DNA from: an uncultured bacterium
GTDB lineage: Bacteria; Zhuqueibacterota; QNDG01; DTFT01
Direction: 5' to 3'
NCBI GenBank assembly: GCA_963736115.1
Contig: CAVTNR010000019.1
Coordinates: 1 to 64,000, forward strand
Length of the DNA: 64,000 nucleotides
Each line of letters begins with the position of its first letter. Within the stretch, counting starts at the first letter, position 1. Below are positions 1 to 64,000 of the stretch, one piece after another. Made by a program: the position numbers and the translations under genes. A model generated the notes under the pieces. The model searched no databases. It was not told the origin of the DNA and was given only the letters and a program-made list of their open reading frames with translations.

Positions 1-853
1 GGGAATGACGGCCGATCGCTACCCGGAAGGGTTCGACCTGGAAAAGGATCTGCGCGTCTTCCGCACGCACAAGGGGAATATCGAAAAGGGCGTTCGCGGC
101 TCGATCTTCGTCTACGAACCCCAATCCGGCGGCGAAGGTCAAGATGAGCGAGGAGATCCCGTTCGTCGCGAAGGAGTTCGTGGTCGACAAGCAGTTCATT
201 CCCCGGCAAGCTGAAGGCGGTCGAGGACGGCCCGTGCGGGATGTGGACTTGTTCGAGGACCTGGCTTACGAAGGCAGGCTGGAAGTTGCGCGTGCCAGTG
301 CTCGGACCCGGCGGCCAGTACTTCGGCATGGCCCCGGCGGACGTTTACATTCTGGAGGCGCGAAGCACCGTTCTGGTGGAACTTCGTCAAAGGCTACATC
401 GGCATCTGGCTGCAGATGCTGCTGGTCACGACTTTCGGCGTGATGTTCAGCACGTTCCTGAGCGGTGCGGTGGCCATGATGGCCACCTGTCCCGATCGTC
501 ATTGGGTTTTTCGGCAAGTTCATTCTGGGAGTCACCACGGGATCGATCGAAGGTGGCGGTCCGCTGGAATCGTTGATTCGCATCCTGACGCAGCCAACCT
601 GTCGTCCGACCTCGAGATTGGCAGGTCCTCACGCCATCATCAGGGCGCTCGACGTGGTCTTCATGCAACTGATGGAGTGGCTGCCAACATCCTCCCGAAC
701 TACGAGAGCTTTAACACGGCCGCGTGGGTCGCTTACGGTTACAACATCGAGCCGGCCCTGATATCCACCTTCTAAGGGGCTGGCTTAGGCGTATTGCCTG
801 TTGTTTCCCTGGTCGGATATTTCTTCCTGAAGACGCGGGAAGTCGCCGCATGA
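1..853 (+). pseudogene. 3' part of an ABC-2-type permease-like gene (Planctomycetes-like), many frameshifts
   Basis: Pieces in shifting frames (LRVFRTHKG..., QYFGMAPADVYIL, MLLVTTFGVMFSTFLSG, ANILPNYESFN..., FFLKTREVAA*) join into one membrane protein ending at TGA 851-853. Confidence 0.55.
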
Positions 854-1280
854 TCCAGAACGTTTCGTTTCGACGCAAAGTCTCTTACCTGGGCGTCATT
901 GCGCTCCTTTTATTTCCGCTGTACATGATCGGGCGACCGGCCATTGGCGATCCGACCACGGACAGCGGGGCCCGACCGGGAGGCACGCTGGCGCAGCTTC
1001 GCACCGAGTACGACTTGTCGCAGGCGGAACTCGGCGAAATCGATCCGGCCAGTGAATCGATGCGACTTGGCCACCTTGGGAATGCGGGCGTGGCCGCGAA
1101 TATCCTGTGGACGAAGGCCAACGAGTACAAAAGCCGAGAACTGGGGAGGCGCTCGTCGCCACGGTCAATCAGATGGCGAAGCTGCAGCCCAACTTCGTCA
1201 CGGTGTGGGAATTCCAGTCCCACAACCTGTCGTACAACATTTCGGTGGAGCAGGACGATTACCGCTTTCGATACCTGTGG
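850..1280 (+). pseudogene. 5' part of a Planctomycetes-type conserved hypothetical protein, frameshifted and truncated
   Basis: MIQNVSFRRKVSYLGVIALLL...LSQAELGEIDPASESM..., then LQPNFVTVWEFQSHNLSYNISVEQDDYRFRYLW in another frame; ATGA overlap with the upstream gene; breaks off at ~1280. Confidence 0.5.
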
Positions 1281-1795
1281 CCAAGTGGAACTGGCCGTTC
1301 GAATTTGTGTATACCGATCTCGAACTGGAGGCGGGAACCCATGTGCTGGAATTTTCGGTTCCTGAAAATGCCTCCATCGGCAATACGATGGCCCGCTTTC
1401 GTTTCAGCACCTGGCCCAAGGTCTTCTTTCGCGGCTATGCCGGGGACGGCGAGGTGGAGGATTATCGGATCATGATCGGACAAACAGGTGACGTTGAGCG
1501 GTCCGGTGATACGCCAGTCAAATTCGATCTTGGCCAGAACTTTCCCAATCCCTTCAATCCGTCCACGCAAATCTCATTCGCGCTGCCCAAAAAGGGCCGT
1601 GTGGAGCTGGCGATTTACAATGTGCAGGGAGCCAAGGTCCGGACTCTGGTATCCGGCATCCGAGAACCGGGGAACCGCATCGTGACCTGGGATGGGGCGG
1701 ATCAAAGCGGCAGGCAGGCACCCCCGGGTCTGTATCTTTGCAGAATACAGGGGGAGGGTTATCAAAAAACGATCAAGATGCTGATTCTGAAATAG
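1281..1795 (+). CDS. C-terminal fragment of a secreted protein: GEVED domain plus secretion-system C-terminal (T9SS/FlgD-Ig-like) domain
   Basis: ARFRFS...GDGEVEDY followed by LGQNFPNPFNPSTQI...IYNVQG...WDG...GLYL; no N-terminus. Confidence 0.75.
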
Positions 1796-1831
1796 GAAAT
1801 CAGAAAATGATTCACTGGGAGGAAACGAGCA

Positions 1832-3493
1832 ATGAAAATAAAAACGAAGAATATTCTTCCCTGGTGGCTTGGACCCGTCATTTCCATGCTGGCGGCGGCC
1901 GGCATGCTTGAAGCGCAGACCTATTATGTCGATCAAAACCACGCCTCGGCCAGCGATTCAAATCCGGGAACGGAATCCCAACCTTGGGCCACCATTCAGC
2001 ATGCGGCCGAAACGCTGGTCGCGGGCGAAACCGGTTACATCCGGGCCGGTGTGTATCATGAAAACATCCATTTTAACAACAGCGGAACGGAAGGCAATCT
2101 CATTGTTTTTTCCGCGTACGCGGGCGAAAAGCCCGTGATTGACGGCACGGGCGTCACCGAATCCCAAAACGGCATGATGATCAATCAATCCTATCTTAAA
2201 ATCACAGGGCTTGAAATACGCAACTGGCAGGAAAACGGCATCTGGACCGAAAACGCGCATCACCTCGAAATTTCGGATTGTGAAGTGCATGACGTCTATT
2301 ACGGCATCGGCCTCTCCGCCGGAACGCACGATTTCGTGATCAACCGCGTTGTGGCCCATCATTTCTCCCTGTACGGATTTGATGCTTCCCCGGACGGGAC
2401 CGATTGCTTCAATGGAACCTTCAATGACTGCGTGGCCCATACCGGCCGCGACAACGAGGCAAACGTGGACGGATTCGCGCTGGGGCACGGCACACAGCAT
2501 GATTTTGTATTGAATCGATGCACGACCTATAATGTCTATGACGGATTCGACATCAGCTCCCGGAAAACGACACTCAACCGCTGCCTGGCATATGACTGCT
2601 GGAACGGCGCGTACAAGCTCTGGGCGGATCAGGTCACGCTGGTGAATTGCATCGGTTATCACTGCAATGAAGCCGTTTTGGAGCTGGATTGGGACGGAGA
2701 TCCGGGGACGACCACACTGATGAACTGTACGTTTTACAATGGACAGACATACACCATCCGTATCGAGAGCGCCCGGGATGGTCTGAATATGACCAATTGC
2801 ATTCTTGCGGGCGGGGACAATATCGGCCTGTTGTTCGAAGAGACCGGAATCGGAAATTACCACGGCGATTACAACATCTTTCACAATAATAATGCCGAAC
2901 GCGCGATTGTGGTGGGCTATGAAGAGGAGTTCTCGTCCGATCAAGTCGCGGGCGGATCGTGGACCGGTTTCAGCGGTCAGGACGCGCATTCGCGGGTTGC
3001 GGGCTCGGACGCCGGACTGTTTGTCGATCCGGGCCAGTCCGATTTGCACCTGTTGTCCGCCGGTATTGCCGTGGATCATGGAACCGGGACAGGCGCGCCT
3101 GTCAGTGATTATGAGGGGAATTCCCGCCCGTCCGGCAACGGCTATGATATCGGCGCTTATGAGTATCAGGCCGGCACCAATGTTGAAACGGCCCGTGATG
3201 GCACCGCATGGCCTTTGGCTCCGTATTTATTTCAGAATTATCCCAATCCCTTCAATCCGGCGACAAGCATTTCCTACGCGCTGAACCAAAAAGCCCATGT
3301 GACACTTTCCGTTTACGACCTGCTTGGACGTGAATTGGAAATACTGGTCAATGCGGAACAGTGTGCGGGGACCTATCAGGTCACATTCAACGGGGAGCGG
3401 CTGGCAGGCGGGATTTATTTCTACAAACTGCGGGCTGATTCGGAAAACGGCTTTCAATGTACGGACCTCAGGAAAATGATATTAACCAAATGA
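1832..3493 (+). CDS. Secreted right-handed beta-helix (DUF1565/PL9-like) protein with choice-of-anchor Q-like and secretion C-terminal domains
   Basis: Signal peptide; YYVD...SDSNPGT...PWATIQHAA; beta-helix repeats; DIGAYEY; QNYPNPFNPAT. Confidence 0.8.
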   Translation: MKIKTKNILPWWLGPVISMLAAAGMLEAQTYYVDQNHASASDSNPGTESQPWATIQHAAETLVAGETGYIRAGVYHENIHFNNSGTEGNLIVFSAYAGEKPVIDGTGVTESQNGMMINQSYLKITGLEIRNWQENGIWTENAHHLEISDCEVHDVYYGIGLSAGTHDFVINRVVAHHFSLYGFDASPDGTDCFNGTFNDCVAHTGRDNEANVDGFALGHGTQHDFVLNRCTTYNVYDGFDISSRKTTLNRCLAYDCWNGAYKLWADQVTLVNCIGYHCNEAVLELDWDGDPGTTTLMNCTFYNGQTYTIRIESARDGLNMTNCILAGGDNIGLLFEETGIGNYHGDYNIFHNNNAERAIVVGYEEEFSSDQVAGGSWTGFSGQDAHSRVAGSDAGLFVDPGQSDLHLLSAGIAVDHGTGTGAPVSDYEGNSRPSGNGYDIGAYEYQAGTNVETARDGTAWPLAPYLFQNYPNPFNPATSISYALNQKAHVTLSVYDLLGRELEILVNAEQCAGTYQVTFNGERLAGGIYFYKLRADSENGFQCTDLRKMILTK

Positions 3494-3600
3494 TCCGGCC
3501 GATTGAAAGCGGGGATCCGCAATAAAAAAGGGACAGAGTCCGAAAAAATGATCTATTCGTTCCAGTGAACGCGCCGGACGAGGGGCTCGGTCATTTGATG

Positions 3601-3632
3601 TAAATCTGTCAGCAGGCGGCGGGGAGCTTCAA
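3601..3632. repeat. Collapsed copy of PATE-like element (family B)
   Basis: TAAATCTGTCAGC joined almost directly to GCGGCGGGGAGCTTCAA, i.e. both ends of the 30485-30600 element. Confidence 0.6.
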
Positions 3633-3906
3633 TTCTTCCCTTTCACATGGGACTCGGGGAAGACGGAATTAAAGCATCGTCGATTCCTGCGCAGGACCGG
3701 TCGGTCATCGCCCCGGGGTGCTCCCCTGGGGCGGTCGGCGTTTTGGCGATCACTCCGTCGTAAAAAGAAGAAAAATGGCTTGATCAGAAGATAAAATTTA
3801 TGCATAATAGTCCGGCGCATAAGGGAAAAATGGCGCTTCGGAACGATTAAAGGGCCCGGAACGCGCGATCACGCGGCAGCTGCACGACGGAACGGAGGCA
3901 AGGCGG

Positions 3907-5496
3907 TTGAATACACCCTTTCAGAGGGAAATCGATCGAAGGCGCACGTTCGGCATCATCAGCCACCCGGACGCGGGAAAGACCACGCTGACCGAGAAAC
4001 TGCTCCTGTTCGGCGGCGCCATTCAGCTGGCCGGCACGGTGAAGGCGAAAAAATCGTCCCGTTACGCCACCAGCGACTGGCTCGCCATCGAAAAGGAGCG
4101 CGGCATCTCCGTCACGACGTCCGTGATGAAATTCGATTACCGGGACTATGAGCTGAACCTGCTCGACACCCCGGGCCACCAGGATTTCTCCGAGGACACC
4201 TACCGCGTGCTGACCGCCGTGGACAGCGCGCTCATGGTCATCGACCACGCCAAGGGCGTCGAGACGCAGACGGAAAAGCTGATGGAAGTGTGCCGCATGC
4301 GCAATACGCCGATCATCACGTTCATCAACAAGCTCGACACGGAGGGGCTCAACCCCTTCGACGTTCTGCACGACATCGAGGACAAGCTCCAGATCGAGTG
4401 CGTGCCCTTTTCCTGGCCGATCGGAATGGGGAAGATGTTCAAGGGCGTATGGGACGTTAATCATCCGGGTGTGAACCTGTACCGGCCGGGCCAGGACGAA
4501 CAGGGTCCGGGGGCAGGCGCTGTCCGGAATCTTTCGGATGAGGCGCTGGAGCGCCTGGTGGGGCCGAACGAGGCGAAAAAACTCAGGGACGACATCGAGC
4601 TGCTGAATGTCGCGGGCAACCGGTATGACCGCGAACACTACCTGACCGCGGTGCAGACGCCCGTGTTCTTCGGGAGCGCGCTGAACAATTTCGGCGTCCA
4701 GGAACTGCTGGACACTTTCGTCGACATCGCGCCCCCGCCGCTCCCGCGGCAGACGGCCACGCGCGTCGTTTCGCCGTACGAGGAGGACTTCTCGGGATTC
4801 ACGTTCAAGATCCAGGCCAACATGGATCCGATGCACCGCGACCGCATCGCTTTCCTGCGGATCTGTTCCGGCAAATTCACCAAGGGCATGAAGGTTCAGC
4901 ACCACCGCATCGGCAAGGAAGTCAAGCTCTCGAACGCCGTGATCTTCATGGCCCAGGACCGCCAGAACATCGAGGAGGCGTACGCCGGGGACATCATCGG
5001 CATCTTCAACCACGGGACGATCAAGATCGGCGACACGTTCACTGAAAAGGAGCCGCTGAAATTCACGGGCATCCCCAATTTCGCCCCGGCCTACTTCAGC
5101 AAGGTCATTCTCCGCAACCCGATCAAGCGCAAACAGCTTCAGAAGGGCCTGCTTCAGCTTTCGGAGGAGGGCGTCATTCAGGTGCTGAAGCCGGTTTTCG
5201 GCCAGATGGACATTCTGGCCGCGGTCGGAAAACTGCAGTTCGACGTCACCCGGGCCCGGCTGATGGACGAGTACGGCGTGGACGCGGACTACGAGCAGGC
5301 GGACTATGTGGCGTCTCGGTGGATCGAGTGCGACAAAGAGGAAATGCTCGAGGCGTTCAAGGAGAGGAGACGCGACTCCCTCTGCACCGACGCCTGGGGC
5401 AGTCTCGTGTACCTGGCGCCCAGCATGTGGATGCTGGACCACGTGAAAAAGGAATGGCCGGAAATCCGCTTTCTGACGTCGCATGAGCATGAATGA
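3907..5496 (+). CDS. prfC: Peptide chain release factor 3
   Basis: [63 protein letters not shown]. Confidence 0.97.
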
Positions 5497-5507
5497 TTGC
5501 GTCCGGC

Positions 5508-5555
5508 ATGATCGCGCCGGGGCTCAGTCCCGGGGCGGAGCCCGGGGAAGATCAT
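5508..5555. repeat. GATC-capped GC palindrome (family C)
   Basis: ATGATCGCGCCGGGGCTC...GAGCCCGGGGAAGATCAT, similar to the ends of 7835-8008. Confidence 0.55.
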
Positions 5556-5591
5556 GTTCCTGATTCTGTCCATTCAAAAGAAAAAGGCCTC

Positions 5592-6548
5592 ATGATGTCA
5601 CATTCGAATTGTATGGTGAATGTCGATAGCATACATAAACAATTCGGCAAAATCGCGGCGGTTCACGATCTTTCCTTTCGAATCCATCGGGGCGAAATTT
5701 TCGCCCTGCTGGGCCCCAATGGCGCGGGGAAAACGACCGTGGTACGGATGCTGATGGGCATCCTGAAGCCGGATCAAGGGAAAATTGAATATTTTCTTCA
5801 CGACACGGAAAGTCCGGAGGAGCCTCTTCCGTCGGAACTTGGATATTTACCCGAAGAACGCGGGTTGTACCAGGATATTCCCATACTGAAGACCCTGATC
5901 TTTATGGGCATGATCCGGGGGATGGATAAAAAACAGGCCGGAATATCGGCGGAAAACTGGATTGGGAAACTGGGATTGGCTGAAAGGAAGAAGGATAAAC
6001 TGAGCGCTCTTTCCAAAGGCAATCAGCAGAAAGTGCAGTTCATTTCTTCCGTCATGAATAATCCCCGGTTCGCGGTTCTGGACGAGCCCTTTACCGGTTT
6101 TGATCCGATCAATCAGGAATTATTCATCGGGATCATCAAGGAGCTCCAGAGCAAGGGAACCACCGTTTTATTGAGCGCGCATCAGATGAACCTGGTGGAG
6201 CGGATCGCGGACCGGGTTTTACTCGTCAATCGCGGCAGGAAAATCGCCTATGGGTCGGTGGACGAGATCAAGGCAGGATGTTCCACCGGAGAAATGCTGA
6301 TCATCCGGATTGAGGGCAAACCGGAATTGTCGGCTATTCAGAATGATGAAGCGGTGGAAAAAGTCGAATGGATGGATGACACAGAAATTAGAATATCGCT
6401 GAAACGGGACAAGTCCCTTTCGGGACTGCTCAGCAAGGTCGCGGCGGACAATACCATCACATCCGTGAGAACGGAACACCTTTCCCTGCATGATATTTTC
6501 ATTGATCGCGTCAATCAGGACAAAGGGGAATCGAATGAACCAGAATAA
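5592..6548 (+). CDS. ABC transporter ATP-binding protein (NatA/YhaQ-like)
   Basis: Walker A GPNGAGKTT, LSKGNQQK signature, LDEPFTGFDP; start placed at ATG 5592. Confidence 0.9.
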   Translation: MMSHSNCMVNVDSIHKQFGKIAAVHDLSFRIHRGEIFALLGPNGAGKTTVVRMLMGILKPDQGKIEYFLHDTESPEEPLPSELGYLPEERGLYQDIPILKTLIFMGMIRGMDKKQAGISAENWIGKLGLAERKKDKLSALSKGNQQKVQFISSVMNNPRFAVLDEPFTGFDPINQELFIGIIKELQSKGTTVLLSAHQMNLVERIADRVLLVNRGRKIAYGSVDEIKAGCSTGEMLIIRIEGKPELSAIQNDEAVEKVEWMDDTEIRISLKRDKSLSGLLSKVAADNTITSVRTEHLSLHDIFIDRVNQDKGESNEPE

Positions 6549-7770
6549 AGCGCAAAAGCTAAAGATGGTTTATGAGGTTTCCATGTGGGAGTTCGGGCGT
6601 TGGTTCAAAGTCAAGGAACAAATCGTCACGCTGTTGATCGGCGCATGCGCCAGTTTGTTCATTTTCGGCGGGAAGGGTCTCCTGGAAAAATTTTCTGAAA
6701 GCGGGGTCACTCTTGTCGTCCTGAACGGCAACACCCTGCCGCTCGCGCTGAGCGGTGAGAGCCCCATCCATCTTGTCCATAAAAACAGCGCGGAGATTGA
6801 AGCTCAAAAACTGCTGATGACAGAGAAGAAAATTGACGGAATACTCACCCTGATCGACATCGACCATGCGGACCTGCTGGTCAACAGGGAAGGCCCCTGG
6901 CTCGGGGAGCTGAAGGAAGCCCTCAACTCGGCCCGGAAGCGGGTTAAAATGGAACAGTCCGGTATCTCGCCGGAACAGCTCGCCACTGTGTTCGAACCCG
7001 TGTCTCTGAACATCGTGTATGCCGAAGCCGCTCCAGATAAAAGAAGTCGGGTCGACACGATAACGGCCGGAATATTCATCGGTTTGACGCTGCTGGGGAT
7101 TTTTACGGGTCTATCGTATCAATTCGTGGCCATCACCGGCGAAAAACAGCTTCGAATCACGGAGGTGGTCGTCTCCGCCATCAGCCCCCAGACATGGATA
7201 GACGGAAAGATCATCGGAATATCCCTGCTATCACTCGCTTTATTGGTCACTTATACTGCCGGAACGATGGTGTTTGTCTTGATTTCGTCTCTTTTCGGAA
7301 GCGGCTGGTCCTTCCCGATCGTTTTAACCAGTCCTTTCCTCGTAATGGTCCTGTTCCTCCTTTCCATTGGCGGGTTCCTTTTCTGGAACACCTTCTTTTC
7401 AGCGATTGCCGCAACCATCCACGACCCAAATACATCCGCCAGAAACTCGCTGATCATGGTTCCCGTCATTCCCATCGGTATCGCGTTCTACGCACTGAAA
7501 GATCCGGATTCATGGATCATGAAAATACTGTCCCTGTTTCCGCTCACATCCGCTCCGGTTCTTTCGGCAAGGCTGGTTTTAACCGAAGTGCCCGTCATCG
7601 AGGTGTGCGCTTCTCTGCTTCTATTGATCGTCTCCATCTGGTATCTGAGGAAACTGGCGGGGATCGTTTTTGCCACCTCCATCCTCATATACGGTAAAGA
7701 ACCTTCCTGGAAGGAAATTTCCAGATGGATCAGGGAATCCGGGAAGGAGAAAAAGAGCCTGACGTTCTGA
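6535..7770 (+). CDS. ABC-2 transporter permease (NatB/YhaP-like)
   Basis: One N-terminal TM helix, large loop, ITGEKQLRITEVVVSAISP...GKIIG, further TM helices; overlaps the ATPase stop. Confidence 0.88.
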   Translation: MNQNKAQKLKMVYEVSMWEFGRWFKVKEQIVTLLIGACASLFIFGGKGLLEKFSESGVTLVVLNGNTLPLALSGESPIHLVHKNSAEIEAQKLLMTEKKIDGILTLIDIDHADLLVNREGPWLGELKEALNSARKRVKMEQSGISPEQLATVFEPVSLNIVYAEAAPDKRSRVDTITAGIFIGLTLLGIFTGLSYQFVAITGEKQLRITEVVVSAISPQTWIDGKIIGISLLSLALLVTYTAGTMVFVLISSLFGSGWSFPIVLTSPFLVMVLFLLSIGGFLFWNTFFSAIAATIHDPNTSARNSLIMVPVIPIGIAFYALKDPDSWIMKILSLFPLTSAPVLSARLVLTEVPVIEVCASLLLLIVSIWYLRKLAGIVFATSILIYGKEPSWKEISRWIRESGKEKKSLTF

Positions 7771-7773
7771 TCG

Positions 7774-7799
7774 TGAATCTGACAGCGAGCGCATTCCCC
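7774..7799. repeat. End of PATE-like element (family B)
   Basis: TGAATCTGACAGCGAGCGCATTCCCC matches ends at 30485, 32666 and ~47837. Confidence 0.65.
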
Positions 7800-7834
7800 C
7801 GCGCAGAGGAACTCAGCCCCGGCAATTACGGAAC

Positions 7835-8008
7835 TTGATCGCGCCAGGGCTCTGCCCTGGCGCGTGAAAGCGCGGGGGTTCTGCCCCCGCAATTAGGGAG
7901 GGGATAAGGAGGGCAGAGTCCCGCTGCGCGGGACCAAGCGATAAGATTTATTTGATATTGAAGGCCCTCCCGGAGGCGCGTCCCGGGGCAGAGCCCCGGG
8001 ACGATCAA
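7835..8008. repeat. 174-bp MITE/REPIN-like element with inverted TTGATC-palindrome ends (family C)
   Basis: TTGATCGCGCCAGGGCTCTGCCCTGGCGCG ... CGCGTCCCGGGGCAGAGCCCCGGGACGATCAA. Confidence 0.65.
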
Positions 8009-8118
8009 AGCCGAGGGGCCGGGTTCAGGTAGAAGTGAAGCAAATTCATGTCCTTCAATCGTTTAAGCTGATATCGCGCGGAGAAGAATTGAAAAGCCCG
8101 CATCCGATAAAAAAATCA

Positions 8119-8147
8119 TTGACTTTCCTCTCAAAGTTGATTAAATT
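8119..8147 (+). promoter_or_regulatory. Sigma70-like promoter for tRNA-Asp
   Basis: TTGACT-17 nt-TAAATT just upstream of the tRNA. Confidence 0.6.
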
Positions 8148-8160
8148 TTCGTTCTGGTTC

Positions 8161-8238
<78 letters not shown>

Positions 8239-8291
8239 TTTTTTAAAGCGGATACGCCCAAAGGGCGTGACGGAAAATTTCAACATCAAAT

Positions 8292-8400
8292 AAAGACAGG
8301 CAATTGTGAGGCGGGAAGGTCAAAAGGGAATGCACGTATTCCTTGAGGGTCAAAACTCGTTTTGACCAGGCCCTGTCTTTTTAAAAGACAGGGCTTTTTT
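8292..8400 (+). promoter_or_regulatory. Candidate attenuator/riboswitch-like leader with intrinsic terminator
   Basis: Terminator GCCCTGTCTTT..AAAGACAGGGC plus T6 (8370-8400); upstream AAAGACAGG (8292-8300) can pair with the 5' strand of the terminator. Confidence 0.55.
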
Positions 8401-8435
8401 GTGTGAATAATTATCGCTTCGGGTGAATTTTCAAG

Positions 8436-9875
8436 ATGAATTATTCAGCCATTCTGCTCGCAGTCATTTTCGTGCCCACTTTGGGGTCGCTGTTTCTGCC
8501 GCTCCTTGGCAAGGCATCGGAAAAACTGAGAAACGCGGCCTCTTTGATATTTGTGGCCGTTGCGTTCGTCGGATCCTGCCTTCTCTGGCCAGCGGCCCGG
8601 GAAGGGGTGACGGTATTCCGCGGCCTGCCCCTGGGATTCCATTTCTCCCTCGGCGCGGACGGCCTGGCCGTGTTCATGGCCCTTGTTTCGTCCCTGATCA
8701 GCAGTCTCATCGTCCTATACTCCTTCCGCTACATCTCGCATTACGACAACCGCAACGAATACTATTTCATGGTGACCCTGTTCCTGGGGTCCATGATGGG
8801 GCTCATCTTCTCCCGCAATCTGATCCTTCTATATATATTCTGGGAAATCACGGCCATCGCCTCCTGGCGGCTGATCGGATTCTTCCGCGAGCCGCTCTAT
8901 GTGCTCAGGGCGGACAAGTCCTTCCTGGTCACGGGTTTCGGCGCCCTGCTCATGCTGCTGGGCTTTATAATGCTCGGAACCGAGGCCGGTTCCTTCGAGC
9001 TGTCAGACCTCTCGGCCTTTTACGCGACCTCGGCCGTGCCCCATGCCGCGGTTCTGCTCATTCTGGCCGGCATCCTGTCCAAGTCCGCGACTCTGCCTTT
9101 CCACACCTGGCTGCCGGACGCGGGTGTCGCGCCTTCGCCGGTCACCGCCCTTCTGCACGCCGCGGTCCTCGTCAAGATCGGCGTGTACGTGTACGCCCGG
9201 CTTTTCGTGTCCACCCTGCCGGCCGACGTCTTCACCATGGAGCTGGTCGGCTGGATCGCGGCCGCATCGGCCCTGGTATCCGCGGGCGCGGCCCTGGTCG
9301 ACACGGATCTCAAGCGTATTATCGCATTTTCGACCATCAGCCAGATCGGGTTCATCTTTCTGGGCTTTGCCGCGGGCAACGAAATCGGGCTCGCGGGCGG
9401 CCTGCTCTACATTCTGACCCACGGCCTGGCCAAGGCCGGGCTCTTCCTCGGCGCGGGCATCGTGGAGCAGAACACACACACCAAGGACGTGACGAAACTC
9501 GGCGGCCTGTATAAAACCATGCCGGTCACGGCCGTATCGTTTCTGCTCTGCAGTCTCTCGGTCATGGGCATTCCGCCCTTCGGCGGATTCTTCGGTAAAT
9601 ACATGGTGATCGCGGCCCCGATTCAGGCGGGCCGGTGGCCTCTCGCCCTGACTTTTATCGCCGGGGCCTTTCTCACGATCATGTACCTGTTCCGGGTGTT
9701 CCGTCTGGTGTTCCTCGGCGAATTGTCGCATCCGGAGGCGAAAGAGGGATCGAAAAGCATGGTGGCAGTGATCGCCGTGCTGGCCGGGCTCTCGCTCATC
9801 GCCGGCGTCTGGATCTCGGCCCCGTCCGGAATGGTCCAGTCCATCGCATCCTCCATCTTCACTCAGGTGAAATGA
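8436..9875 (+). CDS. Hydrogenase membrane subunit, MrpA/NuoL-like antiporter module 1
   Basis: FWEIT, KSATLPFHTWLPDA..PSPVTALLHAAVLVKIG, HGLAKAGLFL, GIPPFGGFFGK. Confidence 0.9.
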   Translation: MNYSAILLAVIFVPTLGSLFLPLLGKASEKLRNAASLIFVAVAFVGSCLLWPAAREGVTVFRGLPLGFHFSLGADGLAVFMALVSSLISSLIVLYSFRYISHYDNRNEYYFMVTLFLGSMMGLIFSRNLILLYIFWEITAIASWRLIGFFREPLYVLRADKSFLVTGFGALLMLLGFIMLGTEAGSFELSDLSAFYATSAVPHAAVLLILAGILSKSATLPFHTWLPDAGVAPSPVTALLHAAVLVKIGVYVYARLFVSTLPADVFTMELVGWIAAASALVSAGAALVDTDLKRIIAFSTISQIGFIFLGFAAGNEIGLAGGLLYILTHGLAKAGLFLGAGIVEQNTHTKDVTKLGGLYKTMPVTAVSFLLCSLSVMGIPPFGGFFGKYMVIAAPIQAGRWPLALTFIAGAFLTIMYLFRVFRLVFLGELSHPEAKEGSKSMVAVIAVLAGLSLIAGVWISAPSGMVQSIASSIFTQVK

Positions 9876-9882
9876 CGCAGCC

Positions 9883-11715
9883 ATGATCCCGTCGACACTG
9901 CTGATTCCCGTTTTCCTGCCGCTGGCCGCGGGCGTTCTCATTTTCCTTCTGGCGAAAATGTGGAAGGGATCGGGCGCGGTCCTGTCCCTGGCCGCCACAG
10001 CCGGCATGCTGGCCGTTTCCGCGTTTCTCTTCGGGAAGGAAGGGACGGCGACCCTGCCCTGGGCCGGTTTCGGCCTCGATTTCGTCGTGCGGCTCATGCC
10101 GTTCAACGGATTCATCCTGCTCGCGGTGTCCTTCTTCGCCTTCTGCACGGTTCTGTACGCGGCTTCGTATCTCAAGGGTACTCCGATCGCGCCGCATTTC
10201 TTCGGATTCCTGATGCTGTCCGCGGGCTTCGCGGCAGGCGCGGTGATCGCGGACCATCTCGTGCTCCTGCTGTTCTTCTGGGAGGGCCTGCTCGGGTCCA
10301 TGTATGCGCTCATCGCCATGGGCCGCAAGGACGCCTGGCGCACGGCGGTCAAGATGTTCATCATCGTGGGCGTGTCCGACCTCTGCATGATGGCCGGCAT
10401 CGCCATGACCGGTCACGCGGCCGGGTCGCTCGTAATGTCCTCCATCCACCTGCCGGTGGAGGGGCTCAATATCCTGGCCTTCCTCCTGCTCGCCATCGGC
10501 GGCCTGGCCAAGGCCGGGTCCATGCCCTTCCATTCCTGGATTCCTTTCGCGGCCGAGGACGCGCCCCTGCCGTTCATGGCCTTTTTCCCGGGCGCGCTCG
10601 AGAAACTCGTGGGCATCTATTTTCTGGCCCGGCTGTCCCTCGACCTGTACAGTCTGCAGGCCGGGTCATGGGTGTCGCTCCTGCTCATGATCGTGGGCGC
10701 GGCGACCATTCTGCTCGCCGTGCTCATGGCCCTGATTCAGAAGGACTACAAGAAACTGCTATCGTACCATGCCATCAGCCAGGTCGGGTACATGGTGCTC
10801 GGCATCGGCACGGCCTCGCCGGTCGGCGTGATCGGCGGCCTCTTCCACATGCTGAACAACGCGCTGTACAAGAGCGGACTCTTCCTCACCGCGGGTATGG
10901 TCGAGCATCAGGCCGGCACCACGGACCTGCGCCGGCTCGGCGGTCTCGGAAAGCGCATGCCCCTGACAGCGGCGGCTTTCGTCGTGTTCGGGCTCTCGAT
11001 TTCCGGCGTGCCGCCCTTCAACGGATTCTTTTCCAAGGAACTGATATACGACGCCGCGCTCGAGCGGCACTGGGTTTTCTACCTCGCCGCGGTACTCGGC
11101 TCCTTCTTCACGGCCGCGTCCTTCCTGAAACTCGGACACGCGGCTTTCTTCGGGCCCGCGAAGCCCGAGCACAAGGACGTCCGGGAAGCGCCGTGGCCCA
11201 TGCTCCTGCCCACGCTCGTCATTGCCGGCCTGTGCATTCTGTTCGGGGTATACAACACCCTGCCCGTGCACCGCTTCCTCGTGCCCGCTGTGGGGGAGGA
11301 GGCCCTGCACGGGCATCACGTCTCGGGCATGCCCGCGAACTGGATGCTGGTGGCCGGGACCCTGATCGTGCTCGCGGCCGCGTTGCTGAACCACTGGTAC
11401 GGCGTTCGCCGTTCCGGCGCGGGCCTGGGCGCGGCCGATCACATTCACCACGCGCCCGGACTGTCCGGTGTTTACGACCGGGCCGAGCGTCAGGTTTTCG
11501 ATCCCTACAACCACTGGACGGCCTTGATCGGCGTCCTTTCAAGGATACTGAACGCCGCGGACCGGGGCGTGAACGCCCTGTACGACGTCGTGTCCGTGTC
11601 CGCGGTGAAAACGCTCTCGGCCGGAATGCGCAGACTGCAGTCCGGCGCCTACACGGCCTACATCCTCTGGTCCCTGGCGGGTCTCGCGGCCGCGGCCTGG
11701 TGGATGTTCCGCTGA
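9883..11715 (+). CDS. Hydrogenase membrane subunit, MrpA/NuoL-like antiporter module 2
   Basis: KAGSMPFHSWIP, KKLLSYHAISQVGY, GVPPFNGFFSK; extended C-terminus. Confidence 0.9.
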   Translation: MIPSTLLIPVFLPLAAGVLIFLLAKMWKGSGAVLSLAATAGMLAVSAFLFGKEGTATLPWAGFGLDFVVRLMPFNGFILLAVSFFAFCTVLYAASYLKGTPIAPHFFGFLMLSAGFAAGAVIADHLVLLLFFWEGLLGSMYALIAMGRKDAWRTAVKMFIIVGVSDLCMMAGIAMTGHAAGSLVMSSIHLPVEGLNILAFLLLAIGGLAKAGSMPFHSWIPFAAEDAPLPFMAFFPGALEKLVGIYFLARLSLDLYSLQAGSWVSLLLMIVGAATILLAVLMALIQKDYKKLLSYHAISQVGYMVLGIGTASPVGVIGGLFHMLNNALYKSGLFLTAGMVEHQAGTTDLRRLGGLGKRMPLTAAAFVVFGLSISGVPPFNGFFSKELIYDAALERHWVFYLAAVLGSFFTAASFLKLGHAAFFGPAKPEHKDVREAPWPMLLPTLVIAGLCILFGVYNTLPVHRFLVPAVGEEALHGHHVSGMPANWMLVAGTLIVLAAALLNHWYGVRRSGAGLGAADHIHHAPGLSGVYDRAERQVFDPYNHWTALIGVLSRILNAADRGVNALYDVVSVSAVKTLSAGMRRLQSGAYTAYILWSLAGLAAAAWWMFR

Positions 11716-11752
11716 ACCGGGCGGAAACCCGTTCTTCAGAAAAACAGGAGTC

Positions 11753-13192
11753 GTGTCCTTGCAGTCCCTTCTGATACTGGTGCCCCTGATCTGCCTGATG
11801 CTCTTCAACCTGCCGTGGAAGCGGGGCGTCGGTCAGGCCGTGTCCTTCGGCGCGGGTCTGGCGTTTCTGGCCGCGCAGGCCGCTTCCGCCCTGTGGGCGC
11901 TGCTGTCCGGCGGAGAGCCTTTCGGAGACCCGCTGGCCGGGTTCCTCGTGTTCCGGACCTCGGCCGACGGCCTGACCTGGGTGATGCTGCTCGCGGTGGC
12001 CGTGGTCGCGGCATCCAGCCTGGCCGTGAGCCGCGCCGCTTTCAACGATGAAAAGGACCGGTTTTACTTCGCCAATCTGCTGTTTGTGTCCGTGATCGGC
12101 ATGAACGGCGCCGCGCTTTCCGGCGACCTGTTCACTCTGTACGTTTTCTTCGAGGCCGCCTCGGTGGCGTCCTTCATTCTCATCGCCTTCCGCCGCGGCA
12201 TGGCCGGGCTGGAGGGATCGTTCAAGTACCTCGTGATGTCCACGGTGGCCACGGTGCTCATGCTCACCGGCATCGGATTCTTCATGCTCGCCGGCGCCGG
12301 CACCTCCTTCGCCGAAGTCCGCGCCGCCTGCGTCCAGTCGGCGCATCCGGAATTCGCCCGCATCGGCGGCCTGGTCTTCATGGCCGGCCTGTTCATCAAA
12401 GGCGGCGTGGTGCCCTTTCACGGATGGCTGCCCGACGCGTACGGCACGGCGCCCGGACCCGTGTCCGTCCTGCTGGCCGGCATCGTGACCAAGGCCACGG
12501 GCATTTACGGTCTCATCCGGCTCACCGTTTCCGTCCTCCCGATGACGCCGGAGATGCAGACCCTGCTGATGACGCTGGGGATCGTCTCCATATACGCCGG
12601 CGCCCTCGCCGCCATCGGCCAGTCGGACTACAAGCGCATGCTCGCGTATTCGAGCATCAGCCAGGTCGGTTACATTGTCCTGGCCCTCGGCTGCCGCACG
12701 CCGCTGGCCCTGGCAGGCGCGGTGTTCCACCTGCTGAACCACGCGGTGTTCAAGAGCCTTCTCTTCTCGAACGCGGCGGCCGTGGAATCGCGGCTCGGAC
12801 ACACTGACATGAACCGCATGGGCGGCCTGCAGACGCAGATGCCCTGGTCCAGCCTGTCGGCCGTGATCGGCCTGTTGTCCACGGCCGGAATCCCGCCGCT
12901 GGGCGGGTTCTGGAGCAAAGTCATCATCCTGCTGGCGCTCTGGCAGGCGGGGTTCCACGCCGCGGCCGTGCTGGCCCTGGCGGCCAGCCTGCTGACCCTG
13001 GCGTATTTCCTCTCCATGCAGAGACGCGTGTTCTTCGCCAAGGGTCCGGAGACCGGGACGGCCGTGACCGAAGCCCGGGCCGCGTACCTGGCGCCCCAGC
13101 TGGCTTTGGCCGGACTGACCGCGGCCATCGGCATCGGCTTTCCGTTCGTGTACCGGTTTTTACTGACGCCCATTCAACAACTGCTGTGGTGA
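11753..13192 (+). CDS. Hydrogenase membrane subunit, MrpD/NuoN-like antiporter module 3
   Basis: DLFTLYVFFE, PFHGWLPDAY, KRMLAYSSISQVGY, GIPPLGGFWSK; GTG start after AGGAG. Confidence 0.9.
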   Translation: MSLQSLLILVPLICLMLFNLPWKRGVGQAVSFGAGLAFLAAQAASALWALLSGGEPFGDPLAGFLVFRTSADGLTWVMLLAVAVVAASSLAVSRAAFNDEKDRFYFANLLFVSVIGMNGAALSGDLFTLYVFFEAASVASFILIAFRRGMAGLEGSFKYLVMSTVATVLMLTGIGFFMLAGAGTSFAEVRAACVQSAHPEFARIGGLVFMAGLFIKGGVVPFHGWLPDAYGTAPGPVSVLLAGIVTKATGIYGLIRLTVSVLPMTPEMQTLLMTLGIVSIYAGALAAIGQSDYKRMLAYSSISQVGYIVLALGCRTPLALAGAVFHLLNHAVFKSLLFSNAAAVESRLGHTDMNRMGGLQTQMPWSSLSAVIGLLSTAGIPPLGGFWSKVIILLALWQAGFHAAAVLALAASLLTLAYFLSMQRRVFFAKGPETGTAVTEARAAYLAPQLALAGLTAAIGIGFPFVYRFLLTPIQQLLW

Positions 13193-13196
13193 TCGA

Positions 13197-13679
13197 ATGA
13201 CCGTGGATCTGATCCTGCTCGGACTTCTCGTGCTGGCGGCCCTGTGGGCCGTCCTGAGCGTCCGCCTCATGATGTCGGTCATCGGGCTCGCGGCCGTCAG
13301 CGTGGCCGTGTCGCTCCTGATGTTCCGGCTGGACGCGCCGTACGCCGCGATGTTCGAGCTGTCCGTGTGCGCCGGCCTCATCTCCGTGATCTTCTTCGTG
13401 GCCATCAGCTTCACCAAGCGGCTGACGCCGGAGGATATCCGGACGCACCGCAAGGAAAGACTGCGCAAGACGGTCTGGCTGCCGTTTCTCCTGGCCGGGC
13501 TCGCGATTCTCCTGGTCGCCCGGCTGAAAAGCCCGGGTCTCGAGCCCGCGACGGTTCCGGGCGGTGACGTGCGGACCCTGCTGTGGGGCGGCCGCCACCT
13601 CGACCTGATCGGACAGATCGTGGTGCTGCTGGCCGGGGCCTTCGGCGTCGTGGTGCTATTCAAGGAAAAAAACAAATGA
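13197..13679 (+). CDS. NuoJ-like membrane subunit
   Basis: Several TM helices, AAMFELSVCAGL; operon position. Confidence 0.8.
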   Translation: MTVDLILLGLLVLAALWAVLSVRLMMSVIGLAAVSVAVSLLMFRLDAPYAAMFELSVCAGLISVIFFVAISFTKRLTPEDIRTHRKERLRKTVWLPFLLAGLAILLVARLKSPGLEPATVPGGDVRTLLWGGRHLDLIGQIVVLLAGAFGVVVLFKEKNK

Positions 13680-13996
13680 ACTTTGCCGGAATCCCGCTCT
13701 TCGACGCCTTCGGCATCGCCGGGGCGCTTCTCCTGGCGGCCGGACTCTACTATCTGCTGGTCACCTCGAACCTGATCCGGGCGATGATCGCCCTGGAACT
13801 CATGATCAAGGGCGTCACGCTCTTCCTGATCCTCGCGGGCCGGGTCACGGGCCGCACGGACCTGGCGCAGGCCCTGGTCATCACCCTCATCGTGATCGAG
13901 GTCGTCATCATGGTCGTCGCGGGCGGGCTGGTGCTCGGCGTCTTCCGGAACACCCGTTCCGTGGGCTCGCGGCAGATCCGGAACCTGAAAGGCTGA
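13676..13996 (+). CDS. NuoK/MrpC-like membrane subunit
   Basis: 3 TM helices, NLIRAMIALELMIKG, IVIEV; ATGA overlap. Confidence 0.82.
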   Translation: MNFAGIPLFDAFGIAGALLLAAGLYYLLVTSNLIRAMIALELMIKGVTLFLILAGRVTGRTDLAQALVITLIVIEVVIMVVAGGLVLGVFRNTRSVGSRQIRNLKG

Positions 13997-14003
13997 AGCG
14001 CCC

Positions 14004-14342
14004 ATGAACTCCAGCATCTGGCTTTCGCCCCCGGTCGCGTTCGGCATCCTGTTCGCCGTCACGGCCCTGCTCTCCCTGCTTGGCGGCCGGCTCGCGTTCA
14101 AGCGGAAGGGCCCGAAACCGTCCGGTTCGGGCAAGGGATACGCCTGCGGGGAGGATTTCAAGGGCCACGGCGCCCAGCCGGATTACAGTTCGTTCTTCCC
14201 GTTCGCGTTTTTCTTCACGATTCTTCACGTGGTGGCCCTGGCCGTCGCCTCGGTTCCGGCCGTGAACGCCGGCATCTTCGCCATTGCCGCGGTGTACTGC
14301 GCGGGCGCGGTGATCGGCCTGTCCGTTCTGCAGAGGAGGTGA
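14004..14342 (+). CDS. NuoA-like membrane subunit
   Basis: YACGE loop between TM helices. Confidence 0.75.
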   Translation: MNSSIWLSPPVAFGILFAVTALLSLLGGRLAFKRKGPKPSGSGKGYACGEDFKGHGAQPDYSSFFPFAFFFTILHVVALAVASVPAVNAGIFAIAAVYCAGAVIGLSVLQRR

Positions 14343-14348
14343 GGTTCC

Positions 14349-14804
14349 GTGGGAGCGATTCAGCGGATCGTCCAGTGGTCGCGCATCAAATCGCCCTGGG
14401 TGATCCATTTCAACTCCGGCGCGTGCAACGGGTGCGACATCGAAATCGTCGCGTCCCTGACGCCGCGGTATGACTTGGAGCGGTTCGGCGTCCTGCTCAA
14501 GGGCACCCCGCGGCACGCGGACGTCCTGCTGGCCTCGGGACCCGTGACGCGGCAGATCGAGGACCGCCTGCTGCGCATCTACGAGCAGATGGCCGAGCCG
14601 AAGTTCGTGGTGGCCGTCGGCACCTGCGCGTGCACGGGCGGCGTGTTCCGCGGGCTCTACAACGTCAGGGGCGGCATCGACACGATTCTGCCGGTTTCAG
14701 CCTATATACCCGGGTGTTCCGTGACCCCGAACGCCATTATCGACGGCGTGGTCAAACTGCTGGCCACCCTGGAGAGCCCGCCGAAAAAGGCTGCGGCCGG
14801 CTGA
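14349..14804 (+). CDS. Group 4 [NiFe]-hydrogenase small subunit (EchC/MbhJ-like)
   Basis: GACNGCDIE (CxxC, not the complex I CC), PRHAD, GTCACTGG, YIPGC. Confidence 0.9.
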   Translation: MGAIQRIVQWSRIKSPWVIHFNSGACNGCDIEIVASLTPRYDLERFGVLLKGTPRHADVLLASGPVTRQIEDRLLRIYEQMAEPKFVVAVGTCACTGGVFRGLYNVRGGIDTILPVSAYIPGCSVTPNAIIDGVVKLLATLESPPKKAAAG

Positions 14805-14949
14805 ACGCCGGGACCGCGCGCCTGGGGCCGTCAACCGGGAGCGGGTCCGCCGGGAGCCGCGCGCCCCGACGTGTGATATCTAAAACGGAACTTTTCCGGC
14901 CGCGGTTCGTTTCCATCCGATGCGTTCAATTGAAGACTGGAAGTCACGC

Positions 14950-15441
14950 ATGACACAGGAAGAAAAATTCCGCAATGACCTGGCGGCGCGTTTCCCCGAA
15001 CTGGCGGACAAAATCATCCTCCAGAGGGTCCGCCGCATCTGGGTCGACGTGCCGGCCGGCCGGTTCCGCGAGGTCTTTGACTTCTGCACGGAATCGCTCG
15101 GCGTCACCATTCTGCTCATTCTGACCGGCCTGGACGAGGTTGAATCGGGTACGTTCGGCGTCCTCTACCACATGGCCCGTCCCGACGGCGTGGTGATCAA
15201 CCTCCGCATCCACCTGCCGAAGGACAAGCCGGTCATGCGGAGCGTCACGGACCGGTTCCCGTCCGCCGAGGCGTACGAGCGCGAACTGGTCGATCTGCTC
15301 GGCATCGTCGTGACCGGACTGCCGGAAGGCTCCCGCTACCCGCTTCCGGACAGCTGGCCGGAAGGGCAGTACCCGCTCCGCAAGGACTGGAAGCCCGCGG
15401 ACGCCGCGCCGGCTCCGGAGGAAGGAAAGAGCCATGCCTGA
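14950..15441 (+). CDS. NuoC/EchD-like subunit
   Basis: AEAYERELVDLLGI, YPLRKDW. Confidence 0.85.
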   Translation: MTQEEKFRNDLAARFPELADKIILQRVRRIWVDVPAGRFREVFDFCTESLGVTILLILTGLDEVESGTFGVLYHMARPDGVVINLRIHLPKDKPVMRSVTDRFPSAEAYERELVDLLGIVVTGLPEGSRYPLPDSWPEGQYPLRKDWKPADAAPAPEEGKSHA

Positions 15442-16674
15442 TTTCGGAAGCGTGCAGATCCCGGTCGGGCCCCAGCATCCGGCCCTGAAGGAGCCCGAAA
15501 GCTTTCTCATCACCCTGCGCGGCGAGAAGATCACGGCCGCGAGCGTGCGCATGGGATACAACCACCGCGGCGTCGAAAAGGGCGCGGAAGACCGCACTTA
15601 CATCCAGGACATCTACCTTGTCGAGCGCATCTGCGGCATCTGCTCGCATTCGCACGCCACCGCCTTCGTCCAGGCCGTGGAGGAAATCGCCGGGCTCCAG
15701 GTGCCCCGCCGCGCCCAGTACATCCGCATGCTGGTCGGCGAACTGGAGCGCATGCACAGCCACCTGCTCTGGCTCGGCGTGGCCGGGCACGAGATCGGTT
15801 TCGACACCCTGCTCATGTACTCCTGGCGCGACCGCGAGGTGGTCATGGACCTGCTGGCCGCGATCAGCGGCAACCGGGTCAATTACGGCATGAACACCAT
15901 CGGCGGCGTGCGGCGCGACGTGGACGCGGCACTGGCCGGAACGATCCTCAAGGGAGTGGACCGGCTGGAGGAACAGACGAAGTACTACATCCAGGTCTGC
16001 TCCGAGGAGACCACGCTGATCAAGCGTCTCTCCGGGGTCGGCGTGGCTGACGTACGAGGACGCGCTCCGGCTCCTGGTGGTCGGCCCGACCGGCCGCGCG
16101 TCGGGCGTGGCCCGCGACATCCGGAAGGACGACCCGTACGCTCGCGTACGACGAGCTGGATTTCAAGGTCGTGACCAGCGACCACTGCGACGTCTACGGC
16201 CGGACCCTGGTGCGCGTCGGCGAGCTGATGGAAAGCTACTCGCTGATCCGGCAGATCCTGAAGAAACTGCCTGACGGCCCGATCACGGTCAAGGCGCCGC
16301 GCAAGATCCCGGCCGGCGAGGCCCTCAGCCGGTACGAGGCGCCCCGCGGCGAGGACGTGCATTACGTGAAGGCGAACGGCACAGAGAAACCCGAACGCGT
16401 GAAGGTGCGCGCCCCCACGCTGGCCAACCTCCAGGCCGTTTCGCACATGCTCGAGGACAACAACCTGGCCGACATGCCCATCGTCATCGCGGCCATCGAC
16501 CCCTGCTTCTCCTGCACCGACCGGGCCGTGGAACTCAAACGGGCGGATTCGGGCCTGCGGGACCGCATGGACTGGGGCCGCCTCCGGAAGCACGGCATCG
16601 ATTTCTACCGGAGCCGGGGCGTTGATTTCACGGAACTGAACCGGTCACTCACCCGGAGGATGAAGAATTCCTAA
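15434..16674 (+). CDS. Group 4 [NiFe]-hydrogenase large subunit, split by two +1 frameshifts
   Basis: GPQHPALKEP, L1 motif ERICGIC, L2 motif DPCFSCTDR plus C-terminal extension; frame is restored by removing one base near 16046 and one near 16140. Confidence 0.88.
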
Positions 16675-17616
16675 ATGGGCACCGCACTGATTCAGATACT
16701 CGTATTCCCGGGTCTGCTGTTCCTGGCGGTCGCGGGCCTGGCCGGAGAGTTTATCGACCGGAGGCTGTACGCCCGGTTCCAGAACCGGATGGGACCGCCG
16801 TGGTTCCAGCCCCTGGCCGATTTCATCAAGCTCCTGTCCAAGGAGGAGCTCGTACCGGACGGCGTGGACCGCGGCCTATTCCGGCTCATGCCGGTGTTCG
16901 CGCTGACCGCCGTGGTGACCGCTTTCTTCTATATTCCGCTCTGGAAACCGGCCGCGCTGGCCTCGTTCAGCGGGGACGCGATCGTCGTGCTGTACCTGCT
17001 GACCATTCCGACGTTCACCTATTTTCTCGGCGGGTACACGTCGAACTCCGTGTACGCCCTGCTCGGGTCGGCCCGCACGCTGACCCAGCTCTACGCGTAT
17101 GAGGTTCCGCTTTTCCTGGCCGTGCTCGGACCCTGCCTGCTCGCGGGCACGTGGTCTCTGTCGGAGTTGACGGTTTTCTTCCAGGCGCGTCCCTGGGCCC
17201 TGGCCGCGAACGCCGCCGGATTCGGCATTGCCCTGATCGCCCTGCTCGGCAAGCTGGAAAAGGTTCCTTTCGACATCCCGGAGGCCGAGACGGAAATCGT
17301 CGGCGGCGCTTTCACCGAGTACAGCGGCCGCTTTCTCGCGTGGTTCCGGCTCTCCTTCGACATTGAGATGATCACGGGCGCGTCCCTCCTGGCCGCGGTG
17401 TTCATGCCCTTCGGCCTGGGGTTCGGGTTCGCGGCCGGATTCGGGCTGTACCTCGTTAAAATTCTGTTCCTCATCGCGCTGATCGCCCTGATCCGCTCGC
17501 TCGTGGCGAGATTGCGCATCGACCAGATGATCGGCTTCTGCTGGAAGGTGCTCGCGCCGATCGCCTTCCTGCAGGTGATCGTGAACCTGGTGCTGAAAGG
17601 GATTTTCTTTTCATGA
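16675..17616 (+). CDS. NuoH/EchB-like membrane subunit
   Basis: RFQNRMGPPWFQPLADFIKLLSKE, PFDIPEAETEI..G.FTEYSG. Confidence 0.9.
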   Translation: MGTALIQILVFPGLLFLAVAGLAGEFIDRRLYARFQNRMGPPWFQPLADFIKLLSKEELVPDGVDRGLFRLMPVFALTAVVTAFFYIPLWKPAALASFSGDAIVVLYLLTIPTFTYFLGGYTSNSVYALLGSARTLTQLYAYEVPLFLAVLGPCLLAGTWSLSELTVFFQARPWALAANAAGFGIALIALLGKLEKVPFDIPEAETEIVGGAFTEYSGRFLAWFRLSFDIEMITGASLLAAVFMPFGLGFGFAAGFGLYLVKILFLIALIALIRSLVARLRIDQMIGFCWKVLAPIAFLQVIVNLVLKGIFFS

Positions 17617-18053
17617 TCAGACCCGGTGCCATGTTCAGTACGCTGATCGCCTCCGTTTTCCGGAAGCCGGCCACCCATCGGTACCCGGCCGCCCCGTTCG
17701 AGATGCCGGCGCATTTCCGCGGCCAGATCCGTTTCATCGCCAAAAACTGCATCGGGTGCCGCATGTGCATGCGCGACTGCCCCGCGGACGCGGTTGAAAT
17801 CCGCAAGGTGGGGGAGAAGCGTTTCGAGGCGCGTTTCGACCTCGGCCGCTGCATTTACTGCGCCCAGTGCGTCGACTCCTGCCCCAAGAGCGCTCTTGAA
17901 GCGACTGACCGCTACGAGCTCGCGGGATACAAACAGGACCAGCTCAAGGCGTTTTTCGAGGCCGCGCCCGCGCCGCCGGCGGCCCCGGCCACTCCTCAGG
18001 CGGAAGAGACGCCTTCCACGGAACCCGCCCCTGCCCCAGACGCTGGAAAATAA
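17613..18053 (+). CDS. NuoI/EchF-like 2[4Fe-4S] subunit
   Basis: CIGCRMCMRDCP and CIYCAQCVDSCP. Confidence 0.9.
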   Translation: MIRPGAMFSTLIASVFRKPATHRYPAAPFEMPAHFRGQIRFIAKNCIGCRMCMRDCPADAVEIRKVGEKRFEARFDLGRCIYCAQCVDSCPKSALEATDRYELAGYKQDQLKAFFEAAPAPPAAPATPQAEETPSTEPAPAPDAGK

Positions 18054-18564
18054 GCTTCCCCCTTTTTTAAAGGACGTCCGGTCGCTTGCCATTCTGGGCG
18101 TGGGATCGGACCTGCGGGGCGACGATGCCGCGGGCCTGATTCTGTGCCGCAGGCTGGAGGCGCGTTTTGCGTCCCTTCCGGATCCGTCCCGGTTCCGCGC
18201 CTTCATGGGCGAAACCGCGCCTGAAAACCTCACCGGAGAAATCCGGCGGTTTGCGCCCTCCCACCTCATCATTGTCGATAGCGCTGATTTCGGACGCGAG
18301 CCCGGAACCATCGTTGCCGCGGATCCCGTCGAGATTACCGGCATTTCTTTCTCAACGCATCGCCTGCCTCTTTTCGTGCTCACGGATTACATCGAGCGGG
18401 AAATGCCGTGCCGGATTCTCATTATCGGCATGCAGCCGCTGACGCTCGGGCTGTTCCGCGAGGTTTCCGAATCCGTTGCATCCGCGCTTGACGCACTCTC
18501 CGAAACGCTGATCAAGGCCATCGAAATCCTGCCGGGGTTTTCGTCCGCGTCTTCCAATCCCTGA
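18043..18564 (+). CDS. hycI: Hydrogenase maturation protease (HycI-like); start uncertain
   Basis: LGVGSDLRGDDAAG, GETAPEN, IIVDSAD, FSTHRLP; no ATG/GTG/TTG at the expected start. Confidence 0.82.
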   Translation: MENKLPPFLKDVRSLAILGVGSDLRGDDAAGLILCRRLEARFASLPDPSRFRAFMGETAPENLTGEIRRFAPSHLIIVDSADFGREPGTIVAADPVEITGISFSTHRLPLFVLTDYIEREMPCRILIIGMQPLTLGLFREVSESVASALDALSETLIKAIEILPGFSSASSNP

Positions 18565-18583
18565 AATCCGCAGTAATAACTTA

Positions 18584-18692
18584 CGCATAGCGCATAGGGC
18601 ATAGCGCAGAGCGCAACAGCGCAAAGTGGTATTTATTCGCTATGCGCTGTGCCCTGTGCATTTTTAGCGCTTTGCGCGATGCACGATGCCAT
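18584..18692. repeat. Inverted heptamer arrays (GCATAGC)n ... (GCTATGC)n
   Basis: About 5 degenerate units on each side of a short AT-rich spacer. Confidence 0.75.
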
Positions 18693-18869
18693 GTTTTGGC
18701 CCCCGGTTTGCCTGTATTCAGGATGGGAGTATTGGATCCGGACTGTATCATTTGATATAACAGATTGAAAATACTTGGATAAGGATTAGTGATAATTTCG
18801 CGGAATCCGGCTTGATTCTCCGGCTAAAGGGGAAATAGTTACCCTTTTCCCGGCCGAAGGAGGAAAACC

Positions 18870-19391
18870 TTGCGTCACGTGATACTGCTTTGCCTGGCTC
18901 TGACCCTTGTCGCATGCGAGCATTTTCCGAGCAATCCCGAGCTCAAGCCGGATCTGCGTTTTGTCCGGATCGACCACCTGAGCACCCGGTATGTTCCAAT
19001 CGATCCCCCGGCCGAGAGTCTGGTGGCGCGCAGGGTCAACATTCTTGAATTCCGGGTTCGCGCCGAGAACCTGGTCACCGCGGCACTGGAGTTCCGCGGA
19101 AAAGCGGCGCTTTCCGGTCCTCCGGAAACCAAGACGCATGCCTTCCGCTTCCGCACGGACCGACTGGATCCCGTGGTCCCGCAGGCGGGCTTTCCTTTCG
19201 ATGTCTTCGCCTCCATCGACACCGGAAAAGCCTATGTTTTTTACCGCTTCCACATCCCCATGAACGAGTACTCCCCGTTCGCGGACGGCCAGGGCATGGT
19301 CACGGCCCTGACCATAGACGAGGTTCTCGCGATCGACGAACAGGGCGAGTCCTGCCGTGTCGCCTTTTCCAGCGGGGAAACCCAGCCTTAA
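18870..19391 (+). CDS. Hypothetical lipoprotein
   Basis: TTG after AGGAGG; MRHVILLCLALTLVAC lipobox. Confidence 0.6.
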   Translation: MRHVILLCLALTLVACEHFPSNPELKPDLRFVRIDHLSTRYVPIDPPAESLVARRVNILEFRVRAENLVTAALEFRGKAALSGPPETKTHAFRFRTDRLDPVVPQAGFPFDVFASIDTGKAYVFYRFHIPMNEYSPFADGQGMVTALTIDEVLAIDEQGESCRVAFSSGETQP

Positions 19392-19461
19392 ATTCGCTTT
19401 GCATTCTGAAAAAGGTTGCCTAAATTATCCCCGTCCAATGGTTCACGAATCGGGGGTGATC

Positions 19462-20211
19462 ATGAACGCAACCGGCCAAACCGGAGTTCTGGAGCGATGC
19501 ATCCGCCTGGAACATACGGCTGTGGCATTCTATGTCCGGCTCGCCGAGCATTTTCCGGCTGATGGGCTGAAGCCGTTCTGGTTGGACATGGCGGAACAGG
19601 AACGAACCCATGTCCGGATGTGGGAGAAGCTCCTCGAATCGCAGAAGGAGGGCGGCCTCCCGGGTCTTTTCGACAAGCCGGAATCCGTCATCCGCGAGTT
19701 GGAGAACCTGAACCAGAAGCTGGAATCCAGGCTGAAACAGGGCCTGCCTTCCGATCCCCTGGACGCATTTCTGCTCGCCTACCAGGTCGAATGGCTGATG
19801 CTGCATCCGGCTTTTCCCGCCTTTTTTCTCGTGTACGCCCGCAAGACGAAGGACGCCTCGCAGGAGGAAGCCTACCGCCGCCATCTGGACGGCCTTATCC
19901 GGGAAGCGAGAAAGCTCGGCGTGGAGGATCCTTCCCTCGACCTCATCGCGGATATCATTGAGCGGCACTGGAACGTCCATCGGGACCTGGCAGCCGCCCT
20001 ATCCGATGTCCGGGAGCTCCGGGACCTCATTCCCATGTGTTCGTACTGCAAGAATGTCCGGAACGACAGGGGATACTGGGAGAAGGTGGAGGCGTACGTG
20101 GAGACGCGGATTCCCGCGACCTTCTCTCACGGCATATGCCCGGACTGCATCCGGAAGCATTTTCCGGATTTCGCGGAAGACATCATCAATGATATGAACA
20201 AAAAACGGTGA
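19462..20211 (+). CDS. Ferritin/rubrerythrin-like domain fused to a C-terminal Cys4 metal-binding domain
   Basis: [13 protein letters not shown]...MAEQERTH; C-terminal [17 protein letters not shown]...FSHGICPDC. Confidence 0.7.
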
Positions 20212-20257
20212 CGCGGCCCGTTCCGGAACGCTGCGTCCCGCGGACGGAGACGCTGAC

Positions 20258-20572
20258 ATGGTGATCACTTTCGTGCACGCGGCCGTGAAACCGGACCGCG
20301 TCGAAGATTTCAGGCGCGCGACTCTGGAGAACGCGTCGAACAGCGCCCGGGAGCCGGGCGTGATCCGGTTCGACGTGTTCCAGGACAAGGCGGATCCGTC
20401 GCGTTTCGTCCTGGTGGAAATATACCGGACCGTTGAGGATCCGGCCCGGCACAAGGAAACCGCGCACTACAAGTCCTGGCGCGACGCGGTGGCGGACTGG
20501 ATGGCCGAACCACGGAAGGCCGTGCACTACGATCCCGTGTTCCCGGATGAAGTCGGGTGGGTCCGGGCGTGA
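20258..20572 (+). CDS. ABM-domain protein (LsrG/putative quinol monooxygenase family)
   Basis: [28 protein letters not shown]. Confidence 0.85.
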
Positions 20573-20589
20573 GTTTTTTTGAAAGAAAA

Positions 20590-20725
20590 CCGCGAAAACG
20601 CACGGAAGTGCAAGGAAAAATAAAGGTTTGAATAGTTATTCAAAATAATCCCTCTACAATCAAATCCGTGTTTCTCCGTGATCTTCCGTGGCGATTCTTT
20701 TACCACGGAGACACACGGAAGAGCG
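20590..20725. repeat. Inverted ~10-mer arrays (CACGGA.../...TCCGTG) around an AT-rich spacer
   Basis: GCACGGAAGTGCAAGGA ... ATCCGTGTTTCTCCGTGATCTTCCGTGG ... CCACGGAGACACACGGAA. Confidence 0.6.
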
Positions 20726-20762
20726 GGGAAAAAAGAGAGTATATTATTTTCAAGAAGTTTAC

Positions 20763-21971
20763 ATGAAAGGAGACTCCCCGCGGACCGGTCCGATCGGCGT
20801 GTCCGGATCTCATTTCGAATCTTTTGATTTCATCGCGCCCGGAACCGTACGCTTCGGAATCGGGCGGTTCGTTGAACTGGGACCGGAGGCGTCCAGGCTC
20901 GGCAGGTCCGTCCTGCTTGTATCCGGAGCGCCCGAGTCCGTTGAATCCGCGGCGGTTTCCGGCCTGACCGGATCCGGACTGCGGGTCTCCGTTTTCCGGA
21001 TTTCCGATGAGCCGTCCGTCTCCGCAGTGATGGAAGCGGTGCGGTTGGCGAAAGCGTCGGAGTGCGATGCGGCGGTCGGCATCGGCGGCGGCAGCGCGAT
21101 GGACTGCGCCAAGGCCGCGGCCGTGCTGGCCGCGCATCCGGCCGACCCGGTCGATTACCTTGAAGTTGTGGGCCGCGGCAGACCTCTGGAGATGCCCGGC
21201 CTGCCGGTCATTGCCGTGCCGACCACGGCCGGAACCGGCGCGGAAGCAACATACAACGCGGTTCTGTCGTCTCCGGAGCACCGGGTGAAAGTCAGCCTCC
21301 GAAGCCCGATGATGATGCCGCGTCTCGCGATTGTGGATCCGGCTTTGACCCTGACCTGTTCTCCGGCCGTGACCGCCGCGTCCGGGCTGGACGCGCTCAC
21401 CCAGCTCATCGAACCATTCACCTGTATCAGACCGCATGCGCTGGTCGACGGCCTTTGCCGCGAGGGCATGCGCCGCGCCGCGGCCTCGCTCGGCCGGGCG
21501 GTCGAAGACGGGAAGGACATCACGGCCCGGCAGGACATGTCCATTGCCGCCCTGTTTTCCGGCATGGCCCTGGCCAACGCGAAACTCGGAGCCGTGCACG
21601 GCATTGCCGCCCCCCTCGGCGGACTCACGTCCGCTCCGCACGGCGCGGCCTGCGCCAGGCTCCTCCCGGAGGTCATGGCCGTGAACATCCGTCTGCTCCG
21701 GAAAGGTCCGGATCCGGCCGGTTCCCTCAGGCGTTACACGGAGGCTGCGCGCCTTCTGACGGGCGATCCGTCCGCTGAGGCCGAGTCCGGAACCGAATGG
21801 GCGCGGAGTCTGGTGGAATCGTTCCGAATCCCGCGCCTGTCCGCCTGGGGCCTGAAACCCTCCGATTACCCGGGTCTGGCGGAAAAAGCCGGACGCGCGA
21901 ACAGCATGAAAGGCAATCCCGTGCCGCTCGCGCCGGATGCAATCACTGAGATACTGACCCGTGCGTTCTGA
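20763..21971 (+). CDS. Iron-containing alcohol dehydrogenase
   Basis: GIGGGSAMD, VPTTAGTGAE, GLDALTQ, LGAVHG, APHG. Confidence 0.9.
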   Translation: MKGDSPRTGPIGVSGSHFESFDFIAPGTVRFGIGRFVELGPEASRLGRSVLLVSGAPESVESAAVSGLTGSGLRVSVFRISDEPSVSAVMEAVRLAKASECDAAVGIGGGSAMDCAKAAAVLAAHPADPVDYLEVVGRGRPLEMPGLPVIAVPTTAGTGAEATYNAVLSSPEHRVKVSLRSPMMMPRLAIVDPALTLTCSPAVTAASGLDALTQLIEPFTCIRPHALVDGLCREGMRRAAASLGRAVEDGKDITARQDMSIAALFSGMALANAKLGAVHGIAAPLGGLTSAPHGAACARLLPEVMAVNIRLLRKGPDPAGSLRRYTEAARLLTGDPSAEAESGTEWARSLVESFRIPRLSAWGLKPSDYPGLAEKAGRANSMKGNPVPLAPDAITEILTRAF

Positions 21972-22025
21972 TGGCGGCGCTTCCCGTGCCGCATTCGTCC
22001 GGCGCGGCAGGGCATTCGAGGACGC

Positions 22026-22910
22026 ATGTCTGTCCTGATCGGGCCCGGCACGAAAGTGATGGTCCAGGGTATCACCGGGAAACAGGGTTCTTTCCATAGC
22101 CGCAGGATGCGTGCAACCGGTACGACCGTGGTCGCGGGCACCTGTCCGCGGCATGCCGCGGCCGGTCCGGACGGAATACCGGTATTTACATCGGTGCGGG
22201 AAGCGGTGATGGAAACGGGCGCGGACGTGTCCGTTGTTTTCGTGCCGCCTGCCGCGGCCGGCGCGGCGATCATCGAAGCCGCTGAAGCGGGCATCCGTCT
22301 CGTGATCTGCATCACCGAGGGTGTTCCCCTGCACGACATGTTGAAAGTCCGGGAAGCCCTTTCCGGTCTGACTATCCGCCTTATCGGACCGAACAGCCCG
22401 GGCATTCACGTTCCATCCGTCTGCACCATGGGCATCATTCCGTCCTGCGTCGGTTCTCCGGGGCCGGTCGGCGTGCTGTCCAGGAGCGGCACTCTGCTCT
22501 ATGAAGCCGTCGACCAGATGACAGCCGCGGGCGCCGGACAGTCCGCCTGCATCGGGCTGGGCGGGGATCCGATGCCGGGAACTCGGCTCGCGGAAGGGCT
22601 CACTCTTTTCGCGGAGGATCCCGACACGGAAGCCGTGCTGATGCTCGGGGAAATCGGCGGGTCCCAGGAGGAAGAGGCGGCGGACCTGATCCGCTCCGGC
22701 TTCCCCAAGCCGGTTCTCGCATTTGTGGCAGGCGTGTCCGCGCCTCCGGGCAGGCGCATGGGCCATGCCGGCGCGTTCATCGACCGGGGCAGGGGAGACG
22801 CCCGGTCCAAGATGAAAGCTCTGTCTGACGCGGGCGCAACCGTGATCGATTCGCCCGCGGCCATCGGGGAGGCGGTTCGGGCGTGCATCGGGGAAGGGGA
22901 GTCCGTATGA
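22026..22910 (+). CDS. sucD: Succinyl-CoA synthetase alpha subunit
   Basis: VQGITGKQG, CITEGVP, IGPNSPG, SRSGTL, GEIGG, MGHAGA phospho-His. Confidence 0.9.
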   Translation: MSVLIGPGTKVMVQGITGKQGSFHSRRMRATGTTVVAGTCPRHAAAGPDGIPVFTSVREAVMETGADVSVVFVPPAAAGAAIIEAAEAGIRLVICITEGVPLHDMLKVREALSGLTIRLIGPNSPGIHVPSVCTMGIIPSCVGSPGPVGVLSRSGTLLYEAVDQMTAAGAGQSACIGLGGDPMPGTRLAEGLTLFAEDPDTEAVLMLGEIGGSQEEEAADLIRSGFPKPVLAFVAGVSAPPGRRMGHAGAFIDRGRGDARSKMKALSDAGATVIDSPAAIGEAVRACIGEGESV

Positions 22911-23920
22911 GGGGCTGTTACCGGTCCGTTCTCTTTCTCCTCACGATGATCCTCCTGACCGGGTGCGGACGCGAAGGCGTGAACGGGCCGGAGGAGCCCG
23001 CACGGAAGGACGGCGCCGTCCGACTCAACCCGCCCGTGTCCGGCAGTCTTCAGAATCCGGCCTGGTCGCCGGACGGAAAATCCTTGCTGTTCACGCGTTT
23101 CAGAAACGGATACAATCGCGGCCCTGCGGACATTCTGATCTACACGCTTCCGGAGAGGGACGTTCAGGGCCGCGATTCGGCAGGCGGCGAGATCCGATTT
23201 CTGGTCCGGGACGGATCGGAGAATGTCAATGCGCCCGGCTCTTGCTGGAGCCCTGCCGGCCGGTTCATTGTTTTTTCATCGTCCCGCGACCCGCGAGACG
23301 AGATTTTCCGGATCGGCGAAAACGGCGCGCCCGGGGACGAACGGCGGATCACGGACCGGGAGGGGAAGGCGGGTTATGAACCGACGCTGTCCGCCGACGG
23401 ACTTTGGGCGGTATTCGAGTCGCACGTGCAGGACGTCGAAGGGAATGGGGTTCTTGTGAAAATCAGAATGGACGGGACGGAACCGGCCCGCGAACTCACG
23501 CCGTCCATGGAGGACTGCCGTCAGCCGAACTGGTCTCCGGCAGGCGGCCTGATCGCGTATCAGAAGTTCGAATACGGACAATGGGACATCTGGACCTGCG
23601 ACGAAGCCGGGGGCAGTCACAGGCGGCTGACGGCCGGCGCAGGGGACAAGACGGACGCGTCCTTCTCGCCGGACGGCGCTCGGATCATATGCAGTGTCGA
23701 GAGTCCGCAGGAGGCGGGTGCCGCTCTGACCGCATTTCCGGTATCAGGGGGCGCGGCTGCGGCCGTTACATCCCCCGGATGGTCGGACGGAGCGCCGTCC
23801 TGGTCTCCGGACGGCGGGAAAGTGGCGTTCGAATCGAGAGCCGGGGATCCGGACGGATCTCCCGGGACCGCGTTGTATCTGATCGACGTGAGCACTCGTT
23901 TTCCGCAACCGGAACGGTAG
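22907..23920 (+). CDS. TolB-like (PD40 repeat) lipoprotein
   Basis: LLTGC lipobox; repeated P.WSPDG motifs. Confidence 0.8.
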   Translation: MRGCYRSVLFLLTMILLTGCGREGVNGPEEPARKDGAVRLNPPVSGSLQNPAWSPDGKSLLFTRFRNGYNRGPADILIYTLPERDVQGRDSAGGEIRFLVRDGSENVNAPGSCWSPAGRFIVFSSSRDPRDEIFRIGENGAPGDERRITDREGKAGYEPTLSADGLWAVFESHVQDVEGNGVLVKIRMDGTEPARELTPSMEDCRQPNWSPAGGLIAYQKFEYGQWDIWTCDEAGGSHRRLTAGAGDKTDASFSPDGARIICSVESPQEAGAALTAFPVSGGAAAAVTSPGWSDGAPSWSPDGGKVAFESRAGDPDGSPGTALYLIDVSTRFPQPER

Positions 23921-23985
23921 GATCGCCCGGGCCGAAGGTCCGTACCGGGCGGTGGTGAAAACAGGACTGGGCATGAAAGGCCGGC

Positions 23986-24420
23986 ATGAACGAATCGAAA
24001 CCTCCGAAACCCGAACCCGAATACCGCGGCTGTTTCGCGTGCGGAAGCGACAATCCGCGGGGGATCCATCTGGAACCGCGGGATGAAAACAGCGAAGCGG
24101 TCGCGGTTTTCATCCCGGACGCCGCGCTCGAAGGGTATCACGGCGTCACGCACGGCGGCTTGATCGCCACGGTGCTGGACGAAATCATGGTCTGGTCCGC
24201 CCGATTCGCGGCGGATACCGCGGCTGTCACAGGGGAGATGACGGTACGGTATCTCAAGCCGGTATCCACGGGTGTACGCTACACGGCCAGGGGCAGAGTC
24301 ACGGAAAACAAGGGCCGGCTTATACGGACTGAAGGCACACTTGCGAATGAAGCCGGGGTGATCGTTGCCCGGGCGCAGGCAAAACTGTTCGCAGTCAAAC
24401 AGAAACCCGGAGAACAGTAA
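23986..24420 (+). CDS. PaaI/hotdog-fold thioesterase
   Basis: CFACG.DNPRG, HGGLIATVLDE, VRYLKPV. Confidence 0.87.
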   Translation: MNESKPPKPEPEYRGCFACGSDNPRGIHLEPRDENSEAVAVFIPDAALEGYHGVTHGGLIATVLDEIMVWSARFAADTAAVTGEMTVRYLKPVSTGVRYTARGRVTENKGRLIRTEGTLANEAGVIVARAQAKLFAVKQKPGEQ

Positions 24421-24435
24421 CAATAGAGAATTAGA

Positions 24436-24507
24436 ACACCACGGAATCACACGAGATAAAAAAGATTATATTCAATCAACCATTATCTTCATCCGTGTTC
24501 TTTCGTG
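24436..24507. repeat. Inverted ~10-mer arrays around an AT-rich spacer
   Basis: CACCACGGAATCACACGAGA ... TCATCCGTGTTCTTTCGTG. Confidence 0.5.
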
Positions 24508-24692
24508 ACGCCCAGCGGTGATCTTATACTGACTTGGACAAAGACGGATAATCGGACCGACTTGGTCATTTGGAGAGAATGTCAAACATTCCACGGTATT
24601 TAAGTGTTTGATTTTTATAGATCAATTGTGGTTCCTGCTTGATTTTTATCATAATTTTTCATAATATGCACCCTTTGTTTTATGGGAATCGA

Positions 24693-25541
24693 ATGAATAT
24701 TCGAGAACTGTCCATTCAGACCGTGACCGACACTGTGGCACGGTTATGCATGGAAGCCAATTTTTTTCTCGGCGAGGATATACTCGCGAAACTCAGGGAA
24801 TGCCTGGAACGGGAAGAATCCCCCCTGGGTAAAAGTGTATTGGAGCAGGTTCTCCGGAATGCGGCTGTCGCCTGCGAGAATAAAGTGGCCATGTGTCAGG
24901 ACACCGGTTACACCGTCCTGTTTATCGAGATCGGCCAGGACGTTCATTTCACGGGCGGCGGACTCATGGAAGCGGTTCAGGAAGGCGTACGCCGGGCCAC
25001 CCAATCCGGCCCGCTCCGCAAATCCGTGGTCCGCGACCCTTTGCGCAGGGTCAATACCGGGGACAACACACCGGCAATCGTGCACACGGACATCGTCCCG
25101 GGTGATCGTGTCCGTCTGATCGTCGCGCCCAAGGGCGGCGGCAGTGAAAACATGAGTGAAGTGAAAATGATGGCCCCATCCGCAGGAAGGGAAGGAGTCA
25201 TGGATTTCGTCACGGACCGGGTGAGGCGGTCCGGTCCGAATCCGTGCCCGCCCGTGATCGTGGGCGTGGGACTGGGCGGGACATTCGAGAAATGCGCATT
25301 TCTCGCCAAGAAGTCCCTGCTCCGAACGCTCGGAGAACCGAATCCGGATCCCTATTATGCGGAGATGGAATCGGAACTGCTGGAGCGCATCAACGCCCTC
25401 GGAATCGGCCCCATGGGATACGGGGGCCGCTGTACGGCTCTGGCCGTTCATATTGAGGCGCATCCGTGCCACATCGCCAGCCTGCCCGCGGCCGTGAACA
25501 TTCAATGCCACGCGGCCCGGCACAAGGAGGCCGTGCTGTGA
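24693..25541 (+). CDS. Class I fumarate hydratase/tartrate dehydratase, alpha subunit
   Basis: MCQDTG, NTGDNTP, KGGGSEN, NPCPP, PCHIASLP..VNIQCH. Confidence 0.92.
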   Translation: MNIRELSIQTVTDTVARLCMEANFFLGEDILAKLRECLEREESPLGKSVLEQVLRNAAVACENKVAMCQDTGYTVLFIEIGQDVHFTGGGLMEAVQEGVRRATQSGPLRKSVVRDPLRRVNTGDNTPAIVHTDIVPGDRVRLIVAPKGGGSENMSEVKMMAPSAGREGVMDFVTDRVRRSGPNPCPPVIVGVGLGGTFEKCAFLAKKSLLRTLGEPNPDPYYAEMESELLERINALGIGPMGYGGRCTALAVHIEAHPCHIASLPAAVNIQCHAARHKEAVL

Positions 25542-26104
25542 GCGGTCTTTCCAAGCGGATCCGCACGCCGCTGGGAGAGTCCGAAACAGCGGGCCTGCGG
25601 AGCGGGGACCTCGTCCTGCTCTCGGGCACGGTGTACACGGCCCGCGACGCCGCGCATCAGCGCATGGCTGAAAAGATCCGGCTGGACGAGCCCCTGCCGT
25701 TCGGACTGGCCGGACAGGTGCTGTTCTACGCGGGTCCCGTACCCGCGGCCCCGGGCCGCGTCATCGGATCCATCGGCCCCACGTCGAGCTACCGTATGGA
25801 TCCGTACACCCTTCCCCTGCTCGAGCGCGGGCTGAAAGGCATGATCGGAAAGGGCAACCGGTCCCCCGAGATCGTGGAGGCGATGAGGCGCTGCGGCGCT
25901 GTGTATTTCGCCGCAACCGGGGGAGCCGCGGCGCTTTACGCCGGAACCGTGAAGCGGTCCGTGCTGATCGCGTTCGACGACCTCGGGCCCGAGGCCGTGT
26001 ACAGGCTCGAGGTGGAAAACATGCCGCTGGTCGTTGTCAATGACTGCCAGGGCGGGGATTTGTATCGGGAAGGGGTGGAGAAATATAAAGTTCATAGTTC
26101 ATAG
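25538..26104 (+). CDS. Class I fumarate hydratase, beta subunit
   Basis: YTARDAAH, GPTSSYRM, MIGKG, DLGPEA; stop codon lies inside the heptamer repeat. Confidence 0.92.
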   Translation: MSGLSKRIRTPLGESETAGLRSGDLVLLSGTVYTARDAAHQRMAEKIRLDEPLPFGLAGQVLFYAGPVPAAPGRVIGSIGPTSSYRMDPYTLPLLERGLKGMIGKGNRSPEIVEAMRRCGAVYFAATGGAAALYAGTVKRSVLIAFDDLGPEAVYRLEVENMPLVVVNDCQGGDLYREGVEKYKVHSS

Positions 26105-26256
26105 TTCATGGTTCATAGTTGGAAACAGAAAGCGGGAAATATTTTCAATGAACCATGAACGACGAACTCTATCCTGTCCGAAAGGCCCGCGAAAAGAGGC
26201 GGGCCATTTCGGACCTACAATGCGCTATGAACTCGAAACCATGAACTATGAACCAT
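26089..26256. repeat. Inverted heptamer arrays (GTTCATA)n ... (ATGAACY)n with a nested REP
   Basis: GTTCATAGTTCATAGTTCATGGTTCATA ... ATGAACCATGAAC ... ATGAACTATGAACC. Confidence 0.75.
26175..26219 (-). repeat. GTAG-type REP (family A)
   Basis: TGTCCGAAAGGCCCGC...GCGGGCCATTTCGGACCTACA, same ends as the RAYT-flanking REPs. Confidence 0.75.
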
Positions 26257-26264
26257 TGAGACCC

Positions 26265-27113
26265 ATGCCCCAACTGAACGAAATAACACGCAAGCGCGTG
26301 CTGGCTCCCCAGGTGATATGGTTCGAGCTGTACTGCCCGGACATCGCGTCGCACGCGAAACCGGGCCAGTTCGCGGTTGTGCGCAAGGACGAATTCGCGG
26401 AGCGAATCCCCCTGACCCTGGCGGATTTCGACGCGGCCGAAGGCACAATCGTCCTCATCATTCAGGAAGCCGGCCTGTCCACGAAGAAGCTTTGCGGCCT
26501 GAACGAAGGGGAGCGCATCATGGATGTGCTGGGGCCCCTGGGACATCCGTCTGAAATCGAAAATTTCGGCACCGTGGTCTGCATCGGCGGCGGCGTCGGC
26601 GCGGCGCCGATGTACCCGGTCACGCGCGGCTTGAAAAACGCGGGCAACCGCGTCCTCTCCATACTCGGGGCCCGCTCGAAGGAATTCCTCATTCTCGAGG
26701 AGGAGACCCGCAGGATCAGTGATGAACTGCATCTCTGCACGGACGACGGCTCCTCTGGATTCAAGGGGTTCGTTTCCGGGAAACTGGCGGAGCTCATCGC
26801 ATCCGGGGAGAAGATCGACCGCGTCTGGGCCATCGGTCCGGGCGTCATGATGAAGGCCGTCTGCGACGTGACCCGGCCCGCCGGAATCTCCACCGTGGTC
26901 AGCCTGAACACGCTGATGGTGGACGGAACGGGCATGTGCGGCGGCTGCCGCATCACAGTCGGCGGCAAAGTGAAATTCGTCTGCGTCGACGGTCCGGAAT
27001 TCGACGGACATCAGGTGATTTTCGAAGAACTGCTGAAACGGTCGCGCATGTACGCGGACCGGGAGTCCCGGGCCGCAAGCGAGCATGCCTGCAGGCTGGG
27101 GCTGAAACCATGA
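26265..27113 (+). CDS. nfnA: NfnA/SudB-like FAD/[2Fe-2S] subunit
   Basis: ERIPLT, GPLG, GGGVG, MVDGTGMCGGCR...CVDGPEFD. Confidence 0.88.
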   Translation: MPQLNEITRKRVLAPQVIWFELYCPDIASHAKPGQFAVVRKDEFAERIPLTLADFDAAEGTIVLIIQEAGLSTKKLCGLNEGERIMDVLGPLGHPSEIENFGTVVCIGGGVGAAPMYPVTRGLKNAGNRVLSILGARSKEFLILEEETRRISDELHLCTDDGSSGFKGFVSGKLAELIASGEKIDRVWAIGPGVMMKAVCDVTRPAGISTVVSLNTLMVDGTGMCGGCRITVGGKVKFVCVDGPEFDGHQVIFEELLKRSRMYADRESRAASEHACRLGLKP

Positions 27114-28540
27114 GCGGTTCCGTGAAAAACGACCGGGTCGAAATGCCCAGACAGCCGGCCGCGGAGCGCATCCGAAACTTCGACGAGGTGGCGCTGGGAT
27201 ACTCGGAGGCGGATGCCCGTCGCGAGGCGGACCGGTGCATTCAGTGCAAAAAACCGCTCTGTGTGCAGGGTTGTCCCGTGGACATCGACATACCGCGCTT
27301 CATCCTGCAGATCCGCGAAGGCGACGACGCGGGAGCCGCGGCCACGCTCAAACTGAAAAACAGCCTGCCGGCCGTATGCGGCCGTGTGTGTCCCCAGGAA
27401 GAGCAGTGCGAAAAACTCTGTATCCTCGGCAGGAAGGGCCGGCCTGTGGCCATCGGCAGACTCGAGCGGTATGCCGCGGACCGTGAGACTGAGGCAGGGG
27501 AAGTCATTCCAGCCGTGGCTCCTCGGTCTGCTTCCCGGCCATCCGTGGCTCCGCCGACAGGCAAAAGCGTGGCCGTCATCGGCGCGGGGCCTGCGGGCCT
27601 GGCCGCGGCTGGAGAACTGGCCAAGCTCGGCCACCGCGTGACGGTTTTCGAGGCTTTGCACAAACCCGGCGGCGTGCTCGTCTACGGCATTCCCGAGTTC
27701 CGTCTGCCCAAATCCATTGTCGAGCAGGAATGCGATTTCATCCGGAGCCTCGGCGTGGAGATCCGGTGCAATTTCGTGATCGGCCGGTCCGGAACGGTGG
27801 ACGAACTGCTCCGGTCCGGTTTTAACGCGGTTTTCGTGGGCACCGGGGCCGGTTTGCCCTATTTCATGAACATTCCGGGCGAAAACCTGAACGGCGTCTA
27901 TTCATCGAACGAATTTCTGACCCGGGTCAACCTCATGAAGGCGTACCTTTTCCCGGAATACGACACACCGGTGCATGTGGGCAGAACCGTGGCCGTGATC
28001 GGTGGGGGAAATGTGGCCATGGACGCGGCGCGTTGCAGTCTCAGGCTTGGCGCGGAAACCGTCCACCTGGTGTACAGGCGGAGCAGGGAACAGCTTCCCG
28101 CCCGGGAGGAGGAAATCGAAAACGCGTTTGAAGAGGGTGTCAGGCCCGTTTTTCTGACCGTACCGATCGAAATTCTGGGCGACGAAAACGGCTGGGTGAG
28201 GGGCCTGGAATGCATCCGGATGGAACTGGGCGAGCCGGACGCATCCGGCAGGCGGAAACCCGTGCCTGTGGCCGGCTCCAACCACATTCTGGAGGCGGAT
28301 ACCGTGATCATGGCCATTGGCCAGGGCCCGAATCCTCTGCTGACACTGACCACGCCGGGCCTGGAATTGAACAAGTGGGGCTATATTGTGGCGGACGAGG
28401 CCACTGGCGCGACGTCGAAAAAGGGTGTTTTTGCGGGCGGGGACATTGTGACAGGAGCCGCCACCGTGATCCTGGCCATGGGCGCAGGCAAGAAGGCGGC
28501 AATGTCTATCCACAAGTATTTACAAGAGGATAAGCCATAA
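27110..28540 (+). CDS. nfnB: NfnB/SudA-like subunit (glutamate synthase small-subunit family)
   Basis: RCIQCKKPLCVQGCP, CGRVCPQEEQCE, YGIPEFRLPK, GGDIVTGAATVILAMGAG; coupled to nfnA. Confidence 0.88.
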   Translation: MSGSVKNDRVEMPRQPAAERIRNFDEVALGYSEADARREADRCIQCKKPLCVQGCPVDIDIPRFILQIREGDDAGAAATLKLKNSLPAVCGRVCPQEEQCEKLCILGRKGRPVAIGRLERYAADRETEAGEVIPAVAPRSASRPSVAPPTGKSVAVIGAGPAGLAAAGELAKLGHRVTVFEALHKPGGVLVYGIPEFRLPKSIVEQECDFIRSLGVEIRCNFVIGRSGTVDELLRSGFNAVFVGTGAGLPYFMNIPGENLNGVYSSNEFLTRVNLMKAYLFPEYDTPVHVGRTVAVIGGGNVAMDAARCSLRLGAETVHLVYRRSREQLPAREEEIENAFEEGVRPVFLTVPIEILGDENGWVRGLECIRMELGEPDASGRRKPVPVAGSNHILEADTVIMAIGQGPNPLLTLTTPGLELNKWGYIVADEATGATSKKGVFAGGDIVTGAATVILAMGAGKKAAMSIHKYLQEDKP

Positions 28541-28576
28541 TATTGACAGGATAGCCCATCCCAATCGATTTTAGAC

Positions 28577-28605
28577 TTGACATAAAACGGAGAAATGACT
28601 AAATT
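28577..28605 (+). promoter_or_regulatory. Sigma70-like promoter of the yceD-rpmF-fab operon
   Basis: TTGACA-17 nt-TAAATT. Confidence 0.6.
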
Positions 28606-29135
28606 TGCGTTCACTTGAAATTGGAGAATTACGGATTTCCCTGTCCGACATCCGCCGGGGAATCCAGGATTTCGAGTTCAAATCCAACCGTCCCGAGTTT
28701 CAGGTCGGGATAGCCGGAGAGAAGTCCCGCGAAGTCGGCATCCATGTTCATGTGACTCCGATGGGCGAGGATTTTCTCGTCGAGGTGTCTACTGCGGGCG
28801 TCGGCGATTTCACCTGTGACCGGTGCGGCGAACCCGTGCGTCAGACGCTTCAGGGACAGGTTAAAACCCTGTTCATCAGCGGCCAGCCGGCTGAGGGATC
28901 CGAGGCTTCGGACGAGGTCCGCTTCGTCACCCGGGAAAACCAGACGATAGACGTTCTCCAGGACGCGGTGGACGCCCTGCAACTGGCGGTCCCGGTTAAA
29001 ATTCTGTGCCGGGAATCGTGCCAGGGTCTTTGTACTTCCTGCGGAAAAAATCTGAACGAGGAGCCGTGCGCATGCAGGCGGGAGAACGGGGACGGCCGCT
29101 GGGAAATATTGAAAAATTTGAATTTCGATAAGTAA
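28605..29135 (+). CDS. yceD: YceD/DUF177 protein (start uncertain)
   Basis: CDRC, P.KILCRESCQGLCTSCGKNLN, DGRW; upstream of rpmF. Confidence 0.88.
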   Translation: MRSLEIGELRISLSDIRRGIQDFEFKSNRPEFQVGIAGEKSREVGIHVHVTPMGEDFLVEVSTAGVGDFTCDRCGEPVRQTLQGQVKTLFISGQPAEGSEASDEVRFVTRENQTIDVLQDAVDALQLAVPVKILCRESCQGLCTSCGKNLNEEPCACRRENGDGRWEILKNLNFDK

Positions 29136-29159
29136 AACGGTTCATGAAAGGAGTTTTTT

Positions 29160-29342
29160 GTGCCCCTACCCAAGCACAAACATTCGAAGTCCCGGAGGGA
29201 CAAACGGCGCACGCACCAGAAAATCGCCGCGCCCGGCGTCGGCACGTGCTCGCACTGCCACCACCCCAAGCTGACCCATCGCGCCTGCCCGAACTGCGGG
29301 TATTACAACGGTAAAATGGTTACCGTCCCCAGGGAAGTCTGA
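29160..29342 (+). CDS. rpmF: 50S ribosomal protein L32 (Zn-binding form)
   Basis: PKHKHSKSRRDKRR, CSHC, HRACPNCGYY. Confidence 0.96.
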   Translation: MPLPKHKHSKSRRDKRRTHQKIAAPGVGTCSHCHHPKLTHRACPNCGYYNGKMVTVPREV

Positions 29343-29373
29343 TCCCGCCCGAGCCTGAGGAGCCCCGACACAC

Positions 29374-30429
29374 ATGATGAAAATCGCCCTGGATGCCATG
29401 GGAGGAGACCGCGCGCCGCACGACATCGTGTCCGGCGGGATCCTGGCTGCCCGTGCATCCAAGGGCAGATACGAGGTCGTTCTGGTCGGGGACGAGAAGA
29501 CCGTACGGGCGGAGCTGGACAAGCACCGTTTCATCCGGGATCTCCCGATTTCAGTCGTGCATGCGAGCCAGACCGTGGACATGGACGAGCCTCCGGCGCA
29601 GGCCATGCGCCAGAAGCCCGATTCCTCCATTGCCGTGGCCGTGAAACTGCACAAGGAGGGCCAGGTCAGCGGCGTGGTCAGCGCCGGGAACACAGGCGCC
29701 ATGCTGGCGGCCAGCCTGTTCACGCTCAGAACCATCGACGGGATTATACGGCCGGCGATCGGGGCTTTTCTGCCGCGCGGCCGGGGCGATGTCACGCTGC
29801 TCATCGACAGCGGCGCCAATGTCGACTGCAAGCCCGTGCACCTGCTCCAATTCGGCATCATGGGGTCGATCCTGATGAATCTGCTCTTCGAAATCGAAGA
29901 GCCCAAAGTCGGACTGCTGAGCGTGGGAGAGGAGCCGACCAAGGGGAATGACACGGTGGTCGAGGCGCACAGCCTTCTGGCTTCGGGTCCCATCCGCTTC
30001 ATCGGCAATGTCGAGGGCCGCGATGTGCTTCGGGACAAGGCCGATGTGGTGGTGTGCGACGGGTTCACCGGGAATGTGCTTGTCAAATTCGCCGGCGGCC
30101 TGGCCAAAGTGCTGTCCTCGACGCTGAAGCAGAAAATCGGAGGCAATATCGCGGGAAGGGCAGGGGCCTTTCTCATGCGGCACAAGTTCCGAAAGTTCAT
30201 CAAGGTGTTCGATTCTCAGGAGTACGGGGGGGCCCCGCTGCTGGGCGTGAAGGGGACGGTCATCATCTCCCACGGAAGCTCCACCCCCTATGCCATACGC
30301 AACGCCGTGGAGGAGGCCTACAAGCTCGCGCAGAAGGGCATCCCCCAGCGCATTGAGGCGCAGATCAAGCAGTTGAAAGACCCCGCCGCCCGCTTCGCGG
30401 GACCAAGCAATTATGTGCCTTCTGGTTGA
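29374..30429 (+). CDS. plsX: Phosphate acyltransferase
   Basis: IALDAMGGD, SAGNTGA, GNVEGRD, DGFTGN, GGAPLLG, HGSS. Confidence 0.96.
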   Translation: MMKIALDAMGGDRAPHDIVSGGILAARASKGRYEVVLVGDEKTVRAELDKHRFIRDLPISVVHASQTVDMDEPPAQAMRQKPDSSIAVAVKLHKEGQVSGVVSAGNTGAMLAASLFTLRTIDGIIRPAIGAFLPRGRGDVTLLIDSGANVDCKPVHLLQFGIMGSILMNLLFEIEEPKVGLLSVGEEPTKGNDTVVEAHSLLASGPIRFIGNVEGRDVLRDKADVVVCDGFTGNVLVKFAGGLAKVLSSTLKQKIGGNIAGRAGAFLMRHKFRKFIKVFDSQEYGGAPLLGVKGTVIISHGSSTPYAIRNAVEEAYKLAQKGIPQRIEAQIKQLKDPAARFAGPSNYVPSG

Positions 30430-30484
30430 AGGCAGGCAGTGGGGTATCAAAAGGAATATAAATGATGGGCGCCGCGGGCGGCGG

Positions 30485-30600
30485 TGAATCTGATCGCTCG
30501 CGCATTCCCCGCCGCTTTCGGCGGGGTAAGCGAGCGAATATCAAATATTTTCTTCACTGCAGATAGAAGATCCCCCGCGGCTTGCCGCGGGGAGCTTCAA
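30485..30600. mobile_element. Non-autonomous IS200/IS605-like palindromic element (PATE-like, family B)
   Basis: Two GC hairpins; ends TGAATCTG... and ...GGGGAGCTTCAA; near-identical to the reverse complement of 47703-47780. Confidence 0.65.
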
Positions 30601-30698
30601 TACGACCCGTCGGAGCGGCCAGAAGCCTGCGCTGGCATCATCCAAGGAAAACAGCACTCGGGAACAAAGGCTTCAGGCCGCCCGATTGAAAGGATAGA

Positions 30699-31694
30699 AT
30701 GCATTCTCCCGTTCAGCCGGGGTCGATGATCGCAGGGCTCGGAACCGCGGTTCCGGAAAGGGTCCTGACGAATTTCGACCTCGAGAAAATGGTAGAGACT
30801 TCCGACCAGTGGATCCGGGAACGTTCCGGGATCGAAAGGCGCCATATTCTCGGCGCGGATGAAAACAATTCCGATCTTGCGACGGCCGCGGCGAAGCGGG
30901 CGCTCGACGAGGCCGGCCTGGGGCCGGAGGATGTCGAGTGCATCGTGCTCGCGACCATCACGCAGGAGTACCCCTTTCCGGCCACGGCCTGTCTGGTTCA
31001 GGCCAAGCTCGGCGCGACGCAGGCCGCGGCGTTCGACCTGTCGGCCGCCTGTTCCGGATTTGTGTACGCGCTCCAGCTCGGGGACAGCATGATCCGGTCG
31101 GGCGTCTATAAAAACGTTCTCGTCATCGGGTCCGAGGCTTTGTCGCGGGTCACGGACTGGCAGAACCGGTCCACCTGCGTACTCTTCGGAGACGGCGCCG
31201 GAGCGGTTGTCCTCGTCCCCTCGGACGGGAAACGAGGCATCCTCTCGACCTACGCAAAAAGCGACGGCCGTCTCACCGAACTGCTCTGGATCCCGGCGGG
31301 CGGCACCGCCCGGCCGGCTTCCCATGAGACCGTGGACCAGCGCCTCCACTTCATTCAGATGGAGGGCCGCGAGGTATTCAAGCATGCGGTCCGCACCATG
31401 ACCGACGCGGCGAAAAAGGCGGTCAAACTCGCCCGCCTGGAATTCACCGACATCGATTGGCTGATTCCCCACCAGGCCAATATCCGCATCATCGAGGCGA
31501 TCGCCGAGCGCGTGCACATTCCGCGCGAGCGCATCGTCGTCAACCTGCAGGAATACGGCAACACATCTTCGGCCTCCATCCCGCTCGCCATGGACGAGGC
31601 GAGGCGGGACGGCCGCATCCAGCCCGGGCACAAGTGCCTGCTCATCGCCTTCGGCGGCGGCTTCACCTGGGCCTCCTCCGTGGTCGTTCTTTAG
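30699..31694 (+). CDS. fabH: 3-oxoacyl-ACP synthase III
   Basis: AACSGF, LFGDGAGA, PHQAN, GNTSSAS. Confidence 0.96.
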   Translation: MHSPVQPGSMIAGLGTAVPERVLTNFDLEKMVETSDQWIRERSGIERRHILGADENNSDLATAAAKRALDEAGLGPEDVECIVLATITQEYPFPATACLVQAKLGATQAAAFDLSAACSGFVYALQLGDSMIRSGVYKNVLVIGSEALSRVTDWQNRSTCVLFGDGAGAVVLVPSDGKRGILSTYAKSDGRLTELLWIPAGGTARPASHETVDQRLHFIQMEGREVFKHAVRTMTDAAKKAVKLARLEFTDIDWLIPHQANIRIIEAIAERVHIPRERIVVNLQEYGNTSSASIPLAMDEARRDGRIQPGHKCLLIAFGGGFTWASSVVVL

Positions 31695-31711
31695 GATCGG
31701 AAGGATTCCGG

Positions 31712-32635
31712 ATGCCGAAGATCGGATTTTTATTTCCCGGGCAGGGCTCACAGGCTGTCGGCATGGGCCGCGATTTCGCCGAATCCCTCGATTGGGCCGC
31801 CGGGATGTACCGTCGGGCGGCCGAACACCTGGGCTTCGACCTCGCGGCCGTCTGCTTCGAAGGACCCGAGGAAACGCTGAGACAGACGCGTTACACACAG
31901 CCCGCGCTCATCGTGCACAGCGCGATCGCGGACCGTCTGCTGCGCGAACGCGGCGTGGTTCCGGACGCGGTGGCGGGGCACAGTCTGGGCGAGTATTCGG
32001 CGCTGGTTTCAGCGGGGGTTCTGTCTTTCGACGGTGCGCTCATTCTGGTCCGCGAGCGTTCGCGTCTCATGTCGGAGGCCGGTTCGAAGCGGCCGGGCGC
32101 CATGGCCGCGGTCATCGGACTTTCGCCCGGGGACGTCTCCGATCTTTGCCAGAAAGCCTCCGGAGCGGGCATTGTTCAGCCGGCCAATTTCAATTCGCCC
32201 GAACAGACTGTGATCTCGGGAACCCGCGAGGGCGTGCGGGCCGCGGCTGAAGCGGCGAAGGCGAAGGGCGCCAAAAGGGTGCTGGAACTGCCGGTTTCAG
32301 GCGCTTTTCATTCGCCCCTCATGGAGGAGACCGCCACCGAGTTCGCGCCGGCCGTTGTACGCGCGGCATTCGGCCCGCCTTCCGTGCCCGTGTACACCAA
32401 CGTGGCGGCTTCGGCGGCGCTGGACCCGGAGGCGATCCGGGACATGCTGACCCGGCAGATGACCCATCCGGTCCGCTGGGTCGAAACGATACAGTCCATG
32501 GTCCGGGACGGCATCACGACATTTTACGAGGTGGGACCGGGCAAGGTCCTGGCCGGTCTGGTGAAACGCATCGAACGGGACGCGGAAGTGATTCCCTGCG
32601 GCTCGCTCGCGGACATCGAGGCTGTACGGGTCTGA
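31712..32635 (+). CDS. fabD: Malonyl-CoA:ACP transacylase
   Basis: FPGQGSQ, TQPA, GHSLGEY, GAFHS. Confidence 0.96.
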   Translation: MPKIGFLFPGQGSQAVGMGRDFAESLDWAAGMYRRAAEHLGFDLAAVCFEGPEETLRQTRYTQPALIVHSAIADRLLRERGVVPDAVAGHSLGEYSALVSAGVLSFDGALILVRERSRLMSEAGSKRPGAMAAVIGLSPGDVSDLCQKASGAGIVQPANFNSPEQTVISGTREGVRAAAEAAKAKGAKRVLELPVSGAFHSPLMEETATEFAPAVVRAAFGPPSVPVYTNVAASAALDPEAIRDMLTRQMTHPVRWVETIQSMVRDGITTFYEVGPGKVLAGLVKRIERDAEVIPCGSLADIEAVRV

Positions 32636-32665
32636 GCGGCCCGGCTTCCGGCGGGATCCCGACGA

Positions 32666-32690
32666 GGGAATGCGCTCGCTGACAGATTGA
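32666..32690. repeat. End of PATE-like element (family B)
   Basis: GGGAATGCGCTCGCTGACAGATTGA. Confidence 0.6.
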
Positions 32691-32714
32691 AACACAGGAG
32701 ACGGATTCAGGGAT

Positions 32715-33461
32715 ATGGGCATTTTGACGGGAAAAATCGCGCTGGTGACCGGCGGGGGCCGGGGGATCGGAAAGGCCATTGTTCTCGAGCTTGCTTCGCA
32801 GGGCGCGAATGTGGTGGTTTCGGACATCGACGCGGATATCGCGGAAAAGACCGCGGCCGAGGCGGCCGGGCTCGGCGTCCGGACGGCCGCCGTGAAGGCG
32901 GACGTTTCCCGGGCGGAGGACGCCGAAGCCATGGTGAAGGCAACGATCGAGGCCATGGGCCGTATCGACATTCTGGTGAACAACGCCGGCGTCACGCGGG
33001 ACAACCTGCTGATGCGCATGGACGAGAAGGACTGGGACCTCGTCCTGCAAGTCAATCTCAAGGGCGCTTTTCTCTGCACCCGGGCCGCGAGCCGTCCCAT
33101 GATGAAGCAGCGCGGGGGCAAAATCGTCAACATCGCGTCCGTGGTCGGGCTCATGGGCAACGCAGGCCAGGCCAATTACGCAGCGTCCAAGGCCGGTCTC
33201 ATCGGGCTGACGAAAAGCGTGGCCAGGGAGCTGGCCTCGCGCAACGTGCAGGCCAATGCGGTGGCGCCGGGATACATCGAGACCGAGATGACCGCCCACC
33301 TGCCGGCCGAGGCCAGGAATGCTTTTCTGTCCCAGATTCCCATGAAGCGTCCGGGATCGCCGCAGGACGTGGCCCGGGTCGTCGCCTTTCTGGCGTCCCC
33401 GGCTTCGGATTATATCACCGGCCAGGTGATCCCGGTGGACGGCGGGATGGTGATGGCTTAA
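32715..33461 (+). CDS. fabG: 3-oxoacyl-ACP reductase
   Basis: [25 protein letters not shown]. Confidence 0.96.
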
Positions 33462-33559
33462 GCAACAGATGGACGGCGGCGGAACCCGGTCCGGGAACCG
33501 TCCGCCGAAAGGTGAGGAATTCAGGCAAATCGAGCACAAAACAAGGAGGTGCAATCATC

Positions 33560-33802
33560 ATGCTGGACAAAGAGAAATTCAAAGAGATCATCGTGGATCG
33601 TTTGGGCGTGGATCCGAACGAGATCACACCGCAGGCCTCTTTCGTCGACGACCTGGGCGCCGATTCCCTCGATACCGTGGAACTCGTCATGGCGTTTGAG
33701 GAGGAATTCGACATCGAGATTCCCGACGAGGACGCCGAGAAGCTCACGTCCGTGGGCAAGGCCATGGAGTACCTGGAAAAGCGGATGGCCGAGAAGAAGT
33801 AA
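33560..33802 (+). CDS. acpP: Acyl carrier protein
   Basis: [21 protein letters not shown]; AGGAGG RBS. Confidence 0.97.
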
Positions 33803-33947
33803 TCCGCGTTTTTGTGTCCGTTTTTTCCATTTGAAGTGATGACAGGGGCCGTCCGAAGGGTCTTCGGCCGCGCCTCCGCGGCGGTTCGCCGGTTCCGCGG
33901 GGGATGAGGCCTTTCCGGACGGCCCCGAACAGTCGGAGGATGGTGCT

Positions 33948-35192
33948 ATGCGACAACGCCGGGTCGTGGTGACCGGTATGGGCGTGGTGACGCCGATCGG
34001 GAACACGGTCGACGCTTTCTGGAAAGGACTGACCTCAGGCGCGAACGGCGCCGGCCCCCTGACGCGGTTCCCCGTCGAGGGCCACGATACGAAATTCGCG
34101 TGCGAGGTCAAGGGATTCGATGTCTCCGCATGGCTGGACCCGAAGGAGGCGCGGCGGATGGATATATTCGCGCAATACGGGTTCGCCGCCGGATGCCAGG
34201 CCGTGGCCGATTCGGGCCTCGATCCCGCGAATATGGATCCCACACGCGCCGGCGTGATCGTCAGCTCGGGCATCGGCGGCATGTGCACCTACGACACCGA
34301 GCACCGCAAGCTCATCGAGAAGGGGCCCGGCCGGGTCAGCCCCTTTTTCATCCCCATGCTCATCGGCGACATCGTGACCGGGCACTTGTCCATCCGGTTC
34401 GGGTTCCGCGGGCCGAATTACGCGACGGTCTCCGCCTGCGCCTCGGGCGCCCACGGCATCGGGGCCGCGATGATGCACATCGAACGCGGGGACGCCGACG
34501 TGATGGTCGCCGGGGGCAACGAGGCCGTCATCACGCCTATCGCCATAGCCGGCTTCAACAACATGAAGGCGCTGTCCGTGCGGAACGACGACCCCCTGCA
34601 CGCCAGCCGGCCCTTCGACCGGGAGCGGGACGGATTCGTCATGGGCGAGGGCGCGGGCGTCCTGATTCTGGAGGAGCTCGAGCACGCCCGCAGCCGCGGC
34701 GCGCGCATTTACGCGGAGCTCGGCGGCTTCGGGTTCACGGCAGACGCCTATCATATCACCGCGCCGGACGAGAAAGGCACCGGGGCGACGGAGGTCATGC
34801 GGGCGGCCCTCCGGAGCGCGGAGTTGAACCCGGAGGACATCGATTACGTCAACGCCCACGGCACCTCGACGCCGCTGAACGACAAAACGGAAACCCTGGC
34901 CGTGAAGAACGTCTTCGGAGGCCATACGAAGAAGCTCTGGGTCTCGTCGAACAAATCCATGATCGGGCACCTGCTCGGCGCCTCAGGAGCGGTCGAGGCC
35001 GTGGCCACGGTGATGACGCTCGTGCACGGCACAGTGCCGCCGACCATCAATTATTCGGTTCCGGACCCGGAACTGGATCTGGATTACGTTCCCAATACGG
35101 CGCGCGAGCGCAAGGTGCGCGCGGCCATCTCCAACTCGTTCGGCTTCGGCGGGCACAACGCGTGCCTCTGTCTGAAGGCCTGGAACGGGTGA
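33948..35192 (+). CDS. fabF: 3-oxoacyl-ACP synthase II
   Basis: SACASG, NAHGTST, KSMIGHLLGA, NSFGFGGHN. Confidence 0.96.
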   Translation: MRQRRVVVTGMGVVTPIGNTVDAFWKGLTSGANGAGPLTRFPVEGHDTKFACEVKGFDVSAWLDPKEARRMDIFAQYGFAAGCQAVADSGLDPANMDPTRAGVIVSSGIGGMCTYDTEHRKLIEKGPGRVSPFFIPMLIGDIVTGHLSIRFGFRGPNYATVSACASGAHGIGAAMMHIERGDADVMVAGGNEAVITPIAIAGFNNMKALSVRNDDPLHASRPFDRERDGFVMGEGAGVLILEELEHARSRGARIYAELGGFGFTADAYHITAPDEKGTGATEVMRAALRSAELNPEDIDYVNAHGTSTPLNDKTETLAVKNVFGGHTKKLWVSSNKSMIGHLLGASGAVEAVATVMTLVHGTVPPTINYSVPDPELDLDYVPNTARERKVRAAISNSFGFGGHNACLCLKAWNG

Positions 35193-35223
35193 ACCGTCAT
35201 CCCCTAAGCGCATCGGTCCTGAT

Positions 35224-36039
35224 TTGATCCCTCTGATCCGACGCATACGGGCCGCGTTCCGGAAAAAACCGGCCGGCCCGCCGCCCCCGGGCCGCGTCCC
35301 GGACCGGGGACGGAAACCGCCCGCTCCGGCCGTGTTGCAGCGACGCGGCCCCCTGTCCGCATCCGGCCTGGCATCGCGCCTGGAATACCGGTTCCGCGAC
35401 CCCTCGCACCTGGAGCGCGCGCTGTCCCACCGGTCCTGCCTCGCCAAGAACCGCCACACCTCCGCGTCCAACGAGCGGCTCGAATTTCTCGGGGACGCGG
35501 TGCTCGGCCTGCTCATGAGCGAGGAACTGTACCGCCGGTTCCCGGACGGGAGCGAGGGCACTCTGACGCGGGTGAAATCGCACGTCGTGAGCCGCGAGCG
35601 GCTCGCCGAGGAGGCGCTTCGCATCGGACTCGGCGACGCACTCATTCTCGGCCCGGGCGAGGAGCAGTCCGGTGGCCGCAGGAGGCATTCGATTCTCGCG
35701 GACGGGTACGAGGCCCTGCTGGGCGCCATTTATCTGGACGGCGGCATCGAGGCCGCGAGGCGCTTCACGTCGGGCGGGCTTTTCAAACGCATCGGCAAGT
35801 TCATGGACTACAAGCAGCAGCAGAACTACAAGAGCTGGCTGCTCGAGCACGTCCAGGGCGATGGCGGCCGGGCCCCGCTGTACCGGGTGGCGTCCGAGTC
35901 CGGGCCGGACCACGCGAAGGTTTTCACGATCGACGTGGTCGTCCGGTCGCAGGTGGTGGGGTCGGGCAGCGGGAACAGCAAGAAAAGGGCGGAGCAGGCG
36001 GCCGCGAAAAACGCGCTGGAGCGCATGGGCCTTCTGTAG
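35224..36039 (+). CDS. rnc: Ribonuclease III
   Basis: NERLEFLGDAVL, DGYEALLGAIYLDGG, C-terminal dsRBD; start approximate. Confidence 0.93.
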   Translation: MIPLIRRIRAAFRKKPAGPPPPGRVPDRGRKPPAPAVLQRRGPLSASGLASRLEYRFRDPSHLERALSHRSCLAKNRHTSASNERLEFLGDAVLGLLMSEELYRRFPDGSEGTLTRVKSHVVSRERLAEEALRIGLGDALILGPGEEQSGGRRRHSILADGYEALLGAIYLDGGIEAARRFTSGGLFKRIGKFMDYKQQQNYKSWLLEHVQGDGGRAPLYRVASESGPDHAKVFTIDVVVRSQVVGSGSGNSKKRAEQAAAKNALERMGLL

Positions 36040-36127
36040 GTCCGCGGCTTCCGCCGCGCAAATCCCCTCCCGCGCGCTCGCGCCCGAGGGAAGACGGGCA
36101 TCCGAATACAACACAGGAGGCGTTTGA

Positions 36128-37288
<1,161 letters not shown>

Positions 37289-37318
37289 TCCGTTCGGTCT
37301 GAAGGCGCCGGGGTTCAC

Positions 37319-37353
37319 GTGCGACGCACCTTCAGGTGCGTCGCACCTTTTTT
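37319..37353 (+). terminator. Perfect hairpin plus T-tract after acyl-CoA dehydrogenase
   Basis: GTGCGACGCACC-TTCA-GGTGCGTCGCAC-CTTTTTT. Confidence 0.7.
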
Positions 37354-37551
37354 ATCATGCGGATCCGATTGCCGGCGCGGTCACGAACGGAGTTCAGTCC
37401 GGCGTATGAGACAGCCGTTTATTCCTGTTGCCTTTGCCGCCTCTGTTTATTATATTTTTGGAAAATGCGGGGTTCCGGGCCGGACCGGCGCCGGGAATCC
37501 CGGAACGGTTTCCAGTCCGGCACTCCATTATCCTTCGAACGGAAACGACAC

Positions 37552-39117
37552 TTGAAAAAGAAATCCATTCTTCTCATCCTTGTTCCTGTTCTGCTGCACG
37601 GCCAATCCGCGAACCTCCCGTTGGGCCACTGGGCGTACGGATTCATCGAGCGCATGGAGGCGAAGGGCCTGGTCTCGGATTTTCACGCCGGCACCCGGCC
37701 CTACAGCCGAAGCCGGGCGGCCGCGATTGCGGTCGAACTCTCCAGTGCCGCGGCCGCGGATCCCGGTGTGTTGTCGTCCACGGAAGAGGCTTACCTCGAG
37801 CGGTTGAAGGGGGAACTTGCGGACGAGCTCTCGGGGACCGGCGTCAGGATCGAGGCATCCGAGCGGGAGCCGCATCTGGCTTCGTGGCACTGGGAAGATT
37901 CCCGCCTCCATCTCGACGCTCTGGCCGGCGGCGGCGTGTGGCTCCGGTCCGGCGGCGCGGCCGAGGCCGAGCGGCGTGTGGTTCAGCCGTATTACGGCGC
38001 GGCCGCCAGGGGCCGGATCGGGGGCGTCGCATTCTATTCCGACAACCGCATCTTCGCGGAATGGGGGAGCGGACAGTACGGGCAGAATTACGACGCTTCG
38101 CTCGGGTATCCCAGGAACGCGGAACTGGATTCGAGCCGGGCCACCTGGGACAAATCGGAAAGTTATTTCACTCTCGGGATAAGGGGCATCGGATTCGAAT
38201 ACGGAAGGGGCAATACCGCCTGGGGTCCGTGCCCGGACGGCGGACTCATGTTCTCCGGCCTGGCGCCGGCCATGGACATGCTCCGGCTCACATACGACGC
38301 GGGTCCGGTGTTCCTCACGTGGTTCCACGGACAGGTCCGCGGCCAGCCGGACCGCAAATGGGTATCCGGTCACCGCGTCGAGTTTTCGCCGTTCCGGGGC
38401 GCGTCCTTCGGCCTGCATGACGCCGTGGTGTACGCGGACCGCGGGCTCGAGCCCGCTTATCTCAATCCGGTCATGCCCTTCGTGTTTTCCCAGCATTCCC
38501 TGGGCGACCGCGACAATGTGGTTTTCGGCCTGGACGCGGCCTATAGCCGGATCCGCGGCCTGAAGCTGTACGGTGAAATGCTCGTGGATGATTTCACCTC
38601 GCCGTGGGGTCTGTTTTCCGACACCTGGTCGAACAAGATCGCGTTCACGGCAGGCGGCCTGTGGGCGGATCCGGCCGGTGTGCGGGACAGCCAGCTCAGG
38701 CTGGAATACACGCGCATCGATCCATTCGTCTACACCCATCGTTTTCCGTCCAACGTGTTCGAGAATTACGACAGCGGCCTGGGTTCGGACCTTCAGCCGA
38801 ATTCCGACCGTCTGAAGCTCCGATGGGAGCACTGGTTCGGCATTTGCGTGCGGGCCGGAGCGTCCGGGCGTATCGAGCGGCACGGGAACGGCGATCGACG
38901 GACATCGCATACCGAAGCGGACGGGGACGTGAAGCGGTTTCTGAAGGGCACGGTGGAGCGCAAGGCCGCGGCATCCGTCCATATGGAGTTGGAGCCGATG
39001 CGCGATATGGTGTTCCGGCTCGAGGCCGGGAAGGTCGGCGTATGGAACCGCGGACTTGCCGAAGGTTCCGACGCATCCTGGAACGAACTGGTCCTGCGGG
39101 CGGCCTGGAATTGGTGA
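37552..39117 (+). CDS. Capsule assembly Wzi-family outer-membrane protein
   Basis: N-terminal helical region (HWAYGFIERM...RPYSR), WGP...GLMFS, SGHRVE, AYLNP, C-terminal Trp. Confidence 0.7.
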   Translation: MKKKSILLILVPVLLHGQSANLPLGHWAYGFIERMEAKGLVSDFHAGTRPYSRSRAAAIAVELSSAAAADPGVLSSTEEAYLERLKGELADELSGTGVRIEASEREPHLASWHWEDSRLHLDALAGGGVWLRSGGAAEAERRVVQPYYGAAARGRIGGVAFYSDNRIFAEWGSGQYGQNYDASLGYPRNAELDSSRATWDKSESYFTLGIRGIGFEYGRGNTAWGPCPDGGLMFSGLAPAMDMLRLTYDAGPVFLTWFHGQVRGQPDRKWVSGHRVEFSPFRGASFGLHDAVVYADRGLEPAYLNPVMPFVFSQHSLGDRDNVVFGLDAAYSRIRGLKLYGEMLVDDFTSPWGLFSDTWSNKIAFTAGGLWADPAGVRDSQLRLEYTRIDPFVYTHRFPSNVFENYDSGLGSDLQPNSDRLKLRWEHWFGICVRAGASGRIERHGNGDRRTSHTEADGDVKRFLKGTVERKAAASVHMELEPMRDMVFRLEAGKVGVWNRGLAEGSDASWNELVLRAAWNW

Positions 39118-39186
39118 TCGCGGATCTGCGGCGCCGAAGCCGTACGTCGTACGATCACTGGGGATCCGGATAAGGACAACCCATCG

Positions 39187-39915
39187 ATGCGGATTTCACC
39201 CCACATCCACGCTGTGACCGGTCTGGGCTTTATTCCTCCCTGGTCGGTGAACGCGGGATTCATCGTGGGAGCGGAACGGACCCTGGTTGTGGACACCGGG
39301 CCCTCCGCCAACGCGGCCCGGACCATACTGGGGTATGCCCGGGCAGTCCGTCCGTCGAACACCCTCCTCGCGGTCAATACGGAACGCCATACGGATCACA
39401 TGCTCGGCAACGGTTTCTTCCGGGCAAACGGGATAGACGTGTACGGCCATCCTGCCATACACCGGACGGCCGCGGACCTCGCCGCGGAAATCGAGGAGCT
39501 GAACCGCTGCATACCCCAGCCATTCCGCAGGGAGAGAGGCGAGGCGGCCGTGTTCTTCAACGGCACGACCGTCGAGAATCCGAACCGGCCCGTCGAAGCG
39601 GAAACGCTTCTGGATCTCGGCGCCTGTGAGGCGCGGCTCATCCCCACGCCCGGGCATACAGCCTCGAATCTGTCGGTGTTCTGTCCGGCGGACGGCGTCC
39701 TTTTCTCGGGCGACTGTGTGGTCGCGGGTTACGCCCCGAACCTGGACGATCCCGGAATGGACCGGCAGGCCTGGCTGGATTCACTGAACCTTCTGTCCGC
39801 GCTCCATGCGGCCGTGTTGATACCCGGCCACGGCGATGTCCTGACCGGAGACGCGGTGCTGGAGGGCATTGACCGGATGAAGAGGGAGATCGACGATCGT
39901 CTGAACCGGTCGTAA
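39187..39915 (+). CDS. MBL-fold metallo-hydrolase
   Basis: VVDTG, TERHTDHMLGN, PGHT, FSGD, PGHG. Confidence 0.85.
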   Translation: MRISPHIHAVTGLGFIPPWSVNAGFIVGAERTLVVDTGPSANAARTILGYARAVRPSNTLLAVNTERHTDHMLGNGFFRANGIDVYGHPAIHRTAADLAAEIEELNRCIPQPFRRERGEAAVFFNGTTVENPNRPVEAETLLDLGACEARLIPTPGHTASNLSVFCPADGVLFSGDCVVAGYAPNLDDPGMDRQAWLDSLNLLSALHAAVLIPGHGDVLTGDAVLEGIDRMKREIDDRLNRS

Positions 39916-40044
39916 GCGCCGGACACCTTCAAGTTGCCTGGCACCTGCGCCTGGCGTTTAAAAATTCCCTTGAGATCACATCGATTCCTTCGTACATTGT
40001 GGCCGTTGATTTGAAATTATCCGGATCATTGAAAGGAACAAGGA

Positions 40045-40779
40045 ATGCAGGAGAAAGAGCTGGAGCAGACACTGGTGCTCATCAAGCCCGACGCATTGAA
40101 GAACTCTTTGACCGGATACGTGCTTTCGCAATTGTCCGAGTTCCACACCGGCCTGCGCTTCGCGGGAGCGAAAATCGTGCAGGTGAGCAAAATGCTCGCT
40201 GAGGAGCATTATGCCGAGCACCGCGGCAAGTTGTTCTTCCCCGCGCTCCTTGAATACCTCACGGGATGCGTCCACTACCCGGATGCGCCGGCCCTCAGGC
40301 GCGTCGTCGCGTTCGTGTATCAGGGGCCGGGCGCGATCCAGAAGATCCGGGACCTCGCGGGCCCGACCAATCCGCACGTCGCGCGCGAGAAGAAACCCGG
40401 GTGCGTCCGGGCGCTGGGCACCCTGGTACCCCTCAAGTCCACGGACGGACAGACCATCGGCGAGCGCATGGACAACCTGATCCACGCCTCGGCAACGGCG
40501 CCCGAGGCCGAGCGGGAGATCAAGCTGTGGTTCAAGCCCAACGACATACCGCCGCCCATGCGTGAATACAAGTCCGTACAGTGTGATGAGCATTTCTATT
40601 TCAGGGACGGCCGACTGTACCGGAAACACGAAACGGGTTCCGTCTGCCTGCTCGCGCCCGGAGACGCGGTGTGGACCTCGGATCTGGAGGCACTGCACAA
40701 AATCGCCGAAGGCCGTGAGGCGCACTGCACACTGCAGGCCGTTGCCGCGAAGTATCTCATCAATGAGACGAGGGAATAG
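40045..40779 (+). CDS. ndk: Nucleoside diphosphate kinase with C-terminal extension
   Basis: TLVLIKPDA, EEHYAEH.GK.FF, GPTNP, NLIHAS, EAEREIKLWF. Confidence 0.82.
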   Translation: MQEKELEQTLVLIKPDALKNSLTGYVLSQLSEFHTGLRFAGAKIVQVSKMLAEEHYAEHRGKLFFPALLEYLTGCVHYPDAPALRRVVAFVYQGPGAIQKIRDLAGPTNPHVAREKKPGCVRALGTLVPLKSTDGQTIGERMDNLIHASATAPEAEREIKLWFKPNDIPPPMREYKSVQCDEHFYFRDGRLYRKHETGSVCLLAPGDAVWTSDLEALHKIAEGREAHCTLQAVAAKYLINETRE

Positions 40780-40786
40780 AATAACA

Positions 40787-40921
40787 GTTCATGGTTCATA
40801 GTTCATAGTTCATAAAAAAAGCTTCCGGGAATCTGAAATATCCGGGAGCTTTTTCTGTTTTTCTTATGAACCATGAACTATGAACTATGAAATATGAACT
40901 ATGAACTATGAACTATGAACT
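40787..40921. repeat. Inverted heptamer arrays flanking a bidirectional terminator
   Basis: 4x GTTCATR, a hairpin at 40814-40854, then 8x ATGAACT-like. Confidence 0.85.
40814..40854. terminator. Bidirectional intrinsic terminator between convergent genes
   Basis: AAAAAAAGCTTCCGG ... CCGGGAGCTTTTT. Confidence 0.7.
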
Positions 40922-40928
40922 TCTCTCC

Positions 40929-41399
40929 TCACCTCCCCGCAATCCTTTCCGCAGCCTGCTCGAGATGCATTTTCTGATGAGAAACGTACGCGGGGATCAG
41001 TTCCCTGAGCGTCACCGGAGATTCCGAGCCTTCGGTCCATGCGTGATTCAGGGCATCCGGCCGCACCCGTCGGAGCAAACGCACGATGTGCAGGTTCAAT
41101 GCGGACCACAGGTCAATGAGACGGATCCAGTCCCCGTCCCGGTACCCTTGAATCGCCACCCATTCCTCATTGTGCCGGGTGTAGTCCGGAAAAGACAGTT
41201 CTTTGGCATATTGAAGGCGGACGAAGCGCTGGATGTTGTTCCCAGCCGAGTCCGTGAGATGGCCGATGATTTCCTTGACGGACCACCGTTCCTCGCTCTC
41301 CTTCGCGGAGACGCCGCTATCGGGCCATCCGTACAGGACCGGCCGCCAATGACCGACCAGTTCCTCGAGTTCATCCGCGGTTTTCAGCACGTTGTCCAT
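40929..41399 (-). CDS. DinB-family protein
   Basis: WSVKEIIGHL.DSA.NN.QRFVR, YVSHQKMHLEQ. Confidence 0.85.
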   Translation of the reverse strand: MDNVLKTADELEELVGHWRPVLYGWPDSGVSAKESEERWSVKEIIGHLTDSAGNNIQRFVRLQYAKELSFPDYTRHNEEWVAIQGYRDGDWIRLIDLWSALNLHIVRLLRRVRPDALNHAWTEGSESPVTLRELIPAYVSHQKMHLEQAAERIAGR

Positions 41400-41430
41400 T
41401 TTTACGCGAATCCTCCGATGATCGGACGCA

Positions 41431-41781
41431 TCACGGCCTGAGCAGTAGGTCCGCAACGAGGGCCGCGAACAACAGACCGAATCCCAGGCCGGCCATCCAG
41501 AATATGGCTTTCTGCCGCGCCGCCATGATCCGGACCGTCAACGTGAGGGCCTCCACCTGTTCAGCGAGTTGTTTGACCAGTTCCGCGTCCCTGCGGTCAT
41601 GCGCCTCCAGCGCGGAAATCCGTTCCCGGAGCGAGGCGGTCTCATCCGAGGCCGATCCGTCCTTCCGGCCGCGCGTCGTACCCAGGAGAAGCGCTTCCGC
41701 CATCTGGACCAGCAGGGGCGCGCGCTTGAGCAGAGCCGGCCAGGGGATGGACACGAGCGTTTTGAACAGGGGAAGAGACAT
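41431..41781 (-). CDS. Hypothetical coiled-coil protein with C-terminal TM helix
   Basis: GGAGG RBS; IPWPALLKRAP, coiled coil, hydrophobic tail. Confidence 0.6.
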   Translation of the reverse strand: MSLPLFKTLVSIPWPALLKRAPLLVQMAEALLLGTTRGRKDGSASDETASLRERISALEAHDRRDAELVKQLAEQVEALTLTVRIMAARQKAIFWMAGLGFGLLFAALVADLLLRP

Positions 41782-41830
41782 TGAAATCAAACCTCCATGC
41801 GGGGCGGCCGTTCTTTTAGGCCCGACGCAT

Positions 41831-41880
41831 TGTCCGAAAGCCTCGCCCCGCAAAGCGGGGCTCGGCATTTCGGATCTGCA
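41831..41880 (-). repeat. REP (family A)
   Basis: TGTCCGAAAGCCTCGCCCCGCAAAGCGGGGCTCGGCATTTCGGATCTGCA. Confidence 0.8.
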
Positions 41881-41938
41881 TTCCTTAACGGTTGCATTGT
41901 CCTGTAATCCGCCGCTCCCGGGATAAGGGCGTCCGGGC

Positions 41939-43438
41939 TCAGCGCCGTCTGCTACGGCCGTCGCGCCTTCCGTCTCGGCTGTCCCTCCGGGGTCCCCGTC
42001 CGGCCGGCTTCACTTCTGTCTGGTATGACTTTTCCGCGGCCGGTGTATCCGACGGACGCGGAACGGGCGCATGGAGCAGCTGCTGATAATAATCGTCGAG
42101 CAGCATGGCGACCACCGCCGATTCCTCCTCGTTCTCGGCCAGGCTGCGGGCGAGCGGCACGAAACGCAGGCTGCGTTCCGCCTGCAGTTTGTCCCGGTCG
42201 CGAAGCCGCGCCTCGAGCAGGGCCGTCAGCCGCTCGGCCACGATGTTCTCGACGTCCGCGTCTGTCGGAAGCGGACGCTCATTCATCTCGATGCCGTACC
42301 GCTTCGCGATCCGGTCGAGGTCGAACCGCTCGAGCGTCGTGACGAACGAAACGGCCGTGCCGGCCGCGCCCGCCCGTCCGGTTCTTCCGGAACGGTGGAT
42401 GTATCCCTCCGGATCCTCAGGCGGCTCGTAATGAATGACGTGCGAGAGGTCCGGGATATCGAGGCCCCGGGCGGCGACGTCCGTGGCCACCAGGAAGCGG
42501 AGCGTACCGCCGCGCACGCGGTCCAGGACGCGTTCGCGGTCGTTCTGCGAGAGGTCGGCGCTCAGCTCGTCCGCGTCATAGCCGTACCGCTGGAGCAACA
42601 CGGACACGAAATGGACGCGGGTCTTGGTGTTGCAGAACACGATGGCGGAGGTGGGATTCTCGATTTCGATGAAACGGACCAGACTGCGCTCCTTGTCCAT
42701 CGGCGGAACCGTGTAGAATACGTGCTCGGTGTCGGTGACGTGGACGTGGTCGCGGCTCAGACTGAGGAATTCGGGCTGGTGCAGGAATTCGGCCGCGGTG
42801 TGGATCACGTCCGAAGGGAAAGTGGCCGAGAACATGCAGGTGTGCACGGGCCGGTTCGGAAGGTGGCTCTGCACCTTCCGCATGTCCGGGTAGAAACCCA
42901 TGGACAGCATGCGGTCGGCTTCGTCGAAAACCAGCATTTCCAGACGGTCCAGGGAGAAGGTCCGTCGGAGCAGGTGGTCGAGCACCCGGCCCGGGGTTCC
43001 GACCACGATATGCGCGCCTTTCTTCAGAGCGTCCGTCTGACTGCCGTACCCGACACCGCCGTACACGGCCACTGACCTAAGGCCCGCGGGCACGCACAGG
43101 GTCTCGGTTTCCCGGAACACCTGGACGGCCAGCTCGCGCGTGGGAACCATAATCAGGGCCTGGCAGCGGTCCTTGGAGGCGTCGAGCCGCTCGAGCATGG
43201 GAAGCAGAAAGGCGCCGGTCTTGCCGCTGCCGGTGCGTGCCTGTATCATCATGTCCTTCCGGGCCAGGAGATAGGGGATGCCTCGGGCCTGCACGGGCAT
43301 GAGGGTGGTCCATCCCGCGCGGCTCGCCGCTTCCCGGAGCAGGCTGGGAAGGGTTTCCACTGTCAGCTCAGGCAGGGATTCGGACGGTTCCATGCCTGTT
43401 GTTTGAGTCGTTTCGTTCAATGAATCCTCTCTTGTCAT
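41939..43438 (-). CDS. DEAD-box RNA helicase
   Basis: Q motif, ARTGSGKT, PTRELA, TPGR, DEAD, SAT, ARGLD, HRSGRTGRAG. Confidence 0.95.
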   Translation of the reverse strand: MTREDSLNETTQTTGMEPSESLPELTVETLPSLLREAASRAGWTTLMPVQARGIPYLLARKDMMIQARTGSGKTGAFLLPMLERLDASKDRCQALIMVPTRELAVQVFRETETLCVPAGLRSVAVYGGVGYGSQTDALKKGAHIVVGTPGRVLDHLLRRTFSLDRLEMLVFDEADRMLSMGFYPDMRKVQSHLPNRPVHTCMFSATFPSDVIHTAAEFLHQPEFLSLSRDHVHVTDTEHVFYTVPPMDKERSLVRFIEIENPTSAIVFCNTKTRVHFVSVLLQRYGYDADELSADLSQNDRERVLDRVRGGTLRFLVATDVAARGLDIPDLSHVIHYEPPEDPEGYIHRSGRTGRAGAAGTAVSFVTTLERFDLDRIAKRYGIEMNERPLPTDADVENIVAERLTALLEARLRDRDKLQAERSLRFVPLARSLAENEEESAVVAMLLDDYYQQLLHAPVPRPSDTPAAEKSYQTEVKPAGRGPRRDSRDGRRDGRSRRR

Positions 43439-43623
43439 TGTATCGGGTTCGGCCTGCCGGGGCTCAACGGCCCAGTCAGAATTGTCGCCTATCTGGACAA
43501 TATAAAGAAAGCACGATGAAAGGTCAAATGAATATTCAATTTGCAGCGATATAGAGAGGGCCGGAGACAAGGCCTGCGGATTATGAAGATTTCGTCATAG
43601 ATGTAAAATGAGTTTCGGTCATG

Positions 43624-43652
43624 TTGACTTTTCAGGCAGGATATATTATATT
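43624..43652 (+). promoter_or_regulatory. Sigma70-like promoter for the pilin-like gene
   Basis: TTGACT-17 nt-TATATT. Confidence 0.5.
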
Positions 43653-43722
43653 TTTCACCATGCAATACCGGATCGGGCTGGCTACCCGATCCGCAGCACC
43701 GGGGAAAAGGAAAGGAATTCAC

Positions 43723-44064
43723 ATGAACCGCTCGATTTCCGAGCGCGGTTTCACCGTGCTCGAATTGGCCGTTGTCATCACCATTATCGGTGTGATGGCG
43801 GCTATCGCTGTGCCCAGGTTTGTGGGTTTGAACGAGAACGCCGAAGCTGCGGCCTGCAGGCAGAACCAGGGGACGATCGAAAGCGCCTGCGTCATGTACG
43901 TTCTGGACGAAGCGAACCCGAATCCCGGGCATTATCCGTCGCAGGTCGGCGACCTGGTGCCGCGCTACTTCGACGCGGAGCCGGAATGTCCGGCGGCAGG
44001 CGGATATGGATACGATCCGGTCATGGGGAACGTTTTCTGCGACGAAGCCGGACACGGCGCCTGA
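43723..44064 (+). CDS. Prepilin-type N-terminal methylation domain protein (pilin/pseudopilin)
   Basis: RG|FTVLELAVVITIIGVMAAIAVP. Confidence 0.87.
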   Translation: MNRSISERGFTVLELAVVITIIGVMAAIAVPRFVGLNENAEAAACRQNQGTIESACVMYVLDEANPNPGHYPSQVGDLVPRYFDAEPECPAAGGYGYDPVMGNVFCDEAGHGA

Positions 44065-44069
44065 ACGAA

Positions 44070-45185
44070 TCAGGGTTCGAAGGGGAAACGGATCTCCGTC
44101 AGTTTCAGTTCATCCCGCACTTTCAGAAATTCCCTGCACAGGGGCGCGTCCATGGACACGCCCTTTTCTTTTCTCTCCAGCCAGGCCAGGTATTCCTTCT
44201 CTCCAGCCGTAAAAATGCGGTCCCGGCCCGGGATTTTGGCGGATGCGCGCAACTCCCGCAGGATGTCCCCCGCGTGCCTTCGGAACGATGCCGGATCCGT
44301 GAATGACGCGACATCGACGGCGATGAAGAAATGGCCGAGCCCGAGAGGCGACGGTTCTCCGTTTTCCGCCGAACCGGAGAGTCCGGACAGAAACGCACCG
44401 CCCGCCAGGGCGGAGGAGAGGATTTCCACAACCGTCGCGTACCCGTATCCCTTGTGCCCGCCCGTGGTTTCCCCTTTGCCGCCCAGCGGCAGGAGTGAGG
44501 CGGTTCCCGCATTCAGGTCTTTCAGCAGGGCAGCCGCGTCGTGAACGTCATTTCCACGGCTGTCCACGGCCCAGCCGTCCGGAACCGGTCGGCCGGTTCT
44601 TGCGGCCACCTCGATTTTTCCCCTCTGCGATGCGGATGTGGCGCAATCCAGGATGAAGGGGAAGTCCTCGTCCGTCGGAATCCCGAACGCGAGCGGATTC
44701 GTGCCCAGCATGGGTTCGGATCCGAAAGTCGGCGCCACGGAGGGCCTGGCGTTGGTGCCGGTGATGCCGATCAGCCCCCCGGAAGCGGCCATGGAGACGT
44801 AATACCCCGCGATGCCGTAATGATTGGAGTTCTTCACGACGACCATGCCCATGCCCGTATTGCGGGCCATTTCCATGGCCGCGGACATGGCCGTTTTTGA
44901 AATCACCTGACCCATCCCGTTATGGCCGTCGATGACCGCGGTCGATGGACCGCGGCGGACGAATTCCGGCACCGCACGTGGATCCACCTGTCCTGCGGCG
45001 ATGCGGTCCACGTAAATGGATTTGAATCGGCTGACGCCGTGCGTGTCAATGCCCTGCTTGTCCGCTGTGATCAGCACATCGGCCGAGATTGCGGAATCCG
45101 CCTCGGACATCCCGAGCCTGCGGAAGGCGTCCGACATGAAGCGTTCGAGCAGTTCAAAGGGTACGCGGATCTCCTGATCGGACAT
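44070..45185 (-). CDS. Ldh_2-family malate/L-lactate dehydrogenase
   Basis: GIDTHG, SNHYGIAGYY, LGTNP, D.ATS, LLPLGG, GHKGYG. Confidence 0.9.
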   Translation of the reverse strand: MSDQEIRVPFELLERFMSDAFRRLGMSEADSAISADVLITADKQGIDTHGVSRFKSIYVDRIAAGQVDPRAVPEFVRRGPSTAVIDGHNGMGQVISKTAMSAAMEMARNTGMGMVVVKNSNHYGIAGYYVSMAASGGLIGITGTNARPSVAPTFGSEPMLGTNPLAFGIPTDEDFPFILDCATSASQRGKIEVAARTGRPVPDGWAVDSRGNDVHDAAALLKDLNAGTASLLPLGGKGETTGGHKGYGYATVVEILSSALAGGAFLSGLSGSAENGEPSPLGLGHFFIAVDVASFTDPASFRRHAGDILRELRASAKIPGRDRIFTAGEKEYLAWLERKEKGVSMDAPLCREFLKVRDELKLTEIRFPFEP

Positions 45186-45341
45186 GGAATCTCCTGCATG
45201 GATGGGGTGCGGCTGGTCTTGGATTGCAGCGGCCGGGTTGGCGCCTCGGATTTCGGGCAGAACCCGGCCCGGAGCGGGCATAAACCGATGTAAATTTAAG
45301 GAAAACAATTTTCAATATCAACCGTAAAAGAGAAAAAAGAG

Positions 45342-45461
45342 TTGGCTTTTGGCGGTTCATTAATTAAATTAAAGTTCTTTCGATCGGGCTGTCAGAAGCC
45401 CGCTTACCATTAATAAAATAACGCTCATAAGTCGGTTGATGCGGGCTTCTGGCAGCTCCGA
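45342..45461 (+). promoter_or_regulatory. Promoter plus long inverted repeat in the hisS leader
   Basis: TTGGCT-17-TAAATT; TCGGGCTGTCAGAAGCCCGC (45384-45403) pairs with GCGGGCTTCTGGCAGCTCCGA (45441-45461). Confidence 0.45.
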
Positions 45462-45640
45462 CGAGTCTGATTCACCGCCGCTCGCGGCGCCCGGTATTGA
45501 ATTTTCCTGTAAACCTCCGCCGTTTGCGGCGGGATCATGTATTTTCCTGAAATCATAAAATCCGTCTGATGTGACTCAGAACCACGGGCCGATTTGCGGA
45601 TACGGTTTCCGATCTCCGGCCTGAATATAAAGGAAGCGCA

Positions 45641-46915
45641 ATGAGTTTTCAGTCTCCCAAAGGCACCAAGGACGTTCTTCCGGACGAACAGCCGTACTGG
45701 GAAAGGGTCGAAACGGCCGCCCGCCGCATCGCCCGGCTGTACGGGTATGAACGGATCGATCTCCCGGTTTTCGAGGACACCGGCCTGTACAAGCGGGGCG
45801 TGGGCGCGGGCACGGACATCGTGGAAAAGGAAATGTACACGTTCGAGGACAAGGGCGGTTCGTCCATCACGCTCCGGCCCGAATTCACCGCAGGCGTCAT
45901 GCGGGCCTATCTCGAGAACGGCCTCGCCAGCTGGCCGAAGCCCGTCAAGGTCTGGTCGATCGGCCCGGTTTTCCGCTACGAAAGGCCCCAGGCCGGCCGG
46001 TTCCGCCAGCACACCCAGTTCAACGTCGAGGCCATCGGAGAGTCCGACCCGGCCCTCGATTTCGAGATCATGTCCGTCGCCTTTCACCTGTACGAGGAAC
46101 TGGGATTTCGGAACCTGTCCTTTCAGATCAACAGCATCGGATGCCCGAAATGCAGGCCGGCCTATCTCGAGAAACTGTCCGGTTACTACCGTTCCCGTGA
46201 AGCCGGTCTCTGTTCCGATTGCGGCCAGCGGCTTCTCCGGAATCCTCTCCGTCTCCTGGACTGCAAGAATCCCGCCTGCCAGGCCGGGATTGCGGCCGCT
46301 CCGGCCATATCCGATTCCCTATGCGGCGAATGTGAAGCCCATTTCAGGACGCTCCGTTCCTTTTTGGACGACCGGAAGCGGCCGTACACGCTCAACCACA
46401 GGCTTGTCCGGGGTCTGGATTACTACACCAAGACGGTTTTCGAAGTGTGGGCCGAGGGCATCGGATCGCAGAACGCGGTGTGCGGAGGCGGCCGTTACGA
46501 CGGACTGGCCGAGGCCGTGGGCGGGCCCGCCACTCCCGGCGTCGGGTTCGCTTCCGGCATCGAGCGGATCGTGCTCACGCTGAAACAGCAGACCGCCGGT
46601 GAAGGGACGCTGGCCAGGCCGAAGCCGGCCGTATATTTCGTCCACTTGGGCGAAGCCGCCGGCCGTCAGGCCGTGGCCCTGCTCACCGAATGCCGCGCCG
46701 CCGGAATTGAAGCGGTCATGGGATTCGGCGAACGGAGCCTCAAGTCCCAGATGCGCGAGGCGAACACGCGCGGTGCGGCCCGGGTGGCCGTGATCGGCGA
46801 ATCCGAAATCGCGGGCCGCATCGTGCAGTTGAAATCCATGGAAGACGGCGGACAGGTCGCCGTGCAGTGGGCGGAACTGATCGCAACACTGAAGGCGAAG
46901 GAGGCCGGCCTATGA
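45641..46915 (+). CDS. hisS: Histidyl-tRNA synthetase
   Basis: TDIVEKEMYTF, LRPEFTA, FRYERPQAGRFRQ, LVRGLDYY, GGGRYDGL. Confidence 0.97.
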   Translation: MSFQSPKGTKDVLPDEQPYWERVETAARRIARLYGYERIDLPVFEDTGLYKRGVGAGTDIVEKEMYTFEDKGGSSITLRPEFTAGVMRAYLENGLASWPKPVKVWSIGPVFRYERPQAGRFRQHTQFNVEAIGESDPALDFEIMSVAFHLYEELGFRNLSFQINSIGCPKCRPAYLEKLSGYYRSREAGLCSDCGQRLLRNPLRLLDCKNPACQAGIAAAPAISDSLCGECEAHFRTLRSFLDDRKRPYTLNHRLVRGLDYYTKTVFEVWAEGIGSQNAVCGGGRYDGLAEAVGGPATPGVGFASGIERIVLTLKQQTAGEGTLARPKPAVYFVHLGEAAGRQAVALLTECRAAGIEAVMGFGERSLKSQMREANTRGAARVAVIGESEIAGRIVQLKSMEDGGQVAVQWAELIATLKAKEAGL

Positions 46916-47706
46916 CCGCAGGGCCGGGACGTTTTCCTCGGAGCCGTGACGTTTTCGCCGTGGTGACGGCGACCTTTCTGCTTTACATCGGCTTTACGCT
47001 GGCATTCGGCGGATCGGAAAACAAGCCGATCATACTGCTGATGGAGTTTTCCCTGATCGTGCCGGCCCTCCTGTTCATCATCCTGGGGCGCTACCCGTTC
47101 CGCCCGGCGTTCCGGCTCTCTCCCGTGAAACCCGGCCTGCTCGCCGCTTCCGTGCCCCTCGGCCTGGGGCTGGGCATACTCGGGGACGAGCTCGACCGCA
47201 TGGTGCAGTCCGTGGTCCCGATGCCCGAGCACATCCTTCGTGCGTTGAAGGAGTTCATGACGGTCGACAGTTTCGCCGAGGCTGCGCTGGTTGTCGGAAT
47301 GGCCGTGGTCGTCGCCGGCGTCGTGGAGGAGATGCTGTTCCGGGGATTCCTGCAGGCGTCGCTCGAGCGCAACGGCCCGCCGGGCAAGGCGATCGGCGTG
47401 ACCGCGGCCGTGTTCGCCTTTCTGCATTTCAATCCCTGGTGGACTTTTCAGATTTTCGCGCTCGGTGTCGTGCTGGGCATTCTGGCCTGGCGCAGCCGGA
47501 GCATCTGGCCGGCTGTGGTGATCCACGCGCTCAACAACGCGGTTTCCATGCTCTTCATCAATCTCGACGAATCCAGGCTCCAGTGGTATGTGTACCGCGA
47601 TCATGTGTCGCCCGTCTGCTTCATCTCGGGGCTGGTTCTGACTTACGCCGGACTGCGCCTGTTTTTCCGGCTCACCGGGCCTGCCGCCGGAACGGCGTCT
47701 AATTGA
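46912..47706 (+). CDS. CPBP-family (CAAX/Abi) intramembrane metalloprotease
   Basis: VVEEMLFRG, FAFLH, IHALNN. Confidence 0.9.
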   Translation: MTAGPGRFPRSRDVFAVVTATFLLYIGFTLAFGGSENKPIILLMEFSLIVPALLFIILGRYPFRPAFRLSPVKPGLLAASVPLGLGLGILGDELDRMVQSVVPMPEHILRALKEFMTVDSFAEAALVVGMAVVVAGVVEEMLFRGFLQASLERNGPPGKAIGVTAAVFAFLHFNPWWTFQIFALGVVLGILAWRSRSIWPAVVIHALNNAVSMLFINLDESRLQWYVYRDHVSPVCFISGLVLTYAGLRLFFRLTGPAAGTASN

Positions 47707-47862
47707 AGCTCCCCGCCGCAAGCGGCGGGGAATCTTCTATCTGTAAAGAAAGGACATCTTATATTCGCTCGCTTACCCCGGGGCCCGTTGCGCGGGATCT
47801 ATCTATTATATTTACGAATTATCGAAGACAAGCCCCGGGGAATCCGCTCGCTGACAGATTCA
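47703..47862. mobile_element. PATE-like element (family B), 160-bp copy
   Basis: TTGAAGCTCCCCGCCGCAAGCGGCGGGGAATCTTCTATCTG ... GGGGAATCCGCTCGCTGACAGATTCA; supplies the TGA stop of the CPBP gene. Confidence 0.65.
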
Positions 47863-47876
47863 TGAAGGGGGGAATC

Positions 47877-49496
47877 ATGAAAGGGACATTGATTCGGATC
47901 TGGAGCGCGGCCGCGTTGTTTCTGGCGGGAGCCGCAATCGGCGGCCAGGCCGTTCTTGAAAATGCGGTACAGGAATCACGTGCGATGAGGGCCGAAGGCA
48001 GGTTCAAGGAGGCGGTTTTCGTTCTCCGGCAGGCCGTTGCGGCTCTGCCGGACAACGCGGACGCCCATTACCGGCTGGCCGAATCCCTCGGAGAATTCTC
48101 GGGGAAACAGGCCGAAGCCGGTGATTTTTCCGGCGCCATGGCGAACGTCATCGAGGCATTCGCGGAGTTGGACCGCGCGACCACGCTGGATCCGGGTCAC
48201 TTTGACGCTCACTTGTATTACGGCGTGTACGCGGTCAGTGTGCCTCCTCTGTTCGGAAAACAGCAGGACGGTCTCATGCACCTGGAAACCGCGAAGTCGC
48301 TGGCCGAGCAGAATACCGGGAACCGGCCCGCGGCCCAGACGGCTGTGCTGTACCGCTTTCTCGGGCAGGCCTATCTGGCGGCCGGACGCTCGGAAGAGGC
48401 GCGGGTTGCCTGGGAAAGGACCCTGTCCCTCGAACCCGATGGCGAAAACGCGGCGGCCGCGAAAAAAGGACTGGCCGGCCTGAAAGCGACGCCGGCTTCA
48501 ACCGGGAAAACCGCTCCAGTGGAGACCGTAGACACCGCGTCCCTGAAGGCCGGGGGAAAGGCGGCTGTTGCGGCGGGTCATTGGGCCGAAGCCGCCGATC
48601 TGCTGCGTCGGGCCGTTCTGCTGGACACGACGGACGTGGAATCCATCCTGCTGCTCGCCCGTGCGCTCGGGGTGGAGGCGGATCTCGGGTATGACAAGCG
48701 GATTTACGCGGACCAGAACTGGCGGACCAACCTGGCTTTCGAAGTCGCTCGCGTGCTGGAAACCGCGCACCGGCGCATTCCGGATGATCCGAACATACAG
48801 CTCACCTACGCGAGCGTGTGCGTCGGTATGCCGTTTTTCGTCGGTAAGATCGACGAGGGGCTGGCCATTCTCGAAAAACTGACGAAGAACCCGAACCTGC
48901 CCGATTCCCTGCAGGCCGAAGCCGCCTATCAGCTGGGTTTCGGATACCGGAAGAAGGGGAGGGGCGTGTGGGCCGGCCTTGCAAAAAACAGCCCGGATGC
49001 GCCCCAGGTCGCTTCCGTATACCGGGAATTCGGATTGCGGGAAAATAAAAAACCTGCGGCCGCGGGCGAGCGGGTCGAGGTTTCCTTCCATCTCGGTTTT
49101 CAGGACGAACTCGAACCCCAGACCGCGGTCTGGGTGGAGGATGCCTCGGGACGGCACATCCGGACACTGTACGTGTCCGGTTTCTCGGGATTCGCGAAGG
49201 AAAAGCAGGTGGTGCTCCCCGAATTCGCGGAACGCACCCGGTTTGAGGATACGGACGGGGTCACGGGCGCGAGCCTCGACTGGGGAAAGCATTCGGTTTC
49301 CTGGAATCTGCTCGACCGGCAGGGGAAACGCGTCCCGTCCGGCCGCTATGCCATCCGGATCGAGGTGTCGTATTGGCCGAGCATGCGGTACGAGACGTCC
49401 GCGGCGGACATACAGGTGGGCGGCAAGCCCGCCGAGGCATCGGCGCAGAAGGAGCCGCTGATTCCGTTCTATCACGTCCGGTATCTGAAAAAATAA
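47877..49496 (+). CDS. Secreted TPR-repeat protein with C-terminal DUF2271-like domain
   Basis: Signal peptide, TPR helices, AVWVEDASGRHIRTLYVS...DGVTGAS...WNLLDRQG..VPSG.Y. Confidence 0.75.
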   Translation: MKGTLIRIWSAAALFLAGAAIGGQAVLENAVQESRAMRAEGRFKEAVFVLRQAVAALPDNADAHYRLAESLGEFSGKQAEAGDFSGAMANVIEAFAELDRATTLDPGHFDAHLYYGVYAVSVPPLFGKQQDGLMHLETAKSLAEQNTGNRPAAQTAVLYRFLGQAYLAAGRSEEARVAWERTLSLEPDGENAAAAKKGLAGLKATPASTGKTAPVETVDTASLKAGGKAAVAAGHWAEAADLLRRAVLLDTTDVESILLLARALGVEADLGYDKRIYADQNWRTNLAFEVARVLETAHRRIPDDPNIQLTYASVCVGMPFFVGKIDEGLAILEKLTKNPNLPDSLQAEAAYQLGFGYRKKGRGVWAGLAKNSPDAPQVASVYREFGLRENKKPAAAGERVEVSFHLGFQDELEPQTAVWVEDASGRHIRTLYVSGFSGFAKEKQVVLPEFAERTRFEDTDGVTGASLDWGKHSVSWNLLDRQGKRVPSGRYAIRIEVSYWPSMRYETSAADIQVGGKPAEASAQKEPLIPFYHVRYLKK

Positions 49497-49652
49497 CAAT
49501 GGAACACGGATCGCGCGGATTTGCGCGGATAAAGAGGTTGGAATAGGGTATTTCACTGATTGGAATTGCCGGTGGGTCCGCATGAGGCGGTTCCCCTGAC
49601 GGACTCCGTGTTCAGGGTCTAACAGACTCCCATCGTTCTTATGATATTTTTC

Positions 49653-49704
49653 AACACGGAACCCGGAACTCGGAACCCGGAACTTCCTGAACCATGAACC
49701 ATGA
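49653..49704. repeat. Heptamer array (AACCCGG)n then (ATGAACC)n upstream of etfB
   Basis: AACACGG AACCCGG AACTCGG AACCCGG AAC...TGAACC ATGAACC ATGA. Confidence 0.65.
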
Positions 49705-49716
49705 TCTGAGGCATCC

Positions 49717-50508
49717 ATGAACCTGATCGTCTGCGTCAAGCAGGTCCCGGACACCACGGACGTTAAAATCGACCCCGAGACCAACACGCTCGTGCGCCAG
49801 GGCGTGGCTGCCGTTCTCAATCCCTTTGACGCGTATGCGGTCGAAGAGGCGGTGCGCATCCGTGAAAAACACGGTGGAAAGGTGACGGCGCTCACCATGG
49901 GGCCTCCCCAGGCCGTCCAGGTCCTCCGCGACGCGATCGCGGTGGGCGCGGACGAGGGCATTCTGCTGTCCGACCGCGCTTTCGCGGGAGCCGACACGCT
50001 CGCCACTTCGAACACCCTGGCCCAGGCCATACGTAAAATCGGCGCCTTCGACCTGATCCTGTGCGGCAAGCAGGCCGTGGACGGGGACACCGCGCAGGTG
50101 GGGCCGGGCATCGCGGCTCTGCTCGACATCCCCCAGATCATTTTCGTGCGCGCGATACGCGAGCTGACGGCGGATAAAATCGTCGCTGAGCGGATGACCG
50201 AAGACGGCTTCGACGTGGTGGAGTCGTCCCTGCCCTGCCTGATTTCCGTGGTCAAGGGCATCAATGAACCCCGCCTGCCCTCCCTGCGGGGCGTCATGAC
50301 CTCCAAGAAAGCCGTCATCCCCACCTGGACCGTTCAGGACACGGGTGCGGATCCGGAACGCATCGGGCTCAAGGGTTCGCCGACTTACGTCCATAAAATA
50401 TTCACGCCCCCGGCCCGGCCCGGCGGTCGCAGATTCGAGGGTGAAACCGCCCAGGTCGTCGAGGCTTTCGTGAAGGCGGCGGTCGAGGACCAGCTGTTCG
50501 CGCCCTGA
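49717..50508 (+). CDS. etfB: Electron transfer flavoprotein beta subunit
   Basis: CVKQVPDT, AFAGADTLATS, CGKQAVDGDTAQVGP, NEPRLPS. Confidence 0.94.
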   Translation: MNLIVCVKQVPDTTDVKIDPETNTLVRQGVAAVLNPFDAYAVEEAVRIREKHGGKVTALTMGPPQAVQVLRDAIAVGADEGILLSDRAFAGADTLATSNTLAQAIRKIGAFDLILCGKQAVDGDTAQVGPGIAALLDIPQIIFVRAIRELTADKIVAERMTEDGFDVVESSLPCLISVVKGINEPRLPSLRGVMTSKKAVIPTWTVQDTGADPERIGLKGSPTYVHKIFTPPARPGGRRFEGETAQVVEAFVKAAVEDQLFAP

Positions 50509-50542
50509 GGCGCGCCGGCCGGATCCCCAAGGAGTTGAGACC

Positions 50543-51028
50543 TTGCGCCGAAAGGACAGGGAAATCACCGATCCCGCGGAATGGCGGGAGGTCCTGGACA
50601 AGGCGGATTCGTGCCGGATCGGTTTCGCGGTCGGGGACGAGTCCTATGTTGTGGCCATGAATTTCGGGTACCGGTGGACGGATGAACGGCTGTTGCTGTA
50701 TTTTCACTGTGCCCGCGAGGGCAGAAAGCTCGAATTCCTGTCAAAGAATGACCGCGTCAGCTTTCAGCTGGATACGGACCGGAAAATCGTAGCCGGGGAG
50801 GAGGCCTGCCGGTGGAGCATGGAATACCGGAGCCTGGCCGGGACGGGGCGGCTAATCCGGGTTTCGGAACCCGGGGAGAGAATCGAAGGGCTGAACCGCA
50901 TTCTCGCGCATTACGGCGGTGCGGGGCAGGCCGAATACGAAGCAGGCGCGCTCGAGGCCGTTCTGATTCTGCGCCTCGACGTGGAAACCTTGAGCGGAAA
51001 AAGGCAACCGGGTCGTCTCACGGCGTGA
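50543..51028 (+). CDS. Pyridoxamine 5'-phosphate oxidase-like (NimA-type) flavin-binding protein
   Basis: MRRKDREI, YVVAMNFGY, LYFHCAREGRK, YRS, LSGK. Confidence 0.85.
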   Translation: MRRKDREITDPAEWREVLDKADSCRIGFAVGDESYVVAMNFGYRWTDERLLLYFHCAREGRKLEFLSKNDRVSFQLDTDRKIVAGEEACRWSMEYRSLAGTGRLIRVSEPGERIEGLNRILAHYGGAGQAEYEAGALEAVLILRLDVETLSGKRQPGRLTA

Positions 51029-51076
51029 CGCAGCCGTCCGCGTACCCGACACCCATTGATTCGAGGAGAAGCATCC

Positions 51077-52279
51077 GTGGCCCCCATTCAGGTTATCGGA
51101 GACAAGTGCATCGGTTGTAAAAAATGCGTGAAAGCCTGTCCGTTCGGCGCCATTGAGATGCAGGGCAGGCTGGCGGTGATCGATCTTTCCAAATGCACCC
51201 TGTGCGGCGCGTGCGTGGAACCCTGCCCGGTCGAGGCCATCGTCCTGGACCGCGGCGGCCGGTCGGCCGGTGCCGCGGACGGCAGCCGCGGCGTCTGGGT
51301 ATTCGCGGAACAGCGCGGCGGCGAGATTCAGTCCGTGGTGTTCGAGCTCCTGGGCGCGGGCCGCATGCTGGCAACCGCCCGCGGATGCGAGCTCGCGGCC
51401 GTGCTGATCGGTTCCGGGGTGGAGGAGAAGGCCGGCGTCCTGTTCCGGCGCGGCGCGGACAAGGTCTATTTGGCGGACCATCCCGGACTCCGCGACTACC
51501 GGGACGAGCCGTACGCCCGTCTCCTGACGCGGATGATCCGGGAATACAAGCCGGAAATCGTGCTCACCGGCGCTACTTCGATCGGCCGATCGCTCATCCC
51601 GCGGACAGCCGTCCAGGTCCCGACCGGACTTACGGCCGACTGCACGGGTCTGGAAATCGATCCATCCACCGGACTCCTCCTGCAGACGCGCCCCGCATTC
51701 GGCGGTAATATCATGGCCACCATTAAATGCGAGCATCACCGCCCCCAGATGGCCACGGTGCGGCACAAAGTGATGGAGGAGGCGCCGGAAGATCCGAGCC
51801 GGCCGGCCGGCTCGCTGGTCCGGGTACCCGTCACGGACGCGGATCTCGCGTCCCGGACGACCGTGCTGGAAACCGTCAAGGAACTCGAGGAAACGGTGAA
51901 CATCGTCGAGGCGGATGTCATCGTGGCCGGGGGCCGGGGCGTGAAAGGTCCCGAGCACTTCGCCATGCTCGGCGAACTGGCCAAAACGCTGGGCGGCGCG
52001 GTGGGCGCGTCCCGCGCGGCCGTGGACGCCGGATGGGTTCCCTACTCGCATCAGGTCGGACAGACGGGCAAGACGGTGAAGCCCAAGATCTATTTCGCCT
52101 GCGGCATTTCAGGCGCCATCCAGCACCTGGTCGGCATGTCGTCCTCGGACATCATTGTCGCCATCAACAAGAATCCGGACGCGCCTATTTTCAACGTGGC
52201 GACGTATGGACTGGTCGGCGACCTGTTCGAAATCGTTCCGGAACTGACCCGGCGGTTCAAGGAAACGATCCGCCGCTGA
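51077..52279 (+). CDS. etfA: ETF alpha subunit with N-terminal 2[4Fe-4S] ferredoxin
   Basis: [24 protein letters not shown]; [31 protein letters not shown]; GTG after GAGGAG. Confidence 0.93.
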
Positions 52280-52322
52280 GCCATCCGGATGCCGGAACCG
52301 CGTCGGATCCCGGAGGAATATA

Positions 52323-53414
52323 ATGAAGATGCGGACGGCCGCCCTGCGCCGACCGATTCTGCCTCCCGCCGTTGCGGTACTGCTTCTTCTGCTGACCCGC
52401 TGCGGCTCGGACCGATCTCCGTCAGCTCCGTCCGGAATCCGGACCGTTCCGCTGAACAGCGGTCCGCCCGCCGTGACCGTCTGCCGATGGCCGATGGACA
52501 AAGCCGCGGCCTATACGATCGGATTCGACGATTTCCGCGCCAGCCATTTCGATGTGGCCCGGCCCGAGCTGAACCGGGTCGGAATCCGCGGCACCTTCTA
52601 CATTCAAACGCACTCGGTGACCCGGTGGAACAGCCTCAGGCGGTTGGCCGAAGAGGGCCACGAGGTCGCGTCCCACACATGGTCCCACGCGCGCTGCACC
52701 CGGATCGGGGAAAACGAATTGCGGCGGGAAATCGAGCGCGCGATCGAGGACATCCGCAACCACCTGCCCGCCGTACAAAAGGTCCCCAGTTTTTCCTATC
52801 CCTTCGGACTTCTGGATGAATCCGGCAAGGCCGTAGTATCCCGCTACCATCTCTGCGCACGATCCGGGATTGAGGGCATCGAAACGGGAGACGCGGAACA
52901 CACGGATTTCCAGGCGCTGAAAGCCGTCGGCGTTTATCCTCCCTATGCGATCGACCGGTTGAACGCTTTCGTGATGGAAGCAATCGGATCCAGCGGATGG
53001 ATCATCGTCTATTTCCATTCCGTATCGGACCGGAACCGGAGCGGTCCGACGACCATTCCCCTCGATTTGTTCAGGCAGCACCTGTCTTTCGTCCGCGGCC
53101 GCGGGGAAGATTTATGGATCGCAACACTAGGACAGGCGGCCAGCTATATCCTCATGAGACAGACGGCTTTTGTGTCCGCATTGGTGAAGAACGGGGACCG
53201 CATCGAGGTGCGCCTGGAAGGGAAAGTGCCGAAACTCGGCCTCCCGATTCCGCTCTGCGTCGCTATAAACAGGCCTCCTGAATGGATCGGCCGAGAGATC
53301 ATCGCGGAAATGGACGGCAGTGGCCGCAGGATTCAGGTTCACGAACCGGACCCGTCCCGTCTCCTGCTCGACATGCCGGTTCCATCGACCTGCAGGTTAT
53401 ATGCGGTGCAATGA
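52323..53414 (+). CDS. Polysaccharide deacetylase (NodB-like) exported protein
   Basis: [31 protein letters not shown]. Confidence 0.8.
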
Positions 53415-53801
53415 TGCGGACCCGATTGGATGGCGGGTGCCGCTGAATCCGAGCGTGATACGGACCGGACCTGCGGGACGGCCGGTGGGGGAGGTCAGGC
53501 GGATCGAGCCGATTAAGGACAAATCAATAATATGGAAAATTTTACCTACAAAAATGTCATTGTCGCAAGAGGAAAGATTTTTTTGTAGAGATTATATATC
53601 GGTTATATGATATGTCAACAAAATAATTTTATTTTTACAAGCCCTTTTGACTTGACATTCGGCTTTCATTTCGCTTAATTACGCTCCGATCCGTCAGCCT
53701 TTACGGTAGGGCGACTCTGTAAATCTCCCTACCGTTTTCCTTTTTATGGAATTAGGCACAATTATCACGAATTCGATCCTAAGCTCAGTCATAATAAATA
53801 G

Positions 53802-53845
53802 TTATTAAAAAAGGACGGGAATACAACCCCGTCCTTTTTTAATAA
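53802..53845. terminator. Bidirectional intrinsic terminator
   Basis: TTATTAAAAAAGGACGGG-loop-CCCGTCCTTTTTTAATAA. Confidence 0.8.
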
Positions 53846-53879
53846 AACTGAAGAGTTTGTGACGTCGATCCGAGCCTGA

Positions 53880-56800
53880 TCAGGCCCCCGCCTTCATAAA
53901 CACATCCAATCTTCTGATACCGCCTGTCCTTTCGAAAACAGCCTCGCTCCATTTGCGCTCCAGAACCAGGCCGGGTGTCTCGATTTCCCGTTCGTCCCTC
54001 ATCTTCATCCGGATTTTTTCCAGGCGCGACCGGTGCAGAACCACAGGCACCTGGCAGAACGTGTAAGCCAGAGTCCCGGCTTCCAATGCGATCTGCTCTG
54101 TTCCGCCGTCCGCTCCGATGCATTCGAAAATTTCCGGCTTTTTCAGGAATTCCGCGAAGTCCAGCAGTTCCGCGCCGAATGAAAGCTTTCCGTCCGCGAT
54201 CCGAATCCCGAGTTCCGCGAGACGGATGAGAATGTCCTCCTTCACCTGGCCGGTCATGCCGGGCTGCTGCACGCCCGCGAATCCCGGCGTATGGGAATAG
54301 GGGTCCGTGGGAAATGCGCCGTACCGGTCGGGCTGCTTGTGCACGCCGATGCCTTCCCGTATTTCGCGTGTGCGCTTCTTCAGCCGCCGGATGACGGCCG
54401 GGTCCGCGCCGGAACGCAGGGCTTCGAGAACCGCCTCCTGGCCGGCCAGGCAGAGCTTGGACACCATGTGCCAGTAAATGCAGCCGAGTCCCTCGTACTT
54501 GTAGAATGTTCCCGAACGGCCGGTGAATGACTTGTGGTCGAACATCCGCTCATACAGACCGAGCAGGAACGGCGCTTCCTTCTGCGCCGCTTCCCGCCAT
54601 TCCGGGTCTTCCAGGTTTTGAAGAGCCTTCAGAAGGTGTCCGGCGTTCCGGAAATCGGCGTTGAAGTGCAGAACGCCACTGGAGTCGGCCGTCACGATGC
54701 GGCGGTCGTTTTCAGCCGCGCATTTCCGGAGGAAGACCGATTCCCGCACTGCTTCGGCCGGGATGATGTTCTTTTCCGTGAAACGGGGGAGCCTGCGGTC
54801 CGGATACAGGAGGTAGCTGTTCTGGTCCTTGCGGTGGAGGCGGCTCGACCGGAGCGCATCCAGCACATCCGCGCATTCCTCCGCTTTGAGCAGGCCGGAG
54901 CTGAGGACCGCGACCTGGCCCTCCAGCATTTCGTACAGCCTGCGGATGGAGATCCCGCCGTCCGGCTCCACGGTCATCAGGTTATAGGCGTGGTAAAGTC
55001 CGTCCGGCCTCCGGTTGGCCCGAAGGGTGCTGTCCGCGGCCCGGAGCGCGAGGCCGCAGAAAGCGGAAAGGTCCGCGAGGCTTGTCTCCCGTTTTTCCCC
55101 GGACAGGCCTTCCGCATACAGCTTCGAACGGAATTTGCCTGCCGCTTCTCCGAACCGGTCCAGCGCTTTCCGTCTCCGGACGTCCGTCATCGGTTCATCC
55201 GGTCCGGACACGAGCGATTCGAGCGCGGACCGCGTCGCGTCGAGCCAGTCCGAGACCTCGGCCGCGAGCGGAACCGGGTCCGGGCCGGAACGGTCGAGCA
55301 GGTCCCGGAAAAAGGACAGGTACCGCCGCATGTGGCACAGGGTGACCACGGATACGCCCGATCCGACCAGGGCGTTGTTGGCGTCATTCCATTCAGGCCT
55401 CTGGGTGTTCATCCAGATGCCGGCTTCGGGCATGAAATTCGCGAGCTTGGCGAGAAGGGGAACCAGCATTTTTTCCGCCAGGCCGGCCCGCACCCGGACG
55501 CCGTCCGGCCGTGTGAGGAATTTCCCGTCCTCTCCGATCCCGCGAACACGCTCCCGGACCCGGCCGTCCTGTTCCGCGTCGAAGCGGATGGTGTCGGCTG
55601 GATCGCGGATCAGGTCCGCGTAGGGCCGGATCCGGTAGGGCACGTCCGCATACGTGAAGAAATCACGCCGGAACAGGCCGGACAGCATGCCCGGATGATA
55701 CCGGTCCGACCATTCCAGCAGGCGGAGCAGGTAGACGATCTGGTGATCGCCCCAGTACCCGATGTAGGACCAGGGATCGGCCGGATCGAGAACCTCCCAG
55801 TCGAATCCGTCGCGGGTCACGCGGTAGGGATTGTACCCGTCGGCAGTCGAGGCGTCGACGAATTTGGCGATCATGCTCTCGATGAACCCCGGGAAGCTCT
55901 GGGCCAGCGCTTCCCAGTTCTGGAACAGGTCGCGCCAGTTGCCCTGATAGTTCAGGACCTTGCGGCCGAACCTGTCCTTGATGCCGATGGAAAACAGATT
56001 CCAGGGCCTGCTGGGATCGCCGTGCCTGCGGCTGAAGGTGAGCGGAAGATACTCGAAAGCCAGGCGTTCGAGATCGGGATCCCCTGCGGACGCGGCACGG
56101 GAGAGGAGCTCCCCGTGCGGGAGCGTGACGGGAAGCGAACGGAGCCATTCCGCCTGTGTCCGGGCCAGCGGCCGGTTCGCTTTTTCGACAAAGTCGCGGA
56201 AGTCGGATGCGGTGATGGCGGTTCCGTTGTCCGGGATGCCGCCGCGCATGACATTGAACAGCACGTTTGAAAAGTGCCTGGACGCGCTGAGCCGGTCTGC
56301 CGTGGCCTGCCGGCCGTCCGCGGCCGCCACTACGGCCTCGATGCCGGCCGTGCCGGCGGCGATATCCTCCAGAATGAGCTCCTGCAGGTCCCCGGGACGA
56401 TGGAGTGTCCCGGACAGGTCCGCCACGGCGGCCGAGTCCAGGCCGACGTCGGCCGCGAAAAACCATTCCCGGCCCGTGGACGGCTTGAGCAGGAAGCCGG
56501 TCGCGGCGAAATAAGCGCCCCGAACGCCGCGCATGTCTTTTTCCGGACGCAGCGGTCGGCCGCTCCTGAAGGCTTCCAGTTGCAGGGATGAAAGGATGTG
56601 TGTCGGCCGGACCAGGCCCGCGCACCAGACCGCTGTCGCGCGAAGGGATTCGCTCGGTTCGGCTTTGTCCGTGGGCACCGAACTCAGGGTGAACAGCCCG
56701 AGCCCCGTGTCCTCCAGCAGTTCGTTCTTCTTGTATCCGTCGGCAAGCGTGCTGTATTCGAGCTGAAACCGCCGCTGGATGCCGTCCGGCAGCAGGTTCT

Positions 56801-57335
56801 GCATCCCGTCCATAATTTCGACGCGGGCTTCGCGGCGGCCGATATTGACCAGGAACGAGTGCTTGATAAATCCGAACCGTTCGCCCGTCATCCAGGCGGT
56901 GCGGAAAACGAGCCCGAGATCACGGTTGACTTCCTCGAACATCAGCTTGTTGCCGGTGGCGTTCTTGTACAGATTCCGCTCCGTCCGGAATGCGGCAGCA
57001 TCCCGAGCGGAAAAGGGCTCCCACACCCGGATCCGGGAACCGGACTTCAGACGGACGATGGTTTTGGAACCGGTTATTTCCGCGGAATCGTGGATCTTAT
57101 CGTCGGTCACGTAGGGGAAGAGAGCGTGGTCCGGGTCCCGGCGGCCCGCGGTCAACCCGCCGTTGCTCGAAATGAACATCCAGTGGTCGGACCCGCTGAC
57201 CAGACTCACGAGAAAAGGCGGCATGCGGTCGACGTTCGAAATCCGGTACCAGGATTCACCGTCGATCGTGACGAAACCGCCGGTCACGGCTTCGGCTTTT
57301 TTTGTGCTTTTTGAGGCGTTTCGGACAGACCGCAT
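53880..57335 (-). CDS. GH149-family beta-1,3-glucan phosphorylase
   Basis: ~1150 aa; SDHWMFISSNGGLTAGR..ALFPY.TDDKI, FSRRHGDPSRPWN, ADGYNPYR, IGYWGDHQ, YEGLGCIYWHMVSKL, FPTDPYSHTP; GH17 neighbour. Confidence 0.85.
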   Translation of the reverse strand: MRSVRNASKSTKKAEAVTGGFVTIDGESWYRISNVDRMPPFLVSLVSGSDHWMFISSNGGLTAGRRDPDHALFPYVTDDKIHDSAEITGSKTIVRLKSGSRIRVWEPFSARDAAAFRTERNLYKNATGNKLMFEEVNRDLGLVFRTAWMTGERFGFIKHSFLVNIGRREARVEIMDGMQNLLPDGIQRRFQLEYSTLADGYKKNELLEDTGLGLFTLSSVPTDKAEPSESLRATAVWCAGLVRPTHILSSLQLEAFRSGRPLRPEKDMRGVRGAYFAATGFLLKPSTGREWFFAADVGLDSAAVADLSGTLHRPGDLQELILEDIAAGTAGIEAVVAAADGRQATADRLSASRHFSNVLFNVMRGGIPDNGTAITASDFRDFVEKANRPLARTQAEWLRSLPVTLPHGELLSRAASAGDPDLERLAFEYLPLTFSRRHGDPSRPWNLFSIGIKDRFGRKVLNYQGNWRDLFQNWEALAQSFPGFIESMIAKFVDASTADGYNPYRVTRDGFDWEVLDPADPWSYIGYWGDHQIVYLLRLLEWSDRYHPGMLSGLFRRDFFTYADVPYRIRPYADLIRDPADTIRFDAEQDGRVRERVRGIGEDGKFLTRPDGVRVRAGLAEKMLVPLLAKLANFMPEAGIWMNTQRPEWNDANNALVGSGVSVVTLCHMRRYLSFFRDLLDRSGPDPVPLAAEVSDWLDATRSALESLVSGPDEPMTDVRRRKALDRFGEAAGKFRSKLYAEGLSGEKRETSLADLSAFCGLALRAADSTLRANRRPDGLYHAYNLMTVEPDGGISIRRLYEMLEGQVAVLSSGLLKAEECADVLDALRSSRLHRKDQNSYLLYPDRRLPRFTEKNIIPAEAVRESVFLRKCAAENDRRIVTADSSGVLHFNADFRNAGHLLKALQNLEDPEWREAAQKEAPFLLGLYERMFDHKSFTGRSGTFYKYEGLGCIYWHMVSKLCLAGQEAVLEALRSGADPAVIRRLKKRTREIREGIGVHKQPDRYGAFPTDPYSHTPGFAGVQQPGMTGQVKEDILIRLAELGIRIADGKLSFGAELLDFAEFLKKPEIFECIGADGGTEQIALEAGTLAYTFCQVPVVLHRSRLEKIRMKMRDEREIETPGLVLERKWSEAVFERTGGIRRLDVFMKAGA

Positions 57336-57348
57336 TAGTATTCCCTCA

Positions 57349-57388
57349 TGTAGGTCCGATATGCCGAGCGTAGCGAGGCTATCGGACA
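57349..57388 (+). repeat. GTAG REP (family A) flanking RAYT
   Basis: TGTAGGTCCGATATGCCGAGCGTAGCGAGGCTATCGGACA. Confidence 0.85.
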
Positions 57389-57392
57389 TCAA

Positions 57393-57902
57393 TTATTCCG
57401 GATTCATCCCGCGTATGCCGGGGATTTCCTTCCAACCCCATCCGAACTCGTAATGACCTTGCTTCACGAAATCAATATAACTGGAATGGGGCCATCGCTC
57501 CGGTTTGTCTGTCAATCCGTGTTTGACCGGGTTGAAATGAATGTAATCCAGATGTCTGTTTATGTCTTCATGATTTCGGATCACATGGTCGTAGAAACGA
57601 TGTTGGGCGAGAGTCACGGGAGTCCTGATCTGATGATGACTCTTGAAATTGCATGTAAAATTTCGGCGAAGAGATTGAATGATAACGGAGAGTGCGGATT
57701 GTTCCGGTTCCAAAAGAAAGTGAAAATGATCAGGCAGAATGACATAGGCATATAACCGGTGGGGATAATGTTTGCGGACTCTGGAGAGGGTGTCCATCAG
57801 GATGCCCGAATTGACCGGATCGGAGAAGATGGGTTGTCGATCATGGTTGACGCACGTTATGAAATACACCGCTCCGATTATATGGTAACGGCGAATATCC
57901 AT
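57393..57902 (-). mobile_element. rayT: REP-associated tyrosine transposase (RAYT, Y1 HUH)
   Basis: RRY...YFIT, AYVILPDHFH (HUH), Q.RFYDHVIR, YIHFNPVKHGL, WPHSS; flanked by inverted REPs. Confidence 0.92.
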
Positions 57903-57914
57903 GTGTCTTTCTAT

Positions 57915-58090
57915 TGTCCGAAAGCCTCGCCCCTGCGGGGCTCGGCATTTCGGACCTAGAAATTATTTAATGATAAACGTTCTTTTTGTAGGTCCGATAT
58001 GCCCGGCATGTCTTTTCATGCCGGGCTATCGGACGTTTATTTCGGGGATTTGTCCGAAAGCCTCGCTTCGCTCGGCATTTCGGACCTACA
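57915..58090. repeat. Three alternating REPs (BIME/REPIN-like, family A)
   Basis: 57915-57960, 57987-58034 and 58051-58090; the last supplies the TAG stop of the GH17 gene. Confidence 0.85.
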
Positions 58091-59093
58091 TTTCATAGGA
58101 CGGGGACGTCGGTTCGTCCGTGACCCTCTCCGGATACCACTCCCGCATCGCCTTCTTGGCCTTGCGGTCCTCGGAAAAAAGGCCCCAGTGCCCCTCGGTG
58201 CCAGTGCCCTTCCATGGCTCGTCGAATGCCTCGAAATAGAAAACATGGACTCCGTTCGCCTTCGCCCATTCGTTGAGTTCGCGGAAGTACCGCTCCTGCT
58301 TGTCCTCGTCCCCGGCTTTCGGCGCGTGCGCCGGCCCCACCGTGTAGGTCGCCCAGCCCGCCTCGCCGATGACGAGCGTTATTCCCGGGAGCGCTTTTTG
58401 GACGCTTTTCACGTGGCGCACGGTGTGGGTCAGGGCGCTGTCGATGTCCGATCCGCCCCACATCGGGTAGGTGTGCACGGCCACGAAATCCACATGCTGC
58501 GCCAGCGACGCTCCGTCCGGCTCACGCCAGAACGTGAAATCGTCGTCCACGGTCACGGGAACGGAAACCGAATCGCGGACGCGATCCACGGCCCGGATCG
58601 CGTCCGTTAGCGTCATCCGGTGGTCCGACCAGGAAACCAGGATTTCATTGCCCACGCTGACCGCGGCGACGACATCCGGGTATTGATTGGCGAGCCGGAT
58701 GCAGTTTTGGATCTGCTCCTCATTTTCTATTTCCTTGCCTGCGGACCCGCTCAGCCAGGCGCCGAGCATGACCCGGATCGGGATTTTATTTGTCCGTATC
58801 ACCTGCAGGACATCCTCACTGTGGCGGTCCGAACCATAGGTCCGGATCATCCGCCAGTGACGCTCAAGAATGCGCATGTCCTCCAATATTTCCGCCTGAG
58901 ACGGATATGTCTGCGTCTGCGGGCTCTGGCCGGCGCGGTATCCTGAATAGCAGATCATGTGGCCGGCCCATTTCTGGGCGGTGAGGTCGATGTTCCGGGG
59001 ACGCGGTCCGCAGCCCGCACCGACGAGGCCGAGCAGTAGCAAGCCGACCGCGGCGTAGGCCCGGCTGTGGAAGGATGTCCGTTCTTGGGTCAT
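58086..59093 (-). CDS. GH17 beta-1,3-glucanase lipoprotein
   Basis: GAGC lipobox; ICYSGYR.GQSP, IRTYG, SVGNE, IGEAGW, YFEAFDEPWK, HWGLF. Confidence 0.88.
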   Translation of the reverse strand: MTQERTSFHSRAYAAVGLLLLGLVGAGCGPRPRNIDLTAQKWAGHMICYSGYRAGQSPQTQTYPSQAEILEDMRILERHWRMIRTYGSDRHSEDVLQVIRTNKIPIRVMLGAWLSGSAGKEIENEEQIQNCIRLANQYPDVVAAVSVGNEILVSWSDHRMTLTDAIRAVDRVRDSVSVPVTVDDDFTFWREPDGASLAQHVDFVAVHTYPMWGGSDIDSALTHTVRHVKSVQKALPGITLVIGEAGWATYTVGPAHAPKAGDEDKQERYFRELNEWAKANGVHVFYFEAFDEPWKGTGTEGHWGLFSEDRKAKKAMREWYPERVTDEPTSPSYEM

Positions 59094-59119
59094 GACCCGC
59101 TCCTATTCTCGTGTCCGTT

Positions 59120-59167
59120 TGTCCGAAAGCCTCGCCCCGTTCCGGGGCTCGGCATTTCGGACCTGCA
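59120..59167 (-). repeat. REP (family A)
   Basis: TGTCCGAAAGCCTCGCCCCGTTCCGGGGCTCGGCATTTCGGACCTGCA. Confidence 0.8.
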
Positions 59168-59172
59168 ACCGG

Positions 59173-60522
59173 TTAAGACGCGCGCCGTTTGGCGAGATCC
59201 GCCTCGATCCGCTTCATGAACGGCTCGTCCAGCGTGTAGAAGCAGGCCGCGGCCGCGGCCAGGGCGCTGCCCACAGCCGGGATCACGCTGATGAGGAGCC
59301 GGATGCCGTTCTGCGTCGCCTCGGTCTGGACCACGTTCGCCTTGAACCCGAAATACGCGAGCAGCCAGCCCGCCAGCGCGCCGCCGATCGTGTATCCCAT
59401 TTTCTGCGCGAAACTGGCCGCGGAAAACACCAGGCCGGTGGCCCGGCGGTTCCACTTCCATTCCGAGTAGTCCGCGGTGTCCGCGTACATGGCCCAGATC
59501 AGGGGAGCGGTCGGGGCCAGGAAGAACGAGATCGCGATGTGCAGGCCGAACACGGCGACGATGTTCTCCCGGGGGACGAAGTAGAACAGCGTCGTCAGCA
59601 CGGTCGTGACTCCCATCAGCGCGATGTAGAGGTTCCGTTTGCCGAACCGGGAGGCGAAGAAATTGGTGAGCATGATGCCGACGATCACGGCCGCGGTGCC
59701 GGCCATCATGAACGCCGAGGTCAGGGACTCCCGGCCCACGTAGTACTTGAAGTAATAGATGACGGCCCCGCTGCGGATGCAGTTGTACGTCAGCGCGAAA
59801 ATGCCGATGAGGAACATGACGAGCCAGGGCCCGTTGTGCGACAGGTCGCGGAGGTCGTTTCGAAGGGGCGTCTTTTGCGCCTGCGGCGGCCGGACGCGTT
59901 CCTTCGTCAGGCGGAAGGTCAGGTAGAACAGGGCGACGGCCGCGACGGAGTAGATCATGAGCGTGCGCTGGAACCCGGCCGCCTGGCTTTCGCCGCCCAG
60001 GGCTTTGACCAGGGGGAGGGTCGCGCCCTGCACGACGAAGGTCGCGGCCATGGCCAGCACGAAACGGTAGGAGGACAGGCTGGTTCTTTCCATCGAATCC
60101 GGGGTCATCACGCCCATCAGCGCGGAATAGGGAATATTGACCACTGTGTAGGCCATGATCATCAGGGAGTACGTGATATAGGCATACACGAGCTTGCCGG
60201 TCATTCCGAAACCCGGCGTGGTGAACGTGAGCACGCCGATGATCCCGATGGGAAGCGCGCCCCAGATCAGCCAGGGCCGGAACTTTCCCCATCGGCTCTC
60301 CGTCCGGTCCGCGATCAGGCCCATGAGCGGATCGTTGGCCGTGTCCCATATGCGGACGACGAGGAACATGGTGCCGGCCGCGGCCGCGGAAATGCCGAAC
60401 ACGTCCGTGTAGAAGAAGAGGAGGAAATTCATGAACATCTGCCAGTAGAAATTGGAGGCGGCGTCTCCCAGGCCGTACCCGATTTTTTCCTTGACTGAGA
60501 GCCGGTTGGAGCGGGTTTCCAT
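59173..60522 (-). CDS. MFS glycoside-pentoside-hexuronide:cation symporter
   Basis: EKIGYGLGD, FFYTDVFG, DPLMG..ADRT.SRWGKFRPW, NIPYSAL, ADTADYSEW. Confidence 0.92.
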   Translation of the reverse strand: METRSNRLSVKEKIGYGLGDAASNFYWQMFMNFLLFFYTDVFGISAAAAGTMFLVVRIWDTANDPLMGLIADRTESRWGKFRPWLIWGALPIGIIGVLTFTTPGFGMTGKLVYAYITYSLMIMAYTVVNIPYSALMGVMTPDSMERTSLSSYRFVLAMAATFVVQGATLPLVKALGGESQAAGFQRTLMIYSVAAVALFYLTFRLTKERVRPPQAQKTPLRNDLRDLSHNGPWLVMFLIGIFALTYNCIRSGAVIYYFKYYVGRESLTSAFMMAGTAAVIVGIMLTNFFASRFGKRNLYIALMGVTTVLTTLFYFVPRENIVAVFGLHIAISFFLAPTAPLIWAMYADTADYSEWKWNRRATGLVFSAASFAQKMGYTIGGALAGWLLAYFGFKANVVQTEATQNGIRLLISVIPAVGSALAAAAACFYTLDEPFMKRIEADLAKRRAS

Positions 60523-60630
60523 GAGGACCTCCAGAGTCGGAGATGAGCGGAAAGGGCGGGCGGAAGTCCGCCCCGGGGTCGTCCTTCTGCCTCCGGAAAA
60601 TGGCCCGGAGGCGGCCGGACGCTTCGGATT

Positions 60631-60659
60631 AAAGTAGAGATTTTTAAACGGATTGTCAA
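60631..60659 (-). promoter_or_regulatory. Sigma70-like promoter of the glucan locus
   Basis: On the minus strand, TTGACA-17 nt-TACTTT. Confidence 0.55.
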
Positions 60660-60740
60660 GGGAGAGGTTGGCCGGAGTGTCCGACCCCGGGGTTCACCCA
60701 GGGGTCGGAATGTAAGACAACAGTTCTGACAATATAATAC

Positions 60741-60769
60741 TTGATTTTTTCCCGTATCCCGGTTATACT
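60741..60769 (+). promoter_or_regulatory. Sigma70-like promoter of the aldo/keto reductase
   Basis: TTGATT-17 nt-TATACT. Confidence 0.55.
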
Positions 60770-60816
60770 GAAATAACCATCCGTTCTGCACATTGAACTA
60801 CTGGAGGAAGCCGGTC

Positions 60817-62025
60817 ATGAGCGATTCATCGCAGAACCGCAGGGATTTTCTGAAAACCGGACTGGCCGGCGCGGCCGGGTTTGCGCTTCTGGGGCGCCGC
60901 GATCTGTCCGCCGGGGCGTTGAAAACGGGAGACCGGAAACCGGCCGTCCGGACGCTGGGTCGGACCGGTATCCGTCTGCCGGTTGTGAGCATGGGCGCAG
61001 GGGACACCCAGGACCCGGCCTTGGTGACGGCCGCCCTGAACGCGGGCATCGTTCTGATCGCCACATCCGCGTACTACTACAACGGCCAGAACGAAAAGAT
61101 GATCGGCCAAATCATGAAGGGCCGGAAACGCGATTCCGCGGTGATCATGACCAGCGCCATGGCCGACGGTTTCGACCACAAGGCCGGTAACTGGACCGCG
61201 TCGACCAAGGCCGAACCCTTTGTGCAAAAGTTCGAGGGCTGCCTGAAGCGGCTTGAAATGGAAACCGTGGACATCTTCCTGCTGCCTTTCGTGGCACGGC
61301 GGGAATCCGTATTTTTCGAACCGCTGCTGAAAGCGATGGAGAAGATCAAACGGGAAGGGAAGGCCCGTTTCATCGGCGTGGCCACGCACCAGTTCGAAGA
61401 TGAGGCGATTCGCGCGGCTGCTGAAACCGGAATTTACGACGTGGTCATGACGGCGCTTAATTTCCGGAAGGACAACCGTCTGGAGATTCTGGCGGCAGCG
61501 GAGGCGGCTTCGAAAGCCGGCATGGGCGTCATTGCCATGAAGACCATGGCCGGCGCATTCTGGGATAAGGAAAAGACCAGGCCGATCAACGCGGGGGCCG
61601 CGCTGAAATGGGCGGTCCAGAACCCCAGCGTAACCACGGCCGTTCCGGGAATGACCACCTATGAACAGCTCACCGCGGACGTTGCCGTGATGCGCGATCC
61701 GTCCCTGACGGCCGGGGAGAAGGCGGAACTCCAGCTCACGCACGGCGCTCCGGCGGACGGACCCTTCTGCCAGCAATGCGGGAAATGCGTCGGCCAGTGT
61801 CGTGACGGGCTCGATATTCCCACGATGATGCGGAGTTACATGTATGCGTACGGGTACGGCAATCTGGACCATGCCCGTCAGACGCTTCGCCTGGCTGAAA
61901 GACCTGAGAAAATCTGCGGGGAATGCAAGACGTGCGCCGTCCGATGCCCCATGCAAGCGGACGTGCGGGGCAAGATCAGGGACATCGTGCGGCTGGAGAG
62001 CCAGGATTTGAATCGGATGGCATAG
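60817..62025 (+). CDS. Aldo/keto reductase with twin-arginine leader and C-terminal Fe-S domain
   Basis: NRRDFLK; RTLGRTG, GKARFIGVATH, GVIAMK; CQQCGKC...C and CGECKTC...CP. Confidence 0.88.
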   Translation: MSDSSQNRRDFLKTGLAGAAGFALLGRRDLSAGALKTGDRKPAVRTLGRTGIRLPVVSMGAGDTQDPALVTAALNAGIVLIATSAYYYNGQNEKMIGQIMKGRKRDSAVIMTSAMADGFDHKAGNWTASTKAEPFVQKFEGCLKRLEMETVDIFLLPFVARRESVFFEPLLKAMEKIKREGKARFIGVATHQFEDEAIRAAAETGIYDVVMTALNFRKDNRLEILAAAEAASKAGMGVIAMKTMAGAFWDKEKTRPINAGAALKWAVQNPSVTTAVPGMTTYEQLTADVAVMRDPSLTAGEKAELQLTHGAPADGPFCQQCGKCVGQCRDGLDIPTMMRSYMYAYGYGNLDHARQTLRLAERPEKICGECKTCAVRCPMQADVRGKIRDIVRLESQDLNRMA

Positions 62026-62077
62026 AAGAAAAAAACCTCCCGCGGGCTCCTGAAGTCCGCGGGAGGATGAAAATTTT

Positions 62078-62152
62078 GTCATCCCCGCGTTCTTCAGGCG
62101 GGGATCTTGATACGGTTGCACTCAGGACCCCGGGGTCAACCCCGGGGTCGCC
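62078..62152. repeat. Composite GC palindrome; related hairpin at 60681-60708
   Basis: GTCATCCCCGC...GCGGGGATC and GACCCCGGGGTCAACCCCGGGGTC vs CCGACCCCGGGGTTCACCCAGGGGTCGG. Confidence 0.5.
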
Positions 62153-62167
62153 GGCTACGGAATCCGG

Positions 62168-64000
62168 TCACCGGTTCACCGCCCACAGGAGTTCCACCTT
62201 CCACGAGCCATCCGCCTGTCTTTCCCGCATCGCCTTGCGGGGGTAACCCGTGGCCGTGTATCCGTTCATGGTGAAATTCAGGCTGTAGCTCCACCAGAAG
62301 GGCACGGGGATATCCAGATGATCGCCGGTATAATGGGCGCACGCCCACTGGCGGCCGTGCCTCCATTCGATCCGGTACGGATCTTCCACCTTCACTTCGT
62401 TTTTAATCTGCACGCCCACGTCCCAGACCAGGTCCTCGGCGGGCGTAATCTCCGGACTGTAGTGGTACTGGATGAACACGTCGCCGAGCGTTTCGATTCC
62501 CCTCTTTCGGAGGTAGGATTCGAGCCTGCGGATCGCCTCGTCCTCTCCTTTCCAGTCCCCCTTGCAGGGGAGGATCAGTTCAAGACATTCCTTATCGGAA
62601 CGGAAGAACACCTCGACTGGCGGGTACGGATCTTTCATGCGCTCCACGGGCAGTTCCGCCACGAGGCGTTCCGGTTCGCGGTTCATTTCCGGAATACCGC
62701 CGGTCCAGATCAGAACCTGCGGATGCAGGATGCGGTACTGGTTGTGGTAGGCCCATGCCGCCATTTGCATTGAGAACGTCTTCTGATCGAACCCTTTCCG
62801 GTACTGGATGCGGACCACGTTCCGGACGGGAACCCGTTCGCACTTGAACGGCGGCTTTACGGCTGCGCTGTCCGCGACGGGAAAGCCCGCTTCCCACTGC
62901 AGCTCAGTCTGGTTCACCGTCTCAACGCTGTAATACTGCCGGGTAAACGGCGTTCCGGCCGGCTGGATGCCGAGAGCCTTCAGGGTATTCAACAGCTTCT
63001 CGAACACCACCGGATGCTGGGCCAGGGATCCGCTGACCGGGAGGAGGACCGCCCAGTAGGGATTCGTCGATTCGACCCGGAAGAGAGGTTTTGAGTCGTC
63101 CGTGGCCGAAAAGCCGGAGAAAAATCCGGAAAGCCTTTCCTTCCAGCCGGGCGCGGAATCGGTAGCCTCCGCATTCCCCGTGCTGGAAACAAACGAGCCG
63201 GCCACGTCGGAATTGACGATCAGCGCCTCCGTGAATCCGCATTGCACCGCTTGCTTTTTCAGAAGTTCGGCCTCCGCAAGGGTCCGGCAGTCCCCGATAC
63301 GGATCATGCGGTTCGGCGGTTCGAATATCAGGTAAACCGGCGTTTTCAATTTCGACATCGCATCGTCCCATGTCTTCCGTGCGATTTTTTCTTCGGTCGT
63401 GGAGACGAGCTGGACGCGGTATCCCCGGAGCGCCGTGGTGCGGTTGTCAGGACCGGTGGACTCTTCAGAGAATCGGTTTCTGCCGGACGGTGTCCCGGAA
63501 GAATAGTCGGCCGGAAATCGTCTGCCCCGCGCGGCCACTGCTTCTCCGTACGCCTGCATGCCTTCGGCGAATTCCCCGACTGAAACCACAGGCATGAACC
63601 ATTCGGTTTTGCGTATCCGGCCTGCGTTCCGGCGAGGGCCGTCCTCCCAGGCCTGGCCGACCGGACCGGCGATCAGAAAACCGCTCATTAACGTCCGGGT
63701 GATAAAGGCCGCGGCCGGGAATTCCTGATCCGGCGGATACTTGAAATCCACGGCAGCGATGGTGTCCTTCTCGAAATACCGGAGGACAAACGGCGGATCC
63801 ACTCGGAGATCCGTTCCCGGTGGATTCAGTTCGCATGCGATTTCCCACTGCAGTTGGTCGGGAGTCACCTCGGACGGATTGCTGTAAAAGAGCCGGAACC
63901 ACCGGTTCGTCGCCGGAAGTCCCTTCTCGCGGATGATCCGCTTCATCCGTGACCGCGCGTCGTCCAACCGGGAAAGCGGACCGGTCACCGGTAGAGTCAG
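62168..64000 (-). CDS. Multi-domain protein GyrI-like - SPOR - GyrI-like - GyrI-like (5' end outside the window)
   Basis: Three repeats of F..(Y/F)..P......L.W(E/D).G/A; central GYRVQL...IRIGDC.T..EAE.L.......GF.EA.IV. Confidence 0.7.
   Translation of the reverse strand: MTLPVTGPLSRLDDARSRMKRIIREKGLPATNRWFRLFYSNPSEVTPDQLQWEIACELNPPGTDLRVDPPFVLRYFEKDTIAAVDFKYPPDQEFPAAAFITRTLMSGFLIAGPVGQAWEDGPRRNAGRIRKTEWFMPVVSVGEFAEGMQAYGEAVAARGRRFPADYSSGTPSGRNRFSEESTGPDNRTTALRGYRVQLVSTTEEKIARKTWDDAMSKLKTPVYLIFEPPNRMIRIGDCRTLAEAELLKKQAVQCGFTEALIVNSDVAGSFVSSTGNAEATDSAPGWKERLSGFFSGFSATDDSKPLFRVESTNPYWAVLLPVSGSLAQHPVVFEKLLNTLKALGIQPAGTPFTRQYYSVETVNQTELQWEAGFPVADSAAVKPPFKCERVPVRNVVRIQYRKGFDQKTFSMQMAAWAYHNQYRILHPQVLIWTGGIPEMNREPERLVAELPVERMKDPYPPVEVFFRSDKECLELILPCKGDWKGEDEAIRRLESYLRKRGIETLGDVFIQYHYSPEITPAEDLVWDVGVQIKNEVKVEDPYRIEWRHGRQWACAHYTGDHLDIPVPFWWSYSLNFTMNGYTATGYPRKAMRERQADGSWKVELLWAVNR

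Follow-up and report, generated by a model that had tools for sequence, protein, structure and literature searches.

Introduction

The Na+-I (DUF1646) riboswitch of C. acetobutylicum kefB is described as an ON-type switch whose aptamer shares a strand with an intrinsic terminator, and c-di-AMP riboswitches are described as OFF switches (PMC9337991). Among the papers listed in a literature search, none was found that describes a riboswitch or attenuator upstream of a Mrp-type hydrogenase operon. To our knowledge, little is known about the regulation of Mrp-linked group-4 hydrogenases in uncultured anaerobes. For transcripts that begin with a tRNA, the 3' external transcribed spacer (3'ETS) of an E. 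coli tRNA reportedly acts as a small RNA (sRNA) sponge, a precedent for the main rival explanation considered below.

Here, we analyze a leader of roughly 110 bases, downstream of a tRNA-Asp gene and ahead of a membrane-bound hydrogenase operon, in a 64,000-nucleotide stretch of bacterial DNA (contig CAVTNR010000019.1, hereafter the window). We assign a probability of about one half to the reading that positions 8292-8400 are a genus-specific, cis-acting leader RNA that serves as a transcription attenuator of the hydrogenase/Mrp operon. If real, this would be a case of RNA-level control of an energy-converting hydrogenase, with the unusual wiring of a housekeeping tRNA promoter driving a 10-kb respiratory operon via a gated terminator.

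Organization of the leader

The features of the leader and its surroundings are as follows, with G001 and G003 denoting the two other genomes in which the whole region was found.

8119-8147, + strand: sigma-70-like promoter of tRNA-Asp (TTGACT, 17 nt spacer, TAAATT), from a promoter scan
8161-8238, + strand: tRNA-Asp, anticodon GTC at 8196-8198, encoded CCA; Rfam score 64.9 bits
8239-8244, + strand: T6 run directly 3' of tRNA-Asp; T7 in G001 and G003
8245-8291, + strand: spacer, unconstrained, with many substitutions and indels among the three species
8292-8301, + strand: alpha, the 5' strand of helix P1 (putative antiterminator), a copy of the terminator 3' strand
8302-8324, + strand: purine-rich junction J1/2, containing beta1 (GGTCAAAA, 8318-8325), a duplicate of the hairpin B 5' arm
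8325-8344, + strand: hairpin A (AAGGGAAT/ATTCCTT), 8325-8332 paired with 8337-8344, 8 pairs, loop CACG
8348-8367, + strand: hairpin B, 8 pairs, loop CUCG
8368-8396, + strand: intrinsic terminator stem, 13 pairs (6 G-C) and a loop of 3, then T6 at 8395-8400, from a terminator scan
8368-8381, + strand: terminator 5' arm, doubling as the P1 3' strand (alpha', CCTGTCTTT, 8372-8380), shared by folds predicted to be mutually exclusive
8383-8400, + strand: terminator 3' arm, with alpha2 at 8384-8392, then T6 at 8395-8400
8401-8435, + strand: conserved post-terminator stretch, 35 nt to the ATG (8436) of the first operon gene
8436-18564, + strand: group-4 [NiFe] hydrogenase operon with a Mrp-type antiporter module, 14 genes, about 10 kb

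The preliminary description of this locus had placed a strong terminator 35 nt before the first ATG and, upstream, a copy of its 3' strand able to sequester its 5' arm. Both claims were borne out. The terminator combines a G+C-rich hairpin (stem dG approximately -17 kcal/mol) with a U-run, as expected of an intrinsic terminator, and its T6 run ends at 8400, leaving 8401-8435 before the ATG. In the repeat search, the upstream AAAGACAGG (8292-8300) matches 8384-8392 exactly and shows 100% complementarity to CCTGTCTTT at 8372-8380. The purine-rich strand (8302-8317) and the hairpin formed by AAGGGAAT and ATTCCTT are also present as described. A second repeat, GGTCAAAA, was located by the same search at both 8318-8325 and 8348-8355 and can be lengthened to 11 nt with 91% identity; each copy is complementary to TTTTGACC at 8360-8367.

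The frequency of such complements by chance was assessed with dinucleotide-preserving shuffles of 8239-8347. Of 20,000 shuffles, 121 had 9 nt or more complementary to the terminator 5' arm and 307 had 8 nt or more complementary to the hairpin B 3' arm; none had both. Thus, taken together, these sequence features exceed chance.

The operon downstream encodes three Proton_antipo_M subunits, MbhD/NuoJ-like, NuoK-like, NuoB-, NuoC-, NuoD-, NuoH- and NuoI-like subunits, and a HycI-like protease. The large subunit retains both Ni-binding cysteine motifs, and the operon neither contains nor adjoins a regulator gene.

At 15434-16674 of the window, the [NiFe] large-subunit gene of the source assembly (G000) is split into two overlapping frames, and the Arg/Pro-rich tail of the first of these looks out of frame. 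In G001 and G003 the large subunit is a single open frame of 452 aa each. Either an assembly error or recent pseudogenization could explain the frameshift in the source assembly.

Several repeats were seen around the cassette. Before the tRNA promoter, short palindromic segments rich in GC (window 7780-7803 and 7918-7942) recur at approximately 35 other places in the genome, with 100% identity over 20-25 nt, and resemble dispersed REP-like repeats. In both G001 and G003 the contig breaks off immediately before the tRNA promoter, possibly on account of these repeats. Two inverted repeats flank the tRNA-Asp cassette and leader: 7947-7962 with 8279-8294 (16 nt, 94%), the right arm of which lies in the non-conserved spacer, and 7936-7944 with 8411-8419 (9 nt, 100%). 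The leader block itself is single-copy in the source assembly, and a repeat or mobile element was rejected as its identity. Outside the window, at approximately 221239-222890 of another contig of the source assembly (C8), a seven-tRNA array has spacers made of repeated GTTCATAG-like units.

Constraint on the leader within the genus

A DNA search of 61 relatives recovered the whole region only in G001 (93%) and G003 (91%), both of the same genus; for the other 58 relatives, the match was limited to the tRNA part. Over 8292-8435, G001 differs from the source at 3 of 144 nt (8319, 8380, 8382) and G003 at 5 of 144 (8382, 8383, 8403, 8404, 8432). At four-fold degenerate sites of the adjacent gene, by comparison, 60 of 288 and 59 of 287 positions differ (approximately 21%), so that the binomial probability of so few differences in the block is approximately 2e-11 for G001 and 2e-9 for G003. 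Judged by these counts, the block 8292-8435 is under strong purifying selection within the genus. Its conserved part starts at the first base of P1 (8292, the antiterminator strand), directly after the scrambled spacer at 8245-8291. Three of the eight substituted positions lie in the terminator loop, and 8380, 8382 and 8383 are the main variable sites of the block. Hairpin A, the purine-rich segment and the hairpin loops are invariant in the three species, and the sole substitution in the sensor domain is G8319T in G001.

Contigs of further strains, recovered from sequencing runs X1, X2 and X4, show approximately 92-94% identity across the stretch. Among the differences listed for these runs, those within 8291-8435 fall at 8291, 8301, 8383 and 8403/8404, and the C>T change at 8301 keeps a G-U wobble with G8370. 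DNA runs X1, X2, X4 and X5 yielded no new divergent variants. Among the 24 sequencing runs listed, the 6 RNA runs contained 0.00-0.07 of the sampled words.

No covariation was seen among the three sequences: of 26 pairs, 25 are constant and the other shows a mismatch. With three near-identical sequences, the covariation test is powerless. The predicted structure is supported by the thermodynamics, the conservation boundary and the pattern of variable sites, and draws no support from compensatory change.

Predicted folding of the growing transcript

Folding of the growing transcript was modelled from 8291 onward. Hairpin A is predicted to form first, hairpin B next, then P1, and the terminator last. 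For transcripts ending between 8381 and 8389, the minimum free energy (MFE) structure has P1 (8292-8301 with 8370-8380) enclosing hairpins A and B, at -28.9 kcal/mol. P1 and the two tetraloop hairpins would form a three-way junction with a 23-nt purine-rich junction strand. By 8396, the terminator is predicted to displace P1 (-37.9 kcal/mol, and -38.3 at full length), the terminator fold being approximately 9 kcal/mol more stable than the P1 fold. When alpha2 is blocked the energy is -28.9 kcal/mol, and when alpha is blocked it is -37.2 kcal/mol. These energies suggest that termination is the default outcome and that read-through needs a stabilized P1, an ON-type layout. The same layout had been proposed in the preliminary description, and it agrees with the model in that P1 is predicted to form before the more stable terminator. 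The upstream strand 8292-8300 should be able to pair with the terminator arm in a fold that excludes the terminator, which is the arrangement expected of an attenuator. The MFE z-score is -3.5 for 8239-8440 and only -1.9 for the 93-nt domain 8291-8383. Folds with enforced pairs gave inconsistent energies and were set aside.

A transient alternative helix is also predicted, in which beta1:beta' pairing is extended by GGG (8312-8314) with CCC (8371-8373). The two GGTCAAAA copies had been described as competing for TTTTGACC. Their complementarity stands, but G8319T in G001 weakens the beta1:beta' helix, which is therefore not treated as essential. In the MFE fold, 8308-8314 can pair with 8414-8420. 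Farther downstream, a small UUCG-loop hairpin at 8414-8426 is possible in the model and would cover a Shine-Dalgarno-like GGUGA site at 8422-8426. The loops of hairpins A and B appear to fit the pattern of stable tetraloops; if correct, this assignment favours an RNA-level over a DNA-level role.

These predictions can be arranged into the following mechanism for an attenuator. Transcription would enter from the tRNA-Asp promoter, no other promoter having been seen, and hairpins A and B would form while the RNA emerges. Alpha (8292-8301) would then pair with alpha' (8370-8380), closing the three-way junction with P1 and tying up the terminator 5' arm. By default, once alpha2 (8384-8392) has been made, the 13-bp terminator would oust P1 and the transcript would end at the U-run, so that the same terminator would also serve tRNA-Asp. 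A putative effector (a small ligand, an ion, a protein or another RNA) would stabilize the junction and P1 and thereby permit read-through into the operon. We infer that RNA is made from the tRNA promoter, that its termination is regulated and that an effector exists.

Putative transcription from the tRNA-Asp promoter

A simple scan of 7700-8700 found a single promoter-like site on the + strand upstream of the operon, namely the promoter at 8119-8147, which G001 and G003 share. The preliminary description had raised the case of a plain tRNA terminator followed by a separate downstream promoter. Between the tRNA-Asp promoter and the ATG, however, the + strand scan found no sigma-70-like site with at least 9 of 12 matches (8147-8436). 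Together with the non-conserved spacer, this result points to read-through from the tRNA-Asp promoter. The gene is the sole tRNA-Asp(GTC) among the 42 tRNAs found in the assembly (87% complete), so its promoter should be constitutively active.

The leader terminator lies 157 nt downstream of tRNA-Asp, whereas a terminator-like site follows eleven other tRNA genes of the genome at 20-45 nt. This greater distance fits a function of the intervening block's own. For tRNA-Gly(CCC) and tRNA-Ser(GGA) of the same genome, only a T-run (T7-T9) follows, without a further terminator. Since such T-runs stand alone after other tRNAs, the conserved T6-T7 run after tRNA-Asp may itself terminate transcription or mark processing, and it may stop much of the transcription from the tRNA promoter.

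A further pairing was seen between the leader and the tRNA. GACAGGC at 8295-8301, in the antiterminator strand, is complementary to GCCTGTC at 8192-8198 in the tRNA-Asp anticodon arm; the former includes the Asp codon GAC and the latter the anticodon, and the two are paired in the MFE fold of the whole primary transcript. This 7-nt complementarity could reflect chance, mis-folding or an interplay with the tRNA.

Search for related RNA families

In a comparison with Rfam 15 (E<=10, 7700-8700), tRNA was the only family above its gathering score. This agrees with the preliminary description, in which the leader was not recognized as a member of the Na+, Li+, NiCo, Moco or FMN class. The best sub-threshold matches in the block were L10_leader (22.3 bits, gathering 44) and PyrR (21.7 bits, gathering 54), followed by EF3314_EF3315 (19.7 bits, gathering 100) and, on the minus strand over the terminator, RefA9 (23.5 bits, gathering 49). 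The Na+, Li+, NiCo, Moco, FMN, T-box and c-di-AMP classes gave no match in the block at E<=10, and for the T-box this holds across 7700-8700. The c-di-AMP model RF00379 had no match in the whole source assembly (87% complete). A search for an ANTAR regulator gave no match, but the control genomes likewise gave none, so that this negative carries no weight.

To look for wider homologues, we built a covariance model of the three-way junction (R1) from the three near-identical sequences, which limits its reach. Among 151 genomes of the phylum, strong matches were obtained only in the source genome, G001 and G003; three further matches, with E values of 0.26-0.48, were treated as noise. No R1 match was found in 37 loci of homologous operons (0 of 31 and 0 of 6). 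The proposed motif is strongly conserved in the genus, and it was not found beyond the genus in the 151 phylum genomes or in the 37 operon loci. A riboswitch class is recognized by an aptamer that recurs across diverse organisms with covarying helices; what was found here are three near-identical sequences, a set without power in this respect. As only near-identical copies are available, comparative validation of the motif is not yet possible.

Leaders of orthologous operons

Leaders were compared at ten orthologous loci from other lineages, in which gene 1 has 50-67% best-segment identity. Six came from metagenomes, out of 80 loci (at least 50% identity, with the N-terminus and upstream DNA present), and four from genomes, these being the ones listed at 61-67% best-segment identity out of 80 loci. 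A further metagenomic locus (L059, 62%) was excluded because its contig begins at residue 94. Gene 2 follows gene 1 in L055, L056, L057, L058, L142 and L144. None of the ten leaders resembles the block, and no tRNA lies upstream of the operon in any of the 6 loci checked. The preliminary description had suggested that the absence of a conserved or covarying motif from homologous leaders, together with constitutive termination, would speak against a switch. Beyond the genus, this is in part what was observed: the orthologous leaders are not homologous to the block, and covariation is zero.

A leader terminator, defined as a terminator-like hairpin with its U-run that follows a consensus promoter and precedes the start codon, is present at 4 of the 10 loci and absent, by the same definition, from the other 6. 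L055, L056 and L142 share the same terminator, 24-27 nt before the start, while that of L057 is different and lies 133 nt before it. Positions 2290-2451 of L055 are a c-di-AMP (ydaO) riboswitch (RF00379, 67.4 bits, gathering 38, E = 7e-14), followed by the terminator 24 nt before the orthologous Mrp/hydrogenase operon. The other three loci have terminators with a leader that is too short for an aptamer or that carries no recognized aptamer; in L056, just approximately 25 nt separate promoter and terminator, and the L142 leader has no Rfam match. Terminators at 4 of 10 loci, one of them with a c-di-AMP riboswitch, give RNA-level attenuation a precedent in this type of operon. Sequence comparison suggests that RNA-level attenuation at this position recurs in the operon family while the sensor part is not conserved. 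The L055 riboswitch suggests that in that relative the enzyme complex is tied to K+/osmotic signalling, and its presence at the same place provides a testable lead. The source genome encodes a DAC-domain cyclase.

At several other loci the upstream region is cut off or differently arranged. The contigs of G004, G030 and G026 stop at or inside the gene 1 orthologue, and in G027 and G024 another antiporter gene precedes it. The first 14 positions of the G004 contig (L036:1-14, a family-level orthologue) resemble a sequencing adapter; as the contig seems to open with an adapter, the upstream leader is unreadable for that genus.

A short box directly before the start codon was also noted. Here, 8423-8435 reads GAATTTTCAAG followed by ATG, and in L057 GAATATTCAAG is followed by GTG, nearly identical boxes despite orthologues that are 60% identical in protein. 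The L057 start is probably this GTG, two codons upstream of the tblastn start.

Alternative explanations

The main rival is that the block is a tRNA-trailer sRNA, i.e. the 3'ETS of tRNA-Asp together with its terminator, acting in trans as an sRNA or sponge. It would be released by tRNA 3' processing and stabilized by the terminator hairpin and U-tail, and the operon would be transcribed either from a weak promoter of its own that overlaps the terminator 3' arm or by unregulated leak-through. We regard this explanation as a real but rather unlikely one. The block does follow the sole tRNA-Asp(GTC) gene directly and has a strong terminator at its end, its single-stranded purine-rich segment and hairpin loops are invariant, and it is a genus-restricted orphan, like many sRNAs. 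However, conservation runs unbroken through the 35 nt up to the ATG, and the first base of the block falls precisely on the strand in competition with the terminator, a feature that an RNA acting in trans would not need. No + strand promoter-like site (at least 9 of 12) follows the terminator, and the best match found by hand has 4 of 6 bases of a -35 element in the terminator 3' arm and 4 of 6 of a -10 element 18 nt downstream, which would leave a 5' UTR of approximately 15 nt. Orthologous operons, moreover, have leader terminators with no tRNA nearby. A purely DNA-level explanation, to which we give a lower probability still, holds that the terminator simply belongs to tRNA-Asp and that the palindromes at 8325-8344, 8348-8367 and within 8401-8435 are operator or promoter DNA for factors at an unrecognized hydrogenase promoter. 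Hairpins A and B are indeed near-perfect DNA palindromes whose loops are as invariant as their stems, the GGTCAAAA repeats are spaced 30 bp apart, and the pre-start box (GAATTTTCAAG) has a counterpart, GAATATTCAAG, in L057, whose orthologue is 60% identical. Yet the 144 contiguous bases, invariant apart from the few substitutions given above, far exceed typical operators, variation is concentrated in the terminator loop with both stems kept, and the conserved block has its 5' limit just where the strand able to pair with the terminator arm begins. The scan detected no promoter-like site, and neither the operon nor its flanks include a regulator gene. Comparison by hand with consensus sequences gave only weak partial resemblances to sigma-54-like, Rex-like and Fur-like boxes, which carry no weight here.

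Two further explanations involve the leader RNA itself. Translation of a leader peptide could control the terminator, since an 11-codon ORF (ATG 8330, TGA 8363-8365, MHVFLEGQNSF), unchanged across the three species, stops 3-5 nt short of the terminator 5' arm, so that a ribosome paused at its stop would cover that arm. This appears very improbable, as the purine-rich stretch ends approximately 1-2 nt before the ATG (a poor spacing), the ATG is buried in the hairpin A stem, and the ORF has no informative codon run and falls below the 20-aa threshold of the ORF listing; with zero substitutions among the three species, it also offers nothing from which a coding signature could be read. Least probable, at a level that we consider close to negligible, is that the leader has diverged from one of the known riboswitch or attenuator classes (c-di-AMP, Na+-I, Li+, NiCo, T-box or PyrR). 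The c-di-AMP riboswitch of the orthologous operon L055 and the DAC-domain cyclase of the source genome could be read in its favour, as could the complementarity of GACAGGC (8295-8301) to the tRNA-Asp anticodon arm (8192-8198). Against it, none of these classes matches the block at E<=10 except PyrR, at 21.7 bits versus a gathering score of 54, RF00379 is absent from the 87%-complete assembly, and the three predicted helices with the long J1/2 are unlike the c-di-AMP fold aligned in L055. A cis-acting attenuator remains our preferred reading, and within it the nature of the sensor can be addressed only tentatively. The predicted three-way junction at 8292-8381 might be the aptamer of a new, narrowly distributed riboswitch class, which we consider doubtful. 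A fuller version, also on the unlikely side, is that it senses an ion or osmotic cue (Na+, K+ or c-di-AMP-related), has replaced, in this genus, the c-di-AMP aptamer of the relative and gates read-through from a constitutive tRNA-Asp promoter into the hydrogenase/Mrp operon. The term riboswitch and the ligands suggested in the preliminary description (an ion, Ni or pH) are conjectural. Direct sensing of a ligand by the leader RNA is, taken by itself, a possibility of low probability.

Comparison with known systems

The attenuators of the PyrR and L10-leader types resemble the leader in that an upstream strand competes with the terminator, and they provide its best sub-threshold Rfam matches. 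They differ from it in score (21.7 versus 54 bits and 22.3 versus 44 bits), and no gene for a cognate regulator lies nearby. Like E. coli 3'ETS-leuZ, the leader belongs to the 3' trailer of a tRNA transcript, with the operon terminator as its end; unlike 3'ETS-leuZ, it has a 14-gene operon without a visible promoter 35 nt on and a built-in antiterminator.

The c-di-AMP leader of L055 has the same genomic role, since it too follows a promoter and precedes gene 1 in an operon of the same type. Between L055 and the window, identity is 63% for gene 1 and 55% for gene 2, and in both loci 24-41 nt separate the end of the terminator U-run from the start codon. The L055 leader differs in matching RF00379 at 67.4 bits, for which the window has no match, and in having its own TTGACT/TATAAT promoter and no tRNA. 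In addition, the predicted layout of the window is ON-type, whereas c-di-AMP riboswitches are described as OFF switches (PMC9337991).

A further comparison is with the Na+-I riboswitch of kefB. The leader differs from it in having no sequence or structure match to DUF1646 or any other Rfam model, in being a motif from one genus without covariation, and in apparently being fed by a tRNA promoter rather than its own. With the kefB leader (PMC9337991), the leader shares a sensor helix and terminator stem that are mutually exclusive, a six-U run after the terminator, read-through that is expected on stabilization of the sensor fold, and downstream genes for ion translocation.
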